Part shown: positions 1 to 58,033 of the stretch, piece after piece | Position numbering within the stretch: position 1 is the stretch's first letter | Layout of the letters: the number at the start of each line of letters is the position of its first letter | Origin: a virus | Lineage: Duplodnaviria > Caudoviricetes | Direction: 5' to 3' (one strand) | IMG/VR virus record: IMGVR_UViG_3300032223_002716 | Location: 1 to 58,033 of that record | Length of the DNA stretch: 58,033 bases | Position numbers and translations under genes: made by a program | Notes under the pieces: model-generated | Databases searched by the model: none | What the model was told of the DNA's origin: nothing | What the model saw: only the letters and a program-made list of their open reading frames with translations

Positions 1-409
1 AAACATGTTAAATGCTAATTTATTGGCTGAATCAAGATACCTTGAATCAAAAGGATTGATTAAGGAAGGTGAAGATTTTGGGACTGGTGAAAACTTTGGT
101 CGTGAAAGTGCTGCGCAAGAGTATGCAATGAAATCTGGTGAAAATATGTATAATGGCCAACCAGATTTAAACAAGGAGATTAACGCTAGTGAAGATAATT
201 TAAACGACCCTTTATTTAGTCATGGTGTTCATTTTAAATCGGAGTACGCAATGAAAGGTATACCTAGACCTACAATTATAATTCCATTTGCTATAGAAGG
301 TCAAAAAACGATATGGTATAGACATAAGGATGATAAAAAGAAAAAGGAACATACAATGTCATTAGATATGTTTTTAAATTATTATGAATTAAAGTCTAAA
401 TATAAGTAA
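1..409 (+). CDS. Hypothetical protein, probably 5'-truncated; putative virion cargo
   Basis: N-terminal NANLLAESRYLESK matches KANILAEQRYLESK of ORF 42344..42955. Confidence 0.7.
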   Translation, partial: NMLNANLLAESRYLESKGLIKEGEDFGTGENFGRESAAQEYAMKSGENMYNGQPDLNKEINASEDNLNDPLFSHGVHFKSEYAMKGIPRPTIIIPFAIEGQKTIWYRHKDDKKKKEHTMSLDMFLNYYELKSKYK

Positions 410-415
410 TTAAAA

Positions 416-934
416 ATGAAAGACTACATTAAGCAATTATTAACTGAAGCAGCTAAGGGTCAGAATCATCATTATCCAAAGGATATGATTGATATTATTA
501 TATTGGGTTCTATGAAGAACTTAGTTAAGGATAGTAGTAATGCTTATTTTTCATTTTTAGTGGCTCCTATTGCAATAACTTTCTTAGGTAAGTGTATTTC
601 AAAGTCAAAGACATTTAGTGCGTCAGAAGACGAGAAAAAGGATTTTGATTTATGTATTAATAAATTGATGCCTAAGTATAAGGATGCTAAACTATATGAT
701 AGATTAAGAGTTGGAATGTTGGCCATGATGCGACCAAAAGATGGTTTAGGATTTACACATAAAGCTGAAGCCAAAGAAATGAAGGTTAAGCATATGGATA
801 AAGCTCCTGACGGTGATTACATATTAGTTATGGAAGAATTATGGTCAGACATATTTAAAGCTGCCAGAGAGGTCAAGAAAATGGATTTTGGTGATAAAGA
901 TAAAATGAACAAACCGTTTATAGATATACCATAA
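416..934 (+). CDS. Hypothetical protein with MKDYIKQLLTE leader (possible degenerate HEPN-like fold)
   Basis: 172-aa ORF; LYDRLRVGMLA resembles HEPN Rx4H without the His. Confidence 0.6.
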   Translation: MKDYIKQLLTEAAKGQNHHYPKDMIDIIILGSMKNLVKDSSNAYFSFLVAPIAITFLGKCISKSKTFSASEDEKKDFDLCINKLMPKYKDAKLYDRLRVGMLAMMRPKDGLGFTHKAEAKEMKVKHMDKAPDGDYILVMEELWSDIFKAAREVKKMDFGDKDKMNKPFIDIP

Positions 935-963
935 AAAAAGGAGAGCTAAACACTCTCCTTTTT
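935..963. terminator. Bidirectional intrinsic terminator
   Basis: AAAAAGGAGAG-ctaaaca-CTCTCCTTTTT between convergent genes. Confidence 0.8.
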
Positions 964-1445
964 CATTTTAGATAATTAGCCCATGACTTATCGTATGCGC
1001 TGCTTTGTTTGATAAGGAACACATATGAAGGTTCAAATGGTTTATATTTCATACCCATGTTTGCTTCTTCTGGTGTTCTATTATCTTTTTTTGAGTTACA
1101 TTTTTTACAGCAAGTAGCCATATTCTGCCAAGTATTTTTCCCACCTCTTGATGATGGTAATACATGGTCAATGGTTAAATTGGTTGTACTTCCGCAATAT
1201 ATACATTCGTAGTTATCTCTAATGAATACATTTTTCCTATTGAAATAACTTTTTCTATATTTGAATGGTGTATAATTGATAAGTCTAATAACGCTAGGTC
1301 GTTTATAACTAGAATTTTCGGTAACAATTGGAATTGGTACTTCTTCTAATATTTCGGCCTTACCTAGATAAACAAGATTAAATCCTCTTACGAGGGTTGT
1401 GATGTTTATTGGTTGGTATAAGCTATTTAATACTAGCACTGACAT
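963..1445 (-). CDS. HNH endonuclease (McrA-like)
   Basis: VLVLN..YQP, RDNYECIYCG, TIDHVLPSSRGG, CCKKCNSKK. Confidence 0.9.
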   Translation of the reverse strand: MSVLVLNSLYQPINITTLVRGFNLVYLGKAEILEEVPIPIVTENSSYKRPSVIRLINYTPFKYRKSYFNRKNVFIRDNYECIYCGSTTNLTIDHVLPSSRGGKNTWQNMATCCKKCNSKKDNRTPEEANMGMKYKPFEPSYVFLIKQSSAYDKSWANYLK

Positions 1446-1453
1446 TTTTATAA

Positions 1454-1702
1454 TTAATTAAGTGCGTAATCGTATACCTTTTCTTCCATTTCCATGGTTT
1501 CTAGTTCACTAAATCTATCGGCTCTATAACCATACCATTCCATACCTAAAGATGTTCTACCTTTATTATTGATACCTTTGATGATATAAACTCTTTGGTC
1601 CAAAGCATTTACAAATTCATCTTCGACTTCGTATTCTTTATCTTTAACAACTTTTGCCCCTTGTGGTAGATTTTTATCATTGATGCATACTACTTTTTTC
1701 AT
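1454..1702 (-). CDS. Hypothetical protein (likely start MKKVVCIND at 1702)
   Basis: ORF; the longer start overlaps the upstream gene. Confidence 0.6.
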   Translation of the reverse strand: MKKVVCINDKNLPQGAKVVKDKEYEVEDEFVNALDQRVYIIKGINNKGRTSLGMEWYGYRADRFSELETMEMEEKVYDYALN

Positions 1703-1880
1703 TTTTCTCCCTTTCTTTAAATAATTTTTCCAATTCTTCATGTTTGGTAAATTCATTCCATCTATTTCTATAAAAGATTTGCCATTTATTCTCGTTAAAT
1801 CTTCTATATACAGTATAGGTTTCATTATCATTCACATATATAATTGAATAGTTATGGTCTTCTACTTTTAAAAGTTTCAT
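1677..1880 (-). CDS. Hypothetical protein
   Basis: Start overlaps the AAA gene stop (ATGA). Confidence 0.6.
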   Translation of the reverse strand: MKLLKVEDHNYSIIYVNDNETYTVYRRFNENKWQIFYRNRWNEFTKHEELEKLFKEREKNEKSSMHQ

Positions 1881-2926
1881 AGTGCGTTTATTTTTTCTAA
1901 AATTTCTTCGTTGTTATACTTCCCATTTATTGATTTAGCAAAGAATACTTTATCGGTAGTCATACCTTCAGTTAATTCAGCTAGTTCAACATCACCTTCT
2001 AATATATCCAAACGTTTTGCAAAGTTAGGTCCAGTAATTTCTCTAACATACTTCATTCTGGAAGGTCTTTCTTTAATGGCTGTATCAACCTTCTCAATAT
2101 CATTACAAGTCATAAAGAATGCTACTTGATTATATTCATTATAAACACCGTCTAACACGCTTAAAATAACGTCATACGTGAACTTAACTTCATTGTTCTT
2201 CATAATACATTCTCGTTTATCGAAATAATTATCAAAGTCTTCGAATAATACGATACATTTCTTTGGTATATCACTAAACATGAATAGAATATCTAGGTTA
2301 TTGTATTCTGGGTTAAGGTAGATTGAATAGATTGGTAAATCATACTTTAATGAAAAGTATTTAATTAATCTAGTCTTTCCAGTACCAGGTAACCCATATA
2401 ACAATGCGCTAGTTTTACCTTTTCCGTTTAATAACATTTCTACAATATCTCTTTCAATATCTTCGTATTGGTCATCGTTTATGAATACTTTAGGTTCTTC
2501 TAATTTACTTAGTTCACCTAATTTATCGCTACCCCATGGAGTTAATGCCATTACGTTAACATGTTCTTCAGATTTAGCTTTAGACCTTACAAATGCTTCC
2601 ACTTTTTTTCTTTGCCATCTTAGGTAATATATTTCGGATAGCACTTCTTTTGATTGCCAACCAGTTGTTAGTAATCGTTCAGACTTACTGAAGAACATGA
2701 ATATTCCATCGATAAAAACAAATGATGAATAAGTTGCTGGATATTTTTTATTAACACTTATTTCATTATTGATTTCAAACTTATGTTTAGCTTGTATTAA
2801 ATATGGTAAAATGTTTTTACTAAGATTATCATCTAATCTCATATGTTGACTAACTAAATACCTCATCGTGGCCCATACTGATACTAATACACTACCAATA
2901 ACTCCGATTAATCCCCATACTCCCAT
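1877..2926 (-). CDS. Membrane-anchored AAA+ ATPase (BCS1-like)
   Basis: N-terminal TM helix; Walker A GLPGTGKT; Walker B VLFEDFD; RPSR arginine finger. Confidence 0.85.
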   Translation of the reverse strand: MGVWGLIGVIGSVLVSVWATMRYLVSQHMRLDDNLSKNILPYLIQAKHKFEINNEISVNKKYPATYSSFVFIDGIFMFFSKSERLLTTGWQSKEVLSEIYYLRWQRKKVEAFVRSKAKSEEHVNVMALTPWGSDKLGELSKLEEPKVFINDDQYEDIERDIVEMLLNGKGKTSALLYGLPGTGKTRLIKYFSLKYDLPIYSIYLNPEYNNLDILFMFSDIPKKCIVLFEDFDNYFDKRECIMKNNEVKFTYDVILSVLDGVYNEYNQVAFFMTCNDIEKVDTAIKERPSRMKYVREITGPNFAKRLDILEGDVELAELTEGMTTDKVFFAKSINGKYNNEEILEKINAL

Positions 2927-3108
2927 TACATTCTAGATTTTACATGTTCAACACTCTGGATTAATTTATCATCAGCATCATTTAATGATACTACTATTTT
3001 ACCATCACCGTTATAATCCCATCTAACAATGAATTCTTTTAAAACTATACCACCTGATTTTGGTCCATCAGAACATTCGGTATTATTATGTACTTGAAAT
3101 TCGCTCAT
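2926..3108 (-). CDS. Hypothetical protein
   Basis: ORF in tightly packed operon. Confidence 0.55.
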   Translation of the reverse strand: MSEFQVHNNTECSDGPKSGGIVLKEFIVRWDYNGDGKIVVSLNDADDKLIQSVEHVKSRM

Positions 3109-3126
3109 TTTATTTATTTTTTAAAT

Positions 3127-3366
3127 TTAACACCTTAATAGCTCACCATCATTAGGTGGTCTTAAATAATTATCTAATTTATTAGGTGAATGTATAGCAT
3201 TTAGTTCTGCTTGATGCTTTTCATCACCCATACTAGGGTCAATCTCATGTTTAAACACAAGGTTTAAATGTTTTTTAATCATTTCAGTCTCTTTTGAACC
3301 GATATTAACTGGGTTTGCAACTTCAAAGAAGCCTTGTAACCAAAATGCAAAATCTCTACTAGTCAT
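3127..3366 (-). CDS. Hypothetical phage protein (FAFWLQGFFE motif)
   Basis: ORF in operon. Confidence 0.7.
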   Translation of the reverse strand: MTSRDFAFWLQGFFEVANPVNIGSKETEMIKKHLNLVFKHEIDPSMGDEKHQAELNAIHSPNKLDNYLRPPNDGELLRC

Positions 3367-3367
3367 A

Positions 3368-3718
3368 TTATTTTTTATTAAAATATTTATCTACTCTTAC
3401 CATAACAACACCAAATAATGTAGCCATTCCTAATGCACCTAACACCCATATTGGATTACTAGTTAATGCTGCGATAATTGATGGTACCACAATCATTGTT
3501 AACAATACTGAAATAATCAATACACTAAAAGGTTTTTTATTTGAACGTTCAACCCATACTAAACGTTCTAATGCGTCTTCCATGTCTTTACCATATGCTG
3601 GTATTTCATGAATAGTACCATCCACTTCTTGGATAGTAAATTGGTATTTAAAATACCCTGGTGACGTTTTGCTCTCACCAATTAATTTGCTTTCAATTGC
3701 TTTTCTTCTATTTTTCAT
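3368..3718 (-). CDS. Hypothetical membrane protein (2 TM)
   Basis: Two hydrophobic C-terminal helices. Confidence 0.7.
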   Translation of the reverse strand: MKNRRKAIESKLIGESKTSPGYFKYQFTIQEVDGTIHEIPAYGKDMEDALERLVWVERSNKKPFSVLIISVLLTMIVVPSIIAALTSNPIWVLGALGMATLFGVVMVRVDKYFNKK

Positions 3719-3923
3719 TATCAAAATTTAAATTAGGTTTCATTGCTGAAACAGTTTCTTCGTCAGGTATTTCCGTTTTTGGTTTATCTGGTTGTTTTGG
3801 TCCTTCTAACATTCTAGGTTGGTTTAAAGTAACCCACTCTAAATACTGTGGGTCATTTCTTCTTAACCATTCAATAGTTTTGCCAGCGTATTTACCACTT
3901 CTTAATGTAAAACTATTATCCAT
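3708..3923 (-). CDS. Small protein, DUF3820/ExoX C-terminal-like
   Basis: SGKYAGKTIEWL..DPQYLEW motif. Confidence 0.6.
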   Translation of the reverse strand: MDNSFTLRSGKYAGKTIEWLRRNDPQYLEWVTLNQPRMLEGPKQPDKPKTEIPDEETVSAMKPNLNFDNEK

Positions 3924-3924
3924 A

Positions 3925-4452
3925 TTAATTATCAAACCAAAATACTATTCTTACATCATCTAAGTCACCCAATGTTTTTAGGTCTTCGATATGTTGAAAA
4001 AACATTCCAGATAAAAAATCATTAATAGGTAATACTTCACCTTCACCTTCTTCAGCTAATGCTGCACCATTCCAAACATTTGGGCTAGTTTGTTTTGTAA
4101 CTCTTCTATTCCAGAATTTTTGAGTATAATCAAACTCAGCAAGTTCTCTTAGATAGATATGTGATGGTGTATGGGCATCCCAACCCCAATAATCATATTC
4201 AGACTTCACAGTATCTGATATATCTTCTGGAATACCTCTAGGTTCAACTATTGGGTCAATGCAACTATAGTTTCTAACGCCAGCTAGAAATCCATACATA
4301 CCATAACCTCTCCAATCAAATGGATGGTCACCTTTCTCACGATTAAGATAATTTTTATCAAAATCATCCAATGTGGTAAAATCAAATACTTGTTCCCATT
4401 TACCAGTTTCTTTATTTCTTACTTCAGCATAAGAATGTATATCACAACCCAT
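3925..4452 (-). CDS. Conserved phage protein (MGCDIH...RIVFWFDN family)
   Basis: Characteristic terminal motifs. Confidence 0.75.
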   Translation of the reverse strand: MGCDIHSYAEVRNKETGKWEQVFDFTTLDDFDKNYLNREKGDHPFDWRGYGMYGFLAGVRNYSCIDPIVEPRGIPEDISDTVKSEYDYWGWDAHTPSHIYLRELAEFDYTQKFWNRRVTKQTSPNVWNGAALAEEGEGEVLPINDFLSGMFFQHIEDLKTLGDLDDVRIVFWFDN

Positions 4453-4457
4453 AATTA

Positions 4458-4625
4458 TTAGTTTTTAAAGTTATCGTATCTGTACCAAAACAACATTGCG
4501 AGTAATTCTAAGGAAAAGAAGTGACCAACAGTTATTTTTGATTCATTCCAATTCCAAATGATATAAATCAATAGTGATAATGATAATATCATTTCAATTA
4601 ACGTAATATGTTTTTTATTTTTCAT
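4458..4625 (-). CDS. Small membrane protein (55 aa; not in ORF track)
   Basis: MKNKKHITLIEMILSLSLLIYIIW...; directly after TATATTTG promoter at 4630-4637. Confidence 0.55.
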   Translation of the reverse strand: MKNKKHITLIEMILSLSLLIYIIWNWNESKITVGHFFSLELLAMLFWYRYDNFKN

Positions 4626-4689
4626 ATTGCAAATATAGTCATAAAAAATACATTACGCAAGGTTTATTATTTTTTTGTATAAAAAAATT

Positions 4690-4818
4690 TTATTTATAAA
4701 TATGTTCTTCAATTTCTTCCGCTAAGAAATGTAAAATAGCACCAGGTATTGCGATAATAACCACTGGTGATAATAATATCATTGATATTCCTTTAATTAT
4801 ATAATATAGTATTTTCAT
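4690..4818 (-). CDS. Small membrane protein (42 aa; not in ORF track)
   Basis: MKILYYIIKGISMILLSPVVIIAIPGAILH...; ATGA overlap with upstream stop. Confidence 0.55.
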   Translation of the reverse strand: MKILYYIIKGISMILLSPVVIIAIPGAILHFLAEEIEEHIYK

Positions 4819-5297
4819 TCTTCAGTTTTATTATCTTGGATACCAGTGTTAAAAACACGTTTAGCGATTGGTGGAATTGTATCATCAAGATTTAATCCAT
4901 CTAAAAAACCAGCTTTTTCCCATTTTTTAATAATATCTTGTTTATGTATTTCAAGTACATACTCATTAGTGACTTCATAATATTCAATAGGAATACCATG
5001 GTCTCTAGCATAACTAATTTCAGCTTCAACACCAATAGATTCTTCCCAACCAGCCATTTTACATACGACCAACCTATCACATTTAGTTAATAATGTTAAA
5101 CAAAAGTTTAACCAGAAATTCCAATCATCTGGCATTTCTTTAAATTGCAATAAGGTATGACCATATGTTATTGGTGATATGGTTGTATAACCTTCTTTGG
5201 TAAAGTCAGCAGAAATGTTACTGATGATTTTAAAATTAGTTTCTTTATTACCATTACTATATGGTGAAGCTAAATAAATTAATTCGTCTTTTTTCAT
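4815..5297 (-). CDS. DUF1937 / nucleoside deoxyribosyltransferase-like fold protein
   Basis: IYLASPYS, SPITYGH, GWEESIGVEAEI. Confidence 0.8.
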   Translation of the reverse strand: MKKDELIYLASPYSNGNKETNFKIISNISADFTKEGYTTISPITYGHTLLQFKEMPDDWNFWLNFCLTLLTKCDRLVVCKMAGWEESIGVEAEISYARDHGIPIEYYEVTNEYVLEIHKQDIIKKWEKAGFLDGLNLDDTIPPIAKRVFNTGIQDNKTEE

Positions 5298-5298
5298 A

Positions 5299-5988
5299 TT
5301 AATTATTTTTTAAATTAAAGGTTAAACCTAAAGTTAAAGTATGCATTAAGGTAACATTACTGATATTCCTATAATTTATATTATCAGATATTGTAATATT
5401 GAATTTTTTATTTTGTAGGAATATTAATTTGGTACTACCGTATACAATTACATCGTTAAATAATCGCATATTTGGTTGGTAATAATATTCTGAGTTTAAA
5501 TTAAAATGTTTATGTTCATATTTTAATTTAAATCTAACTGAATGTCTAATAACTTCTTTGTGGGGTGAGTCATTATAATTTGTATTTTGGTACAATGCTG
5601 CATAACTTAATGATGTGTATTTCCATCGTTTACCAATACCAATACCGAATGAATTATCATCATTAATATTCCTTGTTAATGAGTGGTTAAATACGTGTAT
5701 TAGGAATAGATTCTTATAACTAACATTTGTTTTTTGTTGCCATTCATTAGCAATTATTTTGGTACTATATATTAATGAATAAGCGGTATTAGTATTAAAG
5801 GTTAAATCTTTTTTTGTAAGAGTATTATCACCAGAATATGTAATATTAAATTGAGTAGTACTATTCTTAGAATACATACCAGTGATACTATTTCCAGATG
5901 ATACTGAAATAGAATCAAATAGTAATGTATCTTGACCATAACTAAATAAAGTTACGATAATAAAAATAAGTGTTAGTATTTTTTTCAT
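5299..5988 (-). CDS. Putative outer-membrane beta-barrel (DUF481-like) with signal peptide
   Basis: MKKILTLIFIIVTLFSYG signal; alternating beta strands; C-terminal LTLGLTF. Confidence 0.6.
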   Translation of the reverse strand: MKKILTLIFIIVTLFSYGQDTLLFDSISVSSGNSITGMYSKNSTTQFNITYSGDNTLTKKDLTFNTNTAYSLIYSTKIIANEWQQKTNVSYKNLFLIHVFNHSLTRNINDDNSFGIGIGKRWKYTSLSYAALYQNTNYNDSPHKEVIRHSVRFKLKYEHKHFNLNSEYYYQPNMRLFNDVIVYGSTKLIFLQNKKFNITISDNINYRNISNVTLMHTLTLGLTFNLKNN

Positions 5989-5992
5989 ATTA

Positions 5993-6199
5993 TTAATGTG
6001 TTCCATTTGTTAGGCTAACTCCATGTTTAAACCCAGTTATAAATGTATCTATTTCTTCTTGATTCATGTTAGGTATAATATTACCTAATATATGACCAAT
6101 CTCATTACCAATATCAGATAAATCACCTTGATAAGTAACGGTAGTTAGACGTGCCGATATTTCAGTCAGCACGTCATTAAAATTTAAGTCTCTTTCCAT
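5993..6199 (-). CDS. Hypothetical protein (likely start MERDLNF)
   Basis: Start lies just after the thyA-C stop. Confidence 0.6.
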   Translation of the reverse strand: MERDLNFNDVLTEISARLTTVTYQGDLSDIGNEIGHILGNIIPNMNQEEIDTFITGFKHGVSLTNGTH

Positions 6200-6200
6200 A

Positions 6201-6977
6201 TTAATTCGACAATGGGGCCTTAATAGTTGGATGTGATTGATAATTGATAATCTCAAAATCAGTAATCTGCATATTATTAATAAGAACATCGATATCACTG
6301 TGTAAAGGACCAACACCACATTCTCCAGATTCTGTAGGCCAGAACTCAGTGTTGATGTTTAATGTTGGTAATGTGAAAGGTTCTCTAGTTCGTTTTGGGA
6401 TTAAATCGTTTAATTTTAATAACCCTTCCTTAGTCACTTTACCATCTTCTCCAATATATGATTTGGTAATAAAAATTGTTTGAGAATTCATTATATCAAT
6501 GCGTTCTCCTAGACTTAACTCTCTACCAATTTGTTCTTTTGCTTGTTCAATATGGTTTGAATACAAATGTACATCACCTAAGTTACCAATTAATTCATCT
6601 GGAACCATATTAACTTCTTTAGCAATGATTTCCAATAACAATCCATAAGAAGCAATATTGAATGGTAAACCTAAGAATGTATCTACACTTCGTTGATTCC
6701 ACATCAGTGAGATTGCTCTGGTTGGTATGTTTCTTGTTGTTAGCTTAGCATCTTCAAACCCAGCTGGTTTACCAACTCCACCCATATATTGATTAACGTA
6801 TATTTGAATTCTTTCTTCTTTACTCAACTCTCTTGTATAAACTTGAAATCCATAATGGCAAGGTGGAAGTACTTGTTTACCTTCAGTTATATCTTTTCTA
6901 CCATATTTTTTATAAAATTCTTTATCTGTTTTTAATTTCTCTAAAAACTCTTCTTTTGTTAATTTTTTAGTTTCCAT
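6201..6977 (-). CDS. thyA: Thymidylate synthase, C-terminal half
   Basis: LPPCH catalytic Cys, QRSVDTFLGLPFNIASY, GDVHLYSNH, YQSHPTIKAPLSN. Confidence 0.9.
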   Translation of the reverse strand: METKKLTKEEFLEKLKTDKEFYKKYGRKDITEGKQVLPPCHYGFQVYTRELSKEERIQIYVNQYMGGVGKPAGFEDAKLTTRNIPTRAISLMWNQRSVDTFLGLPFNIASYGLLLEIIAKEVNMVPDELIGNLGDVHLYSNHIEQAKEQIGRELSLGERIDIMNSQTIFITKSYIGEDGKVTKEGLLKLNDLIPKRTREPFTLPTLNINTEFWPTESGECGVGPLHSDIDVLINNMQITDFEIINYQSHPTIKAPLSN

Positions 6978-7221
6978 AACTATTCATTTTTTCTAATAAA
7001 TTATTCATCGCTTCCATAATGGTCTTACCTACACCATATAGGCACGGGTCAACTTCTCTTTCTAACCAATCATTTAATTCATAACAAACTTCTTCAGTAT
7101 TTATTGATTGCACAAACCTAGAATCTTCTTCAGCGTTAAACGCAATATACCCACCAAAACGTAAATTAACTAAGGTTAGTGGATAAATTTCTTCCCATTC
7201 TTTATAAACTCTTTTATTCAT
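6967..7221 (-). CDS. Hypothetical protein inserted between the thyA halves
   Basis: 84-aa ORF whose start and stop overlap both thyA fragments. Confidence 0.7.
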
Positions 7222-7903
7222 AACTCCAATTTTTAAAATAATCATTATAAAGTTCATCATCCGTTCGATAATCGGTAATCGGTAAATCGGCTGGATTCCA
7301 AGCTGAAACCATCAAACGTCTTGAGTCTGGATTTGTTTTAAGGTCGTTGATTAGGTTTGCTATTTGGTCTATTTTATATTCTTTGAAAAATAAACCTCTA
7401 CCTCCTAATAATGGGTCTTCAATATTATCTGTATTTAAAAATGCGTCTCTATCTATACCACCCCAACTTCTCCACTGTGCCCCATATACTGGACCTAAAT
7501 CACCCCACTTCTTAGCAAACTCATCATCTGTTTTGATGCGATTGATGAATTCTTCTTGTGTTAATGTCGGTAACTTAATTGATGTAGGTCCAAATCCATC
7601 ATATTCTGAAGTTTCGGTACTATTCCAATATCTCTTATAGCAATCTCCATTCCAAATATTACAATCATTTTCGACTAATGATTTGATATTCGTTTCTCCT
7701 CTTAAGAACCATAACAACTCAGTAATAATTCCTTTTGTATACATTTTCTTTGTTGTAATAAGAGGAAAGCCTTCTGACATCTTATGGCGAATCTGTCTAC
7801 CAAATACTGATATAGTTCCAGTACCAGTCCTATCGGACTTAGCATGGCCATTATCTAATATATCTTGTAGTAATTCTGTGTATTGTTTATCTAAATTATT
7901 CAT
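7214..7903 (-). CDS. thyA: Thymidylate synthase, N-terminal half
   Basis: [46 protein letters not shown]. Confidence 0.9.
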
Positions 7904-8208
7904 AATACATTTTTTTTACCTAATACATACATTATTCTTCTAGTTAATGTACCAGCAGTTTTGGTACCATCATTACACCAATGCATAATAATAGTCTCGA
8001 TATCTGAATAAATCTCTTTATTAGCTTCAGATAAGTTATTAACTCTTATTTCAGGGAACTCACAATCACAATAAGCTTGGAACAATCCACATTCACCATG
8101 ATATGGACCATATAGTTCTTCATTTTTCTTATTGATTCTTATTATAACTTTATGTGCTGGATTGTTCTCATCCAAGTTTGCGTATAAATCTTTCATATTA
8201 TTTTTCAA
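7900..8208 (-). CDS. Hypothetical protein
   Basis: ORF in operon. Confidence 0.65.
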
Positions 8209-8464
8209 TTATGGTTTTTACACCGTATATAGTTATTTTTCTATCTTGGTAGTCAACTAGTTTGATTATTTTAACACCTCTTACCATTTTAAATGATTTA
8301 GCATGGTATTTAGTACCATTAGCATCAATAATAGTATATTTACATTTATTCATTAAATCTATTTCTTGTTTTAAAGGCCAGAATGGTAAGATACATAATC
8401 CTAATACAAGTATAGCACCTAGTATACCACCTACAATATTTAATGTCGAATCTCTATTTTTCAT
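8198..8464 (-). CDS. Hypothetical membrane-anchored protein
   Basis: N-terminal TM helix. Confidence 0.65.
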   Translation of the reverse strand: MKNRDSTLNIVGGILGAILVLGLCILPFWPLKQEIDLMNKCKYTIIDANGTKYHAKSFKMVRGVKIIKLVDYQDRKITIYGVKTIIEK

Positions 8465-8927
8465 TTGTAAATAAATAATTTAAAATTTGGTTAGCGTATT
8501 CAAGACATGCATTGATGTCGTTTTTGGTTAGTTCTGGAAAGTCATCCATAATCTCTTTGTGAGACATTCCATTACTTAAATAGGATAGAACATCCATCAC
8601 ACTAATTCTAGTGTCTCTAACGCAAGGTTTACCACCTTTTTTACCCTTTGTAATTGTAATTAAATCTTTATAATTATAAGTTTTAATTGTGATTGGTGTT
8701 TTATTAGCTTCATGGTAAAGGTCCCATTCGATAATACAATTTTTTTCCATATCAGTAAGTATTGATAATACGTTTTTATATAGTAATTGTTTTTGACTTG
8801 TAGGGTTATCAAATAATATTTGATTTACATGTAAGATGCTACAATTAATAGCCATCTTTTTATTTAAACCAATATCAGCACATTTAGTCAGCAACTTATT
8901 TACTATTTTTTCTGCTTTATTTTCCAT
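8454..8927 (-). CDS. DUF433 domain protein (C-terminal)
   Basis: KKGGKPCVRDTRISVMDVL..GMS..EIMDDFPEL. Confidence 0.8.
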   Translation of the reverse strand: MENKAEKIVNKLLTKCADIGLNKKMAINCSILHVNQILFDNPTSQKQLLYKNVLSILTDMEKNCIIEWDLYHEANKTPITIKTYNYKDLITITKGKKGGKPCVRDTRISVMDVLSYLSNGMSHKEIMDDFPELTKNDINACLEYANQILNYLFTNEK

Positions 8928-8983
8928 TAAATTTATTTTTACAAAAATAGTAAACTTTTAATAAATAAGCAACAGTAAGACAT

Positions 8984-9060
8984 AAAAAAACCTCTCATTG
9001 GTAGCGACACTTCTGAGAGGTTTTGATGGTTTGTAACCATAGACGGTCCTAATCCGTTTA
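8984..9060 (-). ncRNA. Three-hairpin element ending in a terminator
   Basis: Minus strand: ACGG-attagga-CCGT; ATGGT-tacaa-ACCAT; AAAACCTCTCA-16 nt-TGAGAGGTTTTTTT. Confidence 0.55.
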
Positions 9061-9063
9061 TCT

Positions 9064-9165
9064 TTAGTATTTGTTTTGATTTATTTTTATCTTTTTGACT
9101 CTTGAACCAAATTTATAACCTAACCAAAACGTTAACATATTTGCTAATATAAAAATTATACTCAT
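9064..9165 (-). CDS. 33-aa single-TM peptide (not in ORF track)
   Basis: MSIIFILANMLTFWLGYKFGSRVKKIKINQNKY; ATATTTAT motif 4 nt upstream. Confidence 0.5.
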   Translation of the reverse strand: MSIIFILANMLTFWLGYKFGSRVKKIKINQNKY

Positions 9166-9191
9166 ATTAATAAATATTAGCAAACTTTAAT

Positions 9192-10127
9192 TTATTTAAT
9201 ATTAAATAACGTACTACCACCATTACTTAATACAGTTGTTGGTGTTCTTCCATCCCATTTCTCGATTTTCTTGAATTCGATATAGTTCGGTGTTAACTCT
9301 TTTTGTTTCAAACGAATTGAATACGCTTGTGCTGATGCATTAATAATCATCTCAGCTGAGTCAGCTTTTGCTACAGCAACTTTACGTTGACCATCAGCTT
9401 GTGCAGCGATTGCTTGTTGTTTAGAAGCTTCAGCTTGTTGTACTGATTTAGTTTTAGCGATAATTGCTTCTTGAAGTGCTTCTGGTGGAATGATATTAGA
9501 ACGCATTTGAGATACTGTAAACCATTTAGATAGTCTTACGTTACATTCAGCTACGATAGCAGCTTCAAACGCTTGTCTGTGACCAAATACTGAATCTACT
9601 TCCCATCCGTTAGCTACGTCATTCACAGCACCAACGATTGCGTTTTTCAACCATCCTTGTTCAACTTCTTTTATTGGTAATCTCAAGTTAACAAACATAT
9701 CTCCAACTGCATTAGGTTTTAATGAGTAATTGAATGTAGGTTTGATATCCGCTGGGAATCCACCTCGTGTAATTACTTGTTGTGCTTCAAACTCAATGTG
9801 TTGTTGGAATGTTGGGAACTCATAAATGTTCTCAGTCCATGTATTATATAAAACCCATCCAGTTTTATACTCATACTTAGAAACTCCACGACTGTTACCA
9901 GTTAAGTTTACTTTGATACCAACATGTCCAGCATCGATTCTTTCGATAGCGAATGGTTGTACAGTTGATAATATGATACCTAATAAGAAGATACCGATTG
10001 GTTTTAACAACCATACAAATCTGAATTCACGGTTATAACCAGTTCCTTCATACATACTATCCTTTGTTGAGATAGCTACTAATGCTGCGATAATTAACGC
10101 TGCTACAAAAATTAATGTACTAATCAT
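9192..10127 (-). CDS. SPFH/band 7 (prohibitin-like) membrane protein
   Basis: TM helices, IDAGHVGIKVNL, AQQ-rich coiled coil, IEKWDG. Confidence 0.9.
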   Translation of the reverse strand: MISTLIFVAALIIAALVAISTKDSMYEGTGYNREFRFVWLLKPIGIFLLGIILSTVQPFAIERIDAGHVGIKVNLTGNSRGVSKYEYKTGWVLYNTWTENIYEFPTFQQHIEFEAQQVITRGGFPADIKPTFNYSLKPNAVGDMFVNLRLPIKEVEQGWLKNAIVGAVNDVANGWEVDSVFGHRQAFEAAIVAECNVRLSKWFTVSQMRSNIIPPEALQEAIIAKTKSVQQAEASKQQAIAAQADGQRKVAVAKADSAEMIINASAQAYSIRLKQKELTPNYIEFKKIEKWDGRTPTTVLSNGGSTLFNIK

Positions 10128-10138
10128 TTTTCTTTTTT

Positions 10139-10342
10139 TTATTTATTTATAAATTTAATAATTGTTTTAACCATATAATTTAAAGCCCCTACGGTTAACA
10201 AAAGGCCACCCATTATTGAAATTATCTGTATTATAATATTTACATCTCTACTAATTACATACTCAGCCATAAGCGATATAATTGTAATCCATAAAATTAA
10301 CATTCCAGACAATTTCAATATTAAAGTAGTTACACCATTCAT
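10139..10342 (-). CDS. Small 2-TM protein
   Basis: Hydrophobic ORF just upstream of the SPFH gene. Confidence 0.65.
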   Translation of the reverse strand: MNGVTTLILKLSGMLILWITIISLMAEYVISRDVNIIIQIISIMGGLLLTVGALNYMVKTIIKFINK

Positions 10343-10379
10343 ATTTTTATTTTTTACAAATCTAGGTATAATATTTTAA

Positions 10380-12077
10380 TTACGCAACAGTTTCTTGAAC
10401 TAATTTTGAATAATTATTTATTTTTTCTCTAATCTCAGTCAGAGTCGTAGTTTTAACTAAGTCACCATTTTTGTAAACAGTAGTTAATAAACCATTTTCC
10501 TCTAAATCACGAGAACATTTATCTTTAAGAGCATATGTTAAACTATCTTTAGCGTAAACATATAAGTAACCTCTTGCTGATTTTTTGGTACCATCATCAG
10601 TTACTGGGTCTTTGAAGATATCACGGTCAACACCATTAACAACTACGTGAGTAGCTTTAACTGCACCACCTTGGTTATCTCTTGTTGCATAACCCATAGA
10701 GTAAGAACCGATACCTAATACAACGTTAGTAGATGCGAAACCTTTTGCAGCTAATCTAGTACAAATAGCATCAGCTCTATCTAATGTGATTGAATCACCA
10801 TAGATTGCACCGATATGAGAATCTAATAATTTGTAACCTTGACCATTAGTTGTGCCACCAAATGTATTCCATAACAATTCGATTACACCAACATATTCTG
10901 GTTTACCTTCAACTTCTTCAGCATCGATATATAATTCATCAACATAATAATATTGTTTATCATAACGATTCCAAGTAGTGTCTTCAGTTAATTTGTAATA
11001 TGTACCATTAACATTAACAATACGAGTTGTATCGATAGTGTATTCATCTTCACCATGAACTGTAGACTCATATAATTCATTTTTGAAGTCATGCTTAGCT
11101 TGGTCTAATGAAGTATAATTTAAAGTAACCGAACCACATAAGATGTCAACTGGGTCACCAGAGTCTGGGCGTAATACTAATTTACCATCACGAGAAAGAA
11201 TTTCTTCTTTAAGTTCAGTAACGTATTCAGTACAAACTTTCCATAAGTCAAATGAATCAGATACTACTGATAAGATACCAGTTGGGTATTGTTGCATCAA
11301 TCTTCTGAAAGCACCAATCTCATCTTCTTTACCGTATGCAGTCATAACAGCATGTTCAGAAGCTGGAACACTGAAACCTACATTCTTAGTGTTGTAGTAA
11401 TAGTTTGCAGCTAATAATGCTGGGATTGTATCAGTACCAGAGAATGAAGTTAAGAACCCTAAACCAGAACTAATTGCTGACTCTGGGTGTTGCATTCCTC
11501 TGAATGAGAAATCATGTCCTTGGAAATCAACGAATCCTAAGTTTTCTTTATCAGTTTTTCTAGCATGTGATAATAAAATGTTTTTATAACCATAAGCTAA
11601 TGAAGCTGAGTGAACTGGCTTCCAAATCAAAGAAGAAATCAATGTTTCTAAGAAGTTAGGTAACCAAAAGAAATCTGGATGAGTATTCTTAATTGTGAAT
11701 ACTGGGATTTTCTCATCAACGATAGTTCCTTCGTCTAACGCTTTAATCTCAATAGGTAAATAACCTAAATTGTGTAATGCTTCGAAGTGAGATACATCAT
11801 AATCAGTCCCTAAATATGATGATAAGTATTCTTTAGCTTCACCACAAACTTCAGCTTTAGGTCTAGCAAAGAAATCATTAGCATACATGTCATGGATTGA
11901 CTTAACTGTAAATTGCACACCAGCAACTACAATTTTTTTAGCTTGTTTAGGCATATACTTCACATTTCTTAATGTGTAATTCGAATATACCTCAGTTGTA
12001 CCCTCTGGATACATCGCATGGTGACTAGTTTTATAACCATCTGTCATCAATAGCGGATTTTGTCTGTAACTATTCAT
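10380..12077 (-). CDS. nadV: Nicotinamide phosphoribosyltransferase family (Namat-like)
   Basis: TDGYKTSH, HDFSFRG, PASEHAVM, SVVSDSFD, RPDSGDP, IYGDSIT, KKSARG. Confidence 0.9.
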   Translation of the reverse strand: MNSYRQNPLLMTDGYKTSHHAMYPEGTTEVYSNYTLRNVKYMPKQAKKIVVAGVQFTVKSIHDMYANDFFARPKAEVCGEAKEYLSSYLGTDYDVSHFEALHNLGYLPIEIKALDEGTIVDEKIPVFTIKNTHPDFFWLPNFLETLISSLIWKPVHSASLAYGYKNILLSHARKTDKENLGFVDFQGHDFSFRGMQHPESAISSGLGFLTSFSGTDTIPALLAANYYYNTKNVGFSVPASEHAVMTAYGKEDEIGAFRRLMQQYPTGILSVVSDSFDLWKVCTEYVTELKEEILSRDGKLVLRPDSGDPVDILCGSVTLNYTSLDQAKHDFKNELYESTVHGEDEYTIDTTRIVNVNGTYYKLTEDTTWNRYDKQYYYVDELYIDAEEVEGKPEYVGVIELLWNTFGGTTNGQGYKLLDSHIGAIYGDSITLDRADAICTRLAAKGFASTNVVLGIGSYSMGYATRDNQGGAVKATHVVVNGVDRDIFKDPVTDDGTKKSARGYLYVYAKDSLTYALKDKCSRDLEENGLLTTVYKNGDLVKTTTLTEIREKINNYSKLVQETVA

Positions 12078-12088
12078 ATTATTTGTTT

Positions 12089-12940
12089 TTATTTGAATTC
12101 TAATTTAATTTGAGTTAACTTTTTATTTGGTTCCAAGTCTTGGAATGAATCAGTAGTGTATACATGGTCAATATTATGTAAAGCCTCAATACCTTTAGAG
12201 AAGATACCATGTGATACAATTAAATTAACGTTACCAGCATTATTCTCTTTAAGTTTATCAGCTAAACCAATGAACGTACCACCACCATCACAAATATCAT
12301 CAATGATATAAACATCTTTACCATGTAAATCATTCACATCACAAGTCATATTTAAAATTTGACCAGTTTTTACATCTCTGATTTTATTACATAATACAAT
12401 AGCATCTGTATAACCAACGAATTGTGCGGCTTTGAAGATTTTCTTATATGCACCAGCATCTGGTGATACAATGTAATAATCTTTTTTATCAGCTAAGATT
12501 TGTTTTACAAAGTTATGATTACTAACTGGGTCACAATTATTAATCAATGCTAAAGATACTTCAGAGTGTGCATCATACACAGCAACTTTACTATATTCTT
12601 GTGAATTAATAATGTTTGCTAAAACTTTAATTGATAAAGGCTCGCCACCAACCATAACACGGTCTTGTCTAGCAAATGGTAGGTAAGGGATAAATAGTTT
12701 AATGTAACTAAACCCTAATCGTTTTAAAGCATCGGTAGCCAATAATAAAATCATCAAATCTTCTGATGATTTAATTCTAGTAGTAATAATAACTTCATTA
12801 CCACCAATCATCCAATTTTTTTCAACAATTTTAATGTGTGGTTCACAACCACTTGGAAAACTAAACTTCTGGTATTCCAACTCTGTGAATTCTTTACCAA
12901 ATGGTTTAAAGTTTTCATCTAAATTAATAACTGCTCTCAT
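12089..12940 (-). CDS. prs: Ribose-phosphate pyrophosphokinase family (Adps-like); likely start MRAVINL
   Basis: PYLPFARQDR, SPDAGA, IIDDICDGGGTF, VSHGIFS. Confidence 0.9.
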   Translation of the reverse strand: MRAVINLDENFKPFGKEFTELEYQKFSFPSGCEPHIKIVEKNWMIGGNEVIITTRIKSSEDLMILLLATDALKRLGFSYIKLFIPYLPFARQDRVMVGGEPLSIKVLANIINSQEYSKVAVYDAHSEVSLALINNCDPVSNHNFVKQILADKKDYYIVSPDAGAYKKIFKAAQFVGYTDAIVLCNKIRDVKTGQILNMTCDVNDLHGKDVYIIDDICDGGGTFIGLADKLKENNAGNVNLIVSHGIFSKGIEALHNIDHVYTTDSFQDLEPNKKLTQIKLEFK

Positions 12941-13034
12941 ATTTATAAATTCTTTTGACAAATATAGTTATTTAAATTCGATTAATGCAAACTTTTTTAT
13001 AAAAAAATCGATATTTATTAATAAAAAACATTTT

Positions 13035-14051
13035 ATGAATACTAAAGGTCTGATATTAGAGAGATTACGTGAGGAAAAATATATTAATGATTGCATTAAT
13101 AACGCACTTTATGAAGTTTTTACATTAAATGAAGAAGTCTCAATTGATAATATTAAAGAAAAAGCTAAGGAATATTTAGAAAGATTAAAAACTGAATATA
13201 ATTCATTATCTGATAGTGGTAAGAAAAAATTAAAAAGAACTGCTGTAATAACATTATTAGGATTAATAGGTTTAAACGGTGGATTAGAACCAGACCTTAA
13301 AGCTGACACTGAAGATGTTAATCACGCTAAAATTGAATTATCAGCAATGGCTGATGATATATTAGATTCTGATGAATTTAAAACAGTTAAGATTAATAAC
13401 CCATATGAAAAGGCTGAAACAAATAAAACTAAAAAAGTTAATAGTGGTAAATTTGTTAGGCCAAACCCAAAAGATACTGAAATTAGTGATAAATTATTAA
13501 ATCATTTAAAAACATTTGAAGGATTTAGAAGTAAAGCATATGATTTAGGTGATGGAGCAATAACCATAGGATATGGTCATGCTATTTTTAAAGATAGAAA
13601 CAGAACTGATAACCATAAGACATATGATTTTTTACCAAGATATGAAGATATTAAAATAGGTAAAACTTCTATTACTAAAGAACAAGCCGAAATATTATTA
13701 AGAGATGATTATGCTGAAGCTAAAAAAGGATTAGATAAAATATTCAATGATTGGCAAGCTCAAGGTATAGAATTCTATATAACTCAAGAAATGTATGATG
13801 CTATGATATCATTAATTTTTAATACTGGTATTAATAATTTTAGAAAAGGTGACGTAATTGCTTTAATTAAAAAAGGTCCAGAACATTATGATGAAGCAAT
13901 GGCTGAAATTAAAAAAACTAGTGATAATTTATTCAAAAAATATCCAGGTTTAAAAACTAGGAGAAAAAGTGAATCAGGTTTATTTAATTTAGGTATTAAA
14001 AAATTAGCTAATAGTATTAAAGATAAAGTATTTGATAGGTTGAGAGGTTAA
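13035..14051 (+). CDS. GH24 lysozyme with long N-terminal extension (likely start 13035)
   Basis: EGFRSKAYDLGDGAITIGYGH, YDAMISLIFNTG, GLKTRRKSE; ATATTTAT at 13011. Confidence 0.85.
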   Translation: MNTKGLILERLREEKYINDCINNALYEVFTLNEEVSIDNIKEKAKEYLERLKTEYNSLSDSGKKKLKRTAVITLLGLIGLNGGLEPDLKADTEDVNHAKIELSAMADDILDSDEFKTVKINNPYEKAETNKTKKVNSGKFVRPNPKDTEISDKLLNHLKTFEGFRSKAYDLGDGAITIGYGHAIFKDRNRTDNHKTYDFLPRYEDIKIGKTSITKEQAEILLRDDYAEAKKGLDKIFNDWQAQGIEFYITQEMYDAMISLIFNTGINNFRKGDVIALIKKGPEHYDEAMAEIKKTSDNLFKKYPGLKTRRKSESGLFNLGIKKLANSIKDKVFDRLRG

Positions 14052-14989
14052 TAAACCTTCTCAACTGAACCATCCTCGTAAGTAATAAATTTCAATCCAT
14101 CATAATCGATTGATACTTCTTGACCAATCATATTTACTATTTTAGTGGGTGTGATATATGGTTTTCTATTATCTATTGCTATTATTTCAGATTCTTTATA
14201 TTTACCATCATAATCGGTTTGTCTAAGAATATAATAATTAATATCGTTCTCAATTCGCGAATCGAGGAATTGGTATTTATTACTTACAACTGAATTACCA
14301 GCACCATTTATTTTTACTATTGAAGACCATTCTATTGGATATATTGAACGATATATAGTAAAGTAATCATTATTATTCTCTGATGCTGTTTCCCATTGCA
14401 ATAAATTACCTTCTTGAGTTTTTCTACCTTTAAAATATAATAATTCGATAGGTAAACCAACTGGAGATGATTCGGTTATTGTAACATCATCTAAATAAAC
14501 GGATGTTGGACCACCATACACAGTTTTAGTCCATATTTGAAAATATCCAGTTCCAGTATATGTTGAGGTGATTGTAGTACTCCATTGGTACCATGTACTC
14601 CAATTTGAATTACAACTTGAATTTGAAAAAGTTTGGTTCGTTAATAAAGTAGTTTGATTGGGAAGTTCATTAGTATTAATTACAACTGAACATGCTCGTT
14701 TAGTATAAAATGTAATAGTATATACACTATCTTTTTTAAAGTTAATTGGAATATAAAGATAAATTGAATTACCGTCAGCAGCAGATGAAAATCTAGATGA
14801 ATATGTTGTAGCATCATATACATTTCTGTAATTACCAGTTGCTGATTCATTTCTATTTAATACCCATACACTTGATGTTGAGCTCCATCCAGTTGGTGCA
14901 ACACTAGAGAAGTGTTGACTTACCAATGTTGTTAGTGAATAACCATATACACATAATAACAACGATATAAATGTTAGTAACGTTTTCAT
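14048..14989 (-). CDS. Bacteroidota-type secreted protein (LPIELLYF domain, T9SS-CTD-like tail)
   Basis: Signal peptide; LPIELLYF..WETASENNNDYF..YYILRQTDYDG; tail NMIGQEV. Confidence 0.75.
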   Translation of the reverse strand: MKTLLTFISLLLCVYGYSLTTLVSQHFSSVAPTGWSSTSSVWVLNRNESATGNYRNVYDATTYSSRFSSAADGNSIYLYIPINFKKDSVYTITFYTKRACSVVINTNELPNQTTLLTNQTFSNSSCNSNWSTWYQWSTTITSTYTGTGYFQIWTKTVYGGPTSVYLDDVTITESSPVGLPIELLYFKGRKTQEGNLLQWETASENNNDYFTIYRSIYPIEWSSIVKINGAGNSVVSNKYQFLDSRIENDINYYILRQTDYDGKYKESEIIAIDNRKPYITPTKIVNMIGQEVSIDYDGLKFITYEDGSVEKVY

Positions 14990-15018
14990 AATTAATATTT
15001 ATTAATAAATATTATTAA

Positions 15019-15321
15019 TTAGAGTATTATCTTATATTCCTCACATAGTTTTACTATATACTTATCTAAATTGATTATAGCTTGTTTATAGTCGATTTCT
15101 TCATCATTAAATCTATCATCATCTTGTTTGATTATCTCAACACAACTTATATGAATGTCTCTGACAATATCTGTAACATTAATTTCTTTATTATAGTTAG
15201 AGGCCAAGCTATATTCCATAACTTGACCTTCTAGTTCTCTACAATAATCCATTAACTCCTCGACTTCTGGTTCATCCATTAATTGAGGGTTATATTTAAA
15301 TATTTGTCTAATTGATTTCAT
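15019..15321 (-). CDS. Hypothetical protein
   Basis: ORF in operon. Confidence 0.7.
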   Translation of the reverse strand: MKSIRQIFKYNPQLMDEPEVEELMDYCRELEGQVMEYSLASNYNKEINVTDIVRDIHISCVEIIKQDDDRFNDEEIDYKQAIINLDKYIVKLCEEYKIIL

Positions 15322-15809
15322 TAACTAAATTCTGTCGATGACGATACTCGTAATCCATCAACAACCGTATCCCAATATTTTGGGCCATGGAAATATGACG
15401 AACTAGATTTATTATTTTCATATTCTTCATCAAATACTAAGCCATCAGGTTCACCCCAGTTAAGAGCCATTTCAATAAACTCTTCAACATTCTCTTCACT
15501 TCCGTATTCATCAACTATTCTACCACTTCTAATAAAAGCTAATAACTCTTCTTTAGTGGAATAGTATTTATCTTTATGAAAGTTCCAACAGAATTTCCAA
15601 CCACTACTTCGTTTACCTAAGTGAATGCTTGTACCTTCAATGAAATCATCCCAACAAGACGTTCTTTCCCAAGAATCTTCTACTTCAACTCTAAAACCAT
15701 CTTCAACACTAGAAGCGGATAAATCCAAGTTGTTAATATCATCTATTAACTTCTGTTTTTTAGCTAATATTTCAGCTTCAGTTGGTATTCTATAATAATT
15801 TGTTCCCAT
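15321..15809 (-). CDS. Conserved phage protein (MGTNYY..HLGKRSSGW..DEYG)
   Basis: Characteristic motifs. Confidence 0.75.
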   Translation of the reverse strand: MGTNYYRIPTEAEILAKKQKLIDDINNLDLSASSVEDGFRVEVEDSWERTSCWDDFIEGTSIHLGKRSSGWKFCWNFHKDKYYSTKEELLAFIRSGRIVDEYGSEENVEEFIEMALNWGEPDGLVFDEEYENNKSSSSYFHGPKYWDTVVDGLRVSSSTEFS

Positions 15810-16174
15810 TATTTTATTATTTTAAATGATACTACAATAGCACCGATTGTTTTACGTTTTCTATCTCTCTTATTTTTATCGGTAATACTATCCAATTGAG
15901 TTAATCTATCAAAAGCTAAATGACTCAAGTCAACATGATTACTACCCATTGAGTGTCTATCAGTAATTGTAACTGTGTCAGTAACTTTATTTTTTAAATT
16001 GGTTATTACCATTCTCATATTTCTGTACTTTGCGTGACAGTACGCTGCTGTGGGTACTGTTCTGTGTACTTTCTTATGATTTGTAGTGTCGTAGTAAGTT
16101 GCCTTACCAGTTTTATTATTAGTGTTTGTAAGACTTATACTTATTAACCCTAATATTAATACAATTTTTTTCAT
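15809..16174 (-). CDS. RlpA-like double-psi beta-barrel protein
   Basis: Signal peptide; GKATYY, TAA, VTITDR, VDLSHLAF. Confidence 0.65.
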   Translation of the reverse strand: MKKIVLILGLISISLTNTNNKTGKATYYDTTNHKKVHRTVPTAAYCHAKYRNMRMVITNLKNKVTDTVTITDRHSMGSNHVDLSHLAFDRLTQLDSITDKNKRDRKRKTIGAIVVSFKIIK

Positions 16175-16179
16175 ATAAT

Positions 16180-16383
16180 TTATTTTTCCATATCGGAGTG
16201 ATTCTCAATTAAGAATCTTTTGGCTTGAATAATTTGATGGTATAATACCCAATTAAAATTTCCGTCTCCGTTTTTAGTCCACCATACGACCATATCCATG
16301 TTATTAATTGAATTGTTAATCGGTGATGTTTGAATTTCTTCTGGTGTAATTGTTGTCATATTTTTATTATTTAAGTTAAACAT
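16180..16383 (-). CDS. Hypothetical protein
   Basis: ORF downstream of promoter at 16388-16395. Confidence 0.55.
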   Translation of the reverse strand: MFNLNNKNMTTITPEEIQTSPINNSINNMDMVVWWTKNGDGNFNWVLYHQIIQAKRFLIENHSDMEK

Positions 16384-16446
16384 AGTACAAATATATGTAT
16401 AATATAATCAATAAACAAATTTTTTAAAGATTAAATTAAAAAAAAG

Positions 16447-16520
16447 TGACCTCAGAAGGATTCTAACCTTCACTCTACGCATTAGAAGTGCGTTGCTTTA
16501 TACGATTAAGCTATGAGGCC
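16447..16520 (-). tRNA. tRNA-Arg(UCU)
   Basis: GGCCTCA/TGAGGTC acceptor; ACGCA-CTTCTAA-TGCGT; GAAGG-TTAGAAT-CCTTC (atypical T loop). Confidence 0.85.
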
Positions 16521-16526
16521 AAGTTT

Positions 16527-16734
16527 CCCCACCTTGAGATTACTGGTGAGTAGTTACATCGGTTTCTTCCTAATTCAAAAAACCTGCTGGGCATCCCCTA
16601 TGAAAAAAGTCAAACTACTTTGGTAACCGTGTTATAGGCCATTATTCCAAAGACTGCAACCTCAGTTGTATGCAGTTACACTAACCTATTGTTAAATAAG
16701 TCTTAGGTCAAAGACTACTGAGTACCCCTTACTC
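16527..16734 (-). ncRNA. Unidentified multi-hairpin RNA (~210 nt)
   Basis: GAGTA/TACTC, AGTCTT/AAGACT, ACTGCA/TGCAGT, CTTTGG/CCAAAG, GTAGTT/AACTAC, CTCACC/GGTGGG stems; GC-richer than the surrounding DNA; no ORF in the track. Confidence 0.6.
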
Positions 16735-16738
16735 ATTG

Positions 16739-16812
16739 CTCTACCCAAGGGACTCGAACCCCCAGCCCTTCGGCACCAGCCGATGTGCAAACCAATTTAC
16801 ACCATAAGCAGA
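16739..16812 (-). ncRNA. tRNA-like RNA with a 4-nt anticodon loop
   Basis: D arm GTGT..GCAC, TCGGC-TGGT-GCCGA, GGGGG-TTCGAGT-CCCTT, G-U-rich acceptor stem. Confidence 0.65.
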
Positions 16813-16909
16813 GAATCAAGAATTATCATCAGAAATTAGTGGTACCAAATCTCTTTAAGCTATATGATTGATATTCTTGTTAGGGTTGGGTTAATTACTC
16901 CCACCTTTG

Positions 16910-16982
16910 ATAACATGAGTAGATTCGAACTACTGACCCCTACATTAAAATAGTAGTGCTCTACCAACTGAGCTACATGTCA
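16910..16982 (-). tRNA. tRNA-Lys(UUU) with atypical anticodon arm
   Basis: TGACATG TA GCTCAGTTGGTAGAGC A CTACT-ATTTTAA-TGTAG GGGTC AGTAG-TTCGAAT-CTACT CATGTTA. Confidence 0.8.
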
Positions 16983-17006
16983 TTCCTTCTTCTTTGCAAA
17001 GAAGAA

Positions 17007-17167
17007 GATTAATGGTAATAGTCTTTATCAGGAATCTGGGGTTTGCTTTTTACACAAATGCTTCACACACCATTAGAGAGTTGGAAGTAATGCGACTTCT
17101 ATCCTTAGCTGTGTACCCTTGCGACACGTCTCTCCACGTCTGACTATTTACGCTTTTTCCATTAACC
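17007..17167 (-). ncRNA. Unidentified structured RNA (~160 nt)
   Basis: Closing helix TTAATGG..AATAGTC / GACTATT.CCATTAA; inner ACGT/ACGT and GAAGT/ACTTC hairpins. Confidence 0.55.
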
Positions 17168-17181
17168 AATAATAAATAAGT

Positions 17182-17482
17182 AACTTGATAAAGAAGGGAC
17201 ATAGCTAAAGTTAAAAATAAAACTAAAACCAAAGACCTCCCTCTACTCAAAGGCAAAATCAAAATCTAAGTCTTGTTTTGCTACCCAATTGTACCTATTA
17301 GGTTAACTTGTGTAGCCATTAGAGACAAGCTCAGTTTTTATAAATTTGTAGAAAGAGCGGATTATGGTAGACTCCTTTCGGAATCGGCTTTTATATTTTA
17401 ATTAGACCGCTTGTGGCAGTCAAATTAGTCATGTATATCAAACATATATAATATATAGAAGTTAATCCTACTCTATCAAGTT
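17182..17482 (-). ncRNA. Unidentified ~300-nt structured RNA with hexamer-periodic U-rich tracts
   Basis: Closing AACTTGATA/TATCAAGTT; GATTCC-GAAA-GGAGTC; CTCTTTCTAC/GTAGAGGGAG; NNYTTT repeats. Confidence 0.6.
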
Positions 17483-17527
17483 TAAATAATGGTGGTATCA
17501 ACTTGTGTTTAACCACCATTAACCTTA

Positions 17528-18442
17528 TTAATTCAATTGAGCTAAATAAGTATCAATCACATCTTGAAATCTTGAGTCAATATTGATTCTTAGTGAAGCA
17601 ATTTCACCAATTTCAGTTTGACGTTGTAACTCAAGGTCTTGACTCAACTTACTTAATTCAGCTTGGTATGCTGTGTATTCTTTATGGTATTGGTTGTTTA
17701 ACACTTCGTTAGTTGCGTTAACTTTAGCAAAACCATCTGAATTATGTCTAGCGATACGAGCATTCTCAGCAGTAGTTAAATCCTTAACCTTAGCTTTGAA
17801 GTAATTCACTCGCTGTTCATACTGACGGTGTTTTGCAGCCAATTCATTATGAATAGTTAGCAATTGTTCATTAGTATGATGAACTGTTACCGTTAAAGGT
17901 GTTTTCTTACCTTGCTCAACTTCAATCCACTCTAAAGTTTTGATTGATGGTAATTCTTTTCTAAGATTATCCAATGGACCATTCTTATGAATGAATTGAC
18001 CGATGTGAGCAGCATAAGCTTCAGCTTCAGTGTACTCATTGATTTCGTTTGAAGTCAATTGAGACCAACCAAAATCTTCACCAACCTCATCGATTGGTTC
18101 GAAATGTTCCAATTTAGGTCTAGCTGGAGCAACTACGTCAACGTCAATACCTCTGTAACGAGCTTCTCTGATTAAAATATCTTTTGCTTTGATATTTTCC
18201 ATCAAGAACGCTTGAGTTGCATGCAACTTAGCTTTCTCCAAAAGCAATTCAGTTAAATTACTAGGTACTGGTTTACCAACAGTCTCAATATAAGTTTGCT
18301 CACCTATTTTAAGTTGTTTCTCAACGTTGTTGATACCATTTAACTCAGCAGCAATATCAGTTGCTCTTTGATTACACAAATTTGAAATTGATTGTGCTTG
18401 TGACAAGGATAAACCTTTAGTCGATAACGAATGTTTCTTCAT
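17528..18442 (-). CDS. Long coiled-coil/helical protein of unknown function
   Basis: 304 aa, helical heptad pattern, own TAGATTTG promoter at 18476-18483. Confidence 0.85.
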   Translation of the reverse strand: MKKHSLSTKGLSLSQAQSISNLCNQRATDIAAELNGINNVEKQLKIGEQTYIETVGKPVPSNLTELLLEKAKLHATQAFLMENIKAKDILIREARYRGIDVDVVAPARPKLEHFEPIDEVGEDFGWSQLTSNEINEYTEAEAYAAHIGQFIHKNGPLDNLRKELPSIKTLEWIEVEQGKKTPLTVTVHHTNEQLLTIHNELAAKHRQYEQRVNYFKAKVKDLTTAENARIARHNSDGFAKVNATNEVLNNQYHKEYTAYQAELSKLSQDLELQRQTEIGEIASLRINIDSRFQDVIDTYLAQLN

Positions 18443-18470
18443 ACTTATAAATTTACTTATTAATTTAATT

Positions 18471-18658
18471 TTTTACAAATCTAGTTATTATATTTTAATT
18501 ATGCAACTTTTTTTAAACATTTTTTTCAGATTCTTCTAATTCTTTTAACATTTTAATAAAATCATCAGACTCAATGAATAAATTATGTTCCTCTTCCAAA
18601 TATTCTTCTCTCATTGTTTTACAAATTTAGTTATTATATTTTAATTGTGCAACTATTT
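18471..18658 (-). repeat. ~40-bp direct repeat of a promoter cassette (18471-18510, 18617-18656; third copy 10352-10387)
   Basis: TTTTACAAATyTAGTTATTATATTTTAATTrTGCAAC. Confidence 0.8.
18513..18614 (-). CDS. 33-aa acidic peptide between the duplicated promoters
   Basis: MREEYLEEEHNLFIESDDFIKMLKELEESEKNV. Confidence 0.45.
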   Translation of the reverse strand: MREEYLEEEHNLFIESDDFIKMLKELEESEKNV

Positions 18659-19048
18659 TTAATTATTTTTTACAATTTTATAGTTTTTATTCCTTAACTT
18701 AATGATAACCAGACCTAACCATTTTTTAAATTCTGGAGTCATACCCTCAGATAATTCATTAATAATACGATTATAATCAGTATTTTTATTTCTATATTCA
18801 GAAGTAACTACAAAGTTATTACGTAATTCATTCTGAAAAAAGTTAGACTCAAATGTTATTTTAGCAACATCTTTATCAGTAATATCAAATTCATTTGTAC
18901 CATCAGTAATATTTATCACTGTAAATTCAACAGTATCACCAATCCACATATCATTTAGGTATTTATAATCTCTTGTGTCAACATCGATATAATGTCCATC
19001 GTGATTAATAATCCACCCTTGTTCAGTTTTTTCTAATTTACCTTCCAT
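18659..19048 (-). CDS. Hypothetical protein
   Basis: ORF in operon. Confidence 0.7.
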   Translation of the reverse strand: MEGKLEKTEQGWIINHDGHYIDVDTRDYKYLNDMWIGDTVEFTVINITDGTNEFDITDKDVAKITFESNFFQNELRNNFVVTSEYRNKNTDYNRIINELSEGMTPEFKKWLGLVIIKLRNKNYKIVKNN

Positions 19049-20081
19049 GTATCAAATATTTTAAATCTTTTATTACTTCTGGAATTGTTGTGTACAATTC
19101 CTCATTATAATCTACTTTAGTTAAGTAGTTAGCATTAATCCTAGTACAATCAGTATAGAACTCATGGTCACTAGGTGTTACATCACTAATCATAACTACA
19201 TGTTTACCTAAAGCCCATGCCAACCATGCTAATCCAGATGATACACCAATAAAGAACTCACAATAATATAAATCAACCATTCTACCAATTAAAGAAACGT
19301 CACCAGTTAGATTAACTACATTTTGTAATTTAGTTTCCTCTTTGGATATAACCAATACGTCAAACCCATTATCGTTTAAATAATCTACAATAATTTGCCA
19401 ACCATCTAACCCTTCTTTCCACATTTTTTTATCAGTACTTCCATATTCAGAAATACATACATATTTTTTTGTTCTATTAGGTTTAGGTTCATGTTTAATA
19501 ACTGGAGTTAAATCTGGTCTAATTTCTTTATAGACAATACCTAATATTTCTGATGCAGTTTTTTGTAATGGATTTTCATCACTTATAATCGGTGAGTATT
19601 TAATATTACCATCGTTTTTAGCACCGATATAATATTGCGCATATATGTTATCAATTTGTGTATTTGGTTCAGCAAATAAAATATTAGGATAAGCATCTAC
19701 TAATATTTTGTTATGGAATGTAGAACAAATAACATTGCATTCATGTTTTAATCTAAACTCTTCAACAAATGGTATCCAAGCAATAGTATCGCCTAATGCA
19801 TATGCATCTATTTTAATAAAAACAGTTTTACCTTTTGCATCAAATTTATCAGTAAATAAAACATTATCTTCTGTATCACGAACAATAATAACCCAATCAT
19901 TAAACCATTGTCTACCACCAAATATTAAATCATTTTGTTTATAAGTACCACTATTAACAACCCTACCAAATGAATCTATAAATTGAACTACATATTCTTT
20001 ATTTGCATCATCGTATATTGTAACTTTTGGTGAATCACCTAATAAAGGTAATTTAGATACGTAACTAACTTTAACTTCCAT
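19038..20081 (-). CDS. Autotransporter heptosyltransferase-like (GT9-related) glycosyltransferase
   Basis: ALGDTIAWIP.VEEFRLKH.C.VICST; FFIGVSSGLAWLAWALGKHVVMIS. Confidence 0.8.
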   Translation of the reverse strand: MEVKVSYVSKLPLLGDSPKVTIYDDANKEYVVQFIDSFGRVVNSGTYKQNDLIFGGRQWFNDWVIIVRDTEDNVLFTDKFDAKGKTVFIKIDAYALGDTIAWIPFVEEFRLKHECNVICSTFHNKILVDAYPNILFAEPNTQIDNIYAQYYIGAKNDGNIKYSPIISDENPLQKTASEILGIVYKEIRPDLTPVIKHEPKPNRTKKYVCISEYGSTDKKMWKEGLDGWQIIVDYLNDNGFDVLVISKEETKLQNVVNLTGDVSLIGRMVDLYYCEFFIGVSSGLAWLAWALGKHVVMISDVTPSDHEFYTDCTRINANYLTKVDYNEELYTTIPEVIKDLKYLIHGR

Positions 20082-20083
20082 AA

Positions 20084-20536
20084 TTATACTGTATGTTCAA
20101 TGTTTACTCTTATACATGTTTGAGGTTGAGCCTCATTCATTAAGAAATTATTAATATAACCCATCATATTTCCAGAACCAATTGGGTTAGCAGAATGCAC
20201 CACCACTTCTGGGAACTTTATAGGGTAATTCTTCTTATCTAAGCGATTCATATTTACTCTCTTAGGGTTTGTATCGTAGAAGTGATTGATAATCCATTTG
20301 ACGCAGTCTAATCCAGTCTTTTCAGTAATATTATCATAATTCAATTCATAGTTTGGTGAAACATTTCTAAAATACTCAGTCATAGCTGTATCACCTAAAT
20401 CGTGGTCCAATGAAATTAAATTAATATTGGATAAACCCAATTCTAAAACTTTTTTTACGAACTCATCATAGTTTCTAACTATAATCCAATCATTAGCGAC
20501 TGGTGTTCTCACATCATCTAAATAAATCTTATTCAT
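20084..20536 (-). CDS. Cyclic-phosphate-processing receiver-like domain protein
   Basis: IYLDDVRTP, ISLDHDLG, TGLDC, VHSANPIG. Confidence 0.8.
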   Translation of the reverse strand: MNKIYLDDVRTPVANDWIIVRNYDEFVKKVLELGLSNINLISLDHDLGDTAMTEYFRNVSPNYELNYDNITEKTGLDCVKWIINHFYDTNPKRVNMNRLDKKNYPIKFPEVVVHSANPIGSGNMMGYINNFLMNEAQPQTCIRVNIEHTV

Positions 20537-20541
20537 ACTTT

Positions 20542-20892
20542 TTAATATTTATAAACTGCAACGTTTATTTCTTTTTTATTCGCTAAATCAATCATATGTT
20601 GCGTACCTTTTGATTCACCATCATGAAACGCTATAAGTAAATCAGCATAATCAGCCATTTGACCATTTCTAATATAACCAGCGGCCTTACCATGTTCATC
20701 CCAGTTAGCTGGAAACTCTTTAATTTTATAACCCCTATCATTAGCATATCTTTCACCTAATTTATCAGCACCTCTTGCAGTTCCACTAACAATTTCTACT
20801 TCTTCCTCTGGCTCACCAATTACGTAATCACAGAATTTACATAGGACTTCATAATCGTTGAATCCTCTACTACCAGCAATAATCACTTTCAT
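20542..20892 (-). CDS. SLOG/YspA-like (DUF2493) protein
   Basis: IIAGSRGF, VSGTARGAD, AGYIRNGQMA, SKGTQHMI. Confidence 0.85.
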   Translation of the reverse strand: MKVIIAGSRGFNDYEVLCKFCDYVIGEPEEEVEIVSGTARGADKLGERYANDRGYKIKEFPANWDEHGKAAGYIRNGQMADYADLLIAFHDGESKGTQHMIDLANKKEINVAVYKY

Positions 20893-20991
20893 ATTTAAAT
20901 TCTTTTTTACAAATATAGTATATATTTAAATTAAAAACTATTTATTAGTATAATAATTAATAAAAAAAAATATTTTTAAACAACAAGTAAA

Positions 20992-21606
20992 ATGAGTTTA
21001 ATTAAATTACAAGAAAAGATTGGTGCAACACCTGATGGTTCATTCGGACCAGATACTTTAAAAAAGGCTATGGCTTATTTTAAAATGACACCAGAAAGAG
21101 CAGCACATTTTTTTGGTCAAACAGCGCACGAAACTGGTGGTTACGCAGCGTTCAGTGAAAACCTTAATTACGGTGCTAAAGGTTTATTAAATACTTTTGA
21201 TAAGTATTTTAACGCAACAACTGCTGAGCAATATGCTAGACAACCAATTAAAATCGCATCAAAAGTTTATGCTGATAGAATGGGTAATGGTAACGAAGCA
21301 TCTCAAGAAGGTTGGTTATTTCGTGGAAGAGGTGCGTTACAAACTACTGGAAAAGGAAATTATAAAGCTTTCTCAGAACATTTGGGTAAACCAGAGATTT
21401 TAACTAATCCAGATTTGGTAGCAACTGACTTTTCATTTGAGTCCGCAATATTCTTCTTTGATAAGAATAAATTATGGGATATCGCTGATAAAGGAGTTAA
21501 TGATGCGGCAATATTAGCAATAACTAAAAAAATAAATGGGGGTACTAATGGTTTAGATGATAGAAGTTCATTGACCAAAAGATATTACTCATGGTTAAAA
21601 AAATAA
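20992..21606 (+). CDS. GH19 endolysin with N-terminal peptidoglycan-binding segment
   Basis: LQEKIGATPDGSFGPDT; QTAHETGG; FRGRGALQTTGK; INGGTNGLDDR. Confidence 0.9.
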   Translation: MSLIKLQEKIGATPDGSFGPDTLKKAMAYFKMTPERAAHFFGQTAHETGGYAAFSENLNYGAKGLLNTFDKYFNATTAEQYARQPIKIASKVYADRMGNGNEASQEGWLFRGRGALQTTGKGNYKAFSEHLGKPEILTNPDLVATDFSFESAIFFFDKNKLWDIADKGVNDAAILAITKKINGGTNGLDDRSSLTKRYYSWLKK

Positions 21607-21611
21607 ATTTT

Positions 21612-22208
21612 ATGTATACAAAAGAACAAATTGAAGCGGCTGTAAAAGCTAAAGGTTATGTATGGTTTAATGACGATGCAAACAAAACTTACGATGTTAA
21701 CATTGTTGGTGTTAGAAATTCATCTACTGGTAATAAAGTTACTAATGTATTTGATGATATGATTACAATATCATATAAAGATGAAACTGGTAACTGGGTT
21801 TTTAAAGAATGGATGAATACAACTGAACCTGGTAAAAAAGGTGTTATGGAATATCATAATGCTAATGGTGTGGCTAGATTAGTCGAAGGTCAATATAGAG
21901 GTTCACATACATTAGGTCTTCACCAAGGTAAATATGAAGCATTAAAACAAGCTAAACCAGTTAAGGTTTATCGTGATGCTAATAAAGATTTAGTATTTGA
22001 TGAAACAAAAATTGAAGAAGGTGTTTTTGGTATCAATATCCATAAAGCTGGACAAGATTCAACATGGGTTGAAAACTGGTCGGAAGGATGTCAAGTATTC
22101 AAAAGAGTAAAAGACTTTGATGAATTTATGAAGATTGTAAAAAAAGCAGCAAAAATTCATGGTAATTCATTTACTTACACACTTATCGAATCAAATGATA
22201 TTAAATAA
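21612..22208 (+). CDS. YkuD/L,D-transpeptidase-like peptidoglycan enzyme
   Basis: GINIHKAG...WSEGCQV His/Cys motif; adjacent to endolysin. Confidence 0.6.
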   Translation: MYTKEQIEAAVKAKGYVWFNDDANKTYDVNIVGVRNSSTGNKVTNVFDDMITISYKDETGNWVFKEWMNTTEPGKKGVMEYHNANGVARLVEGQYRGSHTLGLHQGKYEALKQAKPVKVYRDANKDLVFDETKIEEGVFGINIHKAGQDSTWVENWSEGCQVFKRVKDFDEFMKIVKKAAKIHGNSFTYTLIESNDIK

Positions 22209-22210
22209 TT

Positions 22211-22234
22211 AAAGCCCTCAATGAGGGCTTTTTT
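22211..22234. terminator. Intrinsic terminator
   Basis: AAAGCCCTCA-A-TGAGGGCTTTTTT. Confidence 0.8.
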
Positions 22235-22235
22235 A

Positions 22236-22754
22236 TTATCTTTCTATTCCTAGTTCAGCTAATGTAACTGGAGTATAATTTACTTGTTCACAAGATACAC
22301 AATGATATTTATCATGAGGTACTTCAAATATAATATCATCTATCCACGTAGTATCCATTACTTTATGTTCATGGATATGACCATGTATATTTCTAGGTAC
22401 CCTATATTCTAATTCAACTTCATGTACTGGACAATGTGTTAACCAGATACCTTTATAATTAACCATACCAGCTACATTTTGAACATATTTCATTAGTTCT
22501 GGAATATCTGATGGTCTATCATGGTTACCTAATACAACTTTCTTCATACCATTTAAGTGACTAAGTAATTGGTATGGTTTACTAGATTCCATAGTTACAT
22601 CACCTAATATCCATGTTAAATCACGTTTATTTACCACACTATTCCAACATTGTATAATATGGTTATCATGGTCTTCAACAGTATTAAACCCTCGTTTAAT
22701 TGCCATATTAACATGACCAAGATGTAAGTCTGCTATAAATCTAACAACTGACAT
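22236..22754 (-). CDS. Calcineurin-like metallophosphoesterase
   Basis: DLHLGH, LGDV, GNHD, THCP, HGHIH. Confidence 0.9.
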   Translation of the reverse strand: MSVVRFIADLHLGHVNMAIKRGFNTVEDHDNHIIQCWNSVVNKRDLTWILGDVTMESSKPYQLLSHLNGMKKVVLGNHDRPSDIPELMKYVQNVAGMVNYKGIWLTHCPVHEVELEYRVPRNIHGHIHEHKVMDTTWIDDIIFEVPHDKYHCVSCEQVNYTPVTLAELGIER

Positions 22755-22756
22755 AA

Positions 22757-23224
22757 CTATTTTTTATTAATTGTTTTTAATATTTTACTTTGTATATCCA
22801 AGTAAGCGGAAATCATTCCATAGTAATAGTTAGGGTCGTTAGATTTTTCAGCTAACAATCTTTTATTTTTTACTTCCTCTTGTAAGAAATCAAATAACTT
22901 AAACAATTCATCATATTGATTTATATTGTTAACAAGATTTGTAAATATTGTATTATTACCAGTAATAGTTTCAGTTACTCTAACATTCTTTTTAGGGTTT
23001 GGCACCATCTTATTACCATTAATACAACCACATATACCAGAACCACCATTCATTGGATTACAAGAGCAGATAGAGCCATATTTGACCTCATCAGGTTCAG
23101 TATTAAACACTGTATCTAAACTACCATAGTATTTTTTAGCAAAGTCGGTATATTCCGATAATGTTGGTCCATTATTTTTTTTAATTGGTGAATCTTTACC
23201 CATATTTATTCTATGCTTGTTCAT
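22757..23224 (-). CDS. Hypothetical protein with Cys cluster
   Basis: CSCNPMNGGSGICGC. Confidence 0.65.
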   Translation of the reverse strand: MNKHRINMGKDSPIKKNNGPTLSEYTDFAKKYYGSLDTVFNTEPDEVKYGSICSCNPMNGGSGICGCINGNKMVPNPKKNVRVTETITGNNTIFTNLVNNINQYDELFKLFDFLQEEVKNKRLLAEKSNDPNYYYGMISAYLDIQSKILKTINKK

Positions 23225-23498
23225 CTTCTTTAATTTTTTTATATAATTTGTACTCACTATTCTGAGTCTTAAAGTGTACGAAACCATCTTCATTAGTAAT
23301 GATTTCAGTAACAACAGTAGTTTGCCACGTAAAAAACACGTTAAATGGTGACATAACTAACGAGTAACCTATTTCTGGTTCATCATGTCTTTTATTACCT
23401 CGACCATTTTCATCAAATTCAATCCACGTTACATCTGTAGACTTATTAGTTAAACCATCATTGATTCTAACCAATTCATAATATTCATTTTTCTCCAT
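23211..23498 (-). CDS. Hypothetical protein
   Basis: WQTT.VTEI..FKTQNSEY. Confidence 0.7.
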   Translation of the reverse strand: MEKNEYYELVRINDGLTNKSTDVTWIEFDENGRGNKRHDEPEIGYSLVMSPFNVFFTWQTTVVTEIITNEDGFVHFKTQNSEYKLYKKIKEDEQA

Positions 23499-23814
23499 AG
23501 TCTATGTATTTACTAAATAAATTATATCTCTGTATTTTTAGCTGGCTATCAGGTCTAGTATCATAATTAGATTCAAATGTATAATAACCATATAAATCAT
23601 CTTCAAAATGAGAATACTCAATAGTAGTAAACCCTAAATACTTATCACCATTTGATTCGTGTTCAGTTTCACCTACTTTAATAGAGTAATAATCCTCTAA
23701 GATTAATTTATCAGCACTCTCTCTAGTATTGGTAACATATAATACGTTACCATCTTCATTATCGGTAATTACCCAAACCCATGTAAGTTTATCATTCATA
23801 TCTAATAATTTCAA
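23485..23814 (-). CDS. Hypothetical protein
   Basis: ORF in operon. Confidence 0.6.
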   Translation of the reverse strand: MKLLDMNDKLTWVWVITDNEDGNVLYVTNTRESADKLILEDYYSIKVGETEHESNGDKYLGFTTIEYSHFEDDLYGYYTFESNYDTRPDSQLKIQRYNLFSKYIDYGEK

Positions 23815-24187
23815 ATTTATTTTTACACTTCTTTTTTAACTCTTCAACATAATTAATACATTCTTCATCAGTATCAAATTTATTATAAACCTCGCTACCA
23901 CTCTTTAATGTGATAACTATTCGTGCTTTACTATATAAGTTATTACCTTTAACAATGTAATTCACATGTGGTGATGTTAATTTATCCTTAGAATAACTTA
24001 ATATTGCTCTATCACCATTATAATATACTTTATACCATCCAGCTGGTAATACTTCAGTTCGTTTGATTAAACCAAAGAATTTTTTAATATGTTTGATTTC
24101 TTCATCAAACCATAAGTAATAATCATCTAATTCACTAGGGTATAATTTAATATACTCTATAGACTCTACGTTAAAATGTGTTTCCAT
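23792..24187 (-). CDS. Hypothetical protein
   Basis: ORF in operon. Confidence 0.65.
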   Translation of the reverse strand: METHFNVESIEYIKLYPSELDDYYLWFDEEIKHIKKFFGLIKRTEVLPAGWYKVYYNGDRAILSYSKDKLTSPHVNYIVKGNNLYSKARIVITLKSGSEVYNKFDTDEECINYVEELKKKCKNKFEIIRYE

Positions 24188-24188
24188 A

Positions 24189-24401
24189 TTATTCTAATTC
24201 TAAATCTGTTGCTTCAATACATCTATCACAATCAGTTGCTTCTATTTTATAGCAAGGTTGATTATCTTTTGTAAATGTATCCAAAATTAATACTCTATTA
24301 TCATATAACTTATATTTTGTTATATCACCTTTTTCATATCTAAATTTACTAGTACATGATAATAACACCAAAGTTAGTAAACTAATTCCAATATACTTCA
24401 T
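24189..24401 (-). CDS. Small lipoprotein
   Basis: Lipobox LLSC. Confidence 0.65.
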   Translation of the reverse strand: MKYIGISLLTLVLLSCTSKFRYEKGDITKYKLYDNRVLILDTFTKDNQPCYKIEATDCDRCIEATDLELE

Positions 24402-24403
24402 TT

Positions 24404-24889
24404 TTATCTATTTATTTTATTAACAATTACATTAATTAATTCATCTAATGTATCAACTGTTTGTATTCCATATTTCTCACATACAATATCAACATTACCT
24501 TTTCTCCAGAATCCTTCAGGACAACATACAATTAGTTTACCAGATGCAGCATATAATCCTAATTCCAATAATGATATTGGTGACTTAGTTTCTGGAGAGA
24601 AATACATCAGAATATAATCAGCTTTATCTAACCCATTTAATTCCCAGTTCACTTGTTGGTAGAACTGTGGTGATTCAATCGATTGTGTCCAACTATTATC
24701 CCATTCTTCACGTCTAGGATTAATAATAGTAATAGATACATGACCATGGATTCTTTGTTCCAACTCTAAACTAACTTTTGTTTGCCAATCTTCAGCTACA
24801 CCCATCTCAATACTACCAGCTAGGAATATCTTTATAGTGTCGGTAAGGTTACTTAACGCTTGTGGCGGTTTTATTTCATTATATCTCAT
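24404..24889 (-). CDS. Nucleoside 2-deoxyribosyltransferase-like protein
   Basis: IFLAGSI, NPRR, QVNWEL, SPISLLELGL. Confidence 0.85.
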   Translation of the reverse strand: MRYNEIKPPQALSNLTDTIKIFLAGSIEMGVAEDWQTKVSLELEQRIHGHVSITIINPRREEWDNSWTQSIESPQFYQQVNWELNGLDKADYILMYFSPETKSPISLLELGLYAASGKLIVCCPEGFWRKGNVDIVCEKYGIQTVDTLDELINVIVNKINR

Positions 24890-24944
24890 ATTTTATATTA
24901 TTTTTACAAATATAGTCACTTTATAGATAAAACGCAACAGTTAG

Positions 24945-25046
24945 TTATCTATATCTATTAGAAAATTCATAATAATCATCATCAGGTAAAGTATCAACAA
25001 TATGTCTCTTAACCCATTCTATAAACCAATTTCTTATTCTTTTCAT
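24945..25046 (-). CDS. 33-aa peptide (not in ORF track)
   Basis: MKRIRNWFIEWVKRHIVDTLPDDDYYEFSNRYR behind promoter at 25060-25067. Confidence 0.45.
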   Translation of the reverse strand: MKRIRNWFIEWVKRHIVDTLPDDDYYEFSNRYR

Positions 25047-25076
25047 ACTTTTTTTTTCACAAATATATTAAATTAG

Positions 25077-25107
25077 TTTGCATAAACCAATTTTATACTT
25101 ATATTTG
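25077..25107 (+). promoter_or_regulatory. Bacteroidota primary-sigma-type promoter (representative copy)
   Basis: TTTG-19 nt-TATATTTG; related TAnnTTTG at + 27886, 29991, 32107, 38221 and - 4630, 8942, 10357, 12959, 16388, 18476, 18622, 20910, 24907, 25060, 38164. Confidence 0.8.
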
Positions 25108-25123
25108 CAAAAAACAAAAAATT

Positions 25124-26272
25124 ATGGATAAAGAAAATTTTGATTACAAAGTATTATTTGAAGAAAAATCTTCAGCTGTTGAACGATTATTTGAGGTATA
25201 TCGTAATAATCCTTATAACGCTAGAGTAATATACATGAATAACGCTAAAGATATGTATTCATATATGAAGGTAGTTTTATTTACCGAAGGAGAAACATTT
25301 AATATTGTATTATTTAAAAAAACGTTTGGTATATCTAAAACCAATAGAATCTACAATAGTGAGCGTAGAATGGCTAATATCAGCTATAAGAATGGTAAAT
25401 TTTATTTAATATTTAATCGTGGTGTTAAACCATTAACATTATTTAATTTACGTTCAGCTTTTGGTATGTATTCTTCACATGTGATTGATTATTTGCGAGA
25501 AAAATTCACATGGTTAAGGTATGTAGTAGAGAAAGATATATTAACTAGTATAGCATTCAATACCATAGTTAGTAAGAAATTGTATTCATATAAGAAAGCA
25601 ATCTTACATACGTATAACGTACCGTACCCAGTTGGTAGTGCAATCCATGAAGTGAATGGAGAAACATACAACCATGATGTTCAAATGTTTATAAATCATT
25701 TTAAAAAGAATTTAGAATACCTTGAGAATATAACATCTTTTGATATCAGCCTTATTAAAGATAATACTATGTTATTTACAGATACTGTTAAAATGGCTAG
25801 AGTTTTAAATAAAAAGGTAAACTGTAAATGGAAGTTAAAACGTCTAAAGGAAATGCATGATTTATGGTCAGAAGAAATTACTGATATTACTTATATGGAT
25901 GCTGATAGAGAAATGGTTATCCATCCAATATTCCGTAAGTTTTCTGAATTTGCTAATTTCACTATATTAACTACAACTAAGGAGATGTGTATTGAAGGTA
26001 AAAAGAATAAACATTGTGTCGCAACTTATGTTAATAGAGTAGAATCACATACATGTGCTATTTACCATATTGATGGTTATACTTTAGAAGTTAGAAAAGA
26101 CTGGGGTGATAAAGGATTAGTTTATGGTCAATTTAGAGGTTACGATAATTGTAGTGCACCAGTTGGTTTAGATGAGATGGTAAGAAAATACATTAACGAG
26201 TTCAATGTTAAAGTACTTGGTATGTCGGAAGAAGAACTATATAATGAACAAGTGACTAATAACCCATTTTAA
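25124..26272 (+). CDS. PcfJ-like domain protein
   Basis: HDLWS, EGKKNKHCVATY, TLEV, QFRGYDN. Confidence 0.8.
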   Translation: MDKENFDYKVLFEEKSSAVERLFEVYRNNPYNARVIYMNNAKDMYSYMKVVLFTEGETFNIVLFKKTFGISKTNRIYNSERRMANISYKNGKFYLIFNRGVKPLTLFNLRSAFGMYSSHVIDYLREKFTWLRYVVEKDILTSIAFNTIVSKKLYSYKKAILHTYNVPYPVGSAIHEVNGETYNHDVQMFINHFKKNLEYLENITSFDISLIKDNTMLFTDTVKMARVLNKKVNCKWKLKRLKEMHDLWSEEITDITYMDADREMVIHPIFRKFSEFANFTILTTTKEMCIEGKKNKHCVATYVNRVESHTCAIYHIDGYTLEVRKDWGDKGLVYGQFRGYDNCSAPVGLDEMVRKYINEFNVKVLGMSEEELYNEQVTNNPF

Positions 26273-26283
26273 TAAATAAAAAT

Positions 26284-26676
26284 ATGAGTGAAAGACCAAA
26301 AAGAGGAATATGCGTTGATGGTGGAACTGAGGGTAATCCAGGTCCATGTTTCTATCGTGGAGTTAATTTAGAATCAGGTGAAATAATATTTGAAGAACAT
26401 TTAGGTATGGGTACAAATAATGTTGCTGAGTTCTTAGCTGCGGTACACGCAGTACATTACATTAGGAAAAATAAGTTAAAGGATATGCCAGTATATTCTG
26501 ATAGTGTTACAGCAATCGCATGGGTGCGAAATAAGCAACATAAATCAACATTTAATGGTGATGTATCAGAAAGAATGGATAAGGCTTGTGAGTACCTTAA
26601 AAATAAGGATGTAACCATTAATAAATGGTTAACAAAAGAATGGGGTGAAATACCAGCTGATTTTGGAAGGAAATAA
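26284..26676 (+). CDS. rnhA: Ribonuclease HI (Bacteroidetes/Bacillus-halodurans type)
   Basis: CVDGG..GNPG, GTNNVAEFLA, YSDS.TAIAWV, WGEIPADFGRK. Confidence 0.9.
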   Translation: MSERPKRGICVDGGTEGNPGPCFYRGVNLESGEIIFEEHLGMGTNNVAEFLAAVHAVHYIRKNKLKDMPVYSDSVTAIAWVRNKQHKSTFNGDVSERMDKACEYLKNKDVTINKWLTKEWGEIPADFGRK

Positions 26677-27075
26677 TTAAGCAGTGTATATTTCTGGATT
26701 CTGTCTACCAAATATACGAATCAATTCACCAGCTTTAGCGTTGGCTTCATTTTCCCAAGGTGAGCCATCGCTTCCTTCATTTTTCATACCATCTAATTCA
26801 CCACGTTGATTTTGTAGGTGATGAACTAATTCATGAGCAATTGACCTTAATATATCAACCAATGCTCGATTCTTAATATAGATAGCAACAGTATTCTCTA
26901 CATGATTATATACCGCTGTAGTTCTGATACCTTCTTTATTTGTAGTTAGTGTTAATTTAAATGGTCTAGTTAACCCTAGATTATCTTTTACGAAATCAAG
27001 AAACTTTTCAATAATAACCCTTTTAGGCATCATTTCAATTTGTTCTCTTAATAATTGTTTAATGTTATTTTCCAT
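26677..27075 (-). CDS. Zincin-like metallopeptidase with IKQLLRE leader
   Basis: AHELVHHLQ (HExxH), ENEANA. Confidence 0.75.
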   Translation of the reverse strand: MENNIKQLLREQIEMMPKRVIIEKFLDFVKDNLGLTRPFKLTLTTNKEGIRTTAVYNHVENTVAIYIKNRALVDILRSIAHELVHHLQNQRGELDGMKNEGSDGSPWENEANAKAGELIRIFGRQNPEIYTA

Positions 27076-27841
27076 AATTAGGGTTAATTTTATCTATTAT
27101 AGCTTTTAAGTCATCTAATCTAGTTTTTAATGGTTCAACATCTTCACCCTTTTTAGTTTTTTCTTTATATAATGGTAATAAGTTTTGATATTTACGTACA
27201 GCTTCTTTATATTCATTACTTTCAGTCGCATCAGGTTCATTAATACTTAAAACACCTTTACGAGCATTTCTTCTACCAAGTTTTTTAAATCTATACATAT
27301 CTTCAGGTGCTGTTTTTTCAGTAGAAGCTTTTGCGTTTGCTGATAATTGGTCATCAGCAGTATAACTATCACCACCCTTAATGAATCTTTTGATAATTTT
27401 AATAGATTCATCATCTGCTAATATTTTAATTTTAGCTACAACTATTGGAGTATATATCGTTTTACTACTATCTTCAGGGTTAACTTGGTCAGAATATGCT
27501 CTAGCTTGCAGCGTTAATATCTTTCCATCTTGACTTATACCTAGTTCTCTATCATCAATACCGCTAGTACCTATAGATTCAATTTTACACCCTTTACCAG
27601 TTGGTAAAATAGTAAATTTAAATTTATAATATTTAGTACCATCATTAATAGAACCAATTTTATTTGGGTTTTTTTGAGACAATAGTTTAGCGTCATTAGA
27701 TAATTTATCTAATTCTTCATCAGAATGTATTCTAGTAATTTTAGTTCTAATTTTAAAAAATAATTCTTTAAAATCTTCTCTAACCTCGTATAGTAAGTTT
27801 TCTAATTGCAACCTTAAGCTTTCCTTGATAAACTGTTTCAT
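27065..27841 (-). CDS. Hypothetical protein (putative virion cargo)
   Basis: MKQFIKESLR leader; ATATTTAT upstream. Confidence 0.7.
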   Translation of the reverse strand: MKQFIKESLRLQLENLLYEVREDFKELFFKIRTKITRIHSDEELDKLSNDAKLLSQKNPNKIGSINDGTKYYKFKFTILPTGKGCKIESIGTSGIDDRELGISQDGKILTLQARAYSDQVNPEDSSKTIYTPIVVAKIKILADDESIKIIKRFIKGGDSYTADDQLSANAKASTEKTAPEDMYRFKKLGRRNARKGVLSINEPDATESNEYKEAVRKYQNLLPLYKEKTKKGEDVEPLKTRLDDLKAIIDKINPNYGK

Positions 27842-27916
27842 AAAAGTTTTTTATTATAAATATTTCATTTTATGTAAAAATTGACTATATTTGTGTTTAA
27901 TTAAAATATATATGAT

Positions 27917-28165
27917 ATGAAAGCAACATTAGAGTTTGATTTAGACAACCCAGATGATAGAATGGCCCACATGAGAGCTGTTAAATCATTGGATATGGCA
28001 GTAGTTTTATTTGAGTTACAAACTAATCTAAAGAGAAGATGTGAATCGATTGCTGAGGCTCAAGAAGCTGATTCAGACATTCATGATGGTGTTTATTTGG
28101 TGTTTCAACAAATAAGCGAGTTAATGTATGAGAATGGTATAATAATAGATGATTTAATTCAATAA
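27917..28165 (+). CDS. Hypothetical phage protein
   Basis: MKATLEFDL motif; promoter at 27886. Confidence 0.75.
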   Translation: MKATLEFDLDNPDDRMAHMRAVKSLDMAVVLFELQTNLKRRCESIAEAQEADSDIHDGVYLVFQQISELMYENGIIIDDLIQ

Positions 28166-28166
28166 T

Positions 28167-28784
28167 ATGAGTGAAGAATACGTAGAAACAACATTTGATA
28201 AATTTATCAGATGGATTAAGTATGATGCAAAGCATTTGCATAGAGATGTAATATATGGTGTAAAAAATTTAATAAAATGGTTCCCAACAATATGGAAAGA
28301 CCGTGATTATGACCATTTTTATATCTATGAAGTTCTTAGGGTTAAATTAGAGAATCAAGCAGTTTATATCAGTCAAAAAAATAGATACACTAGAGCACAA
28401 AGAGATGCTGAGTTAATGATGTTAATTTCTAGATTAATTACTATCCAACAAGAAGATTTATATGATATGGAATATATGGAATACCATGAATCTGAATTTA
28501 ACTTTTTAGATGTTACTGATGAAGATAGTATTCCAGAGAAATATAAAGATTCTAAGAGATTAGAAATAAACTTAATCTCTGAAAGATTTGATGAGTATTT
28601 TGAAAGATATCCTAGACAATATAAAAAAGCTGTTAGTGGTGAATTAAATCTATTCAGGAGAAGTGAAGACGAGAGTGAGAATAAGAAGATATACGCAATG
28701 GAAATTGCGCATGAGAACCAAAAACGTAGTCGTAAATTATTATTTAAATTATTAGATGAGAATATAGAACGTTTTTGGGATTAA
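28167..28784 (+). CDS. Hypothetical phage protein
   Basis: WFPTIWKDRDYD..FWD. Confidence 0.75.
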   Translation: MSEEYVETTFDKFIRWIKYDAKHLHRDVIYGVKNLIKWFPTIWKDRDYDHFYIYEVLRVKLENQAVYISQKNRYTRAQRDAELMMLISRLITIQQEDLYDMEYMEYHESEFNFLDVTDEDSIPEKYKDSKRLEINLISERFDEYFERYPRQYKKAVSGELNLFRRSEDESENKKIYAMEIAHENQKRSRKLLFKLLDENIERFWD

Positions 28785-28797
28785 TTAACTATAAATA

Positions 28798-29478
28798 ATG
28801 AAAAAAATTACATTTATTTCAGATACACACCAAAAACATGGGTTATTAACAAATGATTTAATTGGTGGTGATATCTTAATTCATGCTGGTGATATTATGA
28901 CCAGCGGTTATTATGAGACAGAAGTACTTAATTTCTGTCAATGGTTCAGTAAGTTAAATAACTATGAACATAAAATCTTTATTGGTGGTAACCATGATAG
29001 ATTAGCTGAGGATAATCCAAATCTATTTAAAAGAATAGTTGATGAGTATCCTAATATAACTTACTTACAAGATAGCGAAGTTGTTATCGATGGTGTTAAG
29101 ATTTATGGTTCCCCATGGCAACCAGAATTTTATAGCTGGGCATTTAATTTACCTAGACGTGGACCAGGTTTGATGTCTAAATGGCAAGCAATTCCAGAGG
29201 ATACTGATATCTTAATAACTCATGGACCACCAAATGGTATATTAGATTATGTGGCTCAAAGTGTTTATAATGCTGGTTGTGAAGAATTACTTGAACGAGT
29301 TATGCAAGTAAAACCAAAAGTAAGTGTATTTGGTCATATTCATCAAGGATATGGTACACTTAGAGTTAACGAAATAGAATTCATTAATGCATCAGTATTA
29401 AATGAAAGATATAACTATGCCAATCTACCAGTTAACGTTGAGTATGATGAGGTTATGGGTATTGTAAAATATTATTAA
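28798..29478 (+). CDS. Metallophosphoesterase (MPPED-like)
   Basis: SDTH, HAGD, GGNHD, THGPP, FGHIHQ. Confidence 0.9.
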   Translation: MKKITFISDTHQKHGLLTNDLIGGDILIHAGDIMTSGYYETEVLNFCQWFSKLNNYEHKIFIGGNHDRLAEDNPNLFKRIVDEYPNITYLQDSEVVIDGVKIYGSPWQPEFYSWAFNLPRRGPGLMSKWQAIPEDTDILITHGPPNGILDYVAQSVYNAGCEELLERVMQVKPKVSVFGHIHQGYGTLRVNEIEFINASVLNERYNYANLPVNVEYDEVMGIVKYY

Positions 29479-29479
29479 T

Positions 29480-29968
29480 ATGGCTGAATATAATTTTGTA
29501 GAAGATATTACTCAAGGTGAAAAAGGTGAACTAATTATTAGAGAGTTCTTAGAATTAAACGGTTATAAATTCATTTCAGATAATAAAGATTATCGATATG
29601 ATTTAGAAATGGCCTTACCAGTTGATAAAGGTGGTTCGTTAGTTAAAGCAACCACCTTTGAAGTTAAAACTGATGTATATTGTTTACCGCATTCGGATAC
29701 TAACAATTTATTTGTTGAGTTTGAATGTAGAGGTAAAGATTCTGGTATTAATGTAACTGAGGCTGATTATTACGTAAATTATTACCCTTATTTACATGAA
29801 GCATGGTTTATTAAAACTAGTAAACTTAAAAAACTAATAAATAATAATAGTTTTGAAGTAAAAGAGTTTTCTGGTGATGCTAACAGTAATACTAAGGGTT
29901 ATGTAATACCTAGATACAAATTCAAACCTCATTTCAAAGTTAAAATGATAAAAAATAAATGGGATTAG
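29480..29968 (+). CDS. PD-(D/E)XK nuclease-like protein
   Basis: YD....FEVKTD; SGINVTEAD. Confidence 0.65.
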   Translation: MAEYNFVEDITQGEKGELIIREFLELNGYKFISDNKDYRYDLEMALPVDKGGSLVKATTFEVKTDVYCLPHSDTNNLFVEFECRGKDSGINVTEADYYVNYYPYLHEAWFIKTSKLKKLINNNSFEVKEFSGDANSNTKGYVIPRYKFKPHFKVKMIKNKWD

Positions 29969-30012
29969 TTGTTTATTAATAATATTTTTATATTTTTGTA
30001 AAAAAGTATATT

Positions 30013-30582
30013 ATGAAAAAAATAATTTATGGGTTATTACTTATAACTCTAATCTCGTGTAAGAAAGAAGTAATAACTCCAGTTACACCCCCAGCAACTC
30101 AACAACTTGATAGTTTAAAGTTAGATGGTGAATTTGTTTTGGTTAGTGGTAAAATGTATATGGATTGTTTAGAAGATGGTAGTAAGATAGTTTATAATCA
30201 TTTTGATTCAATTAAATCTAGAAGTTCATTAAGATATGGTGGTTCTATAATCCCATTTGAAACTATCATAAAAGATACTACTACATGGTCATTTTATTTC
30301 CCTAAAATAGTACCAAATGTAGGTAAATTTGTATTAAATGAAGATACGTTAAACTCTTTAGGTTTAAATGTCACAGCACATAATCTAACCATAATAGAAT
30401 CACCAACAGCAACAACTGGTAGTACCCAATTAAATGGCTCGGCTAGACCGATAGATATTGTCTTATATGATGCTAAACTTAAATTAATTAAGATATATGT
30501 CCAAGAACAATATTTAAGTGTCGGTAATAGTAATTATAGAGCATTTAATGAATTAGTATTTAAACAAATTAAAGAATGGTAA
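30013..30582 (+). CDS. Lipoprotein
   Basis: MKKIIYGLLLITLISC-KKE. Confidence 0.75.
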   Translation: MKKIIYGLLLITLISCKKEVITPVTPPATQQLDSLKLDGEFVLVSGKMYMDCLEDGSKIVYNHFDSIKSRSSLRYGGSIIPFETIIKDTTTWSFYFPKIVPNVGKFVLNEDTLNSLGLNVTAHNLTIIESPTATTGSTQLNGSARPIDIVLYDAKLKLIKIYVQEQYLSVGNSNYRAFNELVFKQIKEW

Positions 30583-30719
30583 AGATAATATTAAACGCAG
30601 CAATAATATCGTTATTATACTTAACGTATAGAAGTATAAACACTCCAGATTTTACATTTAATTGTACAGTAAGTATAGTGTTTATTTGGTTTCTTAAAAT
30701 ATATGAGGAACGCACTTAA
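30576..30719 (+). CDS. 47-aa 2-TM peptide (not in ORF track)
   Basis: MVKIILNAAIISLLYLTY..VSIVFIWFLKIYEERT. Confidence 0.45.
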   Translation: MVKIILNAAIISLLYLTYRSINTPDFTFNCTVSIVFIWFLKIYEERT

Positions 30720-30721
30720 AA

Positions 30722-30763
30722 CCCATATTAATATGGGGTCATCTCAACCCCCATATTAATATG
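30722..30763. repeat. Tandem palindromes CATATTAATATG
   Basis: Copies at 30724-30735 and 30752-30763. Confidence 0.8.
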
Positions 30764-30770
30764 TTAATCT

Positions 30771-30866
30771 TTAAAACCCGAAATCAATAAGGTCTCCAAA
30801 ATCATCCCACTCATCAACTACTGGCGTATTTTGAGTGTCCTTCTCGATGTTTGAAAAATAATGCAT
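30771..30866 (-). CDS. 31-aa acidic peptide (not in ORF track)
   Basis: MHYFSNIEKDTQNTPVVDEWDDFGDLIDFGF. Confidence 0.4.
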   Translation of the reverse strand: MHYFSNIEKDTQNTPVVDEWDDFGDLIDFGF

Positions 30867-30936
30867 TTAAGTTATTTATATTAAAAAAAAAATTATTATA
30901 ATTATAAGTATAAGAAAAAAGTTAAAAAGTAAAATT

Positions 30937-31257
30937 ATGAGTGAAAATGAAATTCCAGAAGGTTTGTTAGATGCACAAATCACAGTATTAGATTTCTACG
31001 CTGAATGGTGTGGACCTTGCCGAAGCTTAATTCCAATTATTGATGAATTAACTGAAGAATATGCTAATGATAATAGCATCAAAATTATCAAGGTTAATGT
31101 TGATGTTCAACCAGCAATTGCTACTAAGTTTGGTGTTCGTAGCATCCCTAATGTTGTGTTCGTTAAAAACGGTGAAGTGGTAAATAAATTTACTGGTGTT
31201 AAAGCTAAGTCAGACATTAAAAATATTATTGAAGAAGTTAGGTCATCTAACAATTAA
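30937..31257 (+). CDS. trxA: Thioredoxin
   Basis: DFYAEWCGPC, VRSIP. Confidence 0.95.
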   Translation: MSENEIPEGLLDAQITVLDFYAEWCGPCRSLIPIIDELTEEYANDNSIKIIKVNVDVQPAIATKFGVRSIPNVVFVKNGEVVNKFTGVKAKSDIKNIIEEVRSSNN

Positions 31258-31284
31258 TAGATATTTATATGTAAAGAATGATTA

Positions 31285-31608
31285 GTGATTAATAAAGAAA
31301 ACATAAGAAGTGCGTTGAGAGGTGTGTATGGAGATTTCAATACATATCTTGAGCATGAATATGAAGATACTGTCACTGAACATTTATATTTAGGTTCAAT
31401 CAATGATAAAAAGAAATGGGCCACTTACAACCAAGTAATTATTGAGTTAAAAAATAACTTAAAGGATATGTTGAAGGTTAAAGAATTACAATATAAATTA
31501 ACCGAAGATGTGGACCCAAACGATGTTTGTTTAGAAGTTTTAAGTGATTTAAAAACTAAAACACCAGAGTTAGAGAGGTTGTATTATAAAATTATGAATT
31601 TTAAATGA
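31285..31608 (+). CDS. Hypothetical protein (paralog of 31726..32064)
   Basis: W.TY..YKLTEDVDPN. Confidence 0.7.
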   Translation: MINKENIRSALRGVYGDFNTYLEHEYEDTVTEHLYLGSINDKKKWATYNQVIIELKNNLKDMLKVKELQYKLTEDVDPNDVCLEVLSDLKTKTPELERLYYKIMNFK

Positions 31609-31618
31609 AAACACACTG

Positions 31619-31644
31619 AAAACCCCATTTTATGGGGTTTTTTT
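31619..31644 (+). terminator. Intrinsic terminator
   Basis: AAAACCCCAT-ttt-ATGGGGTTTTTTT. Confidence 0.8.
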
Positions 31645-31725
31645 ATTTAAAAAAATATTAAAGTTTTTGAGTCGAATACAGAATTTAAAGATATTTATCA
31701 ATAAATAACAATAATAAATTAATTA

Positions 31726-32064
31726 ATGATGAAAGATTTTAATATTACAATCAAGGCTGGGACTGGAAAGTTTAATAATCTGGATAAGGAGTATAATAAT
31801 TTTATTACATCAACAATGGCTAACGTTGATGCTGAAACAAAATTAAGATGGGAAACATATAGTATCATCATGGATGAGCTATTAAATATTGATAGAATTG
31901 ATTGCTTTGAAGAAGCCAAATATAGAATGACTGATGGTGAGGACCCAAATAAAGTCATGATAGATATGATTGATAGAAATAAGAACGCTAGTGGTTTATT
32001 ATGGTTCATTAGAAAAAGATTACAAGAGTATATGGATGAAGATTTTTATAATAGATTTTTATAA
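31726..32064 (+). CDS. Hypothetical protein (paralog of 31285..31608)
   Basis: WETY..YRMTDGEDPN. Confidence 0.7.
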   Translation: MMKDFNITIKAGTGKFNNLDKEYNNFITSTMANVDAETKLRWETYSIIMDELLNIDRIDCFEEAKYRMTDGEDPNKVMIDMIDRNKNASGLLWFIRKRLQEYMDEDFYNRFL

Positions 32065-32065
32065 G

Positions 32066-32095
32066 AAAAAGCACAGTTAACTCTGTGCTTTTTTT
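32066..32095 (+). terminator. Intrinsic terminator
   Basis: AAAAAGCACAG..CTGTGCTTTTTTT. Confidence 0.8.
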
Positions 32096-32160
32096 GCTTT
32101 TATTACTATATTTGCATAAAATAAATAAACAATATATTTATTTTTATAAAACTATATATT

Positions 32161-32316
32161 ATGAGAGAATACGGTATGTTCGGTAGAGATGGTGAAGTTA
32201 TTTATAAAGTTAAATCTGAAAATATAATGGAAGCTATTAAACATTTTGCATTTATTAAACAAATGAATGTTGATATGTTATTAGAATTATTTGCAGTTAA
32301 AGAGGTAGTAAAATAA
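32161..32316 (+). CDS. 51-aa hypothetical protein (not in ORF track)
   Basis: MREYGMFGRDGEVIYK..; promoter at 32107. Confidence 0.6.
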   Translation: MREYGMFGRDGEVIYKVKSENIMEAIKHFAFIKQMNVDMLLELFAVKEVVK

Positions 32317-32400
32317 ATTATTTTATCACCCAACTAGTCCTTTTTTAAATTATCATATATTTATTATTATAATATAAGATTTTTTAAAAAATATAAGGAC

Positions 32401-32589
32401 ATGTCAAAAAAAATTGTTAGAATTTCTGAAAACGAATTGGTTAACTTAATCGAGAACATCGTTAATGAAGCTGTAGCTGAGAAAAAAAATCAGTGGATTG
32501 CTGAGAGCGAAGAGAAAAAAGCAACTTTGTTAGAAAGTAAAGTAGCTAAATTAGAAGCTGTAATCGGTAAATTAACTAAAGGTAAATAA
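32401..32589 (+). CDS. Small coiled-coil protein (putative prohead/core component)
   Basis: KKIVRISENELVNLIENIVNE; ATATTTAT at 32357. Confidence 0.7.
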   Translation: MSKKIVRISENELVNLIENIVNEAVAEKKNQWIAESEEKKATLLESKVAKLEAVIGKLTKGK

Positions 32590-32658
32590 TTACCTTGCTA
32601 AATAACTAGAAGCTGGTAGCGTAAAAATACGTTACTGGCTCTTTTTTTATGTAGTAAT

Positions 32659-33345
32659 ATGAAAGTTTTAGAAAAATTAAAAAGAAGTGAAACTCCTTTG
32701 ACTTCAGTTGTTGAACGTGATGAATTTATTACAGCAAGTGAAACAGCATTTGATTGTATCTTTGATGGTACATCAAAATTCCACCCATGGGAATTACCAA
32801 CTACATTACCTAAGAAATTTAAGATAGGTGTTATTGTAGGTTCAAGTGGTTCTGGGAAATCAACCTTACTTAAACATTTTGGAATTGAGGAACAACCTAC
32901 ATGGGATTCCAATAAATCAATCCTATCGCATTTTGCGACACCTGAAGAAGGAATCACTAGATTAAGTTCTGTAGGATTCAATACTATACCATCATGGTAT
33001 AAACCATATAACGTATTATCCAACGGAGAAAAATTCAGAGCTGATTTAGCTCGTAAGATAGCTTCAAATGCTGTTATAGATGAATATACCTCAGTAGTGG
33101 ATAGAAATGTCGCTAAAGCGGCCTCAATGGCCTTATCTCGATATATAAAAACCAATGACTTTGAAAACATTGTGATATCAACATGTCACATGGATATAGT
33201 CGATTGGTTGGAACCTGATTGGGTTATTAATACAGACACTGGGGAACTATTGGATGGTTTTTTTTTGTCCGACCAGAAATCAAAATTGAGTTATATCGCA
33301 CAAACTATGGCGGTTGGGACATGTTTAAAGAGCATCACTATTTAG
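32659..33345 (+). CDS. ABC-type ATPase (N-terminal part of an ATPase-GNAT frameshift fusion)
   Basis: GSSGSGKST, LSNGEKFRA, IDEYTSVVDR, CH.DI..WL.PDW. Confidence 0.85.
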   Translation: MKVLEKLKRSETPLTSVVERDEFITASETAFDCIFDGTSKFHPWELPTTLPKKFKIGVIVGSSGSGKSTLLKHFGIEEQPTWDSNKSILSHFATPEEGITRLSSVGFNTIPSWYKPYNVLSNGEKFRADLARKIASNAVIDEYTSVVDRNVAKAASMALSRYIKTNDFENIVISTCHMDIVDWLEPDWVINTDTGELLDGFFLSDQKSKLSYIAQTMAVGTCLKSITI

Positions 33346-33737
33346 ATGAGAAAATAAATAAAGCTGCTAGATGTTATATCGCAGTATGGGATGGTCAAGT
33401 GATTGGATTCAATGCAACATTATCAATGCCTAGTGGTTATATTAAAAATGCATGGAGAGGCCATAGAACAGTCATATTACCCGAGTTCCAAGGTTTAGGG
33501 TTGGGAGTTGCAATGTCAAATTTAATTGCTCAAATGTATATTGATGATGGTTGTAGGTATTACTCTAGAACAGCTCACCCAAGACTTGGTGCCTATAGAG
33601 ATAATTCTGATTTATGGAAACCAACTAGTAAAAATAAAAAATTACGTAATGATGTTAAACATGAAAATGTTTATAAACATCATTATGTTGATAATAAAAG
33701 AGTTTGTTTTTCACATGAATATATCGGTTTAAAGTAA
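33267..33737 (+). CDS. GNAT acetyltransferase domain (-1 frame continuation)
   Basis: VRPEIKIEL..W.MFKEHHYL..RTVILPEFQGLGLG. Confidence 0.8.
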   Translation, partial: VRPEIKIELYRTNYGGWDMFKEHHYLDEKINKAARCYIAVWDGQVIGFNATLSMPSGYIKNAWRGHRTVILPEFQGLGLGVAMSNLIAQMYIDDGCRYYSRTAHPRLGAYRDNSDLWKPTSKNKKLRNDVKHENVYKHHYVDNKRVCFSHEYIGLK

Positions 33738-34601
33738 ATTATTTAATTTCTCAATAATAATTTCATCATACTTTATTATTAACAAATTAATTCGGTTATC
33801 AGTACAATATTTTCTTTTTATTTTATCATTAGTAATTGTTTTATTAAATCCTATGTCTCCACCAAAGACCTTGACTGGTAAGTAATGTTGTCTACCATTA
33901 AACTCAATACATAGATTGTAATCTGGTAAATAAAAGTCAAATGGTAGTGGTAAAATATTTCTACATTCTGTAAATCTATGTTGTGGGATAAAATTAATTT
34001 TATTTTTAATTAGATATTCACGTATTTTTTTCTCACCTTTTGATTCACGACACTTAGGACACCCACTACCATTTAAATGTGAATTCGGTGTCTGCATGAA
34101 TTCACCGTGTTCTGAACATATTATTTTAACTTTAGTACTATTATTAACATAGTTAACTAATGAATAATCATACTTATAGTTATGGACTAAATTTGCTTGT
34201 TCAATAAACTGATTAATCGTTTTTTTAGGTGTTCCAGAACATAAAAAACATTCTTTACCTGATAAATGAGCGTTTGGTGTTTGCATGAATTCACCGTGTT
34301 CTGGACATATTATTTTAACTTTAGTTGTTGAATTGGTAAATATAACATTTGAATAATCGTACTTGTCACCATGTATTTTTCTTGATTTTTTGATAAATAA
34401 TGGGTAATCAATTTTATGGCCACTACATTTTGGGCAAGTTTGTTTTCGATTAATATGTTTTCTGGGTTCTTGTTCAAACACACCATGTTCATGACATATT
34501 ATTTTAACTTTAGTTTCATTATTAATATAATTAACTAATGAATAATCATACTTATAGTTATGAGCTAAATTAGCTCGGTCAATAAAATTATTAGTTTTCA
34601 T
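33729..34601 (-). mobile_element. Free-standing homing-endonuclease-like gene (Zn-repeat DNA-binding domains + C-terminal PD-(D/E)XK/Vsr-like nuclease)
   Basis: 3x KYDYS..Y....KVKIIC.EHG.F.Q.P..H...C..C; PFDFYLP..CIEFNGRQHY. Confidence 0.8.
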
Positions 34602-34639
34602 CTTGCTATTTATTAATAAATATCTCAAAAAAGTTAAAA

Positions 34640-34915
34640 ATACTACCAGATTTCCAAGGAATGGGTATTGGTCCTAGATTATCAGATATGATTGCTCAAA
34701 TGTATATCGATGATGGATGTAGATATTATTCTAGAACAGCACACCCAAGATTAATATCGTATAGACTTAATTCACCATTATGGAAACCAACTAGCAAACA
34801 TAAGAAGTTACGGAATGATGTTAAACATGAGAATGTTTATAAACAACATTATGCGGATAATAAAAGAGTTTGTGGAAGTTTTGAGTATATTGGAACTATT
34901 TCTTTGACTGATTAA
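34640..34915 (+). pseudogene. Duplicate 3' half of the GNAT gene
   Basis: ILPDFQGMGIG..IAQMYIDDGCRYYSRTAHPRL near-identical to 33474-33737. Confidence 0.8.
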
Positions 34916-35579
34916 CTTTATTTTTAAGTCTCTCTTTCCAATAATCTTTTAATTTCTCTTCAACACCTTCAAGTTCTTCATAATAGTTTGGGAATTCAGC
35001 TAAATGGTCTGATGCAATTTCTTTTTGTTTCTCTTTATCGTCAGTATGTTCAGATTCAACCTTCATACCTTTTTTAAGTTGTTGTTTTAAATACTTTACA
35101 GTTACTCTGAACTTTTTTGCAATATCTTTAATTGTTTCGTTGTCAGCTTTACCACCTACCAATTTATTCTCATTGATTTCTTCTGGTTCCATAATTTCTT
35201 CTGGTTTTTTAATCTTTTTATTAATAATATTATACGCCAAAATAGGTATTGAACCACCTGGTAATAAAAATATAGCAGTTTGACCTAAAGTAACCGCAAA
35301 TTTAACTAACTCTTTCTTATCGTCTTTAGATAATTTTTCACCAGAAGTAAGTATTTTGTATACGTTTGATGCTTCAACTTTTTTATTATTTAAAAACTTT
35401 ATTAAAGAATCATATCCCTTCTCAATAGCATTTCTATTTGGTTCGACTGGTTCTTCACCTTCATTTACAACATTAGCATGTAGTGCTGCTAAATATCTTT
35501 TAACACTACCCTTGGTACAACCTACTTTTTTTCTACTGCCTTTTTTATATACGCATTTACCTCTACTTGTGTATGGCAT
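34896..35579 (-). CDS. DUF5661-like domain protein (putative virion protein)
   Basis: GGKAD; KGMKVESEHTDD..EIASDHLAEFPNYY; ATATTTAT upstream. Confidence 0.7.
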   Translation of the reverse strand: MPYTSRGKCVYKKGSRKKVGCTKGSVKRYLAALHANVVNEGEEPVEPNRNAIEKGYDSLIKFLNNKKVEASNVYKILTSGEKLSKDDKKELVKFAVTLGQTAIFLLPGGSIPILAYNIINKKIKKPEEIMEPEEINENKLVGGKADNETIKDIAKKFRVTVKYLKQQLKKGMKVESEHTDDKEKQKEIASDHLAEFPNYYEELEGVEEKLKDYWKERLKNKVNQSKK

Positions 35580-35600
35580 AACTTTTTATTTAATAAATAT

Positions 35601-35628
35601 AAAAAAAGCCTGAAAAAATTCAGGCTTT
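35601..35628 (-). terminator. Intrinsic terminator after clpC
   Basis: AAAAAAAGCCTGAA..TTCAGGCTTT on the + strand. Confidence 0.7.
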
Positions 35629-35634
35629 AGTTAT

Positions 35635-38145
35635 TTAAGATAAAATAATTTTATCTTCTTTTTTATCGTATGTGATTTTAATAGTATCTCCTTCTTTAAA
35701 GTTACCATTAAGGATTTCATCAGTTACTGGGTCTTCAATGTATCTTTGAATTGCTCTAGTAAGTGGTCTAGCACCATATGCTTCATCATAACCTTGTTTA
35801 GCAACATAATCAACCGCTGATTTATTAATCTTGATATCAAAACCAATCTCTTTAACTCTAGCTTTTAATTTATCTAATTCGTTATGAATAATCACACTAA
35901 TATCTTCTGGTTTAAGACTGTTGAAGATAATAGTTTCATCAATACGGTTAAGGAACTCTGGTTTGAATTTCTTCTTTAATGCTTTCTCAATAATTGAACG
36001 AGCTTTCTCTTGTTCATTTACAATTGCAGCATCAGTTTCAAATCCAATATTCTTACCAAAACTTGTTAACTCTCTAACACCTACGTTTGAAGTCATAATG
36101 ATGATTGTATTCTTAAAGTTAACTTTACGACCTAAACCATCAGTTAAATGTCCTTCATCTAATACTTGAAGTAATAGGTTAAATACATCGTCATGACCTT
36201 TCTCAATCTCATCTAATAAGATAATTGAATATGGTTTTCTTCTAACTTTCTCAGTTAATTGTCCACCTTCTTCATAACCAACATATCCTGGTGGTGGACC
36301 AATCAATCTAGACACAGAATGTTTCTCCATGAACTCAGACATATCCACTCTAATCAATGCATCCTTATCACCATATACATATTCAGCTAATACTTTAGAT
36401 AAGTGAGTTTTACCAACACCAGTAGGTCCTAAGAATATAAATGATGATGGTTTGTTTTTATCTTTGATACCTAAACGACTACGTTTGATAGCTTTGGATA
36501 CTTTAACGATTGCATCATCTTGACCAATTACTTTACCAAGCAATTCTTTATCCATATTCATTAATCGTTTATTCTCTTGAGTTGAAATCTTATTTACTGG
36601 AATACCAGTCATCATAGATACAACGTCAGAAATTAAATCAACATCAACAATAGTTCTTTTCTCATCAAGATTTTTAACCCATTCTTCTTTAGCCTTAGCT
36701 AAATCAGTATCGATTTTTCTTTCCTCATCTCTTAACTTAGCGGCTTCTTCATATTTTTGTTTTGAAACAACATCCATTTTCTTAGTTTGAATATCAGCTT
36801 TCTTAGCTTCCAATGTTTTTATTTTTTCTGGAATCTCAACTTCAATATTTGTACTAGCGCCAGCTTCATCTAAAACATCGATAGCTTTATCTGGCATAGC
36901 TCTATCAGTGATATATCTATCAGATAATTTAACACACTCCTCAATAGCTTCATCAGTATAAGTAACCTTATGGTGATTTTCATATTTACCTCTAATACTT
37001 TTAAGCATAGTAATAGTTTCCTCTAAACTTGGTTCTTCAACCAATACTTGTTGGAACCGTCTAGTCAATGCACCATCTTTTTCTACGTTCTCTCTAAATT
37101 CGTCAAGTGTTGTAGCACCAATGATTTGTATTTCACCCCTAGCCAATGCTGGTTTGAAAATATTAGATGCATCTAAAGAGCCTGAGGAGTTTCCAGCACC
37201 AACAATGGTATGTAACTCATCAATGAACAAGATAACGTCTTTATTCGCTTTTAATTCATCTAATATTGCTTTCATACGTTCTTCGAATTGACCACGGTAT
37301 TTTGTACCAGCAACAATTGATGCTAAGTCTAAAGAATAGATTCTTTTTTCTAATAACATTCTAGGTGCTTTACCATCAACAATTAATTGAGCTAAACCTT
37401 CAATGATAGCTGTTTTACCAACTCCAGGTTCACCAATCAATACTGGGTTATTCTTTTTTCTTCTTGATAAGATTTGAGATACACGTTTAATCTCTTTCTC
37501 TCTACCAATAATAGGGTCAACATTACCCTCTTCTACAGCTTTAGTAACATCAGCACAGAAATTATCTAATACTGGTGTTTTACTTGCTTTACCACGTTTA
37601 ACTGTTGTTTTCTTTGATTTATCACCAAATTCTTCACCAAAAACGTTTTCATCGTCATCCCCTAACATATTCTTTGGGATATCCTTTTCATTTAGTTTAC
37701 CTTTCATATTAATTATAACTTTTTTAAAATTTTCGTAATTAATCCCAAAGCTAGTCAATATTTGAACAATACGCAACTTTTTATTGGTTAGAATTGATAA
37801 AGTGACATGTTCTAAATCTATATGGTTATCATTCAATAACTCTGATTCATTATCCACTTTATTCATTACCGCTTTCATTTCATCGCTGAATGGTAATCTA
37901 ATTCTTTTACTACCAGTAACACTAGGAGTTAAATTTATTTCTCTGATGTGCTCACTTAATTTATCGTGTAATACATTCACATCCGCACCTAATTTTTTAA
38001 ATGCGTTAACACAGATATTACTATCATCCAATAATATTGCAATCAAAATATGCTCAGGTCTAACAAGGACATCCTCATTACTTTTGGCTTCATTCATCGC
38101 ATTATTTATAATAAGTTTAACCTTAGGTACTATTTCTCTATTCAT
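35635..38145 (-). CDS. clpC: ClpC-type Clp protease ATP-binding subunit
   Basis: Clp N domain, GEPGVGKT, UVR motif YEEAAKLRD, GPTGVGKT, GARPL. Confidence 0.95.
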   Translation of the reverse strand: MNREIVPKVKLIINNAMNEAKSNEDVLVRPEHILIAILLDDSNICVNAFKKLGADVNVLHDKLSEHIREINLTPSVTGSKRIRLPFSDEMKAVMNKVDNESELLNDNHIDLEHVTLSILTNKKLRIVQILTSFGINYENFKKVIINMKGKLNEKDIPKNMLGDDDENVFGEEFGDKSKKTTVKRGKASKTPVLDNFCADVTKAVEEGNVDPIIGREKEIKRVSQILSRRKKNNPVLIGEPGVGKTAIIEGLAQLIVDGKAPRMLLEKRIYSLDLASIVAGTKYRGQFEERMKAILDELKANKDVILFIDELHTIVGAGNSSGSLDASNIFKPALARGEIQIIGATTLDEFRENVEKDGALTRRFQQVLVEEPSLEETITMLKSIRGKYENHHKVTYTDEAIEECVKLSDRYITDRAMPDKAIDVLDEAGASTNIEVEIPEKIKTLEAKKADIQTKKMDVVSKQKYEEAAKLRDEERKIDTDLAKAKEEWVKNLDEKRTIVDVDLISDVVSMMTGIPVNKISTQENKRLMNMDKELLGKVIGQDDAIVKVSKAIKRSRLGIKDKNKPSSFIFLGPTGVGKTHLSKVLAEYVYGDKDALIRVDMSEFMEKHSVSRLIGPPPGYVGYEEGGQLTEKVRRKPYSIILLDEIEKGHDDVFNLLLQVLDEGHLTDGLGRKVNFKNTIIIMTSNVGVRELTSFGKNIGFETDAAIVNEQEKARSIIEKALKKKFKPEFLNRIDETIIFNSLKPEDISVIIHNELDKLKARVKEIGFDIKINKSAVDYVAKQGYDEAYGARPLTRAIQRYIEDPVTDEILNGNFKEGDTIKITYDKKEDKIILS

Positions 38146-38245
38146 AAGACATTTTTATTTTTACAAAATTAGTTATAATTACAAAAAAAATCAATAGTTG
38201 CTTTTAATTATAAATAGTACTATCTTTGTTGTAAAATTTTTAAAT

Positions 38246-38461
38246 ATGCAAGGAGCGCCAATTTTTGGAAAAGTAGAATTATGGGTTAAAAGCGGTAATG
38301 GCGTTTCTAAGTCCGAATACACTGATACTGGTATGGTTATTACTGGTAATTACTTAATAATCGTTGAGAATGAAACTGCTGATGCAGAGAATACTGTAAC
38401 TAGTACTGGTACATTATTTAATTTATCTGACGTTGTTAGGTATAAAACACATGCAAAATAA
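38246..38461 (+). CDS. Hypothetical protein
   Basis: ATG after TATCTTTG promoter at 38221. Confidence 0.65.
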   Translation: MQGAPIFGKVELWVKSGNGVSKSEYTDTGMVITGNYLIIVENETADAENTVTSTGTLFNLSDVVRYKTHAK

Positions 38462-38480
38462 TAAATAATAAAATAAAGTT

Positions 38481-38909
38481 ATGATTTTAAAAAGAGTAGA
38501 AACAGATGATAAGGTTAAAGCCATTTATGAATCATCTAACATCTTGGCTTCAACATATGAACCAAGTAAAAAAGATTTAACTATTATCTTCAAAAGAGGA
38601 GCTAGTTATACTTATAAGAATGTAGATAAGACTGATTACTTCAGATTTGAAACAGCTGATAGCCAAGGCGAAGTTTTAAACAAACATATCAAAAAGTATG
38701 ATGCAGTTAAAAATGATGTAGTTGATGTCAAAAAAATTGAAGACGAGATACTTAATCTAAAAGAGGAAGAAATTAATAAGTATAAGGGAGAAGTTGTAGA
38801 CTACTTAAAAAATGTTGTTGAAACTTGGGATTTATCTGGTAAATTAAAATCAGACGATTTGGACCGAATCTTGATAATGAATAATAAATTAAAAGAATTA
38901 ATAAAGTAA
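38481..38909 (+). CDS. KTSC domain protein
   Basis: ESSNILASTY..L.I.FKRGASYTY.NV..F.TADSQG. Confidence 0.8.
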   Translation: MILKRVETDDKVKAIYESSNILASTYEPSKKDLTIIFKRGASYTYKNVDKTDYFRFETADSQGEVLNKHIKKYDAVKNDVVDVKKIEDEILNLKEEEINKYKGEVVDYLKNVVETWDLSGKLKSDDLDRILIMNNKLKELIK

Positions 38910-38913
38910 AATT

Positions 38914-39438
38914 ATGAGTACATTTAAAATTGACCCATTACACTCAGACATTGAGTTTAAGGTAAAACATTTAATGATTTCTACAGTTAATGGTAGATTC
39001 ACTAAATTTGACGCAACTATGGAATCTGAATTGGAAGATTTTACCGATGCGGTATTAACATTCGAAGCAGATGTTGATTCAATCACAACTAATATCGCTG
39101 ACAGAGATAATCACTTAAAATCTGATGATTTCTTTTCAGCTGATAAATTCCCTAAAATTACGTTTAAATCAACTGAAGTCATTAAATTATCTGAAGGTGA
39201 TTATACCATTAATGGGTTATTAACTATTCGTGATGTTGAGTTACCAATTGCATTAAAAGGTAGTTACAATGGTAATGATGTAGATGCTTACGGACAAACT
39301 AAATATGGTTTTGAATTAGAAGGTGTTATTAAGCGTTCTGAGTATGGTTTATCATTCAATGCTGTTGGTGAAAAAGGTGGTATTTTAGTATCAGATGATG
39401 TAAAATTGATTATCAGTATCCAAATGATGAAGGCATAA
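38914..39438 (+). CDS. yceI: YceI family protein
   Basis: IDPLHSDIEFKVKHLMISTVNGRF, RDNHLKSDDFF. Confidence 0.9.
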   Translation: MSTFKIDPLHSDIEFKVKHLMISTVNGRFTKFDATMESELEDFTDAVLTFEADVDSITTNIADRDNHLKSDDFFSADKFPKITFKSTEVIKLSEGDYTINGLLTIRDVELPIALKGSYNGNDVDAYGQTKYGFELEGVIKRSEYGLSFNAVGEKGGILVSDDVKLIISIQMMKA

Positions 39439-39462
39439 CTAATAATTACATAAAAAAATCAT

Positions 39463-39490
39463 GAACCCCTATGGATTTTCCTAGGGGTTT
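39463..39490 (+). terminator. Intrinsic terminator
   Basis: AACCCCTA..TAGGGGTTTT. Confidence 0.7.
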
Positions 39491-39526
39491 TGTATTTTAT
39501 TAGATATTTATTTAATAAAAGAAATT

Positions 39527-41299
39527 ATGTTCAACCTAAAGAGAAGTTCAGTAGTTAGTTTTATATTTGCAATTATATTTATGGTGATATTTTTAACCAT
39601 AAAATTGTGCGTATTAACTGGTTACATACCACCATGTGATTTAACTAGATGGATAGAATTTATCTGTTTCTTATTTTTCATACCTTTGTTTGGTGTTATG
39701 GTTAAAGATTACCTAACTAAGAATAAAGAATCTGTTAAATTAAATTATTATGCCAGAAATTTAAACGAAACATTAATTTCTCAAACACATAATCCATTAT
39801 TTTACGAAGGGGACATCACTGAAGGGGCTAAATTATTAACTAAAGAAGTTGTTAATAGTTTAAATATCGATAGATGTTCAATATGGTTGTATAACCATGA
39901 TAAAACTTCAATTATTTGTGAACAATTATATCTTAAGAAAGAGGATGTGTGGGTTCAAGATATTGAGATATTTGAGAAGGATTATAAGGAATATTTTGAC
40001 GCTATTAAAGTAGACCCTACAATTATTGCTGATGATGTATTTACACATCCAGCTACAGCATGTTTTACTGAAACATATGCAAAACCTTTAGGGATTAATT
40101 CTATGCTTGATGTACCAATTGTATATAGAGGTGAAGTTATTGGAGTTATTTGTAATGAAAGTTTTAACACCAAAGTTTGGCATAAGGTTGAAGTTAATTT
40201 TGCTGAGATGTTATCGTCATTATACGCATTCGCTTATTCAGTATGGGAGAATAAATTAACTGAAAATAAATTTAGTGATTTTGAATTATTCGTTGATGAA
40301 ACAGCATTAGTTACTAAAGCAGATAAAAATGGTAAAATTACATACGCTAATCAAAAATTTTTAGATATATGTGGTTGGTCGTTAGACGAAGTTATAGGTG
40401 CTGACCATAATATAGTTAATTCAAATACACACCCTAAAAAGTTTTGGAATAACATGTATAGAACAACAGTTAAGAAAAGAAAAATCTGGCATGAGATTGT
40501 AACTAATAAAAATAAAAAGGGTGAATTATATTATGTAGATACATACATTAAAGCTGAATTTGACCAAGAAACTGATGAATTAGTCGGATTTTTATCTATC
40601 AGACAAGATGTAACTGAATTATATGAATCGCTTAATGAAGTTAGTGAAAAGAATACGTATTTAGAGCACGCTGCGAAGATTCTAAGACACGATATGCATT
40701 CTGGAATAAATACATATATCCCAAGAGGAGTTAGTTCGTTAGAACGAAGATTAAAGCCAGAAGATATTGAACGTTTAAAATTAGAAGCACCTTTAAAAAT
40801 GCTTAAAGAAGGTCTTAAGCATACTCAGAAAGTTTACAAAGGTGTATATGAATTTACAAATCTAGTTAAAAAAGATACTGTAATAACTAAAGAACCATTA
40901 AAACTTAAAAAAATATTAGATAATTATTTAAAATCAACAGCTTATTCAAGTCAAGTTGCTATCGATGTATTACCAGAACTTGAAGTAAATGAATCTTTAT
41001 TCTGTACAGCGGTTGATAACTTAATTAGAAACGGATTAAAATATAATGATTCTGAACATAAATTGGTGGCTATATTTATGGAAGACGAGAATCACATTGC
41101 GATACAAGATAACGGTAGAGGTATGACTCAAGAGGAATTTAATAAATTATCTCAACCATACACTCGAAAAGCAAACCAGAAGGAGAGTGGTTCTGGATTG
41201 GGGTTAAACATATGTATAGCGATACTTAAAGAGCATGGGTTCAAAATTTCTTGTGAGAAAAACGAGGTTGGAACCAAACTATTAATAACAATTAAATAA
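39527..41299 (+). CDS. Sensor histidine kinase (2 TM-GAF-PAS-HK)
   Basis: GAF (SMLDVPI), PAS (ITYANQKF), H-box LRHDM, N-box NLIRNGLKY, DNGRG, GSGLGL. Confidence 0.9.
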   Translation: MFNLKRSSVVSFIFAIIFMVIFLTIKLCVLTGYIPPCDLTRWIEFICFLFFIPLFGVMVKDYLTKNKESVKLNYYARNLNETLISQTHNPLFYEGDITEGAKLLTKEVVNSLNIDRCSIWLYNHDKTSIICEQLYLKKEDVWVQDIEIFEKDYKEYFDAIKVDPTIIADDVFTHPATACFTETYAKPLGINSMLDVPIVYRGEVIGVICNESFNTKVWHKVEVNFAEMLSSLYAFAYSVWENKLTENKFSDFELFVDETALVTKADKNGKITYANQKFLDICGWSLDEVIGADHNIVNSNTHPKKFWNNMYRTTVKKRKIWHEIVTNKNKKGELYYVDTYIKAEFDQETDELVGFLSIRQDVTELYESLNEVSEKNTYLEHAAKILRHDMHSGINTYIPRGVSSLERRLKPEDIERLKLEAPLKMLKEGLKHTQKVYKGVYEFTNLVKKDTVITKEPLKLKKILDNYLKSTAYSSQVAIDVLPELEVNESLFCTAVDNLIRNGLKYNDSEHKLVAIFMEDENHIAIQDNGRGMTQEEFNKLSQPYTRKANQKESGSGLGLNICIAILKEHGFKISCEKNEVGTKLLITIK

Positions 41300-41336
41300 T
41301 TTTTACCTAATAACTTAATATTTAAATATAAAAGCC

Positions 41337-41774
41337 ATGATAGATTCAATACTATTAGTAGATGATGAAGATTTATTTCATCTAGTTTTTGAAGACGCTT
41401 GTAGTCTCTTAGACATTACACTTTCATTACAAAGCGTTTCATCTGCTGATGAGGCTGAACGATTGTTCAAAGCTTGGTTTGAAAGTAATAATACAAACGA
41501 TAAACCAGAATGTGTTTTCGTTGATTTAAATCTAATTGGTTCCGCATTTGATGGAATTGAATTAGTAAGAAGAATTAATTTTGAGTATGGTAACCATGTA
41601 ATTATTGGGATTATATCTTCTTCAAATGAAGCTGAAGAACAAGCAAAAGCTATGAAAGCTGGGGCTCAATTTTGGATAGTTAAATCTGATGATATTGAAC
41701 CTAGACTTGAGGAGTTTAGAAAAGATTTTGATAATTATAAAAATAGAAAAGCACCGTTTAAAGTATATAGATGA
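41337..41774 (+). CDS. Single-domain response regulator
   Basis: LLVDDED, VFVDLNL, ISSS, WIVK. Confidence 0.9.
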   Translation: MIDSILLVDDEDLFHLVFEDACSLLDITLSLQSVSSADEAERLFKAWFESNNTNDKPECVFVDLNLIGSAFDGIELVRRINFEYGNHVIIGIISSSNEAEEQAKAMKAGAQFWIVKSDDIEPRLEEFRKDFDNYKNRKAPFKVYR

Positions 41775-42328
41775 TGGAAATTAAATTTGACGATAAAACT
41801 ATAGAGGAATTGTTAACTCTATATAATAAAAAAAAGATAGGGTTAGAGGGTAATATTGTCAAAATGATTAAGACTGATAATCAAGAATTTTCTGATTATT
41901 TAAAAGCTTGTATTGAAAAAGATAATGATAGTAGACGTAAACGTTTGGAGGTAACTAAAAAAGTTCAATTACAGAATACTGAGTTAATCGAATGGCGTGA
42001 AAAAAATTTAAAAATTACCGATGAATTAAATGTAGCTCTTAAACAAACTCAAGAAGCTAAAATTAATGCTGAAAATGATTTGGATATTTTACAGAAAAAA
42101 ACACAGTTTGAGTTAATAGGCGTTATAGTTAAAGTTTCATTATATGTTATAATTGGTGTTGGTGTTATTACTACATTAATATACGGTATATCAATACTTA
42201 GTAACAGTTCTGAATCACATGATATTGGTAATGTATGGTCTAATATGTTTGGTATATTGTTAACTAACGCGTTTTCAATAATAGGTACTATAATGGGGGT
42301 TAAATATGCTTCAGATAAAAATTGTTAA
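41771..42328 (+). CDS. Coiled-coil protein with 2 C-terminal TM helices
   Basis: ATGA-coupled to the response regulator; hydrophobic C-terminus. Confidence 0.75.
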   Translation: MMEIKFDDKTIEELLTLYNKKKIGLEGNIVKMIKTDNQEFSDYLKACIEKDNDSRRKRLEVTKKVQLQNTELIEWREKNLKITDELNVALKQTQEAKINAENDLDILQKKTQFELIGVIVKVSLYVIIGVGVITTLIYGISILSNSSESHDIGNVWSNMFGILLTNAFSIIGTIMGVKYASDKNC

Positions 42329-42343
42329 TAAAAAAATAAAAGT

Positions 42344-42955
42344 ATGAGAAGATTTGATAAAACAAAAAACATTTTAAAAGCTAATATATTGGCTGAACAA
42401 AGATATTTAGAATCTAAAAAATTAATCAATGAAACAATGATTCCAGTTAGTTTTGATGATAAAACAAATAGTATTGCATTTTCAGAAGGTGAAGATGAAA
42501 AAAACATCCCTAAATTTGAGCGTTGGAAACCTATTTCATGCAGTAAAAGTATAGTTGGTCAAACTAATTCTGAAAATTTAGATGAAGGTGTTAAAAATTT
42601 AATAAATAGTGTTTTCCTTGTATGTGCGTTAGGGTCATGTACGAAAGTTGATAAGACTCTAATGTATAAATTTGTTTATGATACACCACAAAGTTTAGCC
42701 GATGCTCAAAAAAATAATGTAGAGACTAGAATTACATGTTTGGTACCTTCAGATGTAGTATTGGAAGGGGATGAAACTGAATATAATAAAGCTTTAAATG
42801 AATTAATGGATAAATATGCAAAAGAAGGTGTTAAACCATTAAGTGATACTATTGTTCGTATGGATGCGCCTACACCACAATCAAAATATATGTCTGAAGT
42901 AAATGGTAAAGTGATTATTAATCATAAATTATTGGATATGGATATAAAAAAATAA
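42344..42955 (+). CDS. Hypothetical protein with leader shared with ORF 1..409 and internal lipobox
   Basis: KANILAEQRYLESK; LDE-GVKNLINSVFLVCALGSC. Confidence 0.7.
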   Translation: MRRFDKTKNILKANILAEQRYLESKKLINETMIPVSFDDKTNSIAFSEGEDEKNIPKFERWKPISCSKSIVGQTNSENLDEGVKNLINSVFLVCALGSCTKVDKTLMYKFVYDTPQSLADAQKNNVETRITCLVPSDVVLEGDETEYNKALNELMDKYAKEGVKPLSDTIVRMDAPTPQSKYMSEVNGKVIINHKLLDMDIKK

Positions 42956-42965
42956 AATTTAATTT

Positions 42966-42988
42966 AAGCCTCAAACGAGGCTTTTTTT
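42966..42988 (+). terminator. Intrinsic terminator
   Basis: AAGCCTC-aaac-GAGGCTTTTTTT. Confidence 0.8.
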
Positions 42989-43022
42989 ATTTTCATTAAT
43001 ATTTATTATTAAATAAATTGAT

Positions 43023-43268
43023 ATGGCAAAAATATATGACGTACATAATATAATCGTTGACCCATCAAATGCTAATTTTACAGCTCATACATATACCGAA
43101 GTTTTTGGTGGCTCTGTTGGTTGTACGATTAATATTAACGGTACTGTAGTAAATGTTGGTGCTACATCAAATGTATCTATATTTGTTAGAAGCGTAAGTG
43201 GTGGCACTGGTTGCTATTTATTAGGCTCTGGTAATGATATATTTGCTGGTAGCTCAGATTTCTTATAA
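43023..43268 (+). CDS. Small beta-rich putative structural protein
   Basis: ATATTTAT at 42999; G/T/V-rich. Confidence 0.7.
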   Translation: MAKIYDVHNIIVDPSNANFTAHTYTEVFGGSVGCTININGTVVNVGATSNVSIFVRSVSGGTGCYLLGSGNDIFAGSSDFL

Positions 43269-43289
43269 TAAAATAAATAATAATTAAAT

Positions 43290-44054
43290 ATGAAAAATTT
43301 ACAAGGTAAAGAAGCAGTAAATAGAATGTTAGAGTTAATGGGGAAACAACCAGTTAACGAAAACACTAAGACTTCTGTAGTTGAATTAACTAAAATTGGA
43401 CCTGATGGAAAAGTATATGGTATCGTAAGAGAAAACCATGAATATTACATTAAAGTTACTAACCCTAAAGAGAATTTAGTAACTGAGGATTTCCAATATA
43501 TCGGTGGTTTACAAAATAAAAAATCAGAAGCTTATCCTTCTTATGCAAAAGCTATTAAACAATTAAATCTTAAATTTTTAAGTCTTAATGAAGCTTACAA
43601 TAAAGATGGTAGAGTTAATGTATTTTTAGATGATAACTTATTAACTGAACACCACACTGGTATTAAAGCTGATGCAGCTTTAAGTGCTACTAAAGGTGTT
43701 GGTGATAACGAAGAGTATATCGTTGATAAAAAAGGTGATAAATTATCTTATGACACTAAAGAAGGTAAAGAAGAAGGTCAATTTGGTGATAATTTAGCTG
43801 ATGGTAAAACAGTTAATGATTTTGATAAAGTTAAATTATCTGAAACTGAATTAGCTATTGATTCTATTTTAGAAGGTACTGAAGATGTTGAAGCTCCAGT
43901 AGCTAAAAAAGGATACTCTATTTCTAGAGCTATTCAAGAAATGGATTCAATCATTGATTCAACTAAAGAAGATTCTAGAATTAAATCTATTTTAGAAGGC
44001 CTTACTGCTGAAGAAATGACTGAATTAGCAAATGAATTAAAAAAAAAAGTCTAA
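43290..44054 (+). CDS. Putative head protein; ends on an A10 slippery run
   Basis: 254 aa ending TTA AAA AAA AAA GTC TAA. Confidence 0.8.
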   Translation: MKNLQGKEAVNRMLELMGKQPVNENTKTSVVELTKIGPDGKVYGIVRENHEYYIKVTNPKENLVTEDFQYIGGLQNKKSEAYPSYAKAIKQLNLKFLSLNEAYNKDGRVNVFLDDNLLTEHHTGIKADAALSATKGVGDNEEYIVDKKGDKLSYDTKEGKEEGQFGDNLADGKTVNDFDKVKLSETELAIDSILEGTEDVEAPVAKKGYSISRAIQEMDSIIDSTKEDSRIKSILEGLTAEEMTELANELKKKV

Positions 44055-45604
44055 ACGATAACCCTAGAAAATCAACTGGTTTATTCCAAGATGAAGAAAC
44101 TGGTTATAATTTAGATGTATTAGAGACTGTTAACGAAGACGTTAAGTATAAGTTGAAGCTGCCTAATAAGGCGGCTTCTGCTGTTTCTACCCCTGAGCCA
44201 GAACCAGCTCCAGTAGATGACGCACCAGTTGATGATATGCCTATGGATGATGCTCTAGCACCATCAGATGATAAACCATTTGATGATACACCATTTGATG
44301 CTGGTGTTGAAGCTGATGAAGAGGAAGACCCAAAGAAATTTATTGAACAACTTGCTGGTAAAATCGCAACTACTTTAAGAAGCTTTACTAAAGACGAAGG
44401 TCAACCAGACTTTGAATTGGAGAAATATGTTATCAATTCAGTAATTGCTGCTACACATACTTCTGAAATGGATGAAGAAGATAGAAAGGATATTGTTAAA
44501 AAAATTGAAGATTCTGGTAAAGGTGATGATGAACCAACTGATGAAGTTCCAGCAGAAGATGAAGAACCAGCTGACGAGACTCCAGCAGAAGACGAAGAAC
44601 CAATTGATGAGAATGATAATAATTTTACCCCAGCCGATAAAACTAAAGGTATGTGGGGACCTGATGAATCATTTAATAATCCAACAATGGCTATGTGGGA
44701 AGAAGAAGAGATGGAAGAGTCAAACCATTTTGAAATAAATGAATTACTTGGAGAAGGTGGTGATGAAGAAGGTAGTCCAACTAGATATATGTTTTTCAGT
44801 AATTTAGAGCAAATGAGAAGACAAGCTGGTTTATTATTAGATTTAGATGAAGGACAAATTGAAGCTATTTTAAATAGCGGACATGACTGGGCTGCTGACC
44901 ATATCGCAACAGCTAAAGAAAGTTTTGACCAAGTATTTGATTTCTTAATGAATGAAACTAAGAGTGGTGATGCATGGAAATCTGTTGATATGGAAGACCA
45001 TGAAGATGATTATTCAGAATGGTCAAAACCAATGGAATTACAAAAAGATATTCAAATCTCTGAAGGATTAAGATACCATTTAGATAATAAAATTCCATTA
45101 GGTGAATCAGTTTATAGATATGGTTCTAGCAACTTCTTTTTATTATTAAAAGAGGTTAAATTTTTATACTCTAAAGACTTGATTAAACTTAATGAGAATG
45201 ATATATTTATCGTTAATGATTTTGATTCAAAAATAAGGCTTAATGGTGAAGTAATTCAATTGGGTCGAATTATGGAATCAGAAGAAGATAGTGAGATATT
45301 GAATGAAGCTGAATACCAAGGGAAAAAAGTAGAAATAGGTAAACCAAAAAGAGGTGGTTCTAAAAAATTCTATGTATATGTTAAGAACCCTAAAACTGGT
45401 AAAGTTAAAAAAGTATCTTTCGGTGCTAAAGCTGGTGGTGGAAATTTAGCTGTTAAGTTAAAAGACCCAAAGGCTAGAAAAGCGTTTGCTGATAGACATA
45501 ACTGTGACCAAAAGAATGATAAAACTAAAGCTGGATATTGGAGCTGTAGATTACCTAGATACGCTAAATTATTAGGTTTATCTGGTGGTGGAAAATGGTG
45601 GTAA
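44048..45604 (+). CDS. -1 frame extension of 43290 ORF; acidic, with C-terminal T4-like AEYQGKKV..YWSC domain
   Basis: Frame open from the A-run through the TTG-called ORF 44153. Confidence 0.75.
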   Translation, partial: SLNDNPRKSTGLFQDEETGYNLDVLETVNEDVKYKLKLPNKAASAVSTPEPEPAPVDDAPVDDMPMDDALAPSDDKPFDDTPFDAGVEADEEEDPKKFIEQLAGKIATTLRSFTKDEGQPDFELEKYVINSVIAATHTSEMDEEDRKDIVKKIEDSGKGDDEPTDEVPAEDEEPADETPAEDEEPIDENDNNFTPADKTKGMWGPDESFNNPTMAMWEEEEMEESNHFEINELLGEGGDEEGSPTRYMFFSNLEQMRRQAGLLLDLDEGQIEAILNSGHDWAADHIATAKESFDQVFDFLMNETKSGDAWKSVDMEDHEDDYSEWSKPMELQKDIQISEGLRYHLDNKIPLGESVYRYGSSNFFLLLKEVKFLYSKDLIKLNENDIFIVNDFDSKIRLNGEVIQLGRIMESEEDSEILNEAEYQGKKVEIGKPKRGGSKKFYVYVKNPKTGKVKKVSFGAKAGGGNLAVKLKDPKARKAFADRHNCDQKNDKTKAGYWSCRLPRYAKLLGLSGGGKWW

Positions 45605-45605
45605 T

Positions 45606-47231
45606 ATGGAAAAGTTTAAACCAGAAAATATTAAATGTAAATGTGGTTGGGAATGGGTGACTGAAAAAAAAGATAGTCACCCATATCTATGCCATGAGTG
45701 TGGGTTTGATAATAAGACTCACAAATATAATTTTAAAGCGTTAAATGATTGGAAAATGAGTCAAAAACCTTATGTTGAAGAACGAAATGATAATATCATT
45801 AGAAGAACATTTTCTGAGAGTGCTGATGAACATGAATTAACTTGGCATAGAGATAGAGAAGATAGAATAGTTATACCAATTAACGAGAATGATTGGTTAG
45901 TTCAATTTGATAATGAATTACCAAGAAAGTTAAATGTTGATGAAGAATTTTTTATACCTAAGAACACTTTTCATAGAGTTATAAAAGGTAAATCAGATTT
46001 AGTTGTTGAGATTATTGAAACTACTTTTGAAGAAGACGAGTATGAAGTTTATGAAATACTTGAAGAAGGTAAAAAGAAGAAGAAAAAGAAGAAGAAAGAT
46101 GCATGTTACTACAAAGTTAGAAGTAGATACGATGTATGGCCAAGTGCATACGCTAGTGGGGCATTAGTTAAATGTCGTAAAGTTGGTGCTAAAAACTGGG
46201 GTAACAGTACAGATGAATCTATTAATGAAGAAGTTACATCAGCTGAACCAAAGGAAGATAGTGCATTAACTAAAGCATTAAATATTTTGAGTAACTTCAT
46301 TAGAGGTAAAGAAGTCAATGCATTTTTAAATAAAATTAAAACTGTTCAAACATTTGGAGATTTTATATTAAAACCTAAAAAAGCTACCGAAGGTTCTAAT
46401 GGTTTTGAGATAGTTATTTTTGATAAAGAAAATAAAAAGAAGGTTGGTGGATTTGTAGCTATAATTTATAAAAGTGCTAAAACTGGTTTATATAATTTAC
46501 AAATTAGAAAAGCATACACATTTCCAGAATATAGAGGTCGTGGTATTATGAGAACATTTTACCAAGAATTTAATGATTGGTTAAAAAATACTTTTGATAA
46601 CTTTGATAAATTTACATCGGATTTTATATTTTTATATAACAAAGATACTGGTAATTATGATGGGTTTAATATGTGGGAAGATTTGGTTAAAAAAGGTTTA
46701 GCACGTAGATTGGGTCCAGATAGTGAATATATACCACCACAACCAGATAAAAAAGGTATGTGGCATTTAGAACATGGTTATGTTTTAAATGAAGATACGT
46801 TAGAAGAGGAATGGTCTGCAAAATATAAAAAAAGCATAGATTGTAATAATCCAAAAGGATTTAGCCAAAAAGCTAATTGCCAAGGTAGAAAAAAACATGA
46901 TGAGAGTGTTGAGGAATTACATGTTCATGAAGCTAAAAAAACTGATTTTTCTAAAGAGAAAGAACAAGGTTTACATGGTTGGTTTGCTAGACAAGGTGGT
47001 AAAGGTAAATCTAAAGGATGGGTTGATTGTAATACATGTAGAAAAGATTCAGAAACTGGTAAGAAAAAATGTAAACCTTGTGGTAGAAAAGAAGGTGAGC
47101 ATAGAGATTATCCAGCTTGTAGACCAACACCATCAGCTTGTGGAACTAAAGGTAAAGGTAAACACTGGGGTAAGAAAAGTTTAAAAGAATCAGTATGGGA
47201 TATTAATCCAATAATGCTAATAAAAAAGTAA
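45606..47231 (+). CDS. Multidomain protein (Zn finger, cupin, PSAYAS motif, GNAT-like, Cys-rich modules)
   Basis: WHRDRED/FHRVIKG; WPSAYASGALVKCR; PEYRGRGI; IDCNNPKGFSQ; YPACRPT. Confidence 0.75.
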   Translation: MEKFKPENIKCKCGWEWVTEKKDSHPYLCHECGFDNKTHKYNFKALNDWKMSQKPYVEERNDNIIRRTFSESADEHELTWHRDREDRIVIPINENDWLVQFDNELPRKLNVDEEFFIPKNTFHRVIKGKSDLVVEIIETTFEEDEYEVYEILEEGKKKKKKKKKDACYYKVRSRYDVWPSAYASGALVKCRKVGAKNWGNSTDESINEEVTSAEPKEDSALTKALNILSNFIRGKEVNAFLNKIKTVQTFGDFILKPKKATEGSNGFEIVIFDKENKKKVGGFVAIIYKSAKTGLYNLQIRKAYTFPEYRGRGIMRTFYQEFNDWLKNTFDNFDKFTSDFIFLYNKDTGNYDGFNMWEDLVKKGLARRLGPDSEYIPPQPDKKGMWHLEHGYVLNEDTLEEEWSAKYKKSIDCNNPKGFSQKANCQGRKKHDESVEELHVHEAKKTDFSKEKEQGLHGWFARQGGKGKSKGWVDCNTCRKDSETGKKKCKPCGRKEGEHRDYPACRPTPSACGTKGKGKHWGKKSLKESVWDINPIMLIKK

Positions 47232-47234
47232 TAA

Positions 47235-47627
47235 ATGGAAAAGTTGTATTTAATTTATATAAATAGTGTAGGTAAAGACTGGCAAGGTAATTACTTATAT
47301 GAGTTTTTGTATTCAAACACTATCAAAGACGTTGATGGTGAAGATTGGGATGCTGTACCAGCATCTAATAGACCAGAACCACCTCGTGAGGAATTTGTTA
47401 AGAAGGTTGGTAAGTTAACTACAAATGTTAAATTATCTTTGGTTCAAGAAAGTGATACATTTAGTGTATGGGATGCAGTTGATGGTATTATCGCTTTAGG
47501 TTGGGAAAATATTGATGAATATGATGAATACCCAGAAGTTAGACTTTGGTTTAAGTTTGGTGAGGAAATCAAAACAGTTAATGATAAACTATATGAAAAG
47601 GATATAGTATTAGAATATAATAAATAA
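47235..47627 (+). CDS. Hypothetical protein
   Basis: ORF in late operon. Confidence 0.75.
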   Translation: MEKLYLIYINSVGKDWQGNYLYEFLYSNTIKDVDGEDWDAVPASNRPEPPREEFVKKVGKLTTNVKLSLVQESDTFSVWDAVDGIIALGWENIDEYDEYPEVRLWFKFGEEIKTVNDKLYEKDIVLEYNK

Positions 47628-47647
47628 TATTAAATAATATAATTATT

Positions 47648-48019
47648 ATGAGAATTAAGAAAAAAGAACTTTTGGAAGCTTTGGACCCAAATAAAACTAT
47701 TGATAATTTAAATAAGGGGAGAGACGTTATAAATGCTGCTAAAGATTTTGAAGATTATGCTAAAACAGTTGTGAAACCAGAAGTAGCGGATGAATTAACT
47801 AATGCAATAGTTGAACCTAAAGAACAAAATTTAGAAGAAGAAAGTGCTGATAAAGTTCATACTAAAAAATTTGATAGTTGCGTAAAAAAAGTTAAAGCTA
47901 ATAGTCATGTAGATAATCCTTATGCTGTTTGTCAAGATTCTTTAGGTAAGGATGCTATTAGAAAGGCTCATCAAAGAACTGTTAAAGAAGTTATTAAAGT
48001 AAAAAATTTAAAAAAATAA
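47648..48019 (+). CDS. Hypothetical protein (KFDSCVKKV..NPYAVC motif)
   Basis: ORF in late operon. Confidence 0.7.
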   Translation: MRIKKKELLEALDPNKTIDNLNKGRDVINAAKDFEDYAKTVVKPEVADELTNAIVEPKEQNLEEESADKVHTKKFDSCVKKVKANSHVDNPYAVCQDSLGKDAIRKAHQRTVKEVIKVKNLKK

Positions 48020-48021
48020 TC

Positions 48022-49200
48022 ATGGGAGATTATAAACATATAGCTAAACGTATATTGGTTGAGAACCGAATTAAAGGTTTGCGTGAAAAATATCACAATA
48101 CTTTATACCATGAAGGTATTAATGAAATTATGCACCCAGATATTGAGGAATCAATATTGAACAGTGAGCATTCATTAACTGAGTGTGGTATTTTTCCACA
48201 ATCAGAGATACCTTTTGATATTGCTTTAATTGGTGATAGATTTAAAGATGTGGTATTAAATGGTAGAGAAGCATTTGATGTTAATCATGTTGACCCTAAC
48301 GATATGTATATGCATATGGACCATTTATTTGAAGAGACTCTAGAAATGGAGAAACCAAATAAAAAAAAGTTAGAGGAATTAGCGGTTAAAATGATGATGG
48401 AAGAATTTGAGATACCAGAAGGTGCTATCAAGTTTGAAGCTGAATTAACTACTGAAATTGAACCAAGTAAGAAATCAAATAAAGTAACTGAGGATACTAT
48501 TTTTGAGGACCATGATGAGTTAGTTAAAGGTAATGATGAGATTAAGAAAAGAAGAGCAATAAATGCTTTAATGGCTGGTGCCTCAAAAAATCTTGACCAT
48601 TTATACCATTTCTTTGGTGGTGAGTTAAAAAATATGAATACTAAGTTATTAAGTAACTATAAAAAAATTATGGCTGCAAATGACTTCTTATCATATGCTG
48701 AACCAGAGAATGATGATATGGTTGAAGGTGGGAATTGTGATGTAGTATACGAAAGTAAGAAGAATGGTGAGATTACTCCAACTGTAACAGCAAAAGCAAT
48801 GACTTTCCCTATTTTAGTATCTGAGTTATATAGAGGTGTTATGGAAGTGTTATCAACACATGGTATTCCAAATAATCCTAAGTTATTGGAATATGCGATT
48901 AATAACGCTGATTATGATGGTGCTAAACCATGGGATGAGAGAATTGGTCCTAAAATGTGGGATAGATTCTGTGAGGAAATCCCTAGAAAAGATATGAATG
49001 TAAAACATTTGGTATTTGCTGAATTTATTAAGAAGCCAGCTGTAGAATTTTTACATGATTTAAGAGAAGTATTAGGTAAAACTAAACATGGTAAACATGT
49101 AATATTAGAGATACTTTCACATGTTAAAAAAGAACTTGAAATGGAAGAGCAGATTAGGGAACTAAACGATACACATTTTGAGCGTGAAGACTTTGAATAA
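48022..49200 (+). CDS. Hypothetical protein
   Basis: 392-aa ORF upstream of terminase. Confidence 0.8.
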   Translation: MGDYKHIAKRILVENRIKGLREKYHNTLYHEGINEIMHPDIEESILNSEHSLTECGIFPQSEIPFDIALIGDRFKDVVLNGREAFDVNHVDPNDMYMHMDHLFEETLEMEKPNKKKLEELAVKMMMEEFEIPEGAIKFEAELTTEIEPSKKSNKVTEDTIFEDHDELVKGNDEIKKRRAINALMAGASKNLDHLYHFFGGELKNMNTKLLSNYKKIMAANDFLSYAEPENDDMVEGGNCDVVYESKKNGEITPTVTAKAMTFPILVSELYRGVMEVLSTHGIPNNPKLLEYAINNADYDGAKPWDERIGPKMWDRFCEEIPRKDMNVKHLVFAEFIKKPAVEFLHDLREVLGKTKHGKHVILEILSHVKKELEMEEQIRELNDTHFEREDFE

Positions 49201-49209
49201 ACTTAAATA

Positions 49210-49237
49210 AGACCATCAATAATTGATGGTTTTTTTG
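49210..49237 (+). terminator. Intrinsic terminator
   Basis: GACCATCAAT-A-ATTGATGGTTTTTTT. Confidence 0.8.
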
Positions 49238-49254
49238 TTTTTACTAGTATTTGC

Positions 49255-49262
49255 ATATTTAT
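49255..49262 (+). promoter_or_regulatory. Putative late-promoter motif ATATTTAT (representative copy)
   Basis: Upstream of terL, 53363, protease, scaffold, lysozyme and others (13011, 31261, 31691, 32357, 39504, 42999, 53340, 54698, 55482; minus 9170, 15005, 27856, 34616, 35593). Confidence 0.7.
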
Positions 49263-49274
49263 TAATAAAAACTT

Positions 49275-51008
49275 ATGCTAACAGCAGTAGAAATATTTGA
49301 AGAATATGCTAAATGTCTGAATAATCCAATTTATGCAATTGAGACTTATTTACAGACATTTGATAAAACTCAAGAAGGTTTTGTTCCATTTAAACTTTTT
49401 GTTAGACAGAAAGAAATTGTTAGAGCATATGAGAAACATAGATTTAATTTAGTCACCAAACCACGACAAGCTGGTATATCAACAACCACGCAAGCTTATT
49501 GTGGCATAAAGATTGGATTTGCCGACCCTAATAACCCTGAGACAATAATTGTTATTGCCAATAAGTTAACATTGGCTAAGAAGTTCTTAAAAGGGATAAA
49601 AGACTATGTTAGTCAATTACCTAGATGGGTATGGGGTGGTGAATATTATGGTGATAAAGAAAAAGAGAAGAAAAGTATCTTTGTGAAAGATTCTCAGATT
49701 GAGGTTGAATTACCAAATGGTTCTAAGATTATTGCGGTAGCAACATCTGAGGATGCATTAAGGGGATATACACCAACATTCCTAATCTTTGATGAGGCAG
49801 CCTTTATCGATAGAGGTGCTGATTTATATGCAGCAGCTGTAACATCGTTAGGTACTGGGGGTAGAGCAATATTAATCTCAACACCAAATGGTTATGACCC
49901 ATTATATTATAAAACTTATGAACAAGCTAAGAGGGGTGAGAATACATATAATATTATAGAATTAAAATGGTATGAAGACCCTAGGTACAATAAAGACTTA
50001 AGTTGGACCAAAAATGAAGAAACTGTTAAGGAATATGAATTTAGTATAGAATCCTACGCTAAGAAAATAAAAGATGGTTGGAAACCAGCATCTTCTTGGT
50101 ATATAAACATGTGTAAGAACATGAACAACGATAAGAAGAAGATTGCACAAGAGTTAGATGTATCATTCTTAGGTTCTGGGGGTAACGTAATAGATGATGA
50201 ATTTATTGACTTCCATGAGAAGAATAATGTAACTGAACCTAAGTATGTTGATAAAACATATTTTGATGGTAATAGTGGTTTAATATGGATTTGGTCTGAA
50301 CCTATCGAAGGTCATGAGTATATAATGGCAGCTGACGTTGCTAGAGGTGATGGTGCCGATTATTCATGTTTTCAGATTATAGATTTTACCACAATGGAAC
50401 AAGTTGTTGAATTTCAAGGTAAAATACCGCCAGATAACTTTGCTGAAGTATTAAACATATATGGTTTAAAATATGATGCATTTTTAATTGTTGATAATAT
50501 TGGTGTTGGTAATACTACAACTAGTAAATTGGTTGAGTTGAAATATCCAGATTTATATTACGAAGAAAAAACTAAAGATAATAAAGTAGCTGGATTTAAT
50601 ATTAACGGATGTAGATTACAATTAATCTCTAATTTGGAGATAGCAATTAGAACAAATACCATTAAGATAAATTCAATACGATTAATCCATGAGATGAAGA
50701 CATTCATTTATAAAAATGGTAGACCAGACCATATGGAAGGTTATCATGATGATTGTTTAATGAGTCTTGGTATGGCTTTATGGATATTGGAATCATCATT
50801 TAAAAGTTTAAAGAAAGCAAAAGAACAAACTAAGGCTATTTTAGCTGGATGGACTGTAGGTGGTAGTGATAGTTATAATTCAACTATAACAACTACTGAC
50901 CCAGTAACTAATAAGAAGGTAACTAAAATTAATCCAAATCATTCTGCGTATAGAAATGTACAAGACCCTAATGGAGATTATATGTGGTTATTTTCAGGAA
51001 TGAGATAA
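49275..51008 (+). CDS. terL: Terminase large subunit (T4 gp17-like)
   Basis: KPRQAGIST, LIFDEAAF, ISTPNG, ADVARGDGADYS, HDDCLMS. Confidence 0.95.
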   Translation: MLTAVEIFEEYAKCLNNPIYAIETYLQTFDKTQEGFVPFKLFVRQKEIVRAYEKHRFNLVTKPRQAGISTTTQAYCGIKIGFADPNNPETIIVIANKLTLAKKFLKGIKDYVSQLPRWVWGGEYYGDKEKEKKSIFVKDSQIEVELPNGSKIIAVATSEDALRGYTPTFLIFDEAAFIDRGADLYAAAVTSLGTGGRAILISTPNGYDPLYYKTYEQAKRGENTYNIIELKWYEDPRYNKDLSWTKNEETVKEYEFSIESYAKKIKDGWKPASSWYINMCKNMNNDKKKIAQELDVSFLGSGGNVIDDEFIDFHEKNNVTEPKYVDKTYFDGNSGLIWIWSEPIEGHEYIMAADVARGDGADYSCFQIIDFTTMEQVVEFQGKIPPDNFAEVLNIYGLKYDAFLIVDNIGVGNTTTSKLVELKYPDLYYEEKTKDNKVAGFNINGCRLQLISNLEIAIRTNTIKINSIRLIHEMKTFIYKNGRPDHMEGYHDDCLMSLGMALWILESSFKSLKKAKEQTKAILAGWTVGGSDSYNSTITTTDPVTNKKVTKINPNHSAYRNVQDPNGDYMWLFSGMR

Positions 51009-51020
51009 AAACAAATAATT

Positions 51021-51260
51021 ATGGCAAAAGTAATTTATGGAAAACCGTCAATATCGGTTAGAGGTGGTTTAGCTGAATTGTATTCATGGTCACCTGGTTC
51101 AAATGATAAAACTAGTAAAAAAACTGGTGTAGCCAATGGACCTAGTGGTGTTGGTTGTAGTTTAAATGAGGATTACAATGTATCATACGTGTATGAATTA
51201 TTGTTTACAGATGGTGCGGATAAAAGAATGTCTTATGTAGTTTGTGATTACGTAGAATAA
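51021..51260 (+). CDS. Hypothetical protein
   Basis: ORF between terL and portal. Confidence 0.65.
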   Translation: MAKVIYGKPSISVRGGLAELYSWSPGSNDKTSKKTGVANGPSGVGCSLNEDYNVSYVYELLFTDGADKRMSYVVCDYVE

Positions 51261-51306
51261 CTATTTAAATTTTCAAAGATTTAATTATAATAATAATAAA
51301 AAAAAT

Positions 51307-53319
51307 ATGGCAGATAATAAAAAAACCGTATTCCAGAGACTTAATACTATATTTGATGCAACTGGTGTTGATTTAACTAAAGTAAATCAAACCGTTAACA
51401 AATATTCTATTGGTAATGATGTGTTACTTAAAACACAATCTAAAGAGGAATATGAAGCAGCTAAATTACAAGCACAACAAGCTAAATTCTTAGGTAGTGT
51501 TTGGAGAAAAACTGAGAATGAATTAATTCAACACTCCATGCATTATGAAACAACTCGTATTGGTTCATATGCTGATTTTGAATCCATGGAATTTTATCCA
51601 GAAATTGCTGCGGCATTGGATATTATGATGGAAGAATCTACTACTGTAAACAGTAAAGGTAGAGTATTGAATGTTTATTCCGATAGTAAACGTATTCAAG
51701 GTATATTAGAAGATTTATTCTTCAATAGACTTGATTTACATGCAAGTTTACCAATGTGGACTAGAAACGTATGTAAGTATGGTGATAACTTCATATTATT
51801 AAACATTGACGATAAAAAAGGTATCGTTGGTGCTAGACAGTTACCTAACTTCGAGATTGAAAGAAGAGAAGGTGATATTGTTCAAAATCAATATAGTGGA
51901 GAATGGACAGTTAATAACGAAGGTGAGGATGCTAAAGTTAAATTCTTTTGGAGAGGTCGTGATATGGAATTTAATTCATGGCAAATTGCTCACTTTAGAT
52001 TATTAGGTGATGATAGACGTTTACCATATGGTACATCGGTATTAGAAAAAGCTAGACGTATTTGGAAACAATTACAGTTATCAGAAGATGCGATGTTAGT
52101 ATATCGTGTAACTAGAGCACCAGAAAGACGTGTATATAAAATATATGTTGGTAATATCGATGAACAAGATGTACCACAATACGTTGATGATATTGCTAAT
52201 AGGTTTAAAAGAAAACCAGTTATTGACCCACAAACTGGTCAAATCGATTTAAGATATAACCAATTAGCAAATGACCAAGATTATTTTATTCCAGTAAGGG
52301 ATGAGAATGCTGCAACTCCAATCGATACATTACAAGGTGCATCTAACTTGGACCAGATTGCTGATATTCAATACTTACAAAGAAAATTGTTTACTGCACT
52401 TAGAGTTCCAAAAACTTTCTTAGGTTTTGAGGAAGCAACTGGTGATGGTAAAAACTTGGCTATGCAAGATGTTCGTTTCTCTAGAACAATTAATAGAATA
52501 CAACAAGCGATTATTGCTGAATTAAATAAAATAGCAATTATCCATTTATATATGTTAGGTTTTGAGGATGAGATTTCTAATTTTAACCTATCATTGAATA
52601 ACCCATCTACTCAAGCTAAGATGTTGGAAATTGAGCAATTACAAGCTAAAATGACATTGTATAAAGATGCAGTATCAGAAGCTGGTAACGGATTCATGGG
52701 TATGTCTATGACTAGAGCTAGAAGAGATATTTTAGGTTGGACTGATGAAGAAATTAAGAAAGATTTCTTAGAACAAAGATTAGAGAAAGCAGCAGCTGCT
52801 GAAATAGAGAATACATCGGCAGTAATTAAACATACTGGTATGTTTGATGAAGTTGATGGTGTATACGGTGATATTAACGCTGCGATTGCTGGTGCTGGTG
52901 AAGGTGGTGAAGATGCTGGTGGAGCTATCGGTGGTGGTGGCGGTGGTTCATTCGGTGGCGGTGGATTTGGTAGTGCAACTGAAACACCAGAAGCTGGTGA
53001 AGAGGCTACCCCAGAGGCTGGTGAAGAAGCTACTCCAGAGGCTGGAACAGAAACACCTGAAGCTGGAGCAGAGGCGGCACCTGAAGAAACATTAGCTGAA
53101 CAAATTAAGAAAACTAACCAATTATTGACTGAGAATACTAAGCAGTTAAATCAAAGAAAAAATAAATACAGTAAAATGTATGTGAACCGATTAATTGATA
53201 ATATAGAACATAAAGAAACTATTATTAATGAGAGAGTTGCAATCTATGATAAAACGCTTAAAATCAATGAAGATATAAACGGAATGATTAACGATATAGA
53301 TAATATGTTAAAGGATTAA
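51307..53319 (+). CDS. Portal protein (T4 gp20-like)
   Basis: EDAMLVYRVTRAPERRVYKIYVGN, DYFIP, YLQRKLFTALRVP. Confidence 0.95.
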   Translation: MADNKKTVFQRLNTIFDATGVDLTKVNQTVNKYSIGNDVLLKTQSKEEYEAAKLQAQQAKFLGSVWRKTENELIQHSMHYETTRIGSYADFESMEFYPEIAAALDIMMEESTTVNSKGRVLNVYSDSKRIQGILEDLFFNRLDLHASLPMWTRNVCKYGDNFILLNIDDKKGIVGARQLPNFEIERREGDIVQNQYSGEWTVNNEGEDAKVKFFWRGRDMEFNSWQIAHFRLLGDDRRLPYGTSVLEKARRIWKQLQLSEDAMLVYRVTRAPERRVYKIYVGNIDEQDVPQYVDDIANRFKRKPVIDPQTGQIDLRYNQLANDQDYFIPVRDENAATPIDTLQGASNLDQIADIQYLQRKLFTALRVPKTFLGFEEATGDGKNLAMQDVRFSRTINRIQQAIIAELNKIAIIHLYMLGFEDEISNFNLSLNNPSTQAKMLEIEQLQAKMTLYKDAVSEAGNGFMGMSMTRARRDILGWTDEEIKKDFLEQRLEKAAAAEIENTSAVIKHTGMFDEVDGVYGDINAAIAGAGEGGEDAGGAIGGGGGGSFGGGGFGSATETPEAGEEATPEAGEEATPEAGTETPEAGAEAAPEETLAEQIKKTNQLLTENTKQLNQRKNKYSKMYVNRLIDNIEHKETIINERVAIYDKTLKINEDINGMINDIDNMLKD

Positions 53320-53362
53320 TCCTTTAACATATTCTAATAATATTTATTATTAAATTAAAACC

Positions 53363-54139
53363 ATGAGTAAAAACGTAAAAAATTTTGGTAAGATTAAGAA
53401 TACTTATAATACAATCTTAGTTGAGTCAATCACATCTAAAAAAGATGAGAATAAATCTTTATTTAAGAATTATATTAAAACGATTAAGAATGATGAGATT
53501 CTTAAAGAGCAATTTTTGATTTATAATAATATCGAAAATAAAATTGAGAAGGATAGATTTAAAGCTACTGAATATGTAAAAGAATCAATTGCTTTATTAT
53601 CTAAATACCCTAAACAATCTATTATTGAATCTAACGCTAAATTAATAGCTGATATTGCTTTTGAATTTGACGTAGATTATGATAAAAAAGATTTACATGA
53701 AGCAATTGCTACATTAGTATTCACTGATAGAAAAGCTAGTACATTAGATACTATCTTAGAAGCAACTGATAAAGTAGTTGATTACATTATGAATAATGAA
53801 CCTAAGACAATTAGTGAAGCGTTAGATATCCCTAATAGTATATTATTATCATTAAGCGTTGAAAACTTTAATGATGAATATAAAAATTTATCTGAGTCTG
53901 AAAAAGCTATTGTATCTGTAATGATTGAATCTACTCCAGAAGAGAAGGAAAAATTATTTAAAGACATTAATAACGAATGTTTATCGCTGGTTAACAGTAG
54001 ATTAGAAGAATCAGAAATTAACGCTAAAGAGAAATTACTATCGGTAAAAGAACGTTTATTAAACCAAGAATTTAATAAAGATAACTTCATTAAGGATGTT
54101 ACTAAGTTAATTGAATTAAAAGAAACGCTTAAGAACTAA
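53363..54139 (+). CDS. Hypothetical head-module protein
   Basis: ORF with ATATTTAT upstream. Confidence 0.8.
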   Translation: MSKNVKNFGKIKNTYNTILVESITSKKDENKSLFKNYIKTIKNDEILKEQFLIYNNIENKIEKDRFKATEYVKESIALLSKYPKQSIIESNAKLIADIAFEFDVDYDKKDLHEAIATLVFTDRKASTLDTILEATDKVVDYIMNNEPKTISEALDIPNSILLSLSVENFNDEYKNLSESEKAIVSVMIESTPEEKEKLFKDINNECLSLVNSRLEESEINAKEKLLSVKERLLNQEFNKDNFIKDVTKLIELKETLKN

Positions 54140-54195
54140 GATACCAGGTTGACTTTTTTTAATTATGCGTTATATTAATTAAAAAAAAAGTAAAT

Positions 54196-54636
54196 ATGTT
54201 AGTAAAAAAAGGTAAACAAATGAAGTTAGAAATGTTCGATAACTATAAAGTGAATATCGGAACTGTTGATAATAAAAATCCTAAAGCGTTATATGTAACG
54301 ATTTCAGCTTGGGGTAAACCAATCAACTTAGATGATGATAACTACACTATCGCAATTAAAAAATTAAATAAAGAAATCAAGAAGAAGGTATACGAAGTTT
54401 TACCTAAGAACTTGTTTGATGGAAATAGAACTATTGTTGATTTTGAAATTAAGGAATCTGGTATTTCAAATGAGAGAAGAAGTTACATGAATTGTGAAAT
54501 AACGCTGTATAAGTTAAATAATTTTAAGATACAGAGTAATTTAATTAATGATGCTGTTAAATCGGTTACAGCTAATGTAATTGCTGAAGTATTTGATTTA
54601 AACCCATATTTCACATTTCATAAAACAAAAAAATAA
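54196..54636 (+). CDS. Hypothetical protein
   Basis: ORF in head module. Confidence 0.75.
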   Translation: MLVKKGKQMKLEMFDNYKVNIGTVDNKNPKALYVTISAWGKPINLDDDNYTIAIKKLNKEIKKKVYEVLPKNLFDGNRTIVDFEIKESGISNERRSYMNCEITLYKLNNFKIQSNLINDAVKSVTANVIAEVFDLNPYFTFHKTKK

Positions 54637-54656
54637 ATAATAATCTCTTTTTAGGA

Positions 54657-54686
54657 ACCTCTATATTAATTTATAGAGGTTTTTTT
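54657..54686 (+). terminator. Intrinsic terminator
   Basis: AACCTCTATA..TATAGAGGTTTTTTT. Confidence 0.8.
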
Positions 54687-54720
54687 GTTTGTATCACATA
54701 TTTATTAATAAAATATTAAT

Positions 54721-55419
54721 ATGTCCGATATAAAAATATTAAAGGCTGGTCAATCTGGATTTGGATTTCTAATTGAATCTGACGCTGGTTTTATTAGTCC
54801 TAGTGATAATAGAAATAAACCTTTCATCACTGAGATGAAAAAATTAGATAGTGGTTCACATCCAAGTATGCACGAACCATTAATAGTATACGTAGTATTA
54901 CAAAAATGGGGAGTTAAAAACCGTAATGGTAGAATTTATCCAAAGAACATATTAGAGAGAGAGAACGAGAGGTATCAAGAACTAATTAGAGATAGAAGAG
55001 CTATTGGTGAATTAGACCATCCAGAATCATCTATTATTGCTGGTGATAGAATATCACACAATATCATTGAAACATGGTGGGAGAACAAAACTTTAATGGG
55101 TAAAATGGAGATATTAATGTCGCCAGGTTATATTAATTATGGTATTGTATCTACTAAAGGTGATGAAGTAGCAAACTTACTTAGAAATAATATTATGATA
55201 GGTGTATCATCTAGAGGGGTTGGTTCATTAAGAGAAATTAATGGTGAACAAGTTGTTCAAGATGACTTTGAAATTATCTGTTGGGATGTTGTAACTGCAC
55301 CAAGTACTCCAGGTTCATGGATGTTTAAAGATAAAGCTGAAGCTAGACCATTTAAAGAGTCTGTAGAAGGTAGAAAAGATTTATTAAGTGATGGTCTTGA
55401 TAAATTTTTATTAGACTAA
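54721..55419 (+). CDS. Prohead core protease (T4 gp21-like)
   Basis: NRNGRIYP, GELDHP, SHNI, GVSSRGVGS, DVVTAPS. Confidence 0.95.
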   Translation: MSDIKILKAGQSGFGFLIESDAGFISPSDNRNKPFITEMKKLDSGSHPSMHEPLIVYVVLQKWGVKNRNGRIYPKNILERENERYQELIRDRRAIGELDHPESSIIAGDRISHNIIETWWENKTLMGKMEILMSPGYINYGIVSTKGDEVANLLRNNIMIGVSSRGVGSLREINGEQVVQDDFEIICWDVVTAPSTPGSWMFKDKAEARPFKESVEGRKDLLSDGLDKFLLD

Positions 55420-55555
55420 TAAAAATATTTTTAAAAAAATAAATTTTTTTTATTAAAAAAAGATTTTTACAAAAATAACACATATTTATTAACAAGTGGT
55501 AAGACTATTATCGCTATTAATAGATTATAAATAATAAATAAAAAATAAAAAAGAG

Positions 55556-56842
55556 ATGGCTGATAAAGACAAATCAATTATTGAACGTGCAATCTTGGAT
55601 GCTAAAAGAATTCAAGAAGCGTTAAATGCCAATACAAAAGAAATACTTCGTAGCGTAGCTAAAGAAGAAATTGATGGTATCGTGAAAGAATCTTTGGAAG
55701 AAGGTTTATATGAAGAAGAAGATGTTGTTGTTTCTGAAGCTGAAGAAATGGAAGAAGAAGAATCTAATGAATTCCCTGAAGGTGAAGAACAAGAAGAGGA
55801 AGAAGAAGAAGAATTAGAGGATGCTGATGAAGATTCTGAAGAAGAGGAAGAAGAAGACGTTGAAGATTTTGACTCAGAAGAAGGTGATGACCTTGAAGGT
55901 GATTACAATGCTGGAATGGATGCTGGTGCATCAGACGATGAGTTTGAATTAGATATGACTGACGCATCAGATGATGATGTTATCGCAGTTTACAAAAAGT
56001 TAACTGGTGATGACGAGATTGAAGTTGTATATGATGCTGAAGATGATGAGTTAGAAGTTAAAGTTACTGAACCAGGTGATTTCATTGTAAAAAATGTTTC
56101 TGCTGGGTCTGGTGCTGGAGCTGAAGATTTTGAAGATTCAGAAGATTATGGTTCAGAAGAAGGCTTTGAAGATGATTCTGAAGAAGAGGAAGACCTTGAT
56201 GAAATGATGTATGAAATCGAAATGGAAGAAGGTGAAGACTTAATGGAAGAAGAGTCTGAAGACGAAGAAGAAGATGAAGAGAAAGAAGAATTGGAAGAAC
56301 AAATTCCTAATACTGAAGGTAAAAAACATGAGTTAGTAGGTAAAGTAGATATTGGTCAACCTAGCCCATTTGGGAAATCTAAAAAATCTTTAGAAGAATC
56401 TGTATCTAAAAAAGCTCTTATTGAATCAGAAAATAAATATAAGTCTTTGTTAGCTGAGGCTAAAGAACTTAAAGGTAGAAATGAAGAATACAAAACTGCT
56501 CTTAAGACTTTTAGAACAATGTTAGCTGAAACGGTTGTTTACAATTCAAACTTAACTTATGTAACTAAGTTATTTATGGAACACTCAACTACTAAGGAAG
56601 AGAAACAAACTATCCTTAAAAGATTTGATGAAGAAGTATCAACACTTAAAGAGTCTCAAAGACTTTATAAAACTATCGTAAACGAATTATCTTCTAAAGC
56701 TCCTATTAAAGAGTCAATTGATAAAACGATTACTAAAGAAGTTGCTACTGGAACATCTAAACAATTAAATGAGTCGACTGCATATATCGACAAAGAAACA
56801 TCTAGAATAATGGACTTAATGAGAAGAGTCGAAAATAGATAA
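55556..56842 (+). CDS. Prohead scaffold/core protein (gp22-like position)
   Basis: Very acidic centre, coiled-coil C-terminus, between protease and capsid. Confidence 0.75.
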   Translation: MADKDKSIIERAILDAKRIQEALNANTKEILRSVAKEEIDGIVKESLEEGLYEEEDVVVSEAEEMEEEESNEFPEGEEQEEEEEEELEDADEDSEEEEEEDVEDFDSEEGDDLEGDYNAGMDAGASDDEFELDMTDASDDDVIAVYKKLTGDDEIEVVYDAEDDELEVKVTEPGDFIVKNVSAGSGAGAEDFEDSEDYGSEEGFEDDSEEEEDLDEMMYEIEMEEGEDLMEEESEDEEEDEEKEELEEQIPNTEGKKHELVGKVDIGQPSPFGKSKKSLEESVSKKALIESENKYKSLLAEAKELKGRNEEYKTALKTFRTMLAETVVYNSNLTYVTKLFMEHSTTKEEKQTILKRFDEEVSTLKESQRLYKTIVNELSSKAPIKESIDKTITKEVATGTSKQLNESTAYIDKETSRIMDLMRRVENR

Positions 56843-56875
56843 TAATAACAAATAATAAAATAAAAATAAATAATT

Positions 56876-58033
56876 ATGTCACAATTATTAAATTCAGGAT
56901 TAGTTGGTAACATTGGTTTAAACCACATGAAAGCTATCCGTACACAAACTCAACAAAAATGGGAATCTTTAGGATTCTTAGAAGGGTTGAAAGGTCATGT
57001 TAAAGAAAATATGGCTCAATTATTCGAGAACCAAGCTGGTTCTTTATTGACAGAGTCTACTACAACTGCATCTTCTGGTGCTTTCGAAACTGTAGTATTC
57101 CCTATCGTAAGACGTGTATTCTCTAAATTGTTAGCGAATGACATCGTATCTGTACAAGCTATGAACATGCCAATTGGTAAATTGTTCTTCTTCGTACCTC
57201 AAACATCTAGTCGTGTTGACCAAAATGGTGTTGCTGGTGATGCTTATGCTAACCCAATCTATTCTGCTCACACTGGTATGGCTTACAATGGTATTCCTTC
57301 TTGTGTAGTTGGTGCTGGTTGTGTTCCTACTCCATTCTTAGCTAAAAATCTTTACGATATTTACTACAATGATGGTTTATTTGACCAATCTAAAGGTACA
57401 TTAACTATCGTAGTTGGTACTGCTACATTTGCTACATTATCTGCTGGAAGTGTTTGGTCTGATTTAGCTGCTAATACTAGAATTTCTGCTTTAGCAACTG
57501 GAACTGACGGTTCTTTAAGAAGTGCTATCGTTAAATTATCAGGTTTCTCTTCTACTGCTCCAGGTAAATTAACTGGTCCAGATGGAAACGAACAAGATTC
57601 TGAGTCTTTCTTAGCTTCTTTAAAAGTAGTTAACGGTGGAACTGCATTAGTTGACCGTGATTCTGATACAGTTATCGCAGCTAACGCTGAGGTTCCTTTC
57701 AGATTAGTAACTCAAAGATATGGTAAAGGTATCGTTGATAAAAACTCTGTAACTGACGCTAACGGTGTTATCTACTTAGAGTTAGATTTCTCTCATCCTA
57801 TCAAACAAGGTGGTACTCAATCACATGATGGTTATGTAGGAGTTAACGCTGCTGCTGCTTCAATGTCTGCATTGACAGTATCTGCTTTCACATATTCTTG
57901 GGGACAATATGCAACTTTAGAGTTAGAAACTGAAATGGGAGAAATCTCTTTCAAATTAGACGAAGTTGTTGTTTCTGTTGAAGAAAGAAAATTACGTGCT
58001 ACTTGGTCTCCAGAGCTTGCTCAAGACGTTAGT
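56876..58033 (+). CDS. Major capsid protein (T4 gp23-like), 3'-truncated by the window
   Basis: MSQLLNSG..KWESLGFLEGL..LFENQA..FPIVRRVF..VSVQAMNMPIGKLFF..RKLRATWSPELAQD. Confidence 0.95.
   Translation, partial: MSQLLNSGLVGNIGLNHMKAIRTQTQQKWESLGFLEGLKGHVKENMAQLFENQAGSLLTESTTTASSGAFETVVFPIVRRVFSKLLANDIVSVQAMNMPIGKLFFFVPQTSSRVDQNGVAGDAYANPIYSAHTGMAYNGIPSCVVGAGCVPTPFLAKNLYDIYYNDGLFDQSKGTLTIVVGTATFATLSAGSVWSDLAANTRISALATGTDGSLRSAIVKLSGFSSTAPGKLTGPDGNEQDSESFLASLKVVNGGTALVDRDSDTVIAANAEVPFRLVTQRYGKGIVDKNSVTDANGVIYLELDFSHPIKQGGTQSHDGYVGVNAAAASMSALTVSAFTYSWGQYATLELETEMGEISFKLDEVVVSVEERKLRATWSPELAQDVS

Follow-up and report, generated by a model that had tools for sequence, protein, structure and literature searches.

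A thymidylate synthase gene in two pieces in an uncultured T4-like phage, probably split by a homing-endonuclease cassette whose endonuclease was later lost

Homing endonucleases are thought to persist in essential genes inside introns or inteins. The locus described here raises the question of how the thymidylate synthase gene (thyA) of an uncultured T4-like phage came to be two separate genes with another ORF between them, and whether the two still yield an enzyme. It was studied in a stretch of viral DNA of 58,033 nt, analysed as a whole and called the window below. The best explanation overall appears to be that thyA is in two genes because a selfish, free-standing homing-endonuclease cassette was inserted near the active site, that the endonuclease has since been deleted, and that the product is a two-chain ThyA. 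We give this explanation, taken as a whole, a probability of about 0.78.

All features of the locus are on the minus strand. The thyA-N gene (7214..7903) encodes 229 aa, comprising ThyA residues 1-208 (to SAWNPADLP) and a 21-aa tail (7217..7279), followed by a stop codon. The thyA-C gene (6201..6977) encodes 258 aa, with a 33-aa leader (6879..6977) followed by ThyA from KQVLPPCH, which contains the catalytic Cys40, to the C-terminus. Between them lies an ORF of 84 aa (6967..7221), with its ATG at 7221 and its stop at 6967-6969. ThyA is not encoded here as a single polypeptide, as the two ORFs and the third between them are each in a different frame. Stop/start overlaps were found at both junctions (ATGAATAA at 7214-7221; ATGGAAACTAA at 6967-6977), and they make translational coupling of the three ORFs plausible. 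The sequence-only reading of this DNA had proposed a thyA split around another ORF, and its coordinates and overlaps were confirmed.

Both halves had been said to keep their conserved motifs, and this held. Pfam family PF00303 matched the N-half over profile positions 1-139 (E 6e-53, 180 bits) and the C-half over positions of about 130-266 (E 8e-33, 114 bits), with a cut-off of 24.3 bits, so that the halves jointly span positions 1-266. The closest solved relatives of the N-half were thymidylate synthases of the Enterococcus and L. casei types, both with a small domain. Compared with the uninterrupted ThyA of Flavobacterium phage immuto (AWNVGELDQMVLPPCH), no core residue was lost or duplicated, and the core was likewise complete and unduplicated against Enterococcus ThyA (NPEDVPSMALPPCH). 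The net insertion relative to an uninterrupted ThyA is 401 nt, which is the whole insert (6879..7279). Frames are intact in both halves. Among 15 split genes, R25, Y140, R195 and R196 of the N-half and C40, H41, Q95, R96, S97, D99, H137, Y139 and N141 of the C-half were invariant. Among them are the DRTG arginine and the SRR pair, as well as the PCH cysteine, NQRSxD and the HLYSNH asparagine. The PCH cysteine is the catalytic residue of ThyA, and the arginines bind phosphate.

The endonuclease gene is absent between the thyA pieces of the window, but a scar of its 3' end is present (7217..7240), encoding FKNWSYE and a stop. In a DNA alignment with the related locus L007, the N-tail of the window from about 7232-7240 onwards corresponds to the final 7 residues encoded by the endonuclease ORF; a gap of 892 nt follows 7240, and the junction falls within the microhomology ATTT(T/A)AAA. 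In near-identical metagenome contigs (X2 record 14, X6 record 29), positions 7239 and 7232 are separated by a further 884 nt. The alignment, the gap and these contigs support loss of the endonuclease from the window. The tail of the window ends in YFKNWSYE and departs from the family consensus YLK(N/D)(F/I)E because of this deletion. Uninterrupted alleles were found in the same samples as DNA contigs in which 24-30 nt replace 6867-7294, with joints running from 6866 to 7295 and about 27 nt between. Identity between the window and L007 was 95-100% over 6871-7270 and 0.5-0.8 in most of the thyA core.

On the explanation that we prefer, the cassette would have been inserted between Pro208 (..NPADLP) and the Lys of KQVLPPCH, seven residues upstream of the catalytic cysteine. 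It would end the upstream piece with a short acidic tail followed by a stop codon, bring in an endonuclease gene with optional small cargo ORFs, and open the downstream piece with a start codon, after which comes a basic helical leader. The endonuclease gene would later have been lost by a deletion of ~890 nt between two short similar sequences, through which the tail came to end in the final seven endonuclease codons while the cargo ORF stayed in place. Most likely, the thyA pieces are co-transcribed and translated separately via the stop/start overlaps, and the halves reassemble non-covalently as an active (N.C)2 thymidylate synthase.

The same split with different inserts had been suggested as something to look for in relatives, and it was found. 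The break of the window, with the same N-tail and C-leader, was present in 17 other distinct viral contigs, in which the gap, classed by motif, held a GIY-YIG endonuclease in 9, an HNH endonuclease in 4 (one broken) and none in 4. An endonuclease gene was thus at this position in 13/17 other contigs (one broken), and 5 of the 18 genes at this break, the window included, had none. Pfam searches with the endonucleases of three relatives gave NUMOD3 and I-TevI_DNA-bd, and GIY-YIG or HNH only near the cut-off. The 18 genes include a truncated hybrid (L113) and a diverged ThyA-like gene (L125). A second break, after WRNWGG and before IDQI, was found in 14 contigs; its gap contained HNH in 12, no endonuclease in 1, and was cut by the contig end in 1. 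In total, 33 distinct leader-bearing C-halves were recovered: 18 at the break of the window (which is counted among them), 14 at the second break, and a 37-aa remnant. The tail and leader also occurred in a three-piece thyA. Uninterrupted relatives are known as well, such as the 423-aa ThyA of immuto, and 26 distinct intact genes were present among the related loci. When cultured phages (50,697 phage records) were searched by tblastn with the first 60 residues of the C-half, residues 34-60 were matched and the leader never was.

Rather than a component of the enzyme, the 84-aa ORF is variable cargo that lies next to the former endonuclease. It directly follows the endonuclease gene in relatives. 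It is 96% identical in L006-L008 and 77% identical in L009, where it lies away from thyA and gave a dN/dS of 0.19. A 97-aa form, starting from 7260, is an upstream extension not common to relatives, and tblastn with this form found no match in phage records. No Pfam family matched the 84-aa ORF. One weak match was to a PHROG family with no assigned function (E 0.0037), and in a protein atlas only viral hypothetical clusters were matched.

The N-tail is acidic (pI 4.1), with residues 215-226 predicted to be helical, and the C-leader is basic (pI 9.0), with predicted helices at 8-17, 19-25 and 27-31. The opposite charge was found in 15/15 split genes, with pI 4.1-4.5 for the tail and 8.1-9.6 for the leader; L015 is outside the set of 15. 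In the tail, T210, D211, D215, D216, E217, L218, Y219, D221 and Y222 were invariant in these genes. The leader is a paralogous copy of a small-domain helix, residues 114-134 of the N-half. This copy had been noticed from the sequence, and it is borne out by 13/21 identical residues (counted by eye) and by a leader-helix HMM from 24 split genes, which matched the native small-domain helix in 23/26 uninterrupted phage ThyAs, 15 of the 23 at i-E <= 1e-5. The new tails of the sequence-only reading are present, at 21 aa and 33 aa, but they are not idiosyncratic to this gene: they are a conserved pair that travels with the cassette and recurs at other breaks. The tail motif occurred in 37 viral loci, of which 31 are distinct. 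In each it lay on a ThyA N-piece or fragment, 2-15 residues from the stop, and no other protein of those loci carried it.

A tail HMM gave nothing significant against the 26 intact ThyAs, the best match being a trivial TDDE in another helix. With an ungapped tail profile, WDGDAYKNYL was the best match in 8/26 intact genes and in 2/3 genes split in the loop, and was in the top three in 19/26 and 3/3, respectively; the ThyA segments LDKQYTDLLQDI and GDVHLYSNHIEQA scored similarly. It is suggestive, though not established, that the tail was copied from the ThyA helix directly upstream of the small-domain loop (WDGDAYKNYL).

Selection on the tail and leader was estimated from pairwise Nei-Gojobori sums over the 15 split genes, the pairs of which are phylogenetically non-independent. 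Tail and leader had dN/dS of 0.069 and 0.104, respectively, and the adjacent core stretches 0.105 and 0.105, with dS of 0.77-1.06 across tail, leader and adjacent core. Changes at third codon positions made up 518/810 of those in the tail and 765/1324 of those in the leader. By this measure, purifying selection on the tail and leader is as strong as on the catalytic core.

A two-chain ThyA with its motifs retained had been put forward from the sequence, and it is the best reading of the evidence from purifying selection, invariant residues, structure prediction and the lack of intron and intein signatures. Between the window and each of 14 relatives, dN over the whole halves was 0.15-0.45 and dS 0.73-2.2. 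Relaxed selection, named earlier as a sign against function, was not what the halves showed, as dN/dS was well below 1. Prediction of the N+C complex, proposed as a check, passed its controls: the ipSAE was 0.85, and the best-scoring of 3 controls reached 0.39, where the mark applied is attained by 116/157 solved complexes and 2/215 mismatched pairs. The prediction runs had at least 95% of contacts in common and a partner pLDDT of at least 83. Since thymidylate synthase structures have been solved, the pass may mirror likeness to them rather than true binding. Modelled singly, the halves folded poorly, with a mean pLDDT of 53.7 (N) and 69.9 (C), and the Cys strand of the C-half alone (residues 29-41) had a pLDDT <50. 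The predicted interface contains tail residues 206-226 and leader residues 5-39, a placement that denotes membership of the interface alone and says nothing on mutual contact of tail and leader. We infer that both chains are made and bind each other, most likely as a non-covalent two-chain ThyA of the "genes-in-pieces" kind. The tail and leader probably act as interaction peptides, a 'clasp' that would hold the halves together. A scan for sigma-70 promoters and terminators over 5900-8600 found no terminator, and promoter-like sites were under the shuffle expectation; the probable host is of the Bacteroidota, so the scan is uninformative.

The two-chain enzyme could also be functional with the tail and leader as mere passengers, dragged along with the endonuclease while the core alone associates. 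In Aeh1 NrdA the tails are dispensable for the a/b heterodimer and needed for higher assembly (PMC3045599). Core contacts are the majority of the 313 predicted N-C contacts. The 95-100% identity of the cassette to that of L007 also means that its conservation partly reflects recent transfer. Passengers would not be expected to combine a core-like dS (0.78-1.06 for tail and leader) with dN/dS of 0.07-0.10 over 15 diverged split genes, many invariant residues and opposite charge throughout. Moreover, both peptides were kept without an endonuclease in 5 genes at the break of the window and in 1 at the second break. We regard the passenger explanation as unlikely.

It is improbable that the insertion inactivated thyA and that the fragments are decaying or serve in another role. 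Decayed derivatives do occur elsewhere, as a 37-aa remnant (L121), as truncated pieces with a broken HNH gene (L113/L178) and as small ORFs of ThyA fragments (L009, L060, L067), which shows that the split gene is not always retained in some lineages. The genome of the window phage is also incomplete; its record is rated 22% complete, so another thymidylate synthase may be encoded elsewhere in the phage. Against this, the frames are intact, the catalytic residues are invariant and dN/dS is well below 1 against 14 relatives. In a 322-kb contig rated 100% complete, the split gene was the sole ThyA match and ThyX was not found.

Group I introns with GIY-YIG endonucleases are classically found in the thyA genes of phages. 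A self-splicing intron, of the td-like group I or another type, would restore a single-chain ThyA after its removal from the mRNA. Excision of 6879-7279 would in fact yield a perfectly normal ThyA, and the endonucleases of relatives have an I-TevI DNA-binding domain. However, Rfam models, which cover described ribozymes only, gave no intron family over 5800-8300 at E <= 10 (one chance miRNA match was obtained) and no RNA family in 9 related split loci at E <= 1, so a ribozyme core was recognised by covariance models neither in the window nor in those loci. The fold of the insert RNA showed no extra structure against shuffles (z 0.18). The ORFs cover the whole insert, the tail and leader evolve as coding sequence, and the leader reproduces a ThyA helix at the level of protein sequence. 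The site differs from that of the td intron (FLG|LPFN). An intron of either type was rejected on the Rfam result at these permissive thresholds and on the fold, and we consider it very improbable.

A split intein that ligates the halves by protein trans-splicing is hardly credible. A genuine LAGLIDADG intein does lie at the catalytic Cys of ThyA in L036, three residues from the break of the window, and Crona et al. raise degenerate inteins as a possible origin of tails (PMC3045599). Here the tail begins with I or V and not Cys/Ser, and the leader ends in EG before a Lys and lacks both His-Asn and a Cys/Ser/Thr at +1. The two peptides total 54 aa, far under the size of an intein, and neither half matched a Hint or Intein Pfam family; neither the junction residues nor the sizes fit an intein. 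Splicing had been ranked as the less likely course from the sequence, and the lack of intron and intein signatures at this locus agrees with that ranking.

The two-chain ThyA is most likely a further case of a known kind of genes in pieces, new in its host enzyme and features. The term 'genes in pieces' was used for Aeh1 nrdA-a / mobE / nrdA-b (Friedrich et al. 2007 as cited in PMC2988022). Activity of the split Aeh1 NrdA depends on its tails (Crona et al. 2010, PMC3045599). In both systems the split goes with insertion of a free-standing homing endonuclease beside active-site residues of an enzyme of nucleotide metabolism; for thyA the endonuclease is seen in relatives of the window, the window itself having the scar. 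Both also have two pieces translated separately (most likely so in the window) with no RNA or protein splicing (for the window, as judged from sequence), and both carry, at the new C and N termini, unique tails of opposite charge that arrive with the insertion. They differ in that the host gene here is thyA and the polarity is reversed, with an acidic tail and a basic leader. One tail/leader pair occurs here with a GIY-YIG, an HNH or no endonuclease, and also at a second break and in a ThyA-like gene that has diverged. The leader can be recognised as a copy of a helix of the enzyme itself, and in the window the endonuclease is lost and the two-chain enzyme is a predicted one.

The T4 td intron with I-TevI and the Bacillus thy introns share thymidylate synthase as host gene, and I-TevI resembles the endonucleases of the relatives in GIY-YIG, NUMOD3 and the I-TevI DNA-binding domain. 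In contrast, no ribozyme was detected here, the insertion site is another one, and the sequences on either side of the endonuclease are translated, with selection acting at the protein level. The T4 topoisomerase genes gp39/gp60, split by mobA, and the split gene 43 of Aeromonas phages (PMC2988022) are also phage enzymes fragmented by transposition-like events of endonucleases, and tail-like extensions were noted in gp39 and gp60 (PMC3045599). They are other enzymes, and neither a sequence relationship of their tails to the host protein nor an occurrence of those tails at more than one site is reported there. Active-site inteins target the same conserved stretch, as in L036; unlike them, the window has stops and frame changes and lacks both a Hint domain and splice-junction residues. 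Searches of full texts outside subscription-only papers turned up no account of a ThyA split by an endonuclease.

The thyA flanks of an older insertion site in the small-domain loop would be the source of the leader, and perhaps of the tail. We tentatively suggest, at somewhat less than even odds, that the cassette is a self-contained 'split-and-clasp' module, in which the leader and probably the tail copy both arms of the small-domain hairpin and the oppositely charged arms pair in trans. The arms would have been acquired when the endonuclease first occupied the loop between them.

The case of Aeh1 NrdA showed a third route of survival for the endonuclease, by tails that reassemble the pieces. 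The present results suggest that this route is recurrent, mobile and apparently modular in a second enzyme and with two nuclease families. Natural controls are at hand in intact alleles, alleles with and without endonuclease, two- and three-piece genes and an intein at a neighbouring codon, and they make testable the question of Crona et al. whether tails are a general antidote to gene fragmentation. The tail and leader may serve as a small natural peptide pair for protein-fragment complementation, and the split thyA accounts for paired 'partial' thyA annotations in phage metagenomes. If the module is as suggested, a split-and-clasp element could colonise different surface loops of ThyA, even two per gene, with the enzyme surviving, and a fragmented yet working enzyme would persist after the loss of the endonuclease, as in the window.

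The split thymidylate synthase gene of the window lay on the minus strand as three abutting ORFs, each in a different frame: thyA-N (7214..7903, 229 aa; Pfam PF00303 profile positions 1-139), an 84-aa ORF (ATG at 7221, stop at 6967) and thyA-C (6201..6977, 258 aa; profile positions ~130-266). Their overlaps were ATGAATAA and ATGGAAACTAA. The core of thyA-N ran up to ...SAWNPADLP and was followed by a 21-aa tail, and thyA-C opened with a 33-aa leader before KQVLPPCH. When set against Enterococcus ThyA and the ThyA of Flavobacterium phage immuto, which is 423 aa long and uninterrupted, the core had no part missing or duplicated; the net insertion was 401 nt (6879..7279, minus strand). The sequence-only reading, which had described two halves overlapping a middle ORF, was therefore correct in all checked details. 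At the upstream junction (7262-7287, minus strand; GATTTACCGATTACCGATTATCG), three imperfect copies of GATT(T)ACC extended from the final codons of the core into the first ones of the tail; the triple was present in the window and in the related loci L006/L007, and other split genes were less regular.

The IMG/VR record of 58,033 bases was rated 22% complete and codes for a T4-like portal, large terminase and prohead protease. Cargo unusual for a phage was also observed: a ClpB-like double-AAA chaperone of 836 aa (35638-38145), a GAF-PAS histidine kinase with an adjoining response regulator (39527-41771) and a nicotinamide/nicotinate phosphoribosyltransferase (10383-12077). A free-standing HNH gene (966-1445, minus strand; HNH_5, E 3e-17) indicates that the phage retains other homing-type nucleases.

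Viral contigs were scanned with the C-half, and the best 80 of 586 confirmed relatives were taken. As shown by tblastn of the N-half, middle ORF and C-half against all loci, many relatives had a tailed N-half and a leader-bearing C-half 170-1200 nt apart, and the gap ORFs of split relatives were homing endonucleases. Three of these carried NUMOD3 and the I-TevI DNA-binding domain in Pfam; their GIY-YIG or HNH catalytic domains scored only near the cut-off, so the nuclease class is partly motif-based. A degenerate DNA pattern for KEEFLxKLKT, used to search viral contigs for the leader, matched 41 viral loci. It was in frame in 40 of them, invariably 7-42 residues after the preceding stop, and thus opens a downstream thyA piece and never lies within an intact gene. 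All loci merged gave 33 distinct leader-bearing C-pieces. The window's break was used in 18, a count that takes in the window, L113 (hybrid and truncated) and L125 (diverged ThyA-like); nine of these gaps held a GIY-YIG gene, four an HNH gene (one broken) and five no endonuclease. Another 14 had a second break, located between WRNWGG and IDQI, with HNH in 12 gaps, none in one and one cut by the contig end. The last piece, L121, was a 37-aa remnant. The same split with different inserts, which had been suggested as a check, was found in relatives, with gaps that were GIY-YIG, HNH or empty. Judged from these sequences, the thyA split is a family trait made by homing endonucleases.

Other ThyA-related arrangements were seen among the loci. 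In L125 (2131-2718, 2777-3481, 3483-4031), an HNH gene interrupted a diverged member of the ThyA family (..ALHPCHHEIQF..) that is possibly related to the hydroxymethylase type; the downstream piece of this split gene bore the same leader as thyA-C of the window. Small tandem ThyA-fragment ORFs occurred in L009 (2025-2522, 2515-2844), L060 (1099-1677, 1670-2035), L067 (1591-2088) and L178 (2406-2642, 4481-4768). They comprised the small-domain helix, then ERELSLEER, then IPTRxISL, without a catalytic core; all terminated in ..SYE/K, their starts overlapped, and they had no family match in Pfam or PHROG. They look like decayed or re-used split-thyA pieces.

In relatives, the endonuclease ORF ended in ...KNKNFKNWSYE, with its stop overlapping the ATG of the 84-aa ORF, and the N-tail ended in different letters from that of the window. 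The tail DNA of the window was identical to the L007 tail as far as GATTATTT; from there on it was identical to the last part of the endonuclease gene of L007, at its 3' end. In global alignment with L007, the window had a gap of 892 nt following 7240. Two independent metagenome contigs from other samples (record 14 in run X2 and record 29 in run X6; 1548 nt each) were ~98% identical to the window, with 6-7 differences per aligned piece, and contained 884 additional nt between 7239 and 7232. Endonuclease-bearing and endonuclease-free forms thus coexist in nature. By these alignments, the window is the deleted form, and the ends of its deletion meet within the short repeat ATTT(T/A)AAA. L027 had a similar scar independent of that of the window. 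In the same runs, contigs in which 24-30 other nt took the place of the sequence between 6866 and 7295 are uninterrupted thyA alleles of relatives.

Identity between the window and L007 was 95-100% over 7270 to 6871 and 88-95% for ~200 nt upstream of the inserted cassette, and only 0.6-0.8 in the remainder of the N-half. It dropped to 0.5-0.7 directly past the leader and never exceeded 0.95 in the C-half. The 84-aa ORF differed at 4 of 252 nt (pS 0.02), and pS in the thyA halves was 0.47-0.49. Such a pattern would be expected from recent gene conversion that brought the cassette and its upstream flank into a diverged thyA, and the cassette appears to travel as a single block.

The leader had been read as a copy of a helix within thyA-N. 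An HMM of the leader helix showed this copy to be genuine, matching the native helix of the small domain in 23 of the 26 intact phage ThyAs. A third break site was located in the variable loop right before this helix, where the downstream piece opens M..DLHESGRPYTQEEFINKIK... and continues into native sequence. Genes split at this site (L041, L044, L063, L136, L145, L148, L149) had a native, single-copy helix, and their endonucleases were GIY-YIG-type but of another kind (NUMOD1, I-HmuI-like). The motif HE.G.P[FY][ST][KQ]EEF was found at 22 viral loci, or 19 distinct pieces, all opening a downstream piece (loop site 5, second break 13, window's break 1, L131), and was absent from the intact genes examined. 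The simplest reading of these sequences is that the leader was the N-terminus of a loop-site downstream piece that moved with the cassette to new thyA sites. One contig (L186/L128) had the loop break and the second break together, giving thyA pieces of 109, 65 and 246 aa (1377-1706, 2445-2642 and 3939-4679 of L186, reverse strand of the locus). Its first gap, in the small-domain loop, held a GIY-YIG-type gene and its second, after WRNWNGK, an HNH gene; the middle piece bore both the loop-site leader and the conserved tail. That the tail copies the helix upstream of the small-domain loop is only suggested. The tail motif occurred at 37 loci (31 distinct), each time ending a ThyA N-piece or fragment, so the tail/leader pair is thyA-specific.

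A split intein was ruled out by the junctions (I/V after DLP, EG before K), a total of 54 aa and the lack of a Hint domain on either half in Pfam. RNA splicing, which the sequence-only reading had held less likely than two chains, appears very unlikely from the sequence: Rfam detected no intron in the window (5800-8300, E <= 10; the sole match was a chance miRNA) or in nine related split loci (E <= 1), and folding of the insert RNA was no stronger than that of shuffled sequence (z 0.18). The 772-aa ThyA of L036 (1363-3681) contained an intein, in frame and with Intein_splicing and LAGLIDADG_3 domains, exactly at the catalytic Cys (..LPP|CFTSD...VNHN|CHYG), three residues downstream of the window's break.

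Constraint on the tail, the leader and the adjoining core was estimated from 15 genes split at the window's break by pairwise Nei-Gojobori sums, leaving out L015 (start pattern missed) and the aberrant L113 and L125. dN/dS was 0.069 for the first 16 tail codons, 0.104 for 27 leader codons, and 0.105 both for 30 core codons before and 17 after the break; dS was alike across these segments (0.77-1.06), and third codon positions took most changes. Changes in tail and leader follow the pattern of coding sequence, although the gene pairs are not independent. Nine tail residues and nineteen leader residues before K34 were invariant, as were the ThyA catalytic residues, and in 15/15 genes an acidic tail (pI 4.1-4.5) was paired with a basic leader (pI 8.1-9.6). 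Whole halves of the window compared with each of 14 relatives gave dN 0.15-0.45 and dS 0.73-2.2, indicating purifying selection. A 322-kb contig with a completeness rating of 100% had no ThyX, and its sole ThyA match was the split gene.

Prediction of the N+C complex, proposed earlier as a check, was run on 15-row alignments and gave an ipSAE of 0.85, while the highest of three controls reached 0.39; since TS structures have been solved, this pass denotes likeness to whole ThyA, not proof of binding. Among solved complexes, 116 of 157 attained the ipSAE mark; among mismatched pairs, 2 of 215 did. Contact agreement between runs was at least 95% and partner pLDDT at least 83. The confident predicted interface took in tail residues 206-211, 213, 215-216, 218-219, 221-223 and 225-226 and leader residues 5-6, 8, 11-12, 15, 19, 23 and 25-39. 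Each of the two predicted helices contributed its hydrophobic face to this interface (L218, Y219, Y222, F223, W226; L6, F11, L12, L15), and the native N-half helix (114-134) lay outside it. The prediction gives interface membership, not residue pairings, and from it we infer tail-leader contact. Folded alone, the N-half had a mean pLDDT of 53.7 and was confident solely in the small domain (70-140); the C-half was moderate (69.9), with the catalytic strand (29-41) below 50.

Among known systems, the split NrdA of Aeromonas phage Aeh1 comes closest. Aeh1 nrdA is described as fragmented by mobE (PMC3045599; review PMC2988022), with insertion-derived tails essential for activity (PMC3045599). No report of an endonuclease-split ThyA was found in full-text literature searches, and no leader in 50,697 deposited phage records. 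The split thyA follows the same logic as Aeh1 NrdA. However, the enzyme here is ThyA, and one and the same tail/leader pair is found together with either of two nuclease families and at two or more break sites; the leader comes from the enzyme's own sequence, and the endonuclease is gone from the thyA of the window. A clasp of acidic tail and basic leader that would hold the halves together is an attractive but unproven mechanism. That the thyA of the window is a real variant of the genes-in-pieces phenomenon is well supported.

Follow-up and report, generated by a model that had tools for sequence, protein, structure and literature searches.

Transfer RNAs serve as punctuation marks in the transcripts of animal mitochondria, of the MALAT1-mascRNA locus and of bacterial tRNA operons with spacer RNAs, where RNase P and RNase Z cut at tRNA or tRNA-like folds. 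What these systems set free, with defined ends, is mRNA, rRNA, a long nuclear RNA or short sponge RNAs that lack structure. In phage T4, tRNA-Arg is directly followed by two RNAs, RNAC and RNAD, whose processing involves RNase P. RNAC and RNAD, also known as species 1 and 2, are small stable RNAs of the tRNA region whose roles are unknown (PMC3014915), and they are late RNAs validated by Northern blot (PMC9697503). GOLLD and ROOL are large, ornate and pseudoknotted RNAs of phages and prophages that are often found near tRNA islands and whose function is unknown (bioRxiv 10.1101/2024.12.08.627333; PMC5737381), and tRNAs sometimes sit within the linker of GOLLD (bioRxiv 10.1101/2024.12.08.627333).

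The locus that we analyzed belongs to a stretch of phage DNA of 58,033 nucleotides (hereafter the window). It is a 1.1-kb gene-free segment whose minus strand carries two tRNAs, a defective element resembling a tRNA, and three folded RNAs, here called A, B and F (Table 1). These three RNAs are relatives in kind of T4 RNAC/RNAD and of GOLLD/ROOL, yet they represent three families that are new to Rfam 15. Similarly to RNAC and RNAD, they lie in a phage tRNA cluster and on the tRNA strand. No relation to the T4 RNAs in sequence or structure was found: our models R1 (F), R2 (B) and R3 (A) detect nothing in the tRNA region (5 kb) of RB51, a T4-type phage in which RNAC and RNAD are taken to be present from the T4 map, the RB51 record annotating neither. 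GOLLD was first found in lake metagenomes, and the uncultured phage studied here is likewise present in lake-water metagenomes. A, B and F measure 135-220 nt, against about 580-800 nt for GOLLD and ROOL. With respect to the known punctuation systems, B and F differ in being compact, pseudoknotted and shuffled between arrays as modules, while the defective tRNA-like element (E) would be a tRNA-like handle comparable to that of MALAT1-mascRNA. Finally, in other phages B and F are bracketed exactly by tRNAs at both ends, which sets them apart from GOLLD and ROOL as described in the available parts of the published accounts (bioRxiv 10.1101/2024.12.08.627333; PMC5737381).

Organization of the island

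Table 1. Features of the island and its borders, in the order of the minus strand.
Feature	Position	Strand	Evidence and remarks
Hairpin just past the stop codon of the 304-aa gene	17488-17520	minus	stem AATGGTGG/CCACCATT, conserved 17-nt loop
Promoter-like site TTGATA-N18-TATATT	17450-17479	minus	sigma-70-like; 10/12 consensus; kept in L003, L044 and L004
Second promoter-like site TTGACT-N17-TAAAAT	17423-17395	minus	overlaps hairpin 17405-17421
Two small hairpins ahead of A	17405-17421; 17370-17385 (GAAA loop)	minus	compensatory changes in L003 and L044
RNA A	17177-17362; core 17228-17360	minus	model R3, core 112.9 bits
RNA B	17005-17167	minus	model R2, 110.9 bits, full length
Palindrome (hairpin), 22 bp	16986-17007	minus	self-match on the opposite strand; 3 nt before tRNA-Lys
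tRNA-Lys, anticodon UUU	16910-16982	minus	ARAGORN (ttt); Rfam tRNA 60.8 bits; no encoded CCA
Spacer D	16812-16909	minus	weak local hairpins only
tRNA-like element E	16740-16811	minus	26.4 bits (gathering score 29)
RNA F, 219 nt	16521-16739	minus	model R1, 293.5 bits to own model
tRNA-Arg, anticodon UCU	16447-16520	minus	ARAGORN (tct); Rfam tRNA 70.3 bits; no encoded CCA
T8 run	16438-16445	minus	directly after tRNA-Arg; likely transcript end

The original prediction had read this stretch as an island in which tRNAs alternate with unknown structured RNAs, and nearly every item of it was borne out by tRNA calls, Rfam scans and covariation. Both tRNAs, the 22-bp palindrome and a tRNA-like RNA were each found at their place (ARAGORN, Rfam and self-match). 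What had been seen as a 300-nt RNA turned out to be a series of three small hairpins with family A after them, and the RNAs of 160 and 210 nt that it listed are families B and F. A proposed hairpin block between tRNA-Lys and E (spacer D), on the other hand, folds no better than shuffled sequences (z -1.24; 21/200 shuffles equally good). An exact search showed that the 39-nt core of D is absent from all other loci collected, and blastn of the island matched this stretch in L003, L020 and L044, all close relatives, and nowhere else; contigs from metatranscriptome libraries, possibly derived from DNA, contain a 39-71-nt piece of it.

Membership of the Rfam tRNA family (RF00005) was defined by the gathering score of 29 bits plus a 7-nt anticodon loop. 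Both tRNA-Lys and tRNA-Arg score above this threshold and carry such a loop, and over 63 nt the latter shares 88.9% identity with its counterpart in T4-type phages. Element E retains acceptor, D and T arms and has a 4-nt loop in place of the 7-nt anticodon loop, with three letters where the RF00005 model has six; it falls below the gathering score and is not called by ARAGORN. In other phages the position of E is occupied by a genuine tRNA. E would work as a tRNA-shaped handle and is not a decoding tRNA, and it ends 1 nt ahead of F.

The small open reading frames that overlap the island (32-70 aa) are not kept, the ATG of a 42-aa one being gone in L004 and a 70-aa one spanning the indel that corresponds to B, and the alignments are rich in 1-2-nt indels, from which we conclude that the island is not coding. 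Its composition varies among relatives: L044 has an additional tRNA-Ala and is devoid of tRNA-Arg, and out of the island RNAs only A is present in L004. The palindrome is kept in L003 and L044, both of which lack B. When the island was searched with blastn in 50,697 phage records, only the tRNAs gave matches, and A, B and F gave none.

Three structured RNA families

RNA F folds into ten helices including two pseudoknots. Model R1 gave 52 matches, one of which is in the window. The 3' hairpin, CUCACC-AGUAAUCUCAA-GGUGGG, is nearly invariant, and among the long single-stranded stretches that hardly vary between distant phages is the 27-nt 3' block of F. An exact pattern of F had no match in one genome per species of 185,579 prokaryotes.

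RNA B forms eight helices including a pseudoknot. Its termini are paired by helix P1 (9 bp in the window), which joins both ends of the molecule and in which 10 of 11 pairs covary; P2 and four further helices follow, and a hairpin with a GGAGAG loop pairs with a downstream CUCUCU. B also holds the single-stranded stretches GUGGAGAGACGU..CGCAAGGGUAC, near-invariant across distant phages. We obtained 66 matches with model R2, of which one lies in the window. The exact pattern of B had 19 matches in the same prokaryotic set, none of which was confirmed by R2, and these were discarded as chance 17-mers.

In the core of RNA A, a long-range helix of 10 bp (P1) is accompanied by a 3-bp hairpin, a second helix (P2) and a hairpin that varies, and conservation extends past the core to about position 17177. 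NNNUUG hexamers surround the 3' strand of P1, with three ahead of it and as many as four behind it, and pairing of the P1 strands is better in cognate than in non-cognate combinations.

Covariation strongly supports the three folds and shows that these RNAs belong to families conserved in other phages. For F, 34/48 pairs changed on both sides among 39 distinct rows, 92.5% of the cells are paired, and the covariation score is 0.353 versus at most 0.079 with slid partners. The corresponding values are 26/43 pairs, 47 rows, 95.9% and 0.391 versus at most 0.094 for B, and 23/24 pairs, 76 rows, 95.1% and 0.504 versus at most 0.132 for A; the alignments behind all these counts were fitted to the hand-drawn structures, so that the counts lean towards them. 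When partners were slid by 1-3 columns, pairs formed in 33-55% of cells, and none of 500 shuffles matched the observed score for F, B or A. The complete structures were drawn by hand and tested afterwards; RNAalifold on plain MAFFT alignments recovered the helices only in part, and an all-against-all covariation scan of A was too noisy past P1 and P2. G-U pairs are frequent (UG in 38/39 rows at one pair of F, GU in 46/47 rows at one pair of B), which fixes the minus strand as the one that folds.

Searches with covariance models showed that Rfam 15 holds no family for A, B or F. Over positions 16200-17800, with E up to 10, the only matches were to tRNA, plus chance matches in A, B and F at E of at least 1, and representatives of B (L134, L146), F (L089, L116) and A (L022) gave, at E up to 1, matches to the tRNA clan and to nothing else. 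These tests covered all other Rfam 15 families, among them ROOL, known ribozymes, riboswitches, tmRNA, 6S RNA and RNase P RNA, and none of them matched; ARAGORN found no tmRNA. The model of the conserved 3' domain of GOLLD (RF02032), for which 150 bits was the threshold, has no match in the window; the same model detects GOLLD with 306 bits in relative L007, 0.8 kb downstream of that phage's own copy of F, which indicates that the search works. We considered F as the 5' half of GOLLD and rejected this, as GOLLD is absent in 30/33 F-bearing records, including a complete 89-kb phage; in the other 3/33 the two occur together, 0.8-11 kb apart.

Bacteria and phages have few RNAs that are complex and pseudoknotted and contain many invariant unpaired bases, and earlier examples often proved to be ribozymes, ligand sensors or RNA machines. 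One small island yields three RNA families outside Rfam 15, each with dozens of distinct sequences.

B and F occupy the position of a tRNA in phage tRNA arrays

Synteny in related phages agrees with what the original prediction would expect, as B and F are wedged between tRNAs in many other contigs. The tRNA preceding B or F ends 0-2 nt upstream, the next one starts a few nt after, and these neighbours vary (Arg, Leu, Cys, Trp, Met, Glu, His, Ile, Ala, Gly, Ser, Asp, Thr and Gln). Since tRNAs abut the ends of B and F in other phages, the boundaries of these RNAs coincide with tRNA ends. A tRNA abuts B upstream in 45/65 loci, downstream in 54/65 and on both sides in 40/65, and 10 of the 20 loci with no upstream tRNA call have a T-arm motif there. 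For F we counted flanks in 49 phage loci that contain its 3' block. ARAGORN places the start of a tRNA 3-10 nt past the block in 26/49 and the end of a tRNA within a few nt of the 5' block of F in 13/49, and a T-arm motif is present at most 32 nt upstream of F in 33/49. Junctions with no ARAGORN call number 23/49 downstream and 36/49 upstream, and some of these tRNAs are probably intron-bearing.

B behaves as a discrete insert. Exactly 161 nt are missing at its site in L003, L020 and L044, which are otherwise 94-97% identical, and the B stretch is also missing from one RNA-library contig. Likewise, the distance from tRNA-Arg(acg) to tRNA-Arg(tct) is 5 nt in relatives without B and about 160 nt in those with it. 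B and F are modules that fill a tRNA slot in the tRNA arrays of many phages, and follow a simple rule, as each occupies the array position where a tRNA would be. For annotators, the lesson is that a gap in a phage tRNA array should not be taken as empty.

In the window itself, RNA ends coincide with tRNA ends at both sides of F, which stops at the first base of tRNA-Arg, at the 3' side of A plus B (via the palindrome) and at the 5' end of D. No tRNA end is found at the 5' ends of A and B. The element upstream of B is A and not a tRNA, which implies that the 5' end of B does not derive here from tRNA 3' processing.

RNA A is linked to a conserved 304-aa gene

All 82 matches of model R3 lie directly 3' of a conserved gene coding for a protein of 304 aa. 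An independent scan placed this gene just upstream in 23/23 A-like loci among the matches listed. A scan for 14-mers of A gave at least 118 stretches, and 53 of the 80 loci examined were chance matches with neither A nor the gene. The hairpin just past the stop codon has a different stem in L004 (GGGGGTGG/TCACCCCC) with its loop unchanged, and a GC-rich hairpin of different sequence takes the place of the two small hairpins ahead of A in relatives.

A is preceded by a protein gene and never bounded by tRNAs, and in relatives it is followed by a canonical terminator hairpin, so that it may act as part of a 3' UTR or as a small RNA of its own, rather than being released by tRNA punctuation. As to its role, A would be more likely to work together with the 304-aa protein or on its mRNA than on translation, tRNA metabolism or host defence. 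We could not match this protein to any Pfam or PHROG family; its AlphaFold model (pLDDT 85.8) gave no Foldseek match at E up to 0.001, and the best VIA-align hit (Z = 6.7) was to generic helical proteins. A link of F to A or to the 304-aa gene was also considered and rejected, as the gene is present in only 3/33 F-bearing records; a 6-nt complementarity between the invariant loop of F and CUGAGAU of A is therefore not general.

Transcription and processing

All parts of the island are on one strand. Its upstream promoter-like site is kept in relatives (Table 1), and the promoter scan as a whole gave 12 sites versus 11.7 expected from shuffles, which is no enrichment. The second site, inside the island, could begin a separate transcript. 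Concerning signals within the island, the original prediction had reported neither a TAnnTTTG promoter nor a U-tailed terminator. The latter point holds on the minus strand; as for the former, one TAnnTTTG copy is present at 17439-17446, and is missing from L003 and L044, the nearest relatives. This Bacteroidota-type signal was considered and set aside, since the window contains 113 copies against 100.1 +/- 9.7 expected and 11/100 shuffles reach 113. In L044, the place of tRNA-Arg is taken by a canonical hairpin (TTCCACA..TGTGGAA) that leads into the same T8.

Contigs from metatranscriptome libraries bridge A/tRNA-Lys, A/B and F/tRNA-Arg, though ends, strand and level are not readable from them and they may stem from DNA. 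Island parts that such contigs leave uncovered, as well as their depth figures, carry no expression meaning.

The original prediction had also proposed that the island is one transcript in which tRNA processing releases the intervening RNAs. A single transcript would be in keeping with the lack of an internal terminator, the promoter-like site at the head and the terminator-like end. The anatomy of B and F supports the release, as their ends match tRNA ends across phages; this does not extend to A, which is not bounded by tRNAs, nor to the upstream side of B in this phage. At the level of sequence, these boundaries support a release of B and F by tRNA processing that may proceed as follows. 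Transcription would run from the upstream promoter-like site through the T-run past tRNA-Arg. RNase P, cutting at tRNA 5' ends, would generate the 3' end of A (with B) at tRNA-Lys and that of F at tRNA-Arg. A 3' tRNA endonuclease, presumably of the RNase Z type because no CCA is encoded, would cut past the acceptor stems of the tRNA and of the tRNA-like element, producing the 5' ends of D and F. The anticodon-less E may thus be retained as a processing handle for the 5' end of F. The released RNAs might be shielded by paired termini (B) or by terminal hairpins (the palindrome; the 3' hairpin of F), and would be produced in step with the tRNAs.

Alternative explanations and possible functions

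We think it probable that the island is a small unit of the tRNA-array type in a large lake-water phage, combining two working tRNAs with three unrelated structured noncoding RNAs. It is unlikely that B and F are instead selfish mobile inserts homing into the junctions between tRNA genes, with a fold that serves their own spread or excision, for instance by self-cleaving or self-circularising. Such inserts would account for the precise absence of B in close relatives, for the many different tRNA pairs that flank B and F, for the mutual pairing of the ends of B, which joins both junctions, and for the modularity of the island. However, we found no endonuclease, integrase or reverse transcriptase beside B or F in the loci read, no target-site duplications, and no terminal repeats beyond the RNA helix; R1 and R2 each match once in the window, no known self-cleaving ribozyme family was detected at E up to 10 in the window or up to 1 in the representatives, and recombinational shuffling of cassettes between conserved tRNA arms would explain the mosaic equally well. 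An exclusive role in cis, in which the spacers would be insulators, processing enhancers or leaders for the neighbouring tRNAs and then be degraded, also appears improbable to us: most tRNA pairs in these arrays are 4-10 nt apart with no such element, the neighbours vary while the RNA remains constant, and the near-invariant single-stranded stretches of F (27-nt 3' block) and B exceed the needs of an insulator, even if the confinement of the spacers to the inside or the side of tRNA arrays, their linkers as short as those between tRNAs, and the keeping of E beside F despite its inability to decode would all fit a cis role.

We likewise give little credence to the possibility that the three RNAs are independent small-RNA genes or 3'-UTR elements with their own promoter or terminator and no involvement of tRNA processing. 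This would suit A best, given its constant association with the 304-aa gene, its canonical terminator in relatives and the two promoter-like sites that precede it, but the gaps around B and F are too short to hold a promoter or terminator, with tRNAs 0-2 nt before and a few nt after them, and the minus strand has no terminator-like site inside the island. Hardly credible at all is a decay scenario, with the spacers as degenerate tRNA genes or as short protein-coding genes. E is indeed a decayed tRNA and small open reading frames overlap the island, but these frames are not conserved and are disrupted by indels, the tRNA model matches nothing in A, B and F at E up to 10, and their folds of 5-10 helices with pseudoknots are unlike a cloverleaf; for A, B and F this scenario is refuted by the tRNA-model scan and the covarying folds.

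Returning to B and F as modules of the tRNA slot, our best guess, by analogy with what is suspected for other phage RNAs of tRNA islands, is that the island RNAs may act in trans during infection, on translation, on tRNA metabolism or against tRNA-directed host defence. It is possible, if doubtful, that B and F represent new functional RNA classes that sit in the tRNA slot and are made, cut and perhaps recognised like tRNAs, with A as the partner of the 304-aa protein. If so, the stacked terminal helices of B might mimic the acceptor/T stack for RNase P, and B and F might be catalysts or RNAs that bind tRNAs or ribosomes in the infected cell. They could, for example, self-cleave and trim the ends of neighbouring tRNAs without host enzymes, an idea for which a gene coding for a cyclic-phosphate-processing receiver domain, 2.5 kb away, is of note, or serve as decoys for host defence nucleases that cut tRNAs, while the seven NNNUUG hexamers of A might offer a platform to an oligomeric RNA-binding protein. 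Whatever their function, the tRNA-slot rule of B and F opens the long-standing puzzle of why phage tRNA islands attract structured RNAs such as RNAC/RNAD, GOLLD and ROOL to direct tests on small and tractable RNAs.

Layout and setting of the island

ARAGORN and Rfam, together with the 22-bp palindrome, which is indeed present, bear out almost to the base the island layout listed in the original prediction. By both programs, tRNA-Lys and tRNA-Arg are the only tRNAs of the whole window. Between them lies element E, a tRNA-like sequence in which a 4-nt loop takes the place of the anticodon loop. E is conserved in close relatives only, and in other phages a real tRNA occupies the same place ahead of RNA F, which leads us to read E as a putative tRNA that no longer decodes and would retain the arms recognised by processing enzymes. 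Elsewhere in the island, searching 4,227 Rfam families (E up to 10) returned chance matches only, at E values of at least 1. Spacer D had been listed as a hairpin block, but its fold is no better than those of shuffled sequences; among the fetched loci, it is matched by close relatives only. Over 63 nt, the tRNA-Arg(UCU) shares 88.9% identity with the tRNA-Arg found in more than 200 records of T4-type coliphages, and the phages sharing it are otherwise unrelated to the window at the DNA level.

The window, a 58,033-base IMG/VR virus record, is rated 22% complete by CheckV, which makes it part of a phage genome of about a quarter megabase. This DNA occurs in lake-water metagenomes, and among its genes are those for a portal protein, a large terminase, an endolysin and a nicotinamide phosphoribosyltransferase. 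The last of these and a receiver domain place two themes, NAD and RNA-end healing, beside the tRNA island, whose G+C content of 0.32-0.43 exceeds that of most of its surroundings.

Features of the island and its neighbourhood
Feature	Position	Strand	Basis or remark
67-aa ORF	16180-16383	minus	borders island
Island, ORF-poor	16384-17527	minus	between 304-aa gene and 67-aa ORF
TAnnTTTG match	16388-16395	minus	TATATTTG
tRNA-Arg(UCU)	16447-16520	minus	ARAGORN and Rfam concur
RNA F	16521-16739	minus	alignment, hand-drawn fold, covariation
Element E	16740-16811	minus	permissive Rfam scan, 26.4 bits (curated threshold 29)
Spacer D	16812-16909	minus	
tRNA-Lys(UUU)	16910-16982	minus	ARAGORN and Rfam concur
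RNA B	17005-17167	minus	model match, 110.9 bits
Seven hexamers ending UUG (or UUA/UAG)	17183-17272	minus	around 3' strand of helix P1 of A
RNA A	core 17228-17360; conservation to ~17177	minus	model, covariation
304-aa gene	17528-18442	minus	borders island
Cyclic-phosphate-processing receiver domain (PF20274, 73 bits) and YspA/SLOG-family protein (PF10686); nicotinamide phosphoribosyltransferase	20084-20892 and 10380-12077 (joint entry)		2.5 kb from island; 5 kb from island, opposite side

RNAs B and F occupy slots between tRNAs

The spacer RNAs A, B and F are conserved across phage loci with covariation, and all three were assigned to the minus strand because of their many G-U pairs. The 161 nt of B are precisely missing at this site in three close relatives (L003, L020 and L044) that are otherwise 94-97% identical here, and the same B-less junction occurs in an RNA-library contig. 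More distant relatives carry the B core elsewhere, between tRNA-Arg(acg) and tRNA-Arg(tct), which lie 5 nt apart where B is absent. Searching viral contigs for a 19-nt pattern from the core located 65 B loci. ARAGORN calls a tRNA 28-35 nt ahead of the core, that is 0-2 nt ahead of the first B helix, in 45 of these, a tRNA 18-27 nt past the last conserved block in 54, and tRNAs on both sides in 40; a T-arm motif lies upstream in 10 of the 20 loci where no upstream tRNA is called. Among the flanking pairs are Arg>Arg, Leu>Arg, Cys>Trp, Met>Glu and ?>His. The B model has 66 full-length matches. In B, the two ends are joined by a terminal helix, and the GGAGAG loop of a hairpin pairs with CUCUCU, which is invariant. 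Over 47 distinct rows, 26 of 43 pairs changed on both sides, and 95.9% of cells are paired versus 33-52% when partners are slid by 1-3 columns; none of 500 shuffles reached the covariation score.

Stretches of two other viral-contig loci (L007 and L074) align with F, and in all three versions F starts 0-2 nt after the 3' end of a tRNA or tRNA-like element and stops at the next tRNA. A 27-nt pattern of the F 3' block located 49 loci on viral contigs of 8-195 kb; in 26 of them a tRNA (Ile, Arg, Ala, Gly, Leu, Ser or Asp) begins 3-10 nt after this block. On the 5' side, a tRNA called by ARAGORN adjoins F in 13 of the 49 loci and a T-arm motif lies no more than 32 nt upstream in 33. Long inserts are present in some of the upstream tRNAs that ARAGORN does not call. 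The expected coincidence of B and F ends with tRNA boundaries is thus found in many loci. The length of F falls within 216-227 nt in 24 of 26 sequences measured, and its hand-drawn fold has ten helices, two of which are pseudoknots. Both sides changed in 34 of 48 pairs (39 distinct rows), pairing holds in 92.5% of cells (33-52% with slid partners), and the covariation score was reached by 0 of 500 shuffles.

In several phages, the tRNA immediately upstream of F is split in its anticodon loop by an insert of ~35-200 nt (L007:5250-5526; L089:663-769). The L007 tRNA has acceptor strands GCACCUG/CAGGUGU, and its insert looks by eye like a group I intron; Rfam gave no intron match at E up to 0.1. 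Contigs of three metatranscriptome libraries match only the invariant 3' block of F (16523-16565, summed depths 13-86) and run into differing flanks, among them a class II tRNA represented by its 5' half; these samples contain other phages with F.

RNA A is linked to the 304-aa gene

The 304-aa protein belongs to no Pfam or PHROG family. It is encoded in 155 confirmed viral-contig stretches, from which 80 loci were retained (contigs up to 434 kb), and in most of them the gene lies directly downstream of a same-strand array of 10-22 tRNAs. The modules of the island, which guided the subsequent analysis, were defined by blastn of the island against these loci. A model of A built from 20 sequences and searched across 88 sources gave 82 matches, all just 3' of the 304-aa gene, and A is absent from all six sources that lack the gene. 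Likewise, an independent 14-mer scan found the gene directly upstream in 23 of 23 A-like loci among the 80 loci examined from that scan.

In A, 23 of 24 pairs changed on both sides (76 distinct rows), 95.1% of cells are paired compared with 38-55% for slid partners, and no shuffle out of 500 attained the covariation score. The long-range helix P1 varies freely in sequence while keeping its pairing, one-base indels being matched (CUUCCUUAC/GUAAGGAAG and CUUCUGUUAC/GUAACGGAAG, for example; CUCUUUCUAC/GUAGAGGGAG in the window). In an alignment-free test, cognate P1 strands averaged -14.5 kcal/mol versus -11.2 for non-cognate strands. Three hexamers ending UUG precede the 3' strand of P1 (kept in 43, 46 and 47 of 47 sequences) and up to four follow it (in 45, 34, 24 and 31 of 47); judging from sequence, an oligomeric RNA-binding protein might use them as a platform. 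The window also carries, upstream of A, a TTGATA-N18-TATATT site retained in L003, L044 and L004 and three small hairpins that show compensatory changes in close relatives. A canonical terminator hairpin follows A in relatives.

Relation to known RNAs

In line with the view that the spacers are unknown RNAs, A, B and F are absent from Rfam 15, and they have no blastn match in 50,697 phage records. Among 185,579 prokaryotic genomes (one per species), exact patterns gave no match for F and 19 for B, none confirmed by the model. The three RNAs are not coding, as small ORFs lack conservation and the alignments are rich in 1-2-nt indels. Full-text word matching in a limited literature collection, which did not work by sequence, found no description of such tRNA-flanked structured phage RNAs.

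The nearest known kinds are RNAC and RNAD, small RNAs encoded in the tRNA region of T4, for which no role is yet known according to PMC3014915 and PMC9697503. GOLLD and ROOL are also close; according to bioRxiv 10.1101/2024.12.08.627333 and PMC5737381, they are ornate RNAs of phages, often lie close to tRNA islands and, in the case of GOLLD, sometimes contain tRNAs. Both groups have the setting in common with A, B and F, but no sequence or fold, and B and F follow a stricter placement in being bracketed exactly by tRNAs. None of our three models has a match in the tRNA region of RB51, a T4-type phage. F could have been a part of GOLLD or an appendage of A's 304-aa gene, yet each occurs in only 3 of 33 F-bearing records, which rules out both readings, and a complete 89-kb phage carries F alone, without either.

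In the relative L007 (58% protein identity), GOLLD (RF02032, 306 bits; 6534-6948) lies 0.8 kb downstream of F; RNA A, the tRNA with the intron, F itself and a class II tRNA come just before it. In two further records with F, the distance between F and GOLLD is 8-11 kb.

Proposed transcription and processing

A single transcript would start at a promoter-like site at ~17450-17479 and end at the T8 run that follows tRNA-Arg. L044 has a canonical hairpin with the same T8 in place of tRNA-Arg, which points to this spot as a terminator. RNase P would cut the transcript at the 5' end of every tRNA and, because no island tRNA encodes CCA, a 3' endonuclease is proposed to cut after every acceptor stem. 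Cleavage would yield A (with B), its end formed by the palindrome hairpin, along with tRNA-Lys, D, E, F and tRNA-Arg. We regard this processing model as probable. The idea of tRNA punctuation, in which tRNA processing releases all the spacers, is partly supported: it agrees with the synteny of B and F but does not extend as well to A, which is tied to the 304-aa gene and has its own terminator in relatives.

Weak RNA evidence comes from contigs of four metatranscriptome libraries, which span much of the island and bridge the A/tRNA-Lys, A/B and F/tRNA-Arg junctions; such contigs show neither ends nor levels, and DNA may be present in them. The TAnnTTTG match, which lies 4 nt ahead of the ATG start codon of the following ORF and is shared by L003 and L044, is all that suggests a Bacteroidota-type promoter close to the island; this motif is not enriched in the window.

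Turnover among relatives

The closest relatives differ module by module, the island turning over cassette by cassette. L044 (857-1500) has an additional tRNA-Ala directly after tRNA-Lys and a plain terminator in place of tRNA-Arg, L003 and L020 are without B, and L004 retains A only. A stop codon may be read as sense in part of this phage group. The 304-aa homologue of L013 (4001-4912) contains an in-frame stop, a suppressor-type tRNA with anticodon UUA lies just upstream of the 304-aa gene in four loci (L007:3849-3926, L034:3677-3754, L038:3677-3754 and L077:3252-3326), and three F loci (L117, L118 and L123) carry a tRNA with anticodon CUA.

Follow-up and report, generated by a model that had tools for sequence, protein, structure and literature searches.

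Large, intricate RNAs are rare in bacteria and phages, and new classes of them have opened up new biology, among them ribozymes, riboswitches, OLE, the ROOL and GOLLD cages and the VIPR guides. In the trp leader, TRAP binds (G/U)AG repeats, in which each triplet is accompanied by two or three spacer bases and is taken up by one subunit of the oligomeric protein. In TnpB systems, one transcript yields both the protein's message and the partner RNA, which sets in at the gene's 3' end, and type III toxin-antitoxin systems of the ToxIN kind possess tandem RNA repeats of about 34-36 nt upstream of an endoribonuclease toxin gene. In the VIPR system, a phage protein oligomerises along an RNA of short repeats with a fixed triplet (bioRxiv 10.64898/2026.04.26.720920; 10.64898/2026.10.21.760802), its protomers following the repeats of the vrRNA (bioRxiv 10.64898/2026.04.26.720920; 10.64898/2026.04.26.720927), and the Vipr protein is described as a RAMP with an RRM core, a G-loop and a thumb. 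ROOL and GOLLD, for which no protein partner is known, often lie close to tRNA islands (PMC12286853), and a catalogue of phage structured RNAs reports candidates of only 29-151 nt (PMC10690425).

Here, we describe a computational analysis of a phage locus in which the gene for a 304-aa protein is followed by an RNA of about 350 nt that carries two tracts of six-base units. The locus lies in a 58,033-nt stretch of DNA from a member of the Caudoviricetes (IMG/VR record IMGVR_UViG_3300032223_002716), the whole of which was analysed and is referred to as the window. As in the TRAP target, a conserved triplet is repeated with short spacers; here, however, the triplet is UUG with exactly three spacer bases, the arrays sit on a large folded 3' untranslated RNA rather than on a terminator-switching 5' leader, and no TRAP-like protein is evident. 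As in TnpB systems, the partner RNA is found at the 3' end of a protein gene, but there is no transposon context and no guide segment, and the protein is unrelated. A type III toxin-antitoxin system was rejected because here the repeats measure 6 nt, form part of a fold and follow the gene instead of preceding it. VIPR and the present system are both phage-borne pairs in which a noncoding RNA adjoins a single protein gene, and in both very short repeats, comprising a fixed trinucleotide and freer bases, are joined to a conserved structured part. They differ in period (6 here versus 5), in the fixed bases (UUG versus GGY, within YNNGG), in the number and arrangement of units (3 + 5 split by a helix versus 9-16 in one run), in the other bases (biased versus hypervariable NN) and in the RNA itself (one of about 350 nt per locus versus several of about 100 nt). 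ROOL and GOLLD are likewise large, ornate phage RNAs of unassigned function, in many cases sited beside tRNA islands (PMC12286853), but they match the present RNA in neither sequence nor structure, and the RNA described here is smaller, has an obligatory neighbouring protein gene and bears periodic, candidate single-stranded tracts.

Organisation of the locus and fold of the RNA

The features of the locus, all on the minus strand, are listed from 5' to 3'.

18471-18507, minus strand: promoter-like motif GTTGCAnAATTAAAATATAATAACTAnATTTGTAAAA, 37 nt, repeat family D5, including TAGATTTG at 18476-18483
17528-18442, minus strand: gene for the 304-aa protein (orphan family; from the ORF list), the constant partner of the RNA
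about 17175-17527, minus strand: structured RNA of about 350 nt, beginning at the stop codon of the 304-aa ORF
17487-17522, minus strand: hairpin A, a 10-bp stem with an apical 3-bp mini-hairpin and an ACAA loop, 5 nt past the stop codon
17474-17482, minus strand: 5' strand of the long-range helix, AACTTGATA, with the extension GAGTAGG at 17467-17473 (covariation)
17386-17466, minus strand: variable A/U-rich linker, poorly conserved in the 61-sequence alignment
17405-17421, minus strand: local hairpin within the linker (read from the sequence)
17370-17385, minus strand: P0, a GAAA-loop hairpin immediately 5' of the core (read from the sequence)
17180-17360, minus strand: RNA core, comprising P1, P2, P3, the variable hairpin P4, both tracts, the CUAU box and the tail (model R1)
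17348-17357 with 17237-17246, minus strand: core helix P1
17325-17334 with 17266-17276, minus strand: core helix P2
17312-17316 with 17280-17284, minus strand: core helix P3
17249-17266, minus strand: tract 1, made up of three hexamers that separate the 3' strand of P2 from that of P1
17207-17236, minus strand: tract 2, five hexamers, past the 3' strand of P1
17199-17206, minus strand: CUAU box closing tract 2 (columns 293-296 with 62, 62, 61 and 61 of 62 letters)
17182-17190, minus strand: 3' strand of the long-range helix, TATCAAGTT, with the extension CCCTTCTT at 17191-17198 (covariation)
17174-17181, minus strand: probable 3' end of the transcript, a weak hint from the ends of RNA-library contigs

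The helices of this RNA are real. The covariance model R1, which represents the RNA core only and was built from alignment A3, matches the window core with 152.5 bits (E 4.8e-27) and finds this single copy in the record. Among 63 distinct sequences, 93.5% of the cells in the 26 pairs of the core helices are paired, compared with 79.0% in shuffles and 34-53% with slid partners; none of 500 shuffles equalled the observed value, and 21 of the 26 pairs show compensatory changes, with 242 cells changed on both sides. Taken together, the long-range helix and hairpin A with its apical mini-hairpin are paired in 86.7% of cells (61 sequences) versus 61.9% in shuffles, a value attained by 0 of 500. All ten stem pairs and all three apical pairs of hairpin A have changed on both sides (80% and 83% of cells paired), as have all nine pairs of the long-range helix (96.1% paired); with its extension the latter comprises 17 pairs, 83.2% paired, which again no shuffle out of 500 attained. 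G-U pairs are common on the strand of the gene (one P2 pair, for instance, is GU in 45 rows, and one P1 pair is UG in 22), and their frequency on one strand argues for RNA rather than double-stranded DNA. The covariation is unusually clear, so that the secondary structure is essentially solved from sequence. At the position of P0, a G+C-rich tetraloop hairpin is seen in most of the loci listed, by eye and uncounted. Two further readings were discarded: a pseudoknot between P4 and the 3' tail, whose longest complementarity averages 6.46 nt versus 6.02 nt for shuffled tails, and a boxA-like reading of CGCUCUUUCUACAA, made against the boxA consensus, because the covariation assigns this segment to P1 as its 5' strand.

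The original prediction, made from the letters of the window, had placed a structured RNA of about 300 nt, closed by a long-range helix and belonging to no family known to it, behind the ORF. Every element that it named sits where it was placed, and the covariance model and the covariation bear out an RNA of 300-350 nt outside any Rfam family. At gathering thresholds, Rfam 15 identifies only two tRNAs in the whole window; at E<=10 over 16300-17700, nothing within 16983-17527 exceeds 25.7 bits, against thresholds of 35.6-50 bits, and ROOL, GOLLD, tmRNA, 6S and group I and II introns all stay below their gathering scores. We found no prior description of the RNA in the literature, where unnamed entries in the supplements of PMC10690425, as well as cluster-database entries of bioRxiv 10.64898/2026.10.21.760802, may include fragments of it. 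In GenBank PQ006092, a 58-aa 'hypothetical protein' CDS overlaps the RNA and is probably a mis-annotation.

Linkage of the RNA to the protein gene

The RNA and the gene travel together while their neighbours change. Among loci selected by the protein, R1 matched the window and 78 of 80 viral loci, with one match per locus that always lay downstream of the gene and on its strand; in the two misses (L022 and L065) the sequence stops 124 and 223 nt past the gene. Three of five contigs from metagenome-assembled genomes (MAGs) matched as well, the remaining two ending too early. The reverse search, with a 26-nt tract pattern, found 78 viral stretches, 63 of which have a protein of the 304-aa family upstream on the same strand and six of which offer less than 700 nt of upstream room. 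The other nine have no such protein; R1 finds no core in seven of them and reaches only 22.9 bits in two, and inspection by eye places them antisense to coding sequence rich in lysine and alanine. On these grounds, we regard the nine as chance matches. Only the 304-aa family is present in all 81 loci examined for neighbours, the next-commonest family occurring in 32. The coupling to the upstream gene that had been proposed is thereby upheld, and the recurrence of the RNA behind this gene in related fragments makes the pair look like a new RNA-protein module.

The spacing within the module is not fixed. The end of the gene and the core are usually 130-150 nt apart, and are separated by about 890 nt in L045 and about 730 nt in L049. 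In these two loci and in L019, L025 and L027, the sequence just 5' of hairpin A is unlike the usual gene end, and in eight loci, not necessarily these, a family of ORFs of about 93 aa starts at the end of the gene. Together, the long gaps, the altered gene ends and these ORFs indicate that the RNA is not tied to the stop codon of that mRNA.

A search of 50,697 phage records with the 304-aa protein gave only one distant match. In bajarodcaudo virus 1, from rodent faeces, the protein is 23.6% identical and R1 scores 27.6 bits (E about 1e-4) 117 nt after the gene; by eye, P1, the UUG-periodic hexamers and a 12-bp long-range helix are kept. Judged by sequence, this is a reduced copy of the RNA, which speaks for deep conservation. 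Metagenomes from freshwater, wastewater, aquaculture and lakes contain near-identical DNA. The best explanation is a module that is widespread among T4-like giant phages and was not described before. Used as queries, the distant relatives P0254, P0235 and P0186 each yielded no confirmed further locus, and the labels of the five MAG contigs were inconsistent as to the host.

Three copies of the 37-nt motif upstream of the gene are present in the window (10352, 18471 and 18617) versus 0.00 expected, and it may be a promoter of the TTG...TAnnTTTG Bacteroidota type. TAnnTTTG alone is not enriched (113 versus 100 expected in the window). This element occurs in only 4 of 64 regions upstream of the RNA, which gives no sign of a separate RNA promoter; a Bacteroidota-type promoter of the RNA's own was therefore rejected, the TAnnTTTG of the window at 17439-17446 lying inside the RNA. 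Four metatranscriptome runs yielded contigs that cover the RNA. A 704-nt contig (17174-17884) and a 550-nt contig (17211-17768) run from it into the gene's 3' half, and contigs X15 (17174-17507) and X17 (17174-17884), from two studies, both end at 17174 with no loose end; all of these are assembled contigs of relatives about 95% alike, mute on strand, ends and level, from libraries that may hold DNA. Positions 17033-17154 are uncovered in most of the RNA-library runs. Transcription of the RNA with the gene, as its 3' untranslated region, is the best explanation of these data.

The hexamer tracts and the 304-aa protein

The two tracts comprise 3 + 5 units of consensus A-Y-U-U-U-G, and the strict register ascribed to them by the original prediction holds without an indel in 63 distinct sequences. 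In tract 1, the register columns carry G in 61, 57, 63 and 62 of the 63 sequences, each preceded by UU in 60-63, and columns 225-247 are free of gaps. In tract 2, G is found in 63, 60, 55, 48, 51 and 43 of 63 at six columns spaced by 6, the remainder being almost all A, and columns 260-298 are free of gaps save for one truncated row and one insert column. This six-base periodicity is beyond chance. The five-unit pattern TTTRNN... has its sole site in the 58 kb at 17200-17233 (two overlapping matches with at most one mismatch; 0.01 expected, and 0 of 100 shuffles reach two), and the sole match of TTTGNNTTTGNNTTTG is at 17248-17263 (0.05 expected, 4 of 100 shuffles reaching one).

Pairing of tract 1 with the facing A-rich strand was rejected: at -2.49 kcal/mol versus -2.55 kcal/mol for shuffles, and better than these in 24 of 62 sequences, it gives no indication of selection for pairing. 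Thermodynamic folding of the core alone assigns the tracts a mean pairing probability of about 0.5, through weak A-U and G-U pairs, so that they may not be wholly single-stranded. Between close relatives, the N positions of the units change at about double the rate seen elsewhere in the RNA (6.5% versus 2.9% in 14 pairs at least 95% alike; 16.1% versus 7.6% in 23 pairs 90-95% alike), and the UUG positions are the slowest (1.8% and 4.7%, respectively). With a biased composition (A / Y / U) and differences that saturate at 39%, the N positions are not hypervariable. A minimal variant, L085, is without P3 and P4 and keeps P1, both tracts, the CUAU box and the tail, with 85 bits. By these sequence comparisons, the tracts appear as the constrained part of the RNA. 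A template role for them, which had also been suggested, finds no support. One further idea is that each unit might mimic an anticodon loop (Y-U-UUG-A) and serve as a decoy for anticodon nucleases.

The protein family is large, with 2570 homologues at E<=0.001 among 4082 candidates and 447 cluster representatives at the same threshold. The window protein matches no Pfam family at E<=0.1, no PHROGs family and, in NCBIfam, gives only two hits below threshold (15.1 and 12.3 bits); among 89 members, no domain family is common to more than one. Family and profile searches identify no recognisable RNA-binding domain. The structure model (pLDDT 93.7, pTM 0.88) is compact, with long helices and two beta-hairpins. 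Thus, the long coiled coil that had been anticipated is not what the model predicts, and a likeness to DUF6847/DIP1984 or PspA does not appear in the Pfam and NCBIfam comparison of the family. Foldseek against the PDB returned no match at E<=0.001, a BFVD fold search found only the family itself, the best Z of 6.8 in a wide VIA-align search is at noise level for helical models, and neither PDB sequence and profile searches nor the ESM Atlas gave a credible or usable match. RAMP/Cas7 chains are absent from the Foldseek and VIA-align rows, a missing fold match being compatible with membership of that family. As modelled, the fold would be one unseen in the PDB.

Prediction of a homodimer gave a score of 0.42 versus 0.04 for the best control; three runs agree in 100% of contacts, with a partner pLDDT of at least 86, and the mark is one reached by 20 of 30 known single-chain pairs and by 1 of 23 known single-chain monomers. 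This modelling supports a homodimer and does not show one. The predicted assembly is a dimer, symmetric and closed, rather than a filament in which each hexamer would take up one subunit. With a pI of 5.9 for the window protein, a median pI of 6.3 and a median net charge of -3 among 89 members, the mild acidity of the family is unusual for a protein that coats U-rich RNA. Taken as a whole, the earlier interpretation of the locus as a ribonucleoprotein system is partly supported.

A proposed docking platform and competing explanations

We tentatively favour, at short of even confidence, a module that consists of the gene for a dimeric 304-aa protein and a 3' untranslated RNA of about 350 nt, whose tracts serve as a docking platform read by a protein. 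The long-range helix joins the ends of the RNA, with hairpin A, P0 and the P1-P2-P3-P4 arm within the closed scaffold. The scaffold would present two arrays, presumably unpaired in the cell and each tied at both ends by helices: three units between P2 and P1, and five units with the CUAU box between P1 and the long-range helix. These arrays would be the working surface, a periodic docking site that a protein may read unit by unit. The likeliest reader would be the module's own 304-aa protein, forming an RNA-protein complex active during infection, a putative role as would be any other assigned to the module. Where the module lies suggests a link to the tRNA and translation island of the phage.

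A different reader is proposed by the main rival explanation, which we consider unlikely. The RNA would act as a decoy for, or recruit, host proteins with a cold-shock domain or another OB fold, its eight to nine adjoining G-(U/A)-C-U-U-U-G heptamers soaking up or concentrating Csp-type RNA chaperones, and the 304-aa protein would act in the same pathway without binding the tracts. The best-conserved heptamer (columns 261-267) has G, T, C, T, T, T and G in 63, 62, 52, 58, 61, 63 and 60 of 63 sequences, and C at position 3 also dominates units 2, 3, 4 and 8 (50, 63, 52 and 40 of 63). This heptamer, G-U-C-U-U-U-G, equals the consensus preferred by Bacillus subtilis CspB, 5'-GTCTTTG/T-3', including the strong C at position 3 beside T at 2, 4 and 6, a likeness in sequence only to one Gram-positive protein measured on DNA (PMC1904285). 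Cold-shock domains have six base-binding subsites, so that the six-base pitch fits side-by-side binding, and they bind RNAs such as GUCUUUA, though the same account gives them limited sequence selectivity (PMC7825780). Bacteroidota have such proteins, for example BT1884 in B. thetaiotaomicron (PMC13370968), and the CSD family was matched in that control genome. By analogy, the G-U-C-U-U-U-G match would fit a host cold-shock reader at least as well as the phage protein. However, a decoy for loose binders needs no fixed number of units, no register free of indels and no elaborate scaffold, it leaves the unbroken linkage to the 304-aa gene unexplained, and no CSD or RRM gene is present in the window (about 22% of the genome). 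We know of no natural RNA that carries tandem adjoining Csp sites on a scaffold. As a tract reader, the Bacteroides RRM-1 protein RbpB was rejected because its reported motif, GUAGGAUA, is unlike the tracts (bioRxiv 10.1101/2021.04.27.441718); in PMC11697453, no binding motif was found.

The surroundings of the module bear on an improbable alternative, an RNA-only function of the ROOL/GOLLD kind, in which a tRNA-island RNA without a dedicated protein, perhaps a multimer, shares just a promoter with the gene. ARAGORN finds only two tRNAs in the window (16446-16520 and 16909-16982) and no tmRNA; a tRNA-Lys lies about 190 nt downstream of the RNA, and a tRNA-Arg is also downstream. Of 60 scanned loci, 41 have tRNA genes and 30 have 5-22 of them, all listed on the strand of the gene, and in L046, L048 and L053 the tRNA array stops 37 nt before the gene. 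The module thus often sits in a phage tRNA island, a position often taken by ROOL and GOLLD too (PMC12286853). Against an RNA-only function, 19 of the 60 loci are without a tRNA within about 4 kb while the protein gene is always there, and no Rfam match to ROOL or GOLLD appears even at E<=10.

Equally improbable, in our estimate, is a 3' UTR element that acts in cis on the mRNA of the 304-aa protein, by stabilising it, terminating it or exerting feedback on it. The RNA begins 5 nt past the stop codon, RNA-library contigs show it colinear with the gene, a separate promoter signal is not seen, contigs from two studies end at 17174, and the linkage of gene and RNA would also be expected if the RNA regulated the gene only in cis. 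On the other side, an RNA of 350 nt in which at least six helices covary and 48 nt of single strand are locked in register far exceeds what known 3' stabilisers and terminators require, and the cores of L045 and L049, at their distances from the gene end, show that the RNA is not tied to the stop codon.

Somewhat more doubtful is a noncontiguous reader like VIPR, in which the protein locks UUG and the three exposed bases pair with a gapped DNA or RNA target. A fixed triplet with freer bases at a short constant period, followed by a structured part and beside a phage protein gene, is as this reading would have it, and so are the faster change of the N positions and the slowness of UUG; but the N positions are biased and saturating rather than hypervariable, each locus has one RNA, the period is 6 and not 5, and the secondary structure of the protein model has no RRM-like core. 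Finally, that the region acts not as RNA but as a DNA element (an origin or packaging site) or a small protein gene is scarcely credible: origins can have short-period T-rich repeats and a 70-aa ORF (17050-17262), whose conservation the original prediction had held up as the contrary case, overlaps the region, but the compensatory changes come with numerous G-U pairs on just one strand, repeats spaced at 6 bp do not keep phase with the DNA helix, stops interrupt each of the three forward frames across the tracts, P1 has one-base indels (columns 250 and 255), and the ORF extends into sequence unshared even by the closest loci, whose similarity reaches only to about 17168, so that coding by the tracts or by this ORF was rejected.

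Within the favoured reading of a protein-read platform, the eight UUG-ended hexamers are an obvious, mutable candidate for the functional surface, and the single dedicated protein beside the RNA makes the module experimentally accessible. A bolder and improbable conjecture is a second, independently evolved periodic-repeat RNA-protein machine of phages, in which dimers of the 304-aa protein would clamp UUG and the three other bases would be a gapped code for a fixed target, plausibly a tRNA, an mRNA leader or a DNA site of the host or of a rival phage. If true, this machine would be an analogue of VIPR with an unrelated fold and a far larger RNA scaffold. The frequent siting of the module at the edge of tRNA arrays may help to explain why large RNAs gather in phage tRNA islands.

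RNA at the 3' end of the 304-aa gene

Directly 3' of the 304-aa gene (17528-18442, minus strand), the original prediction had placed a structured RNA with hexamer-periodic tracts, and each feature that it named was found where it had been located. Within the window, the five-unit periodic pattern occurs solely at 17200-17233 (0.01 expected) and a three-unit TTTG pattern solely at 17248-17263 (0.05 expected). The 304-aa protein has 155 confirmed viral loci, and in the best 80 of these a plain blastn search with the intergenic stretch detected similar DNA directly 3' of the gene in 55, at a protein identity of merely 50-60%. Thirty-four representatives were aligned for a model of the core, in which helices P1, P2 and P3 were assigned manually from visible compensatory changes and RNAalifold. 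The covariance model, R1 (184 positions, 26 pairs), has a single match in the window (17180-17360, 152.5 bits) and matches once per locus in 78 of the 80 loci, always on the gene strand and downstream of the gene; in the other two, the sequence stops 124 and 223 nt past the gene.

In an alignment of 63 distinct sequences that was fitted to R1 and is thereby biased toward structure, 93.5% of core cells are standard pairs, versus 79.0% for shuffles and 34-53% for slid partners; both-sided changes occur at 21 of the 26 pairs (242 cells), and none of 500 shuffles attains any of five measures. The core helices are also visible in independent MAFFT alignments. The near-constant presence of R1 and this strong covariation bear out a structured RNA behind the 304-aa ORF. 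Many core pairs are G-U on the minus strand, indicating that the RNA is transcribed from that strand and arguing against a DNA structure; an explanation that does without an RNA retains next to no probability. The element is almost certainly a genuine, new, structured RNA. It matches none of the Rfam 15 families, in agreement with the original failure to assign it to a known one.

Comparison of upstream sequences revealed a second conserved block 5' of the core, starting at the stop codon, and a whole-region MAFFT alignment of 61 loci contains three further helices: hairpin A (compensatory changes in 10/10 pairs), a three-pair mini-hairpin at its apex, and the long-range helix already proposed (nine pairs, 96.1% paired, compensatory changes in 9/9). 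For these helices together, none of 500 shuffles attains the observed value on four of five measures, and the slid controls reach 32-48% pairing. A further six to eight pairs probably prolong the long-range helix, between the segment that follows its 5' strand and the one that follows the CUAU box; the extended helix has 17 pairs and is 83.2% paired overall, its inner pairs being just 40-90% paired in this alignment. Given the conserved block and the three extra helices, the whole RNA spans approximately 17527 to 17175. Its order is hairpin A, the long-range 5' strand, a variable A/U-rich linker and hairpin P0; then P1, which encloses an A-rich strand, P2, P3, the variable hairpin P4 and tract 1; and finally tract 2, the CUAU box and the long-range 3' strand.

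Expression was assessed from assembled contigs of four riverine metatranscriptome runs. Contigs cover the RNA, which is contiguous with 350 nt of the gene in one (X17, 17174-17884) and with 240 nt in another (X16, 17211-17768), and in two studies the contigs terminate at 17174 with no loose end there. Because the contigs derive from relatives and the libraries may contain DNA, these data hint weakly at co-transcription with the gene and at a 3' end of the RNA, and do not prove either.

Hexamer tracts and linkage to the gene

In tract 1 (17249-17266, three hexamers), G occupies four columns at 6-nt spacing in 61, 57, 63 and 62 of the 63 sequences, UU precedes each G in 60-63 of them, and there is no gap. 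Tract 2 (17207-17236, five hexamers) has G at six such columns in 63, 60, 55, 48, 51 and 43 of the 63, the other letters being almost all A, and is gap-free except for one truncated row. The strict 6-nt register described from the window alone is thus kept across the family. The unit consensus is A-Y-U-U-U-G; among close relatives, the UUG positions change slowest, and the other three diverge at roughly double the rate seen elsewhere in the RNA. No part of the RNA is less dispensable than the tracts: in a minimal variant (L085) that carries a short hairpin instead of P2-P4, both of them survive, along with P1, the tail and the CUAU box. No selected pairing was found between tract 1 and the facing A-rich strand (-2.49 versus -2.55 kcal/mol for shuffles), and a pseudoknot with P4 is unsupported. 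When the core is folded without constraints, weak pairs leave the bases of the tracts paired with a probability of about 0.5; the tracts are likely single-stranded.

The 304-aa family is common to 81 of 81 loci, and the next ORF family is present in 32. In a search from the RNA side, a 26-nt tract pattern matched 78 viral stretches. In 63 of them the protein is encoded 5' of the pattern in the same orientation, most often at a distance of 221-297 nt, and six have no upstream room. The nine that lack the protein are chance matches, because the R1 core is absent from seven and scores 22.9 bits in two, and because by eye their sequence is that of lysine/alanine-rich coding regions in antisense. 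Among the 78 stretches, the RNA was never seen as a genuine copy lacking the gene. Of 50,697 phage records, one alone matches, bajarodcaudo virus 1; its protein is 23.6% identical, and R1 has a hit of 27.6 bits (E about 1e-4) that lies 117 nt 3' of the gene. By eye, this copy has UUG-periodic hexamers, a long-range helix of 12 bp and a P1 (CUGCUAUUCC / GGAAUAGUAG). A 58-aa hypothetical CDS annotated over this reduced copy (L082 3412-3588; GenBank PQ006092.1, XHH63432.1) is probably spurious. In five loci (L019, L025, L027, L045, L049) the sequence directly 5' of hairpin A is unlike the usual gene end, and the core starts about 890 nt after the gene in L045 and about 730 nt in L049. A family of ~93-aa ORFs starts at the gene end in eight loci.

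The 304-aa protein and its phage

Homologues number 2570 at E<=0.001 among 4082 candidates. The protein matched no Pfam, PHROGs or NCBIfam family, no database family is common to more than one of 89 members, and PDB sequence and profile searches returned no relative. A confident AlphaFold2 model built from 89 sequences (pLDDT 93.7, pTM 0.88) consists of two units, each made of a helix, a beta-hairpin and a long helix, with a long helical hairpin and a C-terminal helix after them. Foldseek gave no PDB match at E<=0.001, BFVD matches are confined to the protein's own family, and the best VIA-align Z score, 6.8, does not exceed the noise seen with helical models. Members of the family are mildly acidic; G148, H152, R161, H205, E209, N213, K216 and K87, invariant or nearly so, would suit a candidate binding or catalytic site. 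Homodimer prediction scored 0.42 (best control 0.04), reaching a mark attained by 20 of 30 proteins solved as one-chain pairs and 1 of 23 solved single, counts that hold roughly given the custom alignment used; three runs share 100% of contacts, with partner pLDDT of at least 86. The prediction supports a dimer.

The window, 58 kb from an uncultivated virus, is a piece of a large T4-like phage, its source record being 22% complete (CheckV). A lysozyme is also encoded, and near-identical DNA occurs in freshwater, wastewater, aquaculture and lake metagenomes. One of three copies of a promoter-like motif with TTG...TAnnTTTG precedes the 304-aa gene.

Phage genes and promoter-like repeats in the window
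51307-53319, T4-type portal
49275-51008, T4-type large terminase
35635-38145, minus strand, ClpB-like ATPase, full two-ring AAA+ chaperone
39527-41299, plus strand, sensor histidine kinase, GAF-PAS
10380-12077, minus strand, nicotinamide phosphoribosyltransferase
10352-10388, 18471-18507 and 18617-18653, minus strand, promoter-like motif
8933-8979, 24898-24944 and 38155-38201, other promoter-like repeat

TAnnTTTG by itself is not enriched in the window (113 found, 100 expected). The repeats form two families, both ending TAnnTTTGTAAAA and each with TTGC upstream, which suggests a common early promoter class. The motif with TTG...TAnnTTTG resembles the Bacteroidota consensus, and the repeats hint at a Bacteroidota host; the labels of MAG contigs are mutually inconsistent. 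Three direct repeats of 142 nt, spaced 189 nt apart (34067-34586), lie within ORF 33729-34628 (minus strand), whose translated product is an internally repeated protein.

On the same strand downstream of the RNA lie tRNA-Lys, a weak tRNA-like match and tRNA-Arg. The weak match (16740-16811, minus strand; 26.4 bits, gathering score 29) was not called as a tRNA by ARAGORN and may be a degenerate or unusual one. Between the RNA and tRNA-Lys is a second conserved noncoding element of ~130 nt (17024-17156, minus strand), without an Rfam match, whose copies in L015, L023, L027, L037 and L051 are flanked by tRNA-Arg(acg) and tRNA-Arg(tct) within the tRNA array; RNAalifold on seven copies gave 34 pairs, seven with compensatory changes, and the element is possibly a small stable RNA co-processed with tRNAs. 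ARAGORN also called suppressor-type tRNAs with anticodon tta just 5' of the gene (L006 3849-3926, L031 3677-3754), a possible sign that the two phages reassign or suppress a stop codon, and, in L074 (1040-1571), a permuted tmRNA that overlaps tRNA genes of a phage array and may be a false call.

Candidate roles and comparison with known systems

We tentatively favor an RNA-protein module whose hexamer arrays, locked in register, would offer a periodic docking surface; their likeliest reader would be the dimeric protein of the module itself. This reading is based on the unbroken two-way linkage, which holds down to 24% protein identity, on the encoding of the RNA at the gene's 3' end, on the fixed unit number and indel-free register, and on the holding of each array between helices. 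A 3'-end-encoded arrangement is typical of dedicated partner RNAs.

The strongest rival, though unlikely, is that the RNA serves as a decoy for cold-shock proteins of the host or recruits them: its repeated heptamer, G-U-C-U-U-U-G, is the CspB consensus, cytosine at position 3 included (PMC1904285). An RNA-only role of the ROOL or GOLLD kind is improbable. Those RNAs are 'often near tRNA islands' (PMC12286853), and this RNA too is frequently near phage tRNA genes, which occur in 41 of 60 scanned loci (5-22 of them in 30), all those listed being on the gene strand and the array in many loci ending just before the gene; the remaining 19 have no tRNA nearby, so that the constant partner is the gene and not the tRNAs. 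Equally improbable is a cis-acting 3' UTR, the contigs that join RNA and gene notwithstanding. A VIPR-like gapped reader of nucleic acid is less probable still. In VIPR (2026), the closest published idea, a RAMP protein of phages forms a filament along an RNA made up of GGY/NN pentamers (bioRxiv 10.64898/2026.04.26.720920). Compared feature by feature, the module is not a VIPR by its RNA: its period is six rather than five, its fixed triplet is UUG rather than GGY, its variable positions are biased rather than hypervariable, and it has a single large RNA per locus. No RAMP likeness was detected in its protein by the fold searches.

No description of the RNA was found in the published literature, where unnamed fragments may be present in the supplements of PMC10690425 or the clusters of bioRxiv 10.64898/2026.10.21.760802; the former, a catalogue of >10,000 phage RNA candidates, reports motifs of 29-151 nt only. 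In our view the module represents a new RNA class together with a new partner protein.
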